Source: an uncultured virus (IMG/VR IMGVR_UViG_3300031565_000011) (Duplodnaviria > Heunggongvirae > Uroviricota > Caudoviricetes). From it: a stretch of 28,629 nt of DNA. The position numbers were made by a program, and so were the translations under genes. Shown piece by piece: positions 1 to 28,629 of this stretch. The stretch's first letter is position 1, and each line of letters starts with the position of its first letter. Where the stretch lies: the IMG/VR virus record IMGVR_UViG_3300031565_000011; one strand, given 5' to 3'. Under the pieces are notes generated by a model that was not told where the DNA came from, did not search any database, and saw only the letters and a program-made list of their open reading frames with translations.

Positions 1-171
1 AGTCTTCAACTGCGCCACGTCCACGCTATCCACGGTGCCGGTTACTGAGATGTTGCCGGTCACCTCTAAGCCGTTGGAAACCTTCAACTTTGGAATAGTC
101 CCGTAATTAGCCGTGTTCGGAACCCCAAGGTTGCCAGTGGCAAGCACGACCGCTAATTTGTAGTCCGCCAT
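1..171 (-). CDS. Putative virion structural/tail-fibre-associated protein, N-terminal part (runs off the window)
   Basis: Not in the ORF track. ATG at 171 with GGAGG RBS; open frame MADYKLAVVLATGNLGVPNTANYGTIPKLKVSNGLEVTGNISVTGTVDSVDVAQLKT to position 1; LEVTGNISVTGTVD beta-rich motif typical of fibre proteins. Confidence 0.65.
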   Translation of the reverse strand, partial: MADYKLAVVLATGNLGVPNTANYGTIPKLKVSNGLEVTGNISVTGTVDSVDVAQLKT

Positions 172-210
172 CTCACATTCCTCCGCAATTGTAGAATTGA
201 CTCGGTTGTC

Positions 211-834
211 TTATTCTATTTCAACCACGCAGTTGGGTGCAACGATCACCTCAGTGGTATTTTTCGCTATTCCCAATCTTTGGATAATTTTATATAATGG
301 TGGCATAGGATCAAAAATCGGGTTAACTATATGTTCCCCAGCTATTGTACTTAAGAAAAGGCGATCTTGTGCTGCGAGGCCACTAAAACCATCCACCCTT
401 CCAAGCAACCTAACCTTAGCAATCGTAGAAATCGGCTTTACCACAACAATTCCAATAGCCTCCAGGACTTTATCTGTCGCAGATGCAAGAATTACAGTAT
501 CATTCTCGCCCTGAGCAACCCAATTATTAACGCTAACTTCAGCGGCACAGTTATACAATACGTCAACCGACGACCCTCCGCCTCCGCCGCTCCCCCCGTA
601 AAACTGGGTCCACTCAAAGCCATCCCAATATTCATAACATTCTTCGTCCGTGTTCCAACCAACAGGATGAGGTACTCCGACGCTTGGGGTCGGACGAGTC
701 GCATCATCCCATGTTCCGCCAATTCGTTCTGTTAACCCTTCTATTTGATCGTCAGGATTATTGAACAAATCTTCATGAAGTGGGGTCGTCGAAACAACCT
801 TTAACTTCGGATAAGGATATTTAATCTCACCCAT
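211..834 (-). CDS. Putative virion structural protein (YWDGxxW module, Gly linker, C-terminal DUF2190/decoration-like beta domain)
   Basis: 207 aa ORF; GWNTDEECYEYWDGFEW motif, GGSGGGGG linker, AIGIVV...GLAAQDRLFLS...QRLGIA pattern; lies in a structural gene run. Confidence 0.55.
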   Translation of the reverse strand: MGEIKYPYPKLKVVSTTPLHEDLFNNPDDQIEGLTERIGGTWDDATRPTPSVGVPHPVGWNTDEECYEYWDGFEWTQFYGGSGGGGGSSVDVLYNCAAEVSVNNWVAQGENDTVILASATDKVLEAIGIVVVKPISTIAKVRLLGRVDGFSGLAAQDRLFLSTIAGEHIVNPIFDPMPPLYKIIQRLGIAKNTTEVIVAPNCVVEIE

Positions 835-867
835 TGCATATCACGTCCTACTTCCGCAATCGAACTA

Positions 868-1275
868 CTATGACGTAATTTCACTGAGCGTCGTAAATCC
901 TTTCTTTATTCCGATCATTATACAAAGAAACATTTCACCTCCGGTCCCCTTTGCGAATGCCCAATCCCCATCCTCTGACAAACTGGACAAGTCGGATAAT
1001 ATAGGAGTAGTTCCGGCGAGTAAAATTTGAGCCTTTCCGGTAGAATGGGGAACGGGCTCTCCGAGATGGGCCCCAACAAGGCCATTTAATGTAGTTTCAT
1101 CCGGAGCAGATAAGACTCCAGAAAATACAACCTTACAGTCCCCGTTTATCTCGTCTATTCTTTCAAGCGTGGCGGATGAGATTGAACTCTGATTTATCTC
1201 GACGGTAAAAACCGAGGTATCCACCTTATGGTTGGGAAAGTTGTCGTTGATTGAATACGTATAAGTTTCGGACAT
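868..1275 (-). CDS. Putative virion structural protein
   Basis: Start moved to ATG 1275 (GGAGGG RBS, TAATG overlap with the upstream stop); 135 aa. Confidence 0.55.
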   Translation of the reverse strand: MSETYTYSINDNFPNHKVDTSVFTVEINQSSISSATLERIDEINGDCKVVFSGVLSAPDETTLNGLVGAHLGEPVPHSTGKAQILLAGTTPILSDLSSLSEDGDWAFAKGTGGEMFLCIMIGIKKGFTTLSEITS

Positions 1276-1736
1276 TATGCCACCCTCCAAATTTCAATTC
1301 TTGCATCTGCGATTCCCTGAGCAGTTCCGCCTATGAAATCAGCGAATTGGATTTTTAATGTTTTGGCAGCCCCTGTGAAAATTATCTCTGCAAATCCGCC
1401 TATACTGGTTCTATCATTGTCCGTTTTGATTTTTCGTATCTCTTCCTGAATTACGACAGCGTTGGTGGAATTATAAAGCCTAAATTTTCCTTGATCGTCG
1501 ACGTTATCTACAGTTGCCATCCAGCCAACTCGATAAGTTCCAGTTAGTGCCGGAGTGGTAAGAGTTACCTTATCCTGATAAACGGCCGACGTTGTCGTTT
1601 GTCGTGCAAGGGAGACGGCTGTCTGATAATTCTTGCCGAAAACCGCAGCGGTTGCAGAGCCCAAGCAGCTGCACATCTGAGTACAGCTAACCTTATCGAC
1701 TTGCATGACCCCATCGATCAAACCTTCTTTTGCCAT
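1275..1736 (-). CDS. Putative tail-fibre/virion protein (beta-sandwich C-terminal domain)
   Basis: 153 aa, Thr-rich, GTYRVGW...ARIEIWRVA beta-strand pattern; GAGG RBS. Confidence 0.55.
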   Translation of the reverse strand: MAKEGLIDGVMQVDKVSCTQMCSCLGSATAAVFGKNYQTAVSLARQTTTSAVYQDKVTLTTPALTGTYRVGWMATVDNVDDQGKFRLYNSTNAVVIQEEIRKIKTDNDRTSIGGFAEIIFTGAAKTLKIQFADFIGGTAQGIADARIEIWRVA

Positions 1737-1746
1737 CTATCTATCC

Positions 1747-2322
1747 TCAAGCCTGTAGACGAGTAACGGCAATACGAGCTTCCCATTTAATTGTCGTAGC
1801 TGCAACGCCAGTAACCCGAACGTCCACCGTCTGGTTTGTGGTATCGGCTTCCAAATTTACATCATATGCCGAGGTCGATCTACGTATAAATAAAGAAGCA
1901 GTATTGCCCTGTTGTGTGACATTCCCCGCTGTATTGCGATAAAATACTCCCTCCAGATGATAGATAGCACGTTGGGTGCCATCCGACTTCCTGGCTACAA
2001 CAATAACCTCGGCATCAACCACTTCTTCCTCAGCAACAGTAATAGCTTCCAAATCAACCGGAGTTGCGTCCAAGGTCGTAATGGTCTTTGTGTATCGTTC
2101 CGTCGTCAAACCAGTTTTCAACTTTCCCACGTTGATATCGTCTAAATTGGAAAAGGCATCATCGCCCCCTATAATATGGGCGCTATGATGTAACTTCGGA
2201 GATTGAACCACACGTATCAAGGCATCAAGACCAGGGTAACCATTCGCGATGCCTTTCTCAGCCTGGTCCTGGATTACATTGTCGGCAATTTCTTGTTCGA
2301 CAAGATTTTTCTCGTTTGCCAT
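1747..2322 (-). CDS. Putative virion structural/tail-associated protein
   Basis: 191 aa; EKGIANGYPGLD motif common in fibre proteins, beta-rich C-terminus. Confidence 0.55.
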   Translation of the reverse strand: MANEKNLVEQEIADNVIQDQAEKGIANGYPGLDALIRVVQSPKLHHSAHIIGGDDAFSNLDDINVGKLKTGLTTERYTKTITTLDATPVDLEAITVAEEEVVDAEVIVVARKSDGTQRAIYHLEGVFYRNTAGNVTQQGNTASLFIRRSTSAYDVNLEADTTNQTVDVRVTGVAATTIKWEARIAVTRLQA

Positions 2323-2329
2323 CTCTCTA

Positions 2330-3274
2330 TCATCCCCTCTGTCTAACTAGCTGAAGATACGTCCATGTCGCACCGGCGATGATATTCAGCACCCCTCCGG
2401 AGGTCTGATAGCCATGCATCTCGACGTAATCGCCCGCAACAAGATTTAAGACCTTTACATCAAGTACGATCGTCGTGAAAATTCCCACCGGATTTACATA
2501 ACCGGCAGAGATCAATGCCCCGTTAACATGTATTGTCGTGGAGCGAACACCATTTGCGTTTCCCGTCCACGTAATTTTCGCGATCGCAAGGTATTTCCCG
2601 GCCTCACCCGCTGGTACTGTAATCCTCGATGGATTCACGGCGGGATCGTGCATGGCGTCGGTGTCCCACGTCTCCGCGTCGAACGCGATTGGAGTCAACG
2701 TAGAGTCGTTAATGGCTTGGCCCGTTGACCGATAAACCGAACATGAAACATCGGCGCAAATTCCGCCAAGCGTATCGAGAGCGTCCTTGACCGTGACCCC
2801 AGCAACGCCGGAATCATTATCAACCTGAGAAGCGTCATAATCACTGGCCGCTGCTGCTACCGCTCCTGTTCTACCGAATACCGAGATAACAAAATCCGTA
2901 TGATCTGCCTTTTCCCAAATGGTCCCATTATGAACAACCCAATCGCTTGGCGAAAAGGCTATCGGGCCTGAACCAAGATCCTGAGTCCCAGCAATTGAAA
3001 CCACATAATAATATCCTTTAATTCCAGTCACGTCCGATATGGCAGGAGTATTTGTACTTGCATCCCACGTTCCTTGATAGCTAATTGCTCCAACAACCCC
3101 GGTAAAATCCTGCCATGAAGATCCGTTCCAAATATAGGCCTTCTTCGTATCAGAAACCGCACGAACGTCATCTACGGCATTTCCAGCAGAAGGAAGCGCC
3201 GTTATAGTGGCAACTGGATCTTTCCATCTTGGCGAACCAAATGGAGACTCAGGTCGTGTCACATTCCCTGACAT
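2330..3274 (-). CDS. Tail fibre/receptor-binding-like protein with C-terminal C1q/TNF-like beta-sandwich
   Basis: 314 aa; YQGTWDASTNTP, SVFGRTGAVAAAASDY and AFDAETWDTDAMHD...GKYL...LNLVAGDYVE motifs typical of phage fibre proteins; GGAGGT RBS. Confidence 0.65.
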   Translation of the reverse strand: MSGNVTRPESPFGSPRWKDPVATITALPSAGNAVDDVRAVSDTKKAYIWNGSSWQDFTGVVGAISYQGTWDASTNTPAISDVTGIKGYYYVVSIAGTQDLGSGPIAFSPSDWVVHNGTIWEKADHTDFVISVFGRTGAVAAAASDYDASQVDNDSGVAGVTVKDALDTLGGICADVSCSVYRSTGQAINDSTLTPIAFDAETWDTDAMHDPAVNPSRITVPAGEAGKYLAIAKITWTGNANGVRSTTIHVNGALISAGYVNPVGIFTTIVLDVKVLNLVAGDYVEMHGYQTSGGVLNIIAGATWTYLQLVRQRG

Positions 3275-3276
3275 TA

Positions 3277-3726
3277 CTACCTCCTGGCGCTAGCGACAAG
3301 CATTGCAATGAAAGTTCCCGACGTTCCACCCACCGGTTTAATAGCAAGCCAAATAAATCCCCGTTTATCACCGATTTCATGCGTCACGAATAGAATAGGA
3401 ATAAGCGATTTATCATGTGAGGTGGTGACGCCGAGTACTTCATATACAACATGTAAAAGAGTTCCAGCCGCTTTGTCCCGAACCTCGACATCGAACGATG
3501 TGCAGTCCCCTCCGGTTTTAAGGACGACAACCCTTTCAAGGGCTCCAGCCTCAAGCCGTCCTTCATCTCCTCTGTTCCAAGTAAGCATTTTTTCAGTAAA
3601 CGAACCCGTCGGTGTAGCTGCGAATTCGGCTCCTTCAGCCTTGGCAATAACGACTCGTCCGTCAACTACTAAATTGTCATACTCGAGATCGAGTACTGAC
3701 TTATGGAAATCGTCTTGCGCGCCCAT
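3277..3726 (-). CDS. Hypothetical protein (possibly structural)
   Basis: 149 aa ORF, AGGAG RBS, co-oriented and tightly packed. Confidence 0.6.
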   Translation of the reverse strand: MGAQDDFHKSVLDLEYDNLVVDGRVVIAKAEGAEFAATPTGSFTEKMLTWNRGDEGRLEAGALERVVVLKTGGDCTSFDVEVRDKAAGTLLHVVYEVLGVTTSHDKSLIPILFVTHEIGDKRGFIWLAIKPVGGTSGTFIAMLVASARR

Positions 3727-3736
3727 TCTTACTCTC

Positions 3737-4066
3737 CTAACTGATCCCTATTCGTTCAGCGAACTTCGTCGTTCGCAAGATTTCCTTGAATCCAGCCGCC
3801 GAATCATGTGAGTACTTTTCGAGCAGACGACTGACCTCGGAATAGAAAGACTCCACTCCCTCGGGAACCCGCTCTACTACAACTGCCTTTCCCGGAGAAA
3901 TATGAAACCTTACTATTCTTTGAAGCGCGGCAAGGCCAAAGAATGCCCGGATCGTATCCACTGTCAAAATCATCTCTTTATACCTTATTCGACCATGCTG
4001 TGGTTCAAAGATAACCTGTTCCTTTGGGGCAATGGAAGCGAGTTTCCTATCTTTTCTATTTCCCAT
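3737..4066 (-). CDS. Hypothetical protein
   Basis: 109 aa ORF, GGAGGG RBS. Confidence 0.6.
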   Translation of the reverse strand: MGNRKDRKLASIAPKEQVIFEPQHGRIRYKEMILTVDTIRAFFGLAALQRIVRFHISPGKAVVVERVPEGVESFYSEVSRLLEKYSHDSAAGFKEILRTTKFAERIGIS

Positions 4067-4104
4067 CTTTTCCCTCCTGCCAACTGGCTGGAAAATAGCT
4101 AATC

Positions 4105-4809
4105 CTAATCGGGAGTATTGCTTGTATGAACCGACCAGATGTCCAGGATATCCACGTGGTGCGAATGCCCTTCCACTTCCTTGGTTGAACCCATGACCCG
4201 GTATCCCGAGGTATCCAGTTTGTTGAGTGGCACTTCGATGGCATGCTTGTGGACTGCCAGGGTCGCCGCAACCTTCTTGGTGAAATCAGTTTCGTTCGAC
4301 CCCTCTTCTGGTTTTCCGAGTTTCCAGAAAACTGCGTTCTCCATGGTCTCGCCCTGGAAAACCTTCAGAGACTTCCCGTTGACCATTTTCTCGACGATAT
4401 CGCCCACCGCCATATGAACGTGACCATCGAATTCGCCGGTGACGAAAGCGATCTGTTTCTTTGAGATTGCACGAACCTTGACGTCCTTGTCCACGAAAAT
4501 AGCGGACATTTTGATCTTCGTTCCTGGAGTCGCGTTTTTCATTTCCTCTTCCAGTTTCGGCATCGCGTCCTTCAAGTCTAAAAAGACGTAGGACTTTGTG
4601 ACGTATCTCCAGTCTCTCTTTTCGCCCAGCCCGAATTCCACGTCCATAGACACGTTGACGACGAACCCGTTCTCCGCGCTCTGAAGCGTGACCCGTTTTT
4701 CACGAATGATGCCTTCCATGTCCTGCTTCTGGACAAGCATATCGACGAACGGGTTGATTGGCTCCTGCTTCCCAGTGAGTCGGTCCTCGAACCTCTTTAA
4801 AATCTCCAT
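4105..4809 (-). CDS. Hypothetical protein with three HxH motifs (YmaF-like His repeats)
   Basis: 234 aa, AAGGAG RBS; DGHVH, VHKH and EGHSHH motifs in the C-terminal half. Confidence 0.65.
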   Translation of the reverse strand: MEILKRFEDRLTGKQEPINPFVDMLVQKQDMEGIIREKRVTLQSAENGFVVNVSMDVEFGLGEKRDWRYVTKSYVFLDLKDAMPKLEEEMKNATPGTKIKMSAIFVDKDVKVRAISKKQIAFVTGEFDGHVHMAVGDIVEKMVNGKSLKVFQGETMENAVFWKLGKPEEGSNETDFTKKVAATLAVHKHAIEVPLNKLDTSGYRVMGSTKEVEGHSHHVDILDIWSVHTSNTPD

Positions 4810-4822
4810 AGTATTCTCCTTT

Positions 4823-5053
4823 CTACTTAGTTCTTCTTTTCAGGACTACTTGAGCTATCCCATCATCAGTAAACCTATACCGAGATGCGCCCAAGTATTC
4901 AAGAAACCCCTCGGCTACCAGCCATGCCATCCAGTACCAAATCCTATGGTCTTCGTTCTCGTTTATTTGCAGAGACGGTAATGCAAGTCGAATGGCGGTG
5001 TACGGACTCTTTGGACCCTTTAGTTGTCCGCGAATTATATCAGCGCCTTCCAT
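4823..5053 (-). CDS. Hypothetical protein (possible winged-helix fragment)
   Basis: 76 aa; LVAEGFLE...YRFTDDG resembles a wHTH wing. Confidence 0.45.
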   Translation of the reverse strand: MEGADIIRGQLKGPKSPYTAIRLALPSLQINENEDHRIWYWMAWLVAEGFLEYLGASRYRFTDDGIAQVVLKRRTK

Positions 5054-5095
5054 TCGCCGCGTCCATGATTATTTAATTCTAACCACCTTGCATCA

Positions 5096-5377
5096 TTAGC
5101 ATGATGATTTCACGAATGTTTTCAAGAATCGAACTTTGTTTTCCCTTTTTTGTTTCTTAGTCATGGCCTCAAGCGAACCAGCCCTGCTCCTAGTCAACCC
5201 GGTTCGAACTGCTAACAGCCTGAACGGGCCTCTGCTCCTGGTATATTTCGCTCCCTTTCCTTCTTCATGTTTTTTGATTCTGGAACCAAGGTTGTTAGTT
5301 ATTCCGCAATATATAGAACCATTCTTCTCGCAAAGGAGTAAATAACAACACCAAGATGGTTCGACTTTTGATTTCAT
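5096..5377 (-). CDS. GIY-YIG nuclease family protein (UPF0213/YhbQ-like)
   Basis: CYLLLC..GSIYCGITNNL..RIKKH..GKGAKYTRSRGP is the family signature; GGAGG RBS. Confidence 0.9.
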   Translation of the reverse strand: MKSKVEPSWCCYLLLCEKNGSIYCGITNNLGSRIKKHEEGKGAKYTRSRGPFRLLAVRTGLTRSRAGSLEAMTKKQKRENKVRFLKTFVKSSC

Positions 5378-5401
5378 ATATCAAGCCTCCCTCCACTCGG
5401 A

Positions 5402-5692
5402 CTAGGTCGCAAGTGGAGGGAAAGATGGCTCTTTAATACAGGTCCCGTAGGAAGCCTGTCGTGGAAGTTCTTTCACACTTGAAGTCGGCGAGGGCGCCTC
5501 GCATCGAGGCCCTAACAGTTCGAGAAACCCCGATGTATAGAATGGTAGCAACCACTTGTTCAGATCTATTAATGATCCGCCTTCCTCTACCACCGTCGAC
5601 TCATGGCAAAGGAGTGCTGACTCGGTCGGACCGGAAGAGGACCCGAGCAAGAATATCACCATGATGGTCTGGACTAAAATTAGGATATACAT
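5402..5692 (-). CDS. Hypothetical protein with hydrophobic N-terminus (membrane/secreted)
   Basis: 96 aa ORF filling the gap between GroES and GIY-YIG genes; hydrophobic first 16 aa. Confidence 0.4.
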   Translation of the reverse strand: MYILILVQTIMVIFLLGSSSGPTESALLCHESTVVEEGGSLIDLNKWLLPFYTSGFLELLGPRCEAPSPTSSVKELPRQASYGTCIKEPSFPPLAT

Positions 5693-5718
5693 GGCCCACC
5701 CTTCCGACTTGGGCTTAT

Positions 5719-6012
5719 CTATTTCTCCACGACCATAAAGATATCGCAGAGTGAAACGACCACGTATGGCTGACCCGCCAACTCGATATCCACCCCTCCG
5801 TTCGGGAAGAAAAGAATATGCTCTCCTTCCGTCACCGGACTCTCTTCGTGAAGATCGGTATTACTGCAGGGCCCCACTGCGACTACAGTACCCTCTGCGA
5901 GAATCTTTTTCGACACGTCCGGCAAGACAATGCCCCCTGGAGTTACTTCCTCCGGGGTCTTTCTTTTCACTAACACCCTATCGACCATCATCCGAACCTT
6001 GAGCCTTTCCAT
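5719..6012 (-). CDS. groES: Co-chaperonin GroES (Cpn10)
   Basis: DRVLV...EEVTPGGIVLPD mobile loop, EGTVVAVGP motif; start moved to ATG 6012 behind AGGAGG, giving 97 aa. Confidence 0.93.
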   Translation of the reverse strand: MERLKVRMMVDRVLVKRKTPEEVTPGGIVLPDVSKKILAEGTVVAVGPCSNTDLHEESPVTEGEHILFFPNGGVDIELAGQPYVVVSLCDIFMVVEK

Positions 6013-6068
6013 TGCTTTCCTCCTATCTTGCCATCTTGGCCTGGAGACTACTCTTTTCGAGAAGCACT

Positions 6069-6257
6069 TCATCTCTTCGCCTCTCTAAGTCTTTCCGCCA
6101 ACTTCTCAGCATATAAAGCAATAGTTCCTTCCTCATCTGAAATACGCCCCCCATTTTTGAGAATCTCCCATGCGTGGAAAAGCCGCTCGATTTGCTCTTT
6201 ATGCTCTGGGTTATCCAAGCCACCATACCAATGCTCTGCGCCACCTAGTCCTTTCAT
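6069..6257 (-). CDS. Hypothetical protein
   Basis: 62 aa ORF co-oriented with neighbours. Confidence 0.4.
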   Translation of the reverse strand: MKGLGGAEHWYGGLDNPEHKEQIERLFHAWEILKNGGRISDEEGTIALYAEKLAERLREAKR

Positions 6258-6272
6258 TATTATCGACCCCAG

Positions 6273-6464
6273 TCAGACCAATACCCCATATTTCTCTGCT
6301 TCCTTTTCTACCTTCCCGGCATCCAGTACCTTTAGGCAATTCAAGCAGGTAACCCCTGCCTTATTATTCGTGGTCCGATTTACCCGAATTCCACAGAGCG
6401 AATTATGGTACCCCTTATATGCTGAACTAACCGAACATCGGAAATGTATTTTCTTTTCGGTCAT
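6273..6464 (-). CDS. Small Cys-containing hypothetical protein
   Basis: 63 aa; IH...SLCG...VTCLNC possible Zn-binding pattern. Confidence 0.5.
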   Translation of the reverse strand: MTEKKIHFRCSVSSAYKGYHNSLCGIRVNRTTNNKAGVTCLNCLKVLDAGKVEKEAEKYGVLV

Positions 6465-6465
6465 T

Positions 6466-6684
6466 CTACATCAACCTGATATACTCAGGAACTCGCAGTA
6501 CCAATCCCCTTCCGAAGAGTATCTCTGACGTCTTATGATTGAGCAGCATTCGATATATCCCTGGCTTATCCCTTGCCAAGCAGAATAGTGCCCAAACTAG
6601 TCGCATATTCATTTCGTTACTCCGGTATATCAAAATCCTTGCATATATCTTCTTCTGTTTTATACCAACAACCAAAGTTGCCAT
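6466..6684 (-). CDS. Hypothetical protein
   Basis: 72 aa ORF abutting the next gene. Confidence 0.4.
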   Translation of the reverse strand: MATLVVGIKQKKIYARILIYRSNEMNMRLVWALFCLARDKPGIYRMLLNHKTSEILFGRGLVLRVPEYIRLM

Positions 6685-7107
6685 CTACCACAATATACCA
6701 ACCTAATTTACTATCAAATTGGATAACCTCTCCCACCGACCTAGTTCCTTAGCAGATAATAACAACCCCTTCCTTACTTCCGGCATTTTATTCTTCCTGC
6801 CAATAATCCATTACAACCATTACAACTACTACTACCGAATGGTTTTAATCAACCCAAAAAATGTATATGTTTTCTGCTGGCTTTCTTTTTTGTATTTCTG
6901 ACTCCTTTTCAGATCCAAAGACAAAGAATGGTTTATTATATAGTTATTATGGGCGTTATTCGACCTGGCGATAAATGGTTGTATCCATTCGTATTTTTTG
7001 ATTTGTCTTTAAAAGCCTAAATAACGTTTAAATCAAAAGCTTAATCCGAAAATCAAAGGAATTCATTAGTTTGTTGTCAAGTTCAATTCGCCTACCCAAC
7101 ATCGCTC

Positions 7108-7339
7108 CCCTGGCGCTTTCCATGATATCCCCTTTCATTGACCCTTGTCTACCTATCAGAGTACTCCCTGGTCGATTCTGGAGCGCCTGAAAGGGACTCC
7201 AGGGGCTCACTATATCCGCTTCCCTGGGTCGCTTTCGAGTAGATAAGCATTCCGGCCCGCATTCCCCTGGATTCCCCTACCCCTTTCCGCTCCCTTGAAT
7301 CGAGGCGTCGGAAAGCGCCCCCTTTCAATCCCTTTCCGC
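7108..7339. repeat. Cluster of short repeats in a long non-coding region
   Basis: CCCTGG/CCAGGG at 7108, 7166, 7199, 7222, 7265; ATTCCCCT at 7261 and 7271; CCCTTTCCGC at 7281 and 7330. Confidence 0.55.
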
Positions 7340-7566
7340 CCCGATATCCTACTGATTCCGACCATTCAGCGCTCCAATCTTTAAAATGCTTTAGGGGAGT
7401 CTTGAGCGCTGAGAGAAGAGAGAGACTAACGCTTTTAGAGGGATAGCCAAAGCCCTATGCTTATTCCCTATGGCTATTGCTCATATATTAACTCTTCTAA
7501 CTCGGTTCTTATTCTTTCTTCTCGCTTTTGGGGGGATAATCCTCTGACGCTTATATGCTTATCGCT

Positions 7567-7782
7567 CTATGCTCTTATATTGTAGTTGATAGGCTCTTTG
7601 GTTCTATTCTTTCTTTGTTTCTTTTCAAACCATATCTTAACTATATCCGGTTGAACATCCTTAGTTATGGTTATATGGTAAAAAGAAAGCAGTCGTCCAA
7701 TACCCATTGTCTTGAGCTTTCGTTCTTCTTCAACGGCTCCTTTACCGAATTTATTAGTTACCCCAGCAAGGTATATCTTCAT
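7567..7782 (-). CDS. Small hypothetical protein (MKIYLAG family)
   Basis: 71 aa, AAGGAG RBS; paralogous to the ORF at 17249-17434. Confidence 0.7.
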   Translation of the reverse strand: MKIYLAGVTNKFGKGAVEEERKLKTMGIGRLLSFYHITITKDVQPDIVKIWFEKKQRKNRTKEPINYNIRA

Positions 7783-7879
7783 ATGTTCTCTCCTTGCTTC
7801 TTATTCTTATTCTGTGTTTTCTTTTCAATGAGGCGCTTTTAAGGGGATAGCTCGCTTTCGTCTATCGCTTATCCCCCTA

Positions 7880-8102
7880 TTATACATATCTTCCCCCCTA
7901 TCTGATGGACCTTATATCTACATTCCTTTTCCATTTCTTTCCTTTATACAATCCTATCTCCCATGTAATTCCTTTCAAATCTATAACAAAATGCGGACCA
8001 TCAGTGCCTCCATATAACACAACCTTCTCTTTCAATTCTGGTAACTCGTCTATTTCCTTTTGTGTAATTCCACTCATAAGTTCGTTATACATATCTTCCC
8101 CC
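7880..8102. repeat. 18-bp exact direct repeat TTATACATATCTTCCCCC (7880-7897, 8085-8102)
   Basis: Read directly; on the minus strand it is GGGGGAAGAT-ATG-TAT-AA (RBS plus start codon). Confidence 0.85.
7898..8092 (-). CDS. Hypothetical protein
   Basis: 64 aa, GGGGG RBS. Confidence 0.6.
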   Translation of the reverse strand: MYNELMSGITQKEIDELPELKEKVVLYGGTDGPHFVIDLKGITWEIGLYKGKKWKRNVDIRSIR

Positions 8103-8152
8103 TTGTCTTCTTCCTGCTTTATATCTTCTATAGACTCTTTAGCCTGGATATC

Positions 8153-8425
8153 TTACCATTCACTACAGGCAAGATAATTATGCCCGGTTCCACAATAGAT
8201 CGCATACCAATCAGACGCCTTATGTTCGACCTTTGTTCCATCAAAGTTGATCTCGAAGACCATGTCCGCTGGGATCTCTTTGATGACAATCGCTTCAAGT
8301 GGCGCCGGCTCCTCACCGGTATCTTGCACCGCCTTCCGCCAAACTTCTATCGCTTTCGCACAATCGGCACCGATAACCCAATGGTGTGCGCCATCATTGA
8401 TTTCCCAAACGCAACTATGCTTCAT
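8153..8425 (-). CDS. Hypothetical protein
   Basis: 90 aa, AAGGAG RBS, ATGA overlap with the upstream gene. Confidence 0.65.
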   Translation of the reverse strand: MKHSCVWEINDGAHHWVIGADCAKAIEVWRKAVQDTGEEPAPLEAIVIKEIPADMVFEINFDGTKVEHKASDWYAIYCGTGHNYLACSEW

Positions 8426-8754
8426 ATCTTCTCTCCTTTCTTTTCGGTCGGTTCCTTTATCGTATACCCAAAGCCTTCACAAGTGGGGCAAACAGCAGAA
8501 ACTTTGTCAACTTTTTCTCCCCTTAGTTTCCTCTCCGCCCTATCAAAAGTATCTATTATCTTTTCAAAGATTTCTCCCGCTATCTTCTCCGCCTCACCAA
8601 AAGTTATCTGTTCTGGTAGATTAACCCAAAGAAAGGCATTTATTTTTTCCTTTAATTCGTCGACTTGTGTATCTCTAAATTTCTCGAAGTCCTCTATTAT
8701 TGTAGCATAGCTTTTAATATGAGAACCGCCCGATATTTCTTCTTCACAGTACAT
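8422..8754 (-). CDS. Hypothetical protein with C-terminal CxxCxGxG motif
   Basis: 110 aa, AAGGAGG RBS; CPTCEGFG. Confidence 0.65.
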   Translation of the reverse strand: MYCEEEISGGSHIKSYATIIEDFEKFRDTQVDELKEKINAFLWVNLPEQITFGEAEKIAGEIFEKIIDTFDRAERKLRGEKVDKVSAVCPTCEGFGYTIKEPTEKKGEKI

Positions 8755-8782
8755 TTCTTCCTCCTTCTGGCCTCTGCCGGAG

Positions 8783-9271
8783 TTAACGCCATCCCTTGAT
8801 ATAATCCTTATCTTTTAATTTCCCAACGATCGCCACCTGCCTTGCCAATATATTAACCGGCCACTCTAATTTAATTCCCGCCTGCTTTAAAGTAGCCGTG
8901 ACATCTATTCCCATAGCCTCGGGGCAAAAAGAAGCAGCATAATCTTTCCCCATTTTTAATAATAATCTATTGACCTTTTCCTGAAGTTTCTTTCTCGCCC
9001 CGTTCTGCCAATATAGACAACAATTCAACTGTCTCAAAGTCCAAAGAGGATGTTTTGCTTTTAACTTATTCCTATGCCTTTCTAAATTAAACTCATTTAT
9101 AGCCGCAAAGAAAGGCTTCCTCATTAAAAATATATCTTCAAAGAATGGGGCAGAAGGCGGACAACCCTCTTTAATATTATAATTCGGACACCCATCAGGA
9201 TGTCCCGGATACGCCCTTTTGCAGAGCCTTCTAACTTTATGTCTAATAACAGGATTTATTCTAATTATCAT
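8783..9271 (-). CDS. DUF2284-like predicted metal-binding protein
   Basis: 162 aa; C...GCPNY...GCPP and PEAMGIDV motifs. Confidence 0.7.
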   Translation of the reverse strand: MIIRINPVIRHKVRRLCKRAYPGHPDGCPNYNIKEGCPPSAPFFEDIFLMRKPFFAAINEFNLERHRNKLKAKHPLWTLRQLNCCLYWQNGARKKLQEKVNRLLLKMGKDYAASFCPEAMGIDVTATLKQAGIKLEWPVNILARQVAIVGKLKDKDYIKGWR

Positions 9272-9330
9272 TTTTAATTATCCTAATTATCACTTTTACC
9301 TTACCTTTCTAATATCTCTTTATCTCCTTC

Positions 9331-9540
9331 TTATTTCAATACGACGACTGTATATATAAAGAACCCGTCATGGTCTTTCTTGACCCAATGTAAAAAATAC
9401 TTCTCTTTTTCAGTTTTATATATCTCTATAACAGGACAATTAACTTCAGAAGGAAGTGCAAAACTTCCAACAATTTCAGCCCCATTCTCTTTAATAAACT
9501 CCATGAATTGATTATACGAATATATTTGTAATTCAGCCAT
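9331..9540 (-). CDS. Hypothetical protein
   Basis: 69 aa, AAGGA RBS. Confidence 0.55.
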   Translation of the reverse strand: MAELQIYSYNQFMEFIKENGAEIVGSFALPSEVNCPVIEIYKTEKEKYFLHWVKKDHDGFFIYTVVVLK

Positions 9541-9571
9541 TATATTATCCTTTCTTTAGCTTATTTAATTT

Positions 9572-9970
9572 TTAGATATAGCCCCGGCGGGCCTGTATAC
9601 ATCTAACTGGATCTAAGATAACAAAAAAGGTATAGTCAACGGGACCCTTTTCAAAGGCATCCCATCCCTCGTGAGGGTTGTGGATCATCTTCATGTCCTT
9701 CATGACTACCGAATGCATAATGCCTGTCGGTCCTTTGCCTCCTGCGCAGCAATAGCCATGCTTGATTGGTATTTCATCTTGGAACTCAACGGTCAAGGCG
9801 CCGAGGCCGAACTGAAGAAGCCATTTATTCAGTTCATACGTCCACTTATCTCGGTAATCGCCGCAGAAGTTCGGGACGTCTTCCAATTCCATCTCAAGTA
9901 TGGACGCGACGCAGGCCGCGAAACAGTTCCCGTCCGGATGGCCATATATTGTTTGAAAAACTGGTTTCAT
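9572..9970 (-). CDS. Phage hypothetical protein, possible papain/C39-like peptidase fold
   Basis: 132 aa; Q...GNCFAACVAS...HSVV...HNP arrangement resembles a Cys-His-Asp/Asn set. Confidence 0.55.
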   Translation of the reverse strand: MKPVFQTIYGHPDGNCFAACVASILEMELEDVPNFCGDYRDKWTYELNKWLLQFGLGALTVEFQDEIPIKHGYCCAGGKGPTGIMHSVVMKDMKMIHNPHEGWDAFEKGPVDYTFFVILDPVRCIQARRGYI

Positions 9971-10008
9971 ATCTTTTCTCCTTTACTTCTTATTCTTTAT
10001 CCTGCCTC

Positions 10009-10389
10009 TTATTCATGGCTCTCCCTCTCAATCCTGCGGTGAAGTATATTATCGTCCCGCTCATCCTCTGCCAGGCTTTCGGCCAACTGTAAAGCGACAA
10101 TGACATCTGCTTTTAATGTTTCGAGTTCTTCTTGTAGTCTTGAAACCCGCCGCTCTATTGCCCGGGCTGTTCTATGGAACTGCAGGCGGATTATTGCTGC
10201 TCCTGCTTCGACGACATAAAAGCAATCGTCGAACTTCTTTCTCCCATCCCATATATCGTCGACCAGTTGCTTCGATTCCTTGGGCCCAAGCCCGGTCATA
10301 TTATGAAGTTTCTTTATAGTGTTGATCCGCTCACCCTTTTCCTTGAGTTCCTGGAACTCCCTCTTGTCCTGCTCTGATATCGGAAACAT
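10009..10389 (-). CDS. Ribosomal protein bL12 (L7/L12) C-terminal-domain-like protein with coiled-coil tail
   Basis: GERINTIKKLHNMTGLGPKESKQLVD matches the bL12 KIxxIKxxRxxTGLGLKEAKxLV motif; start at ATG 10389 behind GGAGG. Confidence 0.7.
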   Translation of the reverse strand: MFPISEQDKREFQELKEKGERINTIKKLHNMTGLGPKESKQLVDDIWDGRKKFDDCFYVVEAGAAIIRLQFHRTARAIERRVSRLQEELETLKADVIVALQLAESLAEDERDDNILHRRIERESHE

Positions 10390-10391
10390 AT

Positions 10392-10622
10392 TTATTCCTC
10401 CCATAAAGTCTTGACTCGTCCGGTAGCAGAGTCCTTTACGGAAATCTGAACTACCTTGCCGTTGAATATATCAAGTGCTTTAAGCACTGACTTTCTTACC
10501 GATGGGATTATCCCTAATCTTTCCATCTGGGAATCAGCCCGCTCCGCATGGCTTTCCTTGCCAAGTAAATTATATTCTTTGTAGTGAATTTCATCCCCTT
10601 CCCGCCATTCGCTCCTGGGCAT
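10392..10622 (-). CDS. Hypothetical protein
   Basis: Start moved to ATG 10622 (AAGGAGG RBS); 76 aa. Confidence 0.6.
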   Translation of the reverse strand: MPRSEWREGDEIHYKEYNLLGKESHAERADSQMERLGIIPSVRKSVLKALDIFNGKVVQISVKDSATGRVKTLWEE

Positions 10623-10632
10623 ATATCCTCCT

Positions 10633-11655
10633 TTACTTGCGCTTCTTTTGTTTCGGTTTCCGCGCAACGATAATATCTTCATGGACATCCCAACCAACTC
10701 GTGCGTCGGCTTTTTTATTATTTATATCGAGCCCGCTTCTGGACCATGGTTCGGTCAACTGTCCGGTCGTGCAGCGGAGGTTCCAGAACTGATACCAGAG
10801 CGCCAACCCGGACTGCTTTATTATTCCCATCAACTCAAGAGTGATCGGATAATATTTGCCCTGCCTGAATGTATTTCCCATAATATTGCAAACGAAACCG
10901 CCGACCTTTACTACTCGGCAGCATTCCGTATAGATATCCAGAGACTTTTGCAGGAATAACTTCTTGGTCTTATGCGACTCCATGCTATCAGGAGTTTCGC
11001 CAAATTTCCAACTAGTGTACCAAGGGAATGACATAATAAGTAAATCAACCGAGCCGCTTTTAACATGCTTAAGGTCGGCAGCATCGGACTGCCTCACCTT
11101 GGGCATTTTCCACTCGGTATATTTCTTCCATCTATTCTTGAAATTCTTAACGGTATTTATATTGACATCGCTACCCATTACCCGCCGCCCCAGTTTATGA
11201 CACTCGAATAAAGTAGTTCCAGTACCAAGCATAGGATCATATACTTGACTATCCTGGTCGCTATACAGAAGCAGAAGTTTCCTGACTACATGTGGGAAGG
11301 TTCTTCCAGTGAACTTGATAGCATTGTAGAAAGGTATCTTCCTAACTTCATTTATTTGCTTAATAGTCGGACACCATACCGAGGTAAGAATCGGATGACC
11401 CTTATCGCTCAAGACTGGTTCAGTTATTCCATTCTCTCTCCGGTACCGAGTTTCCAGGGTAATACGCTCGCCCTTTTCCCTTGATATATTATCTACTAAG
11501 TTCTTCATATTCAATATCCTTATATAAAAGGTACGTATGTCATCTTTCACAATCACAGAAAAATCTTTATAATAAATATTACCATTAGGATCAAAATATT
11601 CCTTAAATACCTTACTTCCCTCCTGCACCAGAAGAATCATTACTGACCTTTTCAT
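10633..11655 (-). CDS. DNA amino-methyltransferase-like protein (N4-C/N6-A family, SAM motif before catalytic motif) with atypical SFPW motif IV
   Basis: YDPMLGTGTT SAM-binding motif, GSDVN, SDAADL, SVDLLIMSFPWY, ECCRVVKVGG, HEDIIVARK. Confidence 0.8.
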   Translation of the reverse strand: MKRSVMILLVQEGSKVFKEYFDPNGNIYYKDFSVIVKDDIRTFYIRILNMKNLVDNISREKGERITLETRYRRENGITEPVLSDKGHPILTSVWCPTIKQINEVRKIPFYNAIKFTGRTFPHVVRKLLLLYSDQDSQVYDPMLGTGTTLFECHKLGRRVMGSDVNINTVKNFKNRWKKYTEWKMPKVRQSDAADLKHVKSGSVDLLIMSFPWYTSWKFGETPDSMESHKTKKLFLQKSLDIYTECCRVVKVGGFVCNIMGNTFRQGKYYPITLELMGIIKQSGLALWYQFWNLRCTTGQLTEPWSRSGLDINNKKADARVGWDVHEDIIVARKPKQKKRK

Positions 11656-11851
11656 TCGCCTTCTTCTTTGCTACGTATTTCGGCCTTCCTTTCTCGTCTT
11701 TAATTAATTTCCAACCTAATGCTTCCATTCTTTTATTATATTCATCTATCGCAAAATCCATACAAGTATCACAAAAAGTAGAAAGCATTTTTTGCCGTTG
11801 GTGACCGCATTTAGAGCAAATGGGCACACCATTTTTAGACCGAGGTTCCAT
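11612..11851 (-). CDS. Zn-finger hypothetical protein
   Basis: CSKC...CDTC; start moved to ATG 11851 behind AAGGAG. Confidence 0.6.
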   Translation of the reverse strand: MEPRSKNGVPICSKCGHQRQKMLSTFCDTCMDFAIDEYNKRMEALGWKLIKDEKGRPKYVAKKKANEKVSNDSSGAGGK

Positions 11852-11862
11852 CGGGATCTCCT

Positions 11863-12093
11863 TTAATATTTTATCGGGCGGGGCGCCAAGGTAGCAAGCC
11901 CCGCCCATAGTCTAACTTCGTGGCGCGAATGTTCACGTTTTAACTTGTCTTGTACGCCTTCCTCCACCCAAGTATCGGAGTCTAACGGCGCATATTCCAC
12001 CTCCTTTTCTTTCCATTTCAAAGGCCAAAAGAAGTGTGTTAAAGGCAGGTTGTTGCTTGGATCCTTTAAAGCAATCTCTCGCGGTCCAGGCAA
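11863..12093 (-). CDS. Hypothetical protein
   Basis: 76 aa ORF, TTG start. Confidence 0.5.
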   Translation of the reverse strand: MPGPREIALKDPSNNLPLTHFFWPLKWKEKEVEYAPLDSDTWVEEGVQDKLKREHSRHEVRLWAGLATLAPRPIKY

Positions 12094-12143
12094 CGAATGA
12101 AACCTGCCTTACACCTAAATGTTATAGTATTCGATAAATTATA

Positions 12144-12452
12144 TTAAATCCAAGGATTGCTACTACCTTCAACTTTCCAAGGATATCTGGAGAATTCTGT
12201 TTTCGGCCGTGCATTTAGATCATGTATCTTTATTTCTATAGCGTCAGGATATGTGTTCATTATATCTTCCATGGCATCCTGGGCAGTAAATGTATCTCCA
12301 AAGAAATTATAAACATCTGTAACGAGATATCCCCAATTAAAAACAACAGTTGCCCGAAGTCGGGCAAAACTCCTATCGTCCATTTTAATAACATCTTCGA
12401 ATTCGAATTTGATCCCGTGATCGTTACAGTACTCCTTTTGAACGGAGCCCAT
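12144..12452 (-). CDS. Hypothetical protein
   Basis: 102 aa, AGGAGGT RBS. Confidence 0.65.
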   Translation of the reverse strand: MGSVQKEYCNDHGIKFEFEDVIKMDDRSFARLRATVVFNWGYLVTDVYNFFGDTFTAQDAMEDIMNTYPDAIEIKIHDLNARPKTEFSRYPWKVEGSSNPWI

Positions 12453-12461
12453 TTTAACCTC

Positions 12462-12875
12462 CTATAATATTTTACCAACTTGCGGCCTTTTCTTTTCTCT
12501 TTTCAATGGTTCAATTATTGTTCGCCCATCCGCAAGTAAATCAAAAGGGGAAATATAATAATAACCTAATTTATAATCAGCATATATAACCTTTCTTTTC
12601 TGCCAGTATATCTTTACGTTAGAATTACATATCGTTCTATATTCGATATAGTAAGCCTTACCTAAATCTTTTCTCCATTCGGCCGCTATCGGCATTCTAT
12701 AATGATCCTTACGGATATTAGTTTCAGCGAACTCAATATATGGTCCACGTTCACCAATAACTATTCGCGTATATCCAACCGCTATAAGTAAACCATCTCT
12801 GGTTCTGAATTCAGGGGCGTAACCTTTCCCTGGAATAATAGGTATCTTTAATCGTTTAATATAGTTTGTAGCCAT
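12462..12875 (-). CDS. Phage hypothetical protein
   Basis: 137 aa, AAGGA RBS; aromatic-rich GYTRIVIGERGPYIEF...YADYKLGYYYISP. Confidence 0.65.
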   Translation of the reverse strand: MATNYIKRLKIPIIPGKGYAPEFRTRDGLLIAVGYTRIVIGERGPYIEFAETNIRKDHYRMPIAAEWRKDLGKAYYIEYRTICNSNVKIYWQKRKVIYADYKLGYYYISPFDLLADGRTIIEPLKREKKRPQVGKIL

Positions 12876-12906
12876 GATTTGATTCCTTATATATTCTTTT
12901 TGCTTA

Positions 12907-12980
12907 TGGGCCTTGTAGGACTCGAACCTACGACCTGCTGATTATGAGTCAGCTGCTCTAACCAGTTGAGCTAAAGGCCC
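12907..12980 (-). tRNA. tRNA-Ile2 (anticodon CAU, lysidine type); CCA not encoded
   Basis: GGGCCTTTAGCTCAACTGGTTAGAGCAGCTGACTCATAATCAGCAGGTCGTAGGTTCGAGTCCTACAAGGCCCA folds as a full cloverleaf. C4-G69/C5-G68 pairs (TilS determinants) and CTCATAA loop; G1-C72 paired and no GGG/CCC anticodon stem, so not an initiator. Confidence 0.93.
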
Positions 12981-12994
12981 ACCGCCGACCCGAA

Positions 12995-13420
12995 CTACGC
13001 CTCTACCTCGTCAACAATCTTTATATATATATCGAGTGCCTCTGGCGTTATATCCTCGGTTAATTCAATAGTATCAAACTGACTATGTAGTTTGACCCAA
13101 CGAATCGGGATATCAAGTTTATGTGCGTATTTTATTTCTTCTATAACTCCTATGCTATCCTCCCAACCAGGAAGCATAAGCACGAATAATTCGGTGCATT
13201 TAGAAAGGAAAAAGAAATCGTATTCTTTCCAGTCTTCGAATCCACCGAAGAGCCTTCCTCCGCTCTGCTCGACTATCGGATGCGAATGCGATAGAGGGGA
13301 GAATACTTTCATCCCACTCTTAAATAATAGAGCAGCAGCCTTGGAAGCGAGTTTCGCTCTTTGGGCCATGACCTTTGGATCACAATGCGAATAGGGTGCC
13401 GCCAAATATTTCAGGTCCAT
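12995..13420 (-). CDS. DUF1937 family protein (nucleoside 2-deoxyribosyltransferase-like fold)
   Basis: YLAAPYSH...SPLSHSH...W...D...LPGWEDSIGV..EIKYA; AGGAGG RBS. Confidence 0.8.
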   Translation of the reverse strand: MDLKYLAAPYSHCDPKVMAQRAKLASKAAALLFKSGMKVFSPLSHSHPIVEQSGGRLFGGFEDWKEYDFFFLSKCTELFVLMLPGWEDSIGVIEEIKYAHKLDIPIRWVKLHSQFDTIELTEDITPEALDIYIKIVDEVEA

Positions 13421-13554
13421 ATCGTCCTCCTGACCTTCTCGATCCGCCTTCTACAATCCTTGCATCGACTGCCGAGCAGGATAATATTTTCTTCCGTATC
13501 AACCCATCCCTCTTTCCACCGATCAAAATATGGTAAAGGGGACTGATGTCGCAT
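13411..13554 (-). CDS. Small hypothetical protein (47 aa, CxxC)
   Basis: Below the ORF-track cutoff; strong AAGGAGGTG RBS; MRHQSPLPYFDRWKEGWVDTEENIILLGSRCKDCRRRIEKVRRTIWT; overlaps the next start. Confidence 0.6.
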   Translation of the reverse strand: MRHQSPLPYFDRWKEGWVDTEENIILLGSRCKDCRRRIEKVRRTIWT

Positions 13555-13600
13555 ATCTCACCTCCTTCCCACCTCTAAAAAGGTCTTACGTAACTTCAAC

Positions 13601-14135
13601 GCGGATGGCGGGCCATGCTCTCCGGGCCCTTTATTGGGATTCGTTCGCGACCCTGGCATTGTTAATCGCCCGCCATTTACCCGCGACTGCAATATATCAT
13701 GGTGAGTGATTGCTCACCCACCATAGAAGAAGGAACATCGGTCGTTTAGGGATGAGGAGTACTCTACCTTCTTCACGACCTTTGCTCCAATATCTTAACG
13801 GGCTTCCAGACCAGACCAACCGCCCAGAAGCCCATTGTGACAACACGCACGATATCTTATAAATAAGCGAGTTTCCGAGGCCCGCGAGACAGTTCATCGT
13901 ACATTGATAGCGCCTGCCCCGCTTTCCTAAGGCAGTAGGCGAACGATTTGTAGGCAACCTTCTGCCCTGTCGCCTTTTGTCGCCCCTCAACAAAACCTCA
14001 GCTTCGCATTTCCAATTTTTTTTACATAGGCGGGCACGAGTTTACGGCTTCCGCTATCGCCGCCAAGTTATCTCTTGGTCAGATTTAGGGGCCAAGCCCG
14101 AGGGTTACTCGATTTTATTTCCACGGGCGCAGCAG
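13601..14135 (-). ncRNA. Putative structured non-coding RNA(s) downstream of the tmRNA
   Basis: Consecutive stems whose mismatches are G-U wobbles on the minus strand, a GCAA tetraloop hairpin (13699-13724), a pseudoknot (13726-13780); no convincing ORF or RBS. Confidence 0.55.
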
Positions 14136-14140
14136 TTTAG

Positions 14141-14524
14141 TGGAGGCGGCGGGAATCGAACCCGCGTCCCGTCCGAGCATTCCCGCTCCGTCTACAATCA
14201 TGTTCCTTTGTTCTGTATTCGGCACAAAGGAAAAGGCCTCTCCGGAACTTTCTCCGGATAAGTCAGCGCCTATTTCTCGCATAATATCCGGCGCGAATAC
14301 TATGCCAGTCTGAATCGCGGCGTTACTTCACAGAACTCAGACAATTCCATGAGCAACGGAATGATCGTCAAGCAACCATTCTGGCGGCCATCTCGCTCCT
14401 GAAATTCAGCGGCGAGGCGACCTTCTTATTCTTGTTGGCACTTAGTTTTTTTGTGCTCCGTATCGTGGTAGCATACGGATTGCAGGAAACGCTTCAACCC
14501 GCCGGTCGAGCCCTTTACGCCCCC
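14141..14524 (-). ncRNA. ssrA: tmRNA (SsrA), one-piece, 384 nt
   Basis: 5' GGGGGCGTAAAGGGCTCGAC and 3' GACGCGGGTTCGATTCCCGCCGCCTCCA; acceptor stem with G3-U; PK1-like TCCGTAT/ATACGGA; resume context TAAGT-GCC; tag ORF 14439-14368 ANKNKKVASPLNFRSEMAARMVA*. Confidence 0.95.
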
Positions 14525-14532
14525 ATTTAATG

Positions 14533-14674
14533 TGCCGGGTCACGGGGAAAGGCTACCCGGCATTGCCTTGCTAACTCTGCCATTACCCAAGGCTACCCCG
14601 ATTTATGCCTTTAGGCCAGTCCCCACTTTGGGTAAGCGGGCTGGAGACCTGTTACAGGCTGAGTATTTACCCGC
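14533..14674 (-). ncRNA. Putative structured RNA (three stem-loops) immediately 5' of the tmRNA
   Basis: GCGGGT/GCCCGC (14674-14636), TTACCCAA/TTGGGTAA (14635-14583), TGCCGGGT/ACCCGGCA (14562-14533). Confidence 0.5.
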
Positions 14675-14692
14675 ATTTCTTCTTTAGTTCAA

Positions 14693-15459
14693 CTATGCTA
14701 ATCTATTATTTATTTTTGGTATATCAGCAAGTCTTCTTCTTGCTATTCTTATGTATTCTTTTCCGATATCAAATCCTATAAAATTTCTACCTAATAATTT
14801 AGCAGCAACAGCAGTAGTTCCAGTACCAATAAAAGGATCAAGAACGATATCTTTTTCTTTGGTAAAATATTTAATAAAATATTGTGGAAGACTCCTTGGA
14901 AAAGTTGCATGATGTTCTTTAAAGTGTTCGGATTTAAACCATGTTTTTATATTAGGAACATATCCATTGAGTGGAAAGTTATTATATCGAAATAAAAGAT
15001 TACCCTGTCCAAACATAAAAACATACTCCCATCCTTTAGCCACCCCTCCGCTTTTTTTGCAGTTATATTTGAAACCGCATGTTTATGCCATATAAATATA
15101 TCTATCAAATTATCCTGAAATTCGTTTTGAAGAAGCAAAATTGAACTCCTGGTGCTTTTAAGAAATTGAACATTCCAAAAAACATATCGCGAAACTCTTA
15201 AGCATTCCCTAATAGCTTGTATTATCCATAAACAATATTTTTTATCATTTATATCATCATCATAAGTATCATAATACCTATCTCCAATAGTGCTTCGCGG
15301 ATGGTATCCTAAGTTTTTTTTACTACCTATATTATATGGCGGGCTTGTAACTATTAAATCTATACTTTTATCTGGAATTTTGCTCATCCCTTCAATAGCG
15401 TCTATACAATATACTTTATTCAATTTCTTATTTAATTGTTTCTTAGTATATACTTTCAT
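14693..15459 (-). CDS. DNA methyltransferase, beta-class (SPPY, probably N4-cytosine), split by a -1 frameshift at A7 (15052-15058)
   Basis: ORF 14947-15459 carries DLIVTSPPYN; ORF 14693-15043 carries HHATFP and VLDPFIGTGTTAVAAKLLGRNFIGFDI. Joining at GCA AAA AAA/AGC GGA gives one ~255 aa enzyme. Confidence 0.85.
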
Positions 15460-15556
15460 ATTAGTCTATGCTCCTTTGATGGTATTTCTTTTAGTCTTTT
15501 CCACAATATACTTTATTGAGTTTCTTCCTGAATGTCTTCAACGAATATGGTTTCAT
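15460..15556 (-). pseudogene. Decayed N-terminal relic of a paralogous DNA methyltransferase
   Basis: MKPYSLKTFRKKLNKVYCG vs MKVYTKKQLNKKLNKVYCI of the adjacent MTase; 15-bp identity (15406-15420 = 15503-15517); frameshifted LKEIPSK/SID follows. Confidence 0.7.
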
Positions 15557-15575
15557 ATCTTCTTGCCCCAGCTTA

Positions 15576-16067
15576 TTAAATTAAGCTTGGAATTCTTCTC
15601 TCTATTGTAGCAATGGTATCATGTTGTGATCCGCCATGGCTTATTATTAAAATACGCTCTACTTGAAATCCCCTATATTTGCCCATCGAAATAGAATGAT
15701 AACCAAATGTAATAACTATACCCCGCAGCGCCAAAATATTTATTAACGAATCTTTTAGTATGCGAAGAGGGGAGGCCATTGCTCCCCTATACTTCTCTCT
15801 GGATTTTCTTGCCGAAAATGGAGGGTCCAGTATAATGGTGTTAAACTTATCACCAGTCCAAGTCTTAACAAATTCTAGTGCGTCCTTATGGCAGTCAGCC
15901 GGCATCTCTTCGCGAATATCATTCCTATATTCATTGCAGTTTAATAATGTTTTTCCAGCAAATAAATTAAGCACGCGACCTTCGACATGTCTTTCAACCC
16001 ATAGTCTAACCTTCTTATCTTTAAAGGTATACTTGGCAGCTTGGCTCTTCATATGTTGAAAGCGCAT
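15576..16067 (-). CDS. Small DNA adenine methyltransferase-like protein (DPPF)
   Basis: VLNLFAGKT SAM motif, DALEF, IILDPPFS; 163 aa with no target-recognition domain. Confidence 0.75.
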   Translation of the reverse strand: MRFQHMKSQAAKYTFKDKKVRLWVERHVEGRVLNLFAGKTLLNCNEYRNDIREEMPADCHKDALEFVKTWTGDKFNTIILDPPFSARKSREKYRGAMASPLRILKDSLINILALRGIVITFGYHSISMGKYRGFQVERILIISHGGSQHDTIATIERRIPSLI

Positions 16068-16212
16068 CTATTACACTCTCTTCATTATGGTTTGTAATTT
16101 TAATATTCGTTCTTGAATCCATGGTGTTAGTATATCCTTTCTTTCTTCCCAACACTCTTCCGTCTTGGGTTTTGAAATATCCATTGTATAAGACCGTAGG
16201 CCTTTCATACAT
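16021..16212 (-). CDS. Hypothetical protein
   Basis: 63 aa ORF. Confidence 0.4.
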   Translation of the reverse strand: MYERPTVLYNGYFKTQDGRVLGRKKGYTNTMDSRTNIKITNHNEESVIDALSTYEEPSCQVYL

Positions 16213-16242
16213 TCTCGTCTCATATCATTCATCTACTGCTTA

Positions 16243-16494
16243 CTATAAAATAACCAAGTCAAAAAATGTTTGATCCGGATGGCCTTGGTTCTTAATTGTT
16301 TCTCGAATCATAGTGGTTGCATAATCCAATAAAGTACCAGTCGGAAAAATCTTATTCACATCAGGATCGGAGTACCACCGGAATAGCATCACCTTTTCGC
16401 CATGGCAAAGTGGGCAAAAATGGTTATTTATCTTTCCTTTACCTTCACAGGCAGGACAGGGTTTTATTGACCAAACTTTTTCGTTCTCTTTCAT
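16243..16494 (-). CDS. DnaJ-type CxxCxGxG zinc-finger small protein
   Basis: CPACEGKG...CPLCHGEK; AGGAGGGG RBS. Confidence 0.65.
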   Translation of the reverse strand: MKENEKVWSIKPCPACEGKGKINNHFCPLCHGEKVMLFRWYSDPDVNKIFPTGTLLDYATTMIRETIKNQGHPDQTFFDLVIL

Positions 16495-16538
16495 CGCCCC
16501 TCCTATATACTCTTTATATATTCGCTTCGTATATTCAA

Positions 16539-16610
16539 GCGGCCGGCTAATCCGCTCGCCATTCGTCCGCTCTCATAGCAAACTCAACGGCTTCGGTGGA
16601 CGCCGGCCGC
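16539..16610 (-). ncRNA. Putative 72-nt rod-like structured RNA
   Basis: Perfect 9-bp GCGGCCGGC/GCCGGCCGC closing stem; inner GCCGTT/AATGGC and GTTTGCT/AGCGGAC stems with G-U pairs; intergenic; no U-tract. Confidence 0.5.
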
Positions 16611-16618
16611 CCCTTTAG

Positions 16619-17248
16619 TTATATTAATCCGTAATTTCTTATCTTCTTTTTATTTGATTCCGGGAACGATCCCATTTTACCAGAATGGTTCTTCCACCAC
16701 TTCTTATTATGCTGCCTCGCCGACCATGGACAGTTCTGTTGATTGCAAGGCATATTAAATGGAGCTTCCTTTACGCCCTTATGTCCACAAATAGGTAACC
16801 CGGTCTTATCAGGAGATAGTTCATACTTACATTTTATATGTTCTTGTTTATCCTTATCTTTCTTTTCAACAGTCCTTTTTAAATCCATCTCTACAAACAT
16901 TTTTCTTTCATATTGAGAAACCGTTTCGCCCCGATCAAGTGCTTCTCTTCGATCTAATGAAAGAGCCCAATACCTGCTTGATTTCGCTCCCTTGCTGGAG
17001 ATGTCTTGAGCGGGCTTCTTGCAAAGTTCTTTCCAGTCTTTATTTCTATTTATTCTCTTTCTTCCAAAAGCAAGAAATAACCTAAACCGGCATTTGTTAC
17101 ATGCCAGCCAGTGATATCTATAACCATCCCCTACAAATTCAATTCGCCAAATAACCTTTCCTTGTCCACCATATCCACAGAACTGACATTTATTATGGTC
17201 ATGTTTAATAAGTATTTGTTTAAAGAATATAATTGCTGGTGAAGCCAT
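16619..17248 (-). CDS. Basic Cys-rich hypothetical protein
   Basis: 209 aa; CQFC...CNKC and further Cys; AAGGAG RBS. Confidence 0.6.
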   Translation of the reverse strand: MASPAIIFFKQILIKHDHNKCQFCGYGGQGKVIWRIEFVGDGYRYHWLACNKCRFRLFLAFGRKRINRNKDWKELCKKPAQDISSKGAKSSRYWALSLDRREALDRGETVSQYERKMFVEMDLKRTVEKKDKDKQEHIKCKYELSPDKTGLPICGHKGVKEAPFNMPCNQQNCPWSARQHNKKWWKNHSGKMGSFPESNKKKIRNYGLI

Positions 17249-17434
17249 TTACTTCTCCTTATTCTTCCTTACTAACTTGGTCAGTGTTTCAAATCGAAGC
17301 CGATCACCTCGCTTATCGCCGACCAAGTCAAAAAAAGAAACAAGGAATTTATCAACCTTGCTTCCTTCGATATATCTTACAGCCTGACGTTTGCTCGCTC
17401 CACCGCCAGGAACCCCAGCTAAATATATTTTTAT
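17249..17434 (-). CDS. MKIYLAG-family small protein with ATA start (61 aa)
   Basis: Not in the ORF track. (I)KIYLAGVPGGG...KFLVSFFDL aligns with 7567-7782; GAGG just upstream; TAA abuts the ATG of the next gene. Confidence 0.6.
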   Translation of the reverse strand: MKIYLAGVPGGGASKRQAVRYIEGSKVDKFLVSFFDLVGDKRGDRLRFETLTKLVRKNKEK

Positions 17435-17452
17435 ACTTCCTCATATACTGAA

Positions 17453-17537
17453 CCAGGACCGCCGGAGCCATTCGGAGCCGAGCGAAGGTCCCGAGATGGG
17501 AAGGCGTGACTTTTGGTCAAGCCGCCGACGATCCTGG
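17453..17537 (-). ncRNA. Putative 85-nt four-way-junction RNA
   Basis: 13-bp CCAGGATCGTCGG/CCGGCGGTCCTGG stem (two G-U) enclosing three small hairpins; intergenic. Confidence 0.5.
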
Positions 17538-17538
17538 A

Positions 17539-17892
17539 TTACCGCGAAGTTGGCAACCATTTTCCGGCTTCACTTATCTCCGGAGTACCATGGTGTTTCT
17601 TTGCCAACTCATCAACATCGTATATCTTTTCCCCTTTAATAGTTATCCGAATAGTATTTTCTATCGGAGCCCTAACACATGATATTTTTTCGTCGAGTTC
17701 AATAAGAAAATTAGCCCATTCATTGCAGGTAGGAAAAACAAATGTCTTTGAATGGGGTACTCTAAGATTCATGGAAACCTTCTTTCTATATGAGCCGTCG
17801 GGCATTCCTTTTCTGATCTTGTTTATATTTCGCTGGATCAAATGCCGGTAAATTATGCTTCCAAATAGAATACCTATAACGATCCCAGTCAA
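17539..17892 (-). CDS. Hypothetical protein (true start probably ATG 17805 or 17772)
   Basis: The maximal ORF overlaps the upstream gene by >100 nt, so an internal start is likely. Confidence 0.45.
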   Translation of the reverse strand: MTGIVIGILFGSIIYRHLIQRNINKIRKGMPDGSYRKKVSMNLRVPHSKTFVFPTCNEWANFLIELDEKISCVRAPIENTIRITIKGEKIYDVDELAKKHHGTPEISEAGKWLPTSR

Positions 17893-18259
17893 GAAAGACC
17901 AAAATATCAGGACGATACTTCCGAATTGTCATACCTAAAAGTATCGTGTGACACATAATAGTTTGATAGCCCTTTAGTCGCTGTTGCTCAAGATTGCACC
18001 AACAGCAGAAGGCCAAATCAACCTTTGGAGAAAGAGTCGCCAACCAACTTCGCACTGCCTCCTTTCTCTCCAAGAGCGCTGCTCTATATATCTTACGATA
18101 GTCGCTGGAACTCTTAAAGCCGGTTAACTTCTCCCCGAATCTATCAACCGGGGCCAAAAGTTTCAGAACAGGTAGTCGATATCCTTTAGGTTGCCACCTG
18201 GCCACTGATATACCAGTAAACCCCGCTGGCTTTTTCTTAAATGACGTCATCAGAATCAA
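17786..18259 (-). CDS. DUF488-like protein
   Basis: TSF...ISVARWQP...LAP...Y...LAFCCW...CH pattern; TTG start with AAGGA RBS. Confidence 0.6.
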   Translation of the reverse strand: MILMTSFKKKPAGFTGISVARWQPKGYRLPVLKLLAPVDRFGEKLTGFKSSSDYRKIYRAALLERKEAVRSWLATLSPKVDLAFCCWCNLEQQRLKGYQTIMCHTILLGMTIRKYRPDILVFLDWDRYRYSIWKHNLPAFDPAKYKQDQKRNARRLI

Positions 18260-18327
18260 TTCGTCGTCCTTAAGTTTCTACTGCCAATCACCTTTCATGG
18301 GTTTCCTTAGTTTAATATTTATATATA

Positions 18328-18756
18328 TTAGACCCCTATTACGCTAGTCAGTGATCCGTATAGTATTTCCTTAACCCGTTTTACTTCAGCCTGGTGGAAA
18401 GAAAGTTTATCTGAGCCCTTCTTCCCTTGATTGATTACGGTAATGCGGCGACTGCATTTTCGTAAGTATCTTTTATATCTTTTGAACTCCAGGTCGGTAA
18501 ACTCCGATCTAACCTGAAGCGATTTAGCCTTCAAGATCGCGGACAGCCTACTTTTGGCCGTAGCAAGCTCGATTTGTTTTTGTACCTCGAATCTCGCCAG
18601 AGTTTGCTCGTCAGCGGGGACAACTTCCTTTTTCCGGCGAAGGTGATTGTTCCAGAATTTCCGCAAGCGTCTCAAGCCCCACCGATTAGCCCTGAGCGTT
18701 GCCCTCCGGCGTCCGGTCTGTTGATCCTGCTTGCGTTCTTGCCTTGAACGAGCCAT
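18328..18756 (-). CDS. Highly basic hypothetical protein
   Basis: Start at ATG 18756 behind GGAGGG; Arg/Lys-rich. Confidence 0.6.
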   Translation of the reverse strand: MARSRQERKQDQQTGRRRATLRANRWGLRRLRKFWNNHLRRKKEVVPADEQTLARFEVQKQIELATAKSRLSAILKAKSLQVRSEFTDLEFKRYKRYLRKCSRRITVINQGKKGSDKLSFHQAEVKRVKEILYGSLTSVIGV

Positions 18757-18781
18757 TGAATAACCCTCCAATATATTTTGA

Positions 18782-19024
18782 CTACAACTGTGGAAGCACC
18801 ACTCTCGGTTGCTTCACATCAATAACCGCGACTTCATCCAGGTTAACAAATGCCATTTCACGGTCAGCCAATTGCTTTATTACTTCAGGATCAGCAAGCA
18901 TCTTCCGCATCGCCTTGGTGTCCTCGCAGAAAAGAAAATCTGAGAGGTCGCCATTTAATGCTAACCCAGTTTTAAAATGGACTGTGCACTCGCCCTTGAT
19001 AATATATTCTTTATTCTTACCCAT
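18782..19024 (-). CDS. Hypothetical protein
   Basis: 80 aa ORF immediately after terL. Confidence 0.6.
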   Translation of the reverse strand: MGKNKEYIIKGECTVHFKTGLALNGDLSDFLFCEDTKAMRKMLADPEVIKQLADREMAFVNLDEVAVIDVKQPRVVLPQL

Positions 19025-19033
19025 GACATGCCC

Positions 19034-20722
19034 CTAAAAAATATCAACCTTACTCTCTGCCCCATCGTCTATCGACATCTCCTTAAGTACGTCCTCCGCT
19101 GCTTCTTTCCGCAATGCCTTTCCAAAGAAATGCATAAAATCAAATCGAAGCCCAGCACACATCAGTGAGTCGCAACCGTGATCTTCTTTCTTAATAGGTT
19201 TCCCGGTTTCATCTTTTTTATAGTTAATCAACTGCCGCCATAGGATTCTATTGGGTCGAGTATTAAGTATCTTAAGCCGATGACTATCGAAATACCGACC
19301 AAGATTTTGGATACCAACTTCTTTATATTTATTAAATGCAATCTTCTCAACCTGAAATCCAGACTTCTGAAGATACATTCCGCCGTACGCCTGTTCAGCA
19401 TCAGCGTATACTACAAAGTTCCCGAAACGAGTGCGAATATTCTGAAGAGCCTGGACTATATAATCAAGGTCAGTTCCAGTCGAGAAATCTGACCAAGGAA
19501 TAAGCAAACCATTTGGGGATAGAATCCCGAGGACTATCGCGCATTGTTTTGAAACGCCCCAGTCAAGGCCAACAACACGCTCGGCAATCTTCGGAACAAT
19601 AATCCTATCAACCAAGGATTTCCGAACTGCCTTGGTCCGATAAACCCGTCCGGCAGTTTCGGGGCGACAACATTCAAACTCGACCTTCCAGTTGTGCCCC
19701 CTAATCATTGCTTTAGTTTTTATCTTAAACACCTGGTTGAATGTCAACCAACCCTTTGCCTTCTTAGCCCTGCCGTTACAACCAAAGTATTTTGTTTTGA
19801 TTATATTACCTTCAGCATCACGCTTCAAAACCTTTCGGGTTAACTTACATTCATGACAATCTATTTTCAACCTACATAGCCGCATGCAGTCGTAGATATT
19901 CCACCGGTAGCGTTTGAACTCAAGCGCCTCGGCATTCTCCCAAGTCGCAGCAAATATACCAGTAGGTAAATGAAAAGTCGACGAATATATAATAAGGAAC
20001 TCATCCTGCGTCAGAACAGAGTTCGTTGCTTGCATTACATTTTCATCTTTATACCTTTCCTTCTGACAAGCTTCGTCGGCAATGAATCCTTCCGGGTGTT
20101 TACCTCTAGCCTGATTCTGTGAATTGGCAATACACTTTAGACTCACACCATTTTTCAATTTAGTTCGAGTCATAAGCGGTTCGCCATCTAGCAACCGCTC
20201 TTTCAATATCGGAAGACAATGCCAGAACCCAGTGACGTATTCGTATACCTCCATTGCCTGCTCCTGTGAGCCGGCAAGATCTGAGAAAGATTTGTTACGC
20301 CATATCATACAAAGGAAAATAACGATTGAGTCGATGAGCGACTTACCACCACCCCGATTCGCCCACACAATGGCTGCTTGAATTTCTCGTCCAGTCGTTG
20401 GGTCTTTTCTGGCATAAAATAAATCAGCAATAAGTTTAAGATGTTTACGTATAAGAACAATCGACTGTTTCTCCCCTCGTTTGATAAAGTATAAATATGT
20501 CTCAACAAAATCTTTTACCAAATTTTCTTGCCGGCGGAAGAAATGTTTAACCGTCTCCCCTTTCCTCCGCTCTAACTGGAAGTCGTATATCTCCTCGTAC
20601 GGGTTGAAGTACCTCTCCTTCTGTAATGCGTTCCACTCCTCCGCTACTGCCTGAAATACCGAACTCGGAGAGTTCGCGGAAGATTCTATGCTTAGTTTTT
20701 TCATCGCGTACGTTACGGTCAA
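19034..20722 (-). CDS. terL: Terminase large subunit (start uncertain, ATG 20704 possible)
   Basis: Walker A ANRGGGKS, AGSQEQA, RGK, Walker B FIADEA, motif III SST, RNase-H nuclease VVGLDWG and DHGCDSL. Confidence 0.9.
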   Translation of the reverse strand: MTVTYAMKKLSIESSANSPSSVFQAVAEEWNALQKERYFNPYEEIYDFQLERRKGETVKHFFRRQENLVKDFVETYLYFIKRGEKQSIVLIRKHLKLIADLFYARKDPTTGREIQAAIVWANRGGGKSLIDSIVIFLCMIWRNKSFSDLAGSQEQAMEVYEYVTGFWHCLPILKERLLDGEPLMTRTKLKNGVSLKCIANSQNQARGKHPEGFIADEACQKERYKDENVMQATNSVLTQDEFLIIYSSTFHLPTGIFAATWENAEALEFKRYRWNIYDCMRLCRLKIDCHECKLTRKVLKRDAEGNIIKTKYFGCNGRAKKAKGWLTFNQVFKIKTKAMIRGHNWKVEFECCRPETAGRVYRTKAVRKSLVDRIIVPKIAERVVGLDWGVSKQCAIVLGILSPNGLLIPWSDFSTGTDLDYIVQALQNIRTRFGNFVVYADAEQAYGGMYLQKSGFQVEKIAFNKYKEVGIQNLGRYFDSHRLKILNTRPNRILWRQLINYKKDETGKPIKKEDHGCDSLMCAGLRFDFMHFFGKALRKEAAEDVLKEMSIDDGAESKVDIF

Positions 20723-21188
20723 TTATGCCAACAATGATGGTTACTGACTGCTGAAACATTGAAATGGAAATAGTATACTTTATACCGTGCTCGATCTTCT
20801 CGAGCCTCTCAATGTCCTTCCCGATAGCATCCAGGATAACCACTGCATTATTTATCGTTGCTACATTCAGAGATTTGCTTCCTGTTTTCTTTGCTTTCCT
20901 GGCAGCCTTTGAAATAAGCTCATCCAGGAGCGCCCTCTTGGTAGCAATATTTTCTCGCAAATCAGTAAGAGTATCCGACTCTTTATATCGCCTTATCTTC
21001 TCCTTTAATTTCTCTTTCAACTTCTTGGCAAATAAGCCAGTTTTTGCAGGCCGTCCTCCCGGTCTATTCCTGGAGCCCGCTCCATGCTTCGGACAAACGT
21101 CATATCCATCGCGAGCCCAGCGCTTGCACTGGGAGCCATCTTTCTTTATTCTTTTGCACTGCTTCTTTCTGGTTACTTTCTTTGCCAT
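20547..21188 (-). CDS. terS: Terminase small subunit (HGGxSTG-like Zn-binding N-terminus)
   Basis: C...KKDGSQC...CPKHGAG...TGLFAK followed by helical coiled coil; directly upstream of terL. Confidence 0.75.
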   Translation of the reverse strand: MAKKVTRKKQCKRIKKDGSQCKRWARDGYDVCPKHGAGSRNRPGGRPAKTGLFAKKLKEKLKEKIRRYKESDTLTDLRENIATKRALLDELISKAARKAKKTGSKSLNVATINNAVVILDAIGKDIERLEKIEHGIKYTISISMFQQSVTIIVGIIDRNVRDEKTKHRIFRELSEFGISGSSGGVERITEGEVLQPVRGDIRLPVRAEERGDG

Positions 21189-21311
21189 GGTTTGATTCCC
21201 CTATCTATATATACTAAAAAAGACTAAAATATTTTATAAAGATCGGAGTCTGCCGGAACTTTCCGAAAGTTCAGGTAGAGAAGACGTGAATCCCCTTAGG
21301 TTTAGGGAGTC

Positions 21312-21320
21312 TGTTATAAT
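21312..21320 (+). promoter_or_regulatory. Perfect extended -10 element TGTTATAAT (plus strand)
   Basis: TGnTATAAT consensus in the intergenic gap between terS and the replication block. Confidence 0.3.
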
Positions 21321-21339
21321 GGCCTTTTTTTTTAGTTTA

Positions 21340-21726
21340 TCAAACAAGTAATTCTGAAATAACTACGTCTACTGTTTCCATACGAAAACCATACATTTGA
21401 GCATCCATACCTCTCTTTAGAATGGCACGAGATAACGACAAGTCAATTGCCTCTCCCTTCTCATTTAACCTTATAATAGTAAGCTTTTGATTCCCCGCAA
21501 AGTTCCATAAAACTCTACTATCATGGTTGCTTCTTTGGTCAGCCACTTCCTTACCAAAACCCCTAAAGATTCGCAGTGAATTCCGACCTGTTGAGCGAAT
21601 AATTGAAACGCCTACCTCAATGGTCCCTACAATAAGAGTGAACGTATTCCACCATTTGTCATCCGAAAAGGCATCAAACCGAAGCAATCCATGTTGTATG
21701 TCCTCGAATATTTCTTGCTGCTTCAT
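21340..21726 (-). CDS. Hypothetical protein
   Basis: 128 aa, AAGGAGAGG RBS. Confidence 0.65.
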   Translation of the reverse strand: MKQQEIFEDIQHGLLRFDAFSDDKWWNTFTLIVGTIEVGVSIIRSTGRNSLRIFRGFGKEVADQRSNHDSRVLWNFAGNQKLTIIRLNEKGEAIDLSLSRAILKRGMDAQMYGFRMETVDVVISELLV

Positions 21727-21738
21727 GGAACCTCTCCT

Positions 21739-22656
21739 TTATTCATAAACCAGGGTCAGCTGTTCAGCAATAGCATTGAAGTTCCTATGTCGAAGTTCGA
21801 GTCGATGAAACTCCTTTTTTAATTTCATCCAGTCGATGGTCCGGCACCCCCTGAAAGACTTCATTGTAGAAAGAAACATGCGGCGTTGCTTCTTCGGCAG
21901 TTCTTCTGGTACACGTAATATCTTAACCAAGTTATAAGCCAACTCGACTTGTTTTATATGTTTACGAACTAAAATAACTTTTTTATTTATAGTTCGTCTA
22001 GTCATTATCTGTTCAATGGTTCGGAAACTCTTAACTATTTCTATTGCCCCTTTTTCTCCTATTCCTGGAATACCAGGTATATTATCTCCCTTGTCTCCCA
22101 TTATAGATTTTATTTTTACTAAATCACTTGGTTTAAGTCCGCTGTACATATCAGCAAATTCTTTTCGTCCTACTAATTGTTTTGTATTCGGGCGATATAT
22201 TTTTACACCAGGACGTATAAGTTGAAGCAAGTCACGATCGGCGGAACAAATAATAGTTCGGTGCCCCTTATCAGCATAACCAAATGCAACCAATGCCATA
22301 ACATCATCGCCTTCAATCCCTGGAAGGATTGCTTGACGGACATTCAAGGCCTCAAAAAAACGTCGTGCGTCGGCTATCTGTTCAAAAAGAGATTGATTCT
22401 TTTCCCGACTTTCCTTTCGGTTGGCCTTATATTCTGGAAACAATTTTTTCCTAAATTGTGAACCATCAGGCGGGTCCCAACAAATCACCAAACGATTATA
22501 TCTAAACTCCTCATGTAACCCCTTTATCATCTGGAGCATGCCCGATATAACAGAGGTCTGTCTCCCACTCGAGGTTGATAGATTACGTGTCTTATAGGCC
22601 CGCCAAGCAAAAAAGTTTCCGTCAATTATAAATATCAGTTTAGGCTTCTTCTTCAT
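21739..22656 (-). CDS. 5'-3' exonuclease / flap endonuclease (Pol I N-terminal, T5 exo/T4 RNase H family)
   Basis: IIDGN, FRKKLFPEYKANR, EGDDV, SADRDLLQL, GDKGDNIPGIPGIGEKGA; start moved to ATG 22656. Confidence 0.93.
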   Translation of the reverse strand: MKKKPKLIFIIDGNFFAWRAYKTRNLSTSSGRQTSVISGMLQMIKGLHEEFRYNRLVICWDPPDGSQFRKKLFPEYKANRKESREKNQSLFEQIADARRFFEALNVRQAILPGIEGDDVMALVAFGYADKGHRTIICSADRDLLQLIRPGVKIYRPNTKQLVGRKEFADMYSGLKPSDLVKIKSIMGDKGDNIPGIPGIGEKGAIEIVKSFRTIEQIMTRRTINKKVILVRKHIKQVELAYNLVKILRVPEELPKKQRRMFLSTMKSFRGCRTIDWMKLKKEFHRLELRHRNFNAIAEQLTLVYE

Positions 22657-23191
22657 AGGAGTCTTCCTTGATAAAGGTAGGAACGCGCTCAACGAACCTT
22701 CTGATTTCGGATAGGTCGATGAATTTATCAACCGAATTCACCAGGTCAATAGAAGCCGTATCGAACTTCGACGAAACAGCAATGACCCTCTTCCCGTTAT
22801 TGCGCAGATAGTCGACGACTGGGCAAAAGTCCCCATCCCCAGTGCAAAGGACGGCTATGTCGTAATTCTTTCTTGTTAGAATCATGTCAAGTACCATCAT
22901 GATATCGGTATTCGATTTGATTGTGACAAGTTTACCGCCCTTATGGATTCGTTGTTGTTCCCTCTTCCTAACAGTAAAGCCATTGTTGATAAGGAAGATA
23001 GCGAACTTCTTTTTCCTATCATCGTCATCCCAGGAGGTATAGTAAAAACAATCATATACGTTACAGTCAGCGGTCAACAATTCCCTGAGTTTGGCGAAAT
23101 CGATATGCCAACCCAACTGCGCCAGCGATCCGTAAAGATTGTCTCCATCAATGAAGAGAGCGACTCTTTCCTTCTTTCCTTGTGTGAACAT
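22640..23191 (-). CDS. NYN domain protein (LabA/DUF88, PIN fold)
   Basis: ALFIDGDNL, K..TD..MVLDM, LCTGDGDFCPVV...GKRV, S..L...D.FIDL; start ATG 23191 behind GGAGGT. Confidence 0.9.
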   Translation of the reverse strand: MFTQGKKERVALFIDGDNLYGSLAQLGWHIDFAKLRELLTADCNVYDCFYYTSWDDDDRKKKFAIFLINNGFTVRKREQQRIHKGGKLVTIKSNTDIMMVLDMILTRKNYDIAVLCTGDGDFCPVVDYLRNNGKRVIAVSSKFDTASIDLVNSVDKFIDLSEIRRFVERVPTFIKEDSYEEEA

Positions 23192-23192
23192 T

Positions 23193-23714
23193 TTATACCT
23201 CCAGCATTTCTTGACGCCAGCTAGCGACGTCAATATGGCCTGCCTTTGCTATTGACATATATGCCACTCCGTAGGCATCCGCTACGTCGTTAAGTCGGCC
23301 CCTGGTTATTCTTTGAAACGAACAGCCGGAATTAGCAAGGACGACCTCGACCATTTGCTTCTTATCTGAGTTACCATTCCCGGTCACAAATTTCTTTATT
23401 GACTTCGGCGCGATTATGTTGACGGGTATTCCGGCTTCGTGAAAATACCTTTTTATAATTCCTCCCAACTCTCCCCTATCCATAGCCTTACCTGTCCTGG
23501 AAAAGAAAGCATAACCTTCCAACCCAACTCCTTGAATCTTCCAAGTAAGGCATATCCGTCTAACTACTGATTCAATAAATACAAGCCGTTCAATATCCCT
23601 AAGTTTTTTAGGTTGGATAACCCCATACCGAAATACTCGCGGGTTTCGGTCAATTACTTTGATGATGCACCAACCAGTACTTCTCAACGATAAATCAAGT
23701 CCGAGATATTTCAT
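23193..23714 (-). CDS. RuvC-like Holliday junction resolvase
   Basis: LGLDLSLRSTG, LEGYA, ELGG, PKSIKKFVTGNGNSDK, DVADA. Confidence 0.88.
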   Translation of the reverse strand: MKYLGLDLSLRSTGWCIIKVIDRNPRVFRYGVIQPKKLRDIERLVFIESVVRRICLTWKIQGVGLEGYAFFSRTGKAMDRGELGGIIKRYFHEAGIPVNIIAPKSIKKFVTGNGNSDKKQMVEVVLANSGCSFQRITRGRLNDVADAYGVAYMSIAKAGHIDVASWRQEMLEV

Positions 23715-25759
23715 TGCACTATAACGCTCAAATTTCTCTTACGTTTCACCACAACAACGTTTGGAATCTGACTCCGTAGTTCCGGCAAGTGGGAAATAAC
23801 AATCACGTTCCTAAATTTCTTTTGCAATGAATAGAGTAAGACAACCAATCGCTTTCTGGCTGGGCCATCTAATGAACTAAACACCTCATCCAAAAGTAAG
23901 AACTCGCAATTAACGCCAACCGACTCCGATGCTAACTCAGAAAGACCAAGACCCATTGCCATAACAATTGACTTCTTTTCCCCACCTGAGTAAGACTCGA
24001 AGTCGGCGGTTCCATTGGGTGTTGAAATTAGAATGTCTAACTTATCTCGATACTTCCCTGACTTAGTCATTGCTCCAGTTGTAAACTCAACCGTTATCGG
24101 CTCTGTAGTAAGAGCATCAAGATAACGGTTGGTTTTTTCATTTAAGACTGGCAGTACGTTTTCAACTACTATCTGTCTAAGCCCACCAGTCTTCGAGAAT
24201 ATATTATTAACAAATGACAGTCGACCAATCCTTCGTTCGGCAGACTCCCTTTTCTTTTCAAGATTGGCAATTACCTGGAGTTTTTCTCTAGCATCATTTA
24301 TCCCTTGTTCTATTGAACCAAGATTCGCTTCCTTGGTCGACACATGTCCTTGAATTTCCACCATACGTTCGTGAATCTGAGTAAGCCGCTCCTCCGTATA
24401 ACCTTCATCTTTTATCGTACCCAAGATCATTTGTTGCCTGGCGATCAGTCTTTGTTTCCCTTCAATCTCCAAGGTTAGTTTCTCTATTTCACTCTCTGAA
24501 TTCCTGGACATCATCCCTTCTTTAATCTTTGCCTCGATAGACTCTGGAAGTCCAAGCGACTCGATTGTCAGAATCTCTTTTTTTATTTTGACTAACTCAC
24601 TTTGTTTCTGTTCAATATTTTTTGTGAGTTGAGTTATCTTCACTTGAATCGATTCGGCTTCGTGCTCCACCTTCCCTATCAAAGCGCGTCTTGTCTGTTC
24701 ATCATATTCGCGGTTACATTCAATGCAACGCTTCTTTCTTTTTATCTGTTTAACTTTGATTCGACATCCCTTTATTAAACTCTTTGCGACAGCGAGATTC
24801 TCTCTTAATTCTGAAACTACTTCACCAAGTTCAACCCCTCTGTTTTTCAAGGTCGGAAGGTCTTCCCTTTTTTCAAGTATCTTTTCAAGTCTTTCCTCTA
24901 ACCGCTTTATATCTGATGGCTTTATCTTTACGGCCTTACGAAGGCGCTCAATCATTCTTGTCTTCTCGGCAATAGATTCCTTTGCCCTTTCCATTGCCGA
25001 AGAAGCCGAGGTGGCGCCATCCTTGAGACGCGATACCTTCTTGAATAGTTCGGAATAGTTCTCCAGTTTTTCCTTTGATTCTTGAAGGTCAGTTGCGATC
25101 TGTTCACGCAATTCTTCAAATCCCTTTATTTTTTTCTTAATGTCGAGCTTTGAAACCGATCCAAGTTTACCGTCGATCTCCTCCACCTCAAACCTAACAA
25201 GGGATAGTAGATTGCTAGATGAGTCAAGGCATTTGTCGAGAAACTCTATACCCAGGAATCTCGTTAATAAAGAAAGACGGTCACCTGAGCGAAGCGAAAC
25301 AATCCGCTGGATATCCTCCTGTCCGAACAAGACAGAATTTCTAAAGGCGTCGAAGTCAGTACCGATAATTTCTGATATCGCTTTGTTTCCTTCTTTTACT
25401 GACTTCGACGCCAAGACCTCACCAGTCGTAGTGCATTTGAAAGCAAAAATTGGAACTTTCCCTGTTACCGACTTACCGCGTTGAATTTCATACTCCTTAT
25501 CATTCTTCTCGAAACGCAAAATCACAGAGCCGAAATCCTGGCCCCTTCTAACTATTTCGGTATGGGTCTGACCCCAACGAATCGTTTTCTCGAAAAGGGC
25601 AAAACATACAGCATCAAAGATAGCTGATTTTCCGGCCCCGTTTGATCCGACCAGAAGCGTAAGCGGCGCTTTAGAAAAATCAAATGTATTTCCCTTGGTC
25701 CCGTACTTGAAACAGTTATTTATTTCGACTTCCATGAGCCGCATGCATTCTCTCCTCAA
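23711..25759 (-). CDS. sbcC: SbcC/Rad50 (T4 gp46-like) recombination ATPase
   Basis: Walker A GSNGAGKS, Q-loop FGQ, coiled coil with CIEC zinc hook, YSGGE signature, LLLDE Walker B, ISH. Confidence 0.93.
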   Translation of the reverse strand: MRRECMRLMEVEINNCFKYGTKGNTFDFSKAPLTLLVGSNGAGKSAIFDAVCFALFEKTIRWGQTHTEIVRRGQDFGSVILRFEKNDKEYEIQRGKSVTGKVPIFAFKCTTTGEVLASKSVKEGNKAISEIIGTDFDAFRNSVLFGQEDIQRIVSLRSGDRLSLLTRFLGIEFLDKCLDSSSNLLSLVRFEVEEIDGKLGSVSKLDIKKKIKGFEELREQIATDLQESKEKLENYSELFKKVSRLKDGATSASSAMERAKESIAEKTRMIERLRKAVKIKPSDIKRLEERLEKILEKREDLPTLKNRGVELGEVVSELRENLAVAKSLIKGCRIKVKQIKRKKRCIECNREYDEQTRRALIGKVEHEAESIQVKITQLTKNIEQKQSELVKIKKEILTIESLGLPESIEAKIKEGMMSRNSESEIEKLTLEIEGKQRLIARQQMILGTIKDEGYTEERLTQIHERMVEIQGHVSTKEANLGSIEQGINDAREKLQVIANLEKKRESAERRIGRLSFVNNIFSKTGGLRQIVVENVLPVLNEKTNRYLDALTTEPITVEFTTGAMTKSGKYRDKLDILISTPNGTADFESYSGGEKKSIVMAMGLGLSELASESVGVNCEFLLLDEVFSSLDGPARKRLVVLLYSLQKKFRNVIVISHLPELRSQIPNVVVVKRKRNLSVIVQ

Positions 25760-25788
25760 CTTATTTTATCACGGCAGTCAAGGTATCG

Positions 25789-26820
25789 CTAATTCTTCGT
25801 TGAAGAAGCCGCATCCCACACTTCCTTCACCAGCCGAAGGATTTCTTTACGATCCTTTTTAGAAGCAAAGTTAGTTATATATTCCCTTATATTGAATTTG
25901 AGTGACTTACGAAAGTCAATTCTCTTCGCTCTACGTCTTGGTATCGGGGCAACGTTCCAGGTTAACTTAATTATCTTCCCCCCGGCTTCTCTTATCTTTT
26001 CGGACACTGCTGGTAAGTCAATCTTACTTACCTCGTCCTTGCGACACTTTACTACTACTTTGAATATAGCCCCCTTAGTTATCTCCCCACGAATCCCATC
26101 TGGACCTACTTCAACCTGACACAATTCCTTATTTAGAACCGGGATACTTTCCATACCTTGGTCATTGAAGTAGAGAAATCTTTTCGACTCATTTCTCTCT
26201 CCGAAGTCGAGATAGTCGGGACTACCACAATAAATAACATTGCCCGCGCTCTGTGGTTTATGGATATGCCCCAACACGATATAGTCAGAGCGAATATTAT
26301 CACGAAGGAACCCACGACTGACCCCGGATGAGAGGGTGAAGTTCGACGGTCCGACCTTGACCCCGTCAACTGAGAAATGGCCAAAGACGAAATCGTAATC
26401 ACCCTCGAACTTCTTGATGATTCCATGAAGTCTATCCCGACCCTCGTCCATCTTCTTGGTATAAGGAATAAAGAGTACGTGATTACCACCCATTCTTATA
26501 ACTGAAGGTTTTGAGATTATCCTAATATTATCGCCAACGAGAGACTCGATAGGAGCAAGAGAAGTTGTTTTACCTCCAACATCATGGTTCCCATTGAGTA
26601 GAACGATCTTGGTAAATTGCGACGCTTTTTTAATAAGTAGATTGAATCGGGCACGAAGAATATTTGACACCATAAGGTGGTCGTAGATATCCCCTGCCAC
26701 TACCAAGTAGTCCGCCCCTTTGATCTTGGCGAAGGAGAAGACCTGCTCGATAGAATCAAAGCGGTCTACCCCTGGAAGCGACTCACCAATATGAAAGTCG
26801 GCGGAAGCAACAAGTTTCAT
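25789..26820 (-). CDS. sbcD: SbcD/Mre11 (T4 gp47-like) metallophosphoesterase nuclease
   Basis: ADFHIG, AGDIYD, GNHD, GH, LGHIHKPQ, YCGSP. Confidence 0.93.
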   Translation of the reverse strand: MKLVASADFHIGESLPGVDRFDSIEQVFSFAKIKGADYLVVAGDIYDHLMVSNILRARFNLLIKKASQFTKIVLLNGNHDVGGKTTSLAPIESLVGDNIRIISKPSVIRMGGNHVLFIPYTKKMDEGRDRLHGIIKKFEGDYDFVFGHFSVDGVKVGPSNFTLSSGVSRGFLRDNIRSDYIVLGHIHKPQSAGNVIYCGSPDYLDFGERNESKRFLYFNDQGMESIPVLNKELCQVEVGPDGIRGEITKGAIFKVVVKCRKDEVSKIDLPAVSEKIREAGGKIIKLTWNVAPIPRRRAKRIDFRKSLKFNIREYITNFASKKDRKEILRLVKEVWDAASSTKN

Positions 26821-26838
26821 TTCCTTTCCCCTTTCTTT

Positions 26839-27810
26839 CTACTTCGCATCGAGAAGATTGCCTGCCAGCGCTTCCATTGCATATCGCTTCTCCCCGTCCA
26901 GTTTTTCTCGAGCGGTTCGGGAAAGGCAATTGACTGCCATCCAGAAAGACTTGTCCTCCTGCCCCTCGAAGATTTCAGCAGCCCGTTCGGCCAACTTAAT
27001 AGAGAACTTGTATTTCGTTCTCAATTTTTCCGCCCAATTCTTGAAATCCTTTATTTGTTTCTGTCGAGCCTTTCCGATCACAGTAACGAATTCCTCGACC
27101 TTCCCAGGAAATCCACTCCCGAGCGCTGCTTCGATGGCGACTGCCATTTCCTCCTGGTCAACGATTACCCTGCCCGGTCGGAAGAAGCGCTTACCGCCAC
27201 TCATTGTCACGATCGTTGAGTCCGATTTATCACGAAAAGTAATGAAGTCGATGCGCAAACCCAGTTGCCCTATTTCCGAAAATGAAATGTGAAGTCCAGC
27301 CATGACCCCTTTGGTCCTGGCTTCGTCTTCGAAAAGGATGGGACTCTCCGGCAAGATCAGTCGGATATGCATCATTGAATCATCGAAGTAGGTCCAATCC
27401 CTGACGATTTTCTTTTCCTTGAAAAACAGCAGATTCTTCAAGATCTCCATGACTTGAACATTCGTCATGGGCGGATTAGTTCCAGGCATGATCCCGCGGA
27501 TGATTTTTTCTTTTGTTCTTAGAATCCACTTCGTGTCTTCTGGAAGAGTTGAAAGCCAATAGTTGATATTCGCCGAGCGTAGTTTAGGCGGACATCTTCG
27601 GATATAATCATCGTGAATATTTAACAACAAGCATAGCTGCTTGAAGGCCGGCTCGGTGAGAGCAAAGGCGGTCGCAGTTTCTGGACTTTTTCCCAACATA
27701 AGAGAGGGGAAGAGATCGATGGACGGATAAGATCGAATCCGTTTTGCCCTCCCAAGCATATCCTTGTTTCCCCTTGCTTCTTCCTTGACTTTCTTCAGAG
27801 TCGCTTCCAT
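26839..27810 (-). CDS. DUF932-like phage protein
   Basis: 323 aa; LT..AFKQLC, LRT...IRGI, GLHISFSEIG..LRI pattern; the usual RLVCxNG is degenerate (FRDKSDS). Confidence 0.55.
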   Translation of the reverse strand: MEATLKKVKEEARGNKDMLGRAKRIRSYPSIDLFPSLMLGKSPETATAFALTEPAFKQLCLLLNIHDDYIRRCPPKLRSANINYWLSTLPEDTKWILRTKEKIIRGIMPGTNPPMTNVQVMEILKNLLFFKEKKIVRDWTYFDDSMMHIRLILPESPILFEDEARTKGVMAGLHISFSEIGQLGLRIDFITFRDKSDSTIVTMSGGKRFFRPGRVIVDQEEMAVAIEAALGSGFPGKVEEFVTVIGKARQKQIKDFKNWAEKLRTKYKFSIKLAERAAEIFEGQEDKSFWMAVNCLSRTAREKLDGEKRYAMEALAGNLLDAK

Positions 27811-27843
27811 GTTTCTTCTCCTAATATCGCCATCATCAGATGG

Positions 27844-28629
27844 CTAAATTGCCGAAGTTATAAACTCCAAGGTTTGTGATACGAAGTCCGCCTTTGTTTT
27901 CTTTTCCTCAGCCAGCTTTGCCATGAATCCCTTTTCACCTTTTGCCTTTATGTCATGATATATATACGCTCCTCCTTTCCGTTTGATTATCTTGCCACGC
28001 TTAGCCCAGTGGAAAAGTTCTCGCCGTCTATCAATCCCTATCCCGAATACGATATAAAACTCCGCTGTACTAAATGGAGTACATATCTTTGACTTCACCA
28101 CCTTAGCAAAGGTCCAGTTAGCAACAAACTTACCATGTTCCTTTTTTGTCTGACGGCGCTTAATCTCTATCCTTACTGATGCCCAAAACTTCAGAGCCTT
28201 TCCGCCTGGAGTAGTGGTCCCGCCCATAGAAAAACCAATGCCTATTTTCGATCGCTGCTGATTTACGAAAACTACCAGGACTCCCATGGTACTAGCAAGT
28301 CCTGATATCTGTCGAAGAGCACTTGACATCAAGCGGGCCTGTAGGGCGACTGTAATATCCTCCAACTCACCGTCGAGTTCTTTTTTAGGAACCAGGGCAG
28401 CAACGCTATCAATAACAATAAGTTTCACGTCTCCGCTTTTTACTAGTCTTTTTACTATGCCGAGTGCCTGCTCACCATAGTCGGGCTGTGACAATAATAA
28501 GTCACCGAGATTCACTCCGATTTTCCTTGCATACTTTGGATCGAGCGCATGTTCGGCATCAACGAATGCAGCAAGATGCCCAGCCTTCTGCGCGTTGGCC
28601 AGTAGGTGTAGGACGAGCGTGGTCTTGCC
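27844..28629 (-). CDS. recA: RecA/UvsX recombinase (5' partial)
   Basis: Frame open to the window edge: GKTT Walker A, FVDAEHALDP, SQPDYGEQAL, IVIDSVAALVP, QARLMS, TTPGGKALKF. Confidence 0.95.
   Translation of the reverse strand, partial: GKTTLVLHLLANAQKAGHLAAFVDAEHALDPKYARKIGVNLGDLLLSQPDYGEQALGIVKRLVKSGDVKLIVIDSVAALVPKKELDGELEDITVALQARLMSSALRQISGLASTMGVLVVFVNQQRSKIGIGFSMGGTTTPGGKALKFWASVRIEIKRRQTKKEHGKFVANWTFAKVVKSKICTPFSTAEFYIVFGIGIDRRRELFHWAKRGKIIKRKGGAYIYHDIKAKGEKGFMAKLAEEKKTKADFVSQTLEFITSAI

Follow-up and report, generated by a model that had tools for sequence, protein, structure and literature searches.

The window analyzed here, a stretch of 28,629 nucleotides of DNA from an uncultured phage in which all genes lie on the minus strand, carries a genuine one-piece tmRNA gene at positions 14138-14524. 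The gene matches the Rfam tmRNA model RF00023 over model positions 1-374 of 374 at 105 bits (gathering score, 47) and is also recognized by ARAGORN, which reads the internal tag reading frame as ANKNKKVASPLNFRSEMAARMVA*. This tag is common to the tmRNAs of the window and of two relatives, the genome G002 and the contig L139. The 3' end reads ...CCUCCACUA, and CCA is not encoded. The protein neighbors make up a recombination and replication module: RecA, SbcC/D-like, RuvC, and NYN-domain proteins, a 5'-3' exonuclease, and Cpn10. As the original prediction had held in placing about 700 nt of DNA without a credible open reading frame (ORF) around the tmRNA, with the non-coding flanks on its sense strand, such DNA covers ~164 nt on the 5' side (14525-14688) and ~580 nt on the 3' side (13555-14137), or ~750 nt in all. 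The G+C content is ~50 to 53% in these non-coding flanks versus 28 to 47% beside them. The features of the tract and of the cassette that follows it are these:

14525-14688, minus strand: M1, the 5' flank, between the methyltransferase stop codon (14693-14695) and the tmRNA
14636-14674, minus strand: hairpin E1 in M1
14583-14635, minus strand: hairpin E2 in M1, closing helix UUACCCAA/UUGGGUAA
14533-14562, minus strand: hairpin E3 in M1, helix UGCCGGGU/ACCCGGCA
14138-14524, minus strand: one-piece tmRNA gene (Rfam RF00023 and ARAGORN)
13784-14137, minus strand: M3, the 3' trailer
13838-14137, minus strand: body of M3, with no conserved ORF
13795-13837, minus strand: terminal hairpin of M3, 15 to 16 bp including G-U pairs, with no U-tract after it
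12876-13783, minus strand: M4, an accessory cassette of 0.9 kb
13555-13783, minus strand: M4 leader, the 5' untranslated part of the cassette (its first 229 nt)
13775-13780/13740-13745 (stem S1) and 13767-13774/13726-13733 (stem S2), minus strand: candidate H-type pseudoknot
13698-13725, minus strand: 12-bp GCAA hairpin
13600-13685, minus strand: rod
13411-13554, minus strand: 47-aa ORF in the M4 cassette
12995-13420, minus strand: DUF1937 protein (Pfam E value, 7e-19)
12906-12981, minus strand: tRNA-Met (ARAGORN and Rfam)

Two relatives were informative (n = 2); the IMG/VR record of the window itself (G001) has the identical sequence. The first, G002, is a phage genome of 90,431 nt with a completeness rating of 100%. 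Its tmRNA differs from that of the window at 1 of 387 positions, so that the two tmRNA alleles are 99.7% identical (0.26% divergent), and the next 358 nt (window 14137-13780) are kept. G002 lacks the window's 5' flank: upstream of its tmRNA lies an unrelated gene, and the tmRNA begins 10 nt past that gene's stop codon. It also lacks 13783-12876. The second, L139, is a 5,660-nt metagenome contig that is identical to the window from 16123 down to 14269, bar one extra A in an A-run, the 5' flank included; from 14268 on, its sequence is that of G002, and 13783-12876 is likewise absent. The block 12876-13783 is replaced by ~68 nt in both relatives. With L139 window-like upstream of 14268 and G002-like downstream, the tmRNA is a recombination joint. 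These three architectures show a tract composed of four separately inherited modules, M1, the tmRNA, M3, and the M4 cassette, among which M3 travels with the tmRNA, which it accompanies in all three lineages (window, L139, and G002), while M1 and the M4 cassette are optional.

Sequence variation within the modules is sparse. A single sequence is known of M1, which L139 has in identical form and G002 does not have, and likewise of the M4 leader. Only two alleles of M3 are known, L139, G002, and sequencing run X6 being identical there (X6 carries allele 2). Runs X7 and X8 cover 12800-13613 and 13762-13835 and leave 13614-13761 uncovered, but no contig joins across the gap, which therefore carries no weight as evidence. 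The sequencing runs listed for this sequence comprised 9 of DNA and 0 of RNA. Between M1, M3, and M4 we found no common sequence beyond one 10-mer, and inter-module pairing was no better than in shuffles. The 10-mer, GCGGGTAAAT, does occur exactly twice, at 14674 and 13684, as had been noticed beforehand; its recurrence is marginal, since 15/100 shuffles give at least 4 one-mismatch matches and 9/200 reach the local-alignment score. Three related candidates were rejected. An RNA operon closed by a stem between leader and trailer was discarded because the M1-M3 duplex energy was reached by 17/100 shuffles and G002 is leaderless. An att-like duplicate of the tmRNA tail was dropped, the 21-nt tail being single in the window with up to 3 mismatches allowed, and so was a tmRNA-like paralogy of the modules, for which the look-alike motifs GGGGCGACAAAAGGCGAC and UAAAGGGCCCG were not above shuffles.

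The length of the trailer sets this tmRNA apart. We surveyed 38 one-piece phage tmRNAs from fetched phage loci, the window's own record and G002 included; L140 and L141 had been retrieved with the tmRNA 5' 20-mer, and all the others share the 26-nt T-arm/acceptor word of the window. The median ORF-free distance is 18 nt upstream of the gene (5') and 27 nt downstream of it (3'). The longest ORF-free 3' trailer among the 38 is that of G002, at 356 nt, and the next longest (L012 and L020) have ordinary terminator-like hairpins at their start. The long trailer is a real peculiarity of the tmRNA family formed by the window, G002, and L139, and because it is the longest in a survey with a 27-nt median, it asks for a reason.

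Dense folding had been proposed as the distinguishing property of the flanks, and we compared the folding energies of its elements with those of shuffled sequences. Only two hairpins clearly beat the shuffles, the terminal hairpin of M3 at 13795-13837 (z = -5.68, 0/200 shuffles as stable; G002 counterpart, z = -6.43, 0/200) and the GCAA hairpin at 13698-13725 (z = -5.31, 0/200). Both had been picked out in the original prediction, the former as a 10-bp hairpin at 13797-13836 and the latter at 13699-13724. Two more elements are marginal: E1, with z = -2.41 (2/200), and the rod, with z = -1.86 (7/200), which had been drawn at 13601-13684 and lies beyond chance to that limited extent. The three hairpins predicted 5' of the tmRNA thus fare differently, E1 passing chance, if marginally, while E2 (z = -0.53, 60/200) and E3 (z = -0.68, 49/200) stay at chance by energy, though each is closed by a perfect 8-bp helix; M1 as a whole folds at chance level (z = -0.26, 83/200, and z = -0.55, 54/200). 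In the pseudoknot drawn at 13726-13780, S1 is at chance (z = -0.96, 33/200 shuffles as stable), and S2, like the rod core, is a perfect helix of 8 to 9 bp. The "multibranch domain" at 13867-14007 folds at chance level, 13/200 shuffles doing as well (z = -1.55), and the segment 13982-14128 gave a similar value (z = -1.27, 22/200). Larger units score better, with z = -3.32 (0/200) for the whole M4 leader and z = -2.95 (0/100) for the 548-nt 3' flank, and the strong hairpins account for most of these two z-scores.

The strand on which the stems form is clearer. Folded on the plus strand, the two strong hairpins lose much of their stability (-11.3 versus -26.4 kcal/mol for 13790-13845 and -12.9 versus -18.2 kcal/mol for the GCAA hairpin), which points to an RNA read in the tmRNA sense. 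E1 (z = -2.41 on the minus strand versus -0.28 on the plus strand) and the 548-nt flank (-2.95 versus -1.78) behave in the same way, and the earlier impression that the stems favor the minus strand is confirmed by all three. Perfect Watson-Crick helices are likewise in excess. With a minimum of 8 bp and both arms within 70 nt, there are 4 in 754 nt of flank (those of E2, E3, pseudoknot stem 2, and the rod core), a count that none of 500 dinucleotide shuffles reach (mean, 0.5); elsewhere in the window such helices occur at 1.53 per kb, which makes the flanks ~3.5-fold enriched (Poisson p ~0.03). The description of the flanks as almost fully tiled by stems is supported in that local helices are enriched, whereas the folding energies of most of the listed stems are no better than chance. 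The practical lesson from this G+C-rich non-coding DNA is that a dense set of predicted stems proved mostly to be at chance level.

Comparison of the two alleles distinguishes the end of M3 from its body. In the terminal hairpin there is one compensatory change, from C-G to U-A at 13830/13803; the apical changes keep pairing, and a 5-nt indel is tolerated in the loop while the stem is kept. In both G002 and L139, the hairpin directly precedes the ribosome-binding site of the next gene, which in G002 is a homologue of the window's 137-aa gene. Two other identities were considered for this hairpin and rejected. It is followed by GUUAAGAUAU, with no U-tract, and is thus no intrinsic terminator, and a SAM/SAH riboswitch (RF01727) on 13783-13836 scored 15.1 bits versus the 40 required, the loop of this candidate differing between the alleles by the 5-nt indel and 5 substitutions.

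The body of M3 carries 8 differences in ~297 nt, versus 1 in 387 in the tmRNA. When these are placed on the window's minimum-energy structure, three (14135, 14095, and 14000) lie at unpaired positions and one (14125) still allows a G-U pair; the other four, at 14091, 14034, 13983, and 13956, fall on predicted pairs, and two of them, 14034 and 13956, clearly disrupt theirs. In an RNAalifold consensus of both alleles, 0 pairs are broken, with 6 one-sided changes and 1 two-sided change across its 100 pairs, a figure biased by construction because the consensus is fitted to both alleles. As a control, 400 random mutants were given changes of the same types, and 73% of them by minimum energy and 80% by ensemble energy equaled or surpassed the folding of the real allele 2; no structure-preserving bias is detectable in the M3 body. 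Divergence also varies along the genome, from 0.26% in the tmRNA and 2.7% in the M3 body to 1 nucleotide difference in the 102-aa gene and 57% identity at third codon positions in the 137-aa gene adjoining M3, which is itself 97% identical. Such a mosaic says little about constraint.

The flanks match no known RNA family, in agreement with the original prediction, which could assign the elements to none. With Rfam 15, no match at the gathering score was found in the flanks, whether to GOLLD, ROOL, riboswitches, self-cleaving ribozymes, or others, and permissive scans (E ≤ 10 over 1.6 kb; E ≤ 5 per flank) yielded nothing credible. Their noise consisted of the SAM-SAH match (15.1/40 bits), ftsZ-DE on the wrong strand (18.7/72 bits), and tmRNA_permuted (26.3/47 bits). 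The last belongs with a second ARAGORN call, "tmRNA*," at 13836-14232. We rejected this two-piece (permuted) tmRNA (RF04321), as its 26.3 bits fall short of the gathering score of 47 and it re-uses the T-arm of the real tmRNA; the match contains a marked non-standard pair, and the G002 allele (GGGACGAC) pairs less well.

Homologue searches were similarly spare. BLASTN with distant settings of 13560-14700 against 50,697 phage records found only the tmRNA T-arm, in 13 records, and BLASTN of the flanks against 120 fetched loci had G002 as its sole match. Exact scans of IMG/VR with an M1 22-mer, an M4-rod 18-mer, an M3 20-mer, and the tmRNA 5' 20-mer returned the window's own record and G002 only, the latter only for the parts that it carries. 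A scan of JGI metagenomes with the tmRNA 20-mer gave 5 loci, among which L139 was new and informative and L140 and L141 were unrelated tmRNAs; a scan of genome contigs with the tmRNA 5' 20-mer gave one metagenome-assembled genome, with unrelated flanks. Routes through neighboring proteins (DUF1937, the 137-aa gene, and the methyltransferase) led to no locus with an M1-, M3-, or M4-like element. The INPHARED phage collection held no homologue of M1 or M3, and none of 50 whole viral records gave a BLAST match to M3 plus the M4 leader (0/50), an empty answer that shows little. Diverged homologues of the flanks were thus absent from the collections searched; the exact-word scans detect near-identical DNA only, and the absences hold for the collections named.

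What might these flanks be? The reading that we prefer, with confidence that is about evenly balanced, is that M1 and M3 are the leader and trailer of a tmRNA precursor, that the M4 leader is the untranslated head of an inserted cassette, and that the strong hairpins are intercistronic processing or stability elements. The tract would be transcribed together with the tmRNA as a precursor. A scan of 12700-15200 found no minus-strand intrinsic terminator (a G+C-rich hairpin followed by a U-tract), and the absence of such a site inside the tract is consistent with read-through. Promoter searches were of little help, giving 3 sigma-70 sites versus 4.7 expected and, for the -33/-7 promoter consensus of Bacteroidota, 0 sites in the tract. 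M1 would then be a structured leader that is lost as cleavage creates the mature 5' end, and M3 a 3' trailer, which would have to be trimmed off ahead of CCA addition because CCA is not encoded. The strong minus-strand hairpins, namely the one that terminates M3 (13795-13837) and, in the M4 leader, the GCAA hairpin and the rod, may act as signals for processing, for stability or protection of 3' ends, or for insulating the RNA gene from the mRNAs downstream of it, as RNase III-type hairpins between cistrons do in phage early transcripts. Most of the remaining "stems" would be what is to be expected of any non-coding sequence with 52% G+C, without separate function.

Several observations agree with this leader-and-trailer reading: the modularity of the tract, the identity of the tmRNA, the lack of a conserved ORF, the two strong and strand-specific hairpins with the compensatory change in one, the chance-level fold of the M3 body and the missing structure-preserving bias in its second allele, the lack of similarity or pairing between modules, of a minus-strand terminator within the tract, and of an Rfam family, and the position of the hairpin next to the ribosome-binding site of the following gene in G002. 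Others sit less easily with it. The enrichment of perfect helices exceeds the need of a plain spacer, and the trailer is unusually long against the 38 phage tmRNA genes. The contrast between the 97% identity of M3 and the 57% third-position identity of the 137-aa gene would indicate either constraint or mosaic ancestry, and the RNAalifold consensus, a structure fitted to both alleles, breaks no pair.

We consider it rather unlikely that the tmRNA precursor gives rise to stable small RNAs that are so far uncatalogued, namely M3, of ~300 nt, and perhaps also the three-hairpin M1, of ~160 nt; for such RNAs, a role in translation or anti-defense is possible. A polycistronic operon processed into several small RNAs, as put forward in the original prediction, may likewise exist. 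M3 is linked to the tmRNA in 3/3 lineages and 97% identical between alleles, it is the longest ORF-free trailer of the 38, and the excess of perfect helices and the preference for the minus strand would suit a functional RNA. Three one-sided changes in its body can also be placed in plausible helices: that at 13956 converts G-U to G-C in GGCGAC/GUYGCC, that at 14000 converts U-G to C-G in CUGAGG/CCUCGG, and that at 14125 converts C-G to U-G. Against this, the M3 body and the whole of M1 fold at chance level, allele 2 is no better than random mutants, M1 is dispensable in the complete relative G002, no Rfam family matches, and no further homologues came from IMG/VR, the JGI metagenome contigs (by the tmRNA 20-mer), INPHARED, or the 50 whole viral records. 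The flanks are more likely precursor flanks with processing hairpins, that is, ordinary biology, than stable RNAs. Phage tmRNA genes are uncommon and their expression has barely been studied; a stable RNA made from the trailer or from the optional leader would be a new phage RNA with a link to ribosome rescue.

A comparably low probability attaches to the view that the flanks have no function, being passenger DNA picked up together with the tmRNA gene plus scars of cassette exchange, and that the hairpins are incidental or ordinary intergenic ones. The mosaic of presence and absence, the role of the tmRNA as a recombination joint, and the missing structure-preserving bias all suit such an origin, as do the tenfold faster divergence of M3 than of the tmRNA (8/~297 versus 1/387) and the fact that M1 and the M4 leader are each known from one sequence. 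What passengers would not account for are the enriched perfect helices and the two hairpins that score below z = -5, in one of which a compensatory change preserves the stem. Phage genomes are, moreover, usually tightly packed (median flanks of 18 and 27 nt), and the sole genome sharing the tmRNA 5' 20-mer has unrelated flanks.

A bolder proposal, which we regard as doubtful, makes M3 a new tmRNA-linked non-coding RNA of ~300 nt, released by cutting of the tmRNA precursor and closed by its conserved 3' hairpin, and M1 an optional 160-nt companion with three hairpins, the two together tuning or exploiting ribosome rescue or acting as a decoy for an RNA-binding host factor.

Protein coding in part of the stretch, by the 98-aa ORF at 13697-13993 or another small ORF, is very improbable. 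The 98-aa ORF does have GAGG 5 nt ahead of its TTG start, and its frame is open in both alleles for the first 51 codons. It crosses the M3/M4 junction, however, and in the G002/L139 allele it ends at 57 aa through the 5-nt loop indel; within the 51 shared codons, both substitutions (2/2) are non-synonymous and none is synonymous, and the ORF has no match in Pfam. An alternative 52-aa frame that is open in G002 is closed by a TGA in the window.

Least probable of all is a single large structured RNA of the GOLLD or ROOL kind over the whole 1.07 kb, which the size, the G+C enrichment, and the place beside tRNA and tmRNA genes might recall but which the separate inheritance of the modules and the tmRNA recombination joint rule out, given that M1 and the M4 leader are both missing from the complete genome G002 and the M4 leader is missing from L139, that a functional tmRNA lies in the middle, that permissive Rfam thresholds gave no match, and that long-range pairing between the parts does not exceed shuffles.

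The locus can be set against what is known of phage tmRNAs. In PMC9004378, 402 of 18,146 phage genomes were counted as having tmRNA genes, and PMC7162821 reports tmRNAs in huge phages. Like other one-piece phage tmRNAs, the gene described here is complete; unlike them, it has a trailer of at least 356 nt and, in two lineages, a 164-nt leader. In the family of the window, G002, and L139, the tmRNA gene acts as a joint for module exchange and bears an unusually long trailer that ends in a hairpin. The phage Melnitz, as described in PMC9004378, has a two-piece tmRNA with a glutamine riboswitch within the 3' domain of ssrA. Melnitz resembles the present locus in having a structured RNA element directly beside a phage tmRNA and differs from it in that the tmRNA here is in one piece and neither glnA nor any other riboswitch model matches. 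The GOLLD and ROOL RNAs share with the flanks the phage context and the vicinity of tRNA-type genes, whereas the flanks have no Rfam match, are modular, and are interrupted by a functional tmRNA.

The small stable RNAs of the phage T4 tRNA cluster (species 1 and 2) have been observed as stable molecules. The flanks here, which we know from their sequence, are like them in being unassigned, predicted structured RNAs co-oriented with phage tRNA-type genes in a putative common precursor. RNase III processing hairpins lie between the early genes of phage T7, and processing stems occur in rRNA operons. At 12 to 16 bp, the hairpins of the tract are at the short end for RNase III, and no leader-trailer pairing brackets the tmRNA, unlike in those systems; what they have in common with the T7 and rRNA stems is that they are long intercistronic hairpins without a U-tract, standing between an RNA gene and the next cistron and made strand-specific by their G-U pairs.

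The DNA around the tmRNA is a mosaic of modules, and these are its parts in the window.

12876-13783, 0.9-kb accessory cassette: a structured leader, a 47-aa ORF, a DUF1937 protein and a tRNA-Met
13784-14137, 3' trailer of the tmRNA
14138-14524, minus strand, tmRNA gene
14525-14688, 5' flank of the tmRNA

The cassette separates the ribosome-binding site of the next gene, which encodes a 137-aa protein, from its start codon. It is missing both from G002, a related 90,431-nt phage genome rated 100% complete, and from L139, a related 5,660-nt metagenome contig that carries the 5' flank, and the joints are identical in the two. L139 is a recombinant: it matches the window exactly on the upstream side of position 14268 and G002 exactly from 14268 on, so the crossover falls within the tmRNA gene itself (14268-14524 is its window-type part).

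The 3' trailer contains a direct repeat, GGCGACA-AAA-GGCGACA (13965-13985), whose copies are spaced 10 nt start to start, and in the other allele of the trailer, found in G002 and L139, GACGACA replaces the first copy. It is conceivable that this repeat is a protein-binding site.

The predicted tag of the window tmRNA, ANKNKKVASPLNFRSEMAARMVA, is long (23 aa) and ends in MVA; in the two other metagenomic tmRNAs that share its 5' 20-mer, the tag ends in AA (AKTTMLRRAA and AAPLRMAA). ARAGORN made a second call at 13836-14232, a permuted "tmRNA*" with the tag DRAEGCLQIVRLLP. This call borrows the T-arm of the real tmRNA together with a look-alike, GGGGCGAC, and the Rfam permuted model scores far under threshold. 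The call is most likely an artefact.

Upstream of the 5' flank lies an N6/N4 DNA methyltransferase gene (14693-15459), present in the window as two overlapping ORFs of 170 and 116 aa, whereas its counterpart in L139 (665-1432) is a single unbroken ORF of 255 aa. The sole difference between the two genes is one additional A in a homopolymer run (near 15049-15058 in window coordinates), and either phase variation or an assembly error could have caused the split.

In three other phage contigs with a tmRNA gene (L045, at 920-1500; L067; and L035), a dCMP-deaminase-like motif (HAE...PCxxC) is present in a gene that follows the tmRNA within ~10-80 nt, and the longest open frame of that gene extends back into the tmRNA. 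The window phage, besides its tmRNA, encodes an NYN-domain protein (PF01936, E 8e-31; 22640-23233), from a family whose members are predicted ribonucleases; its gene is flanked by those for RuvC and the 5'-3' exonuclease.
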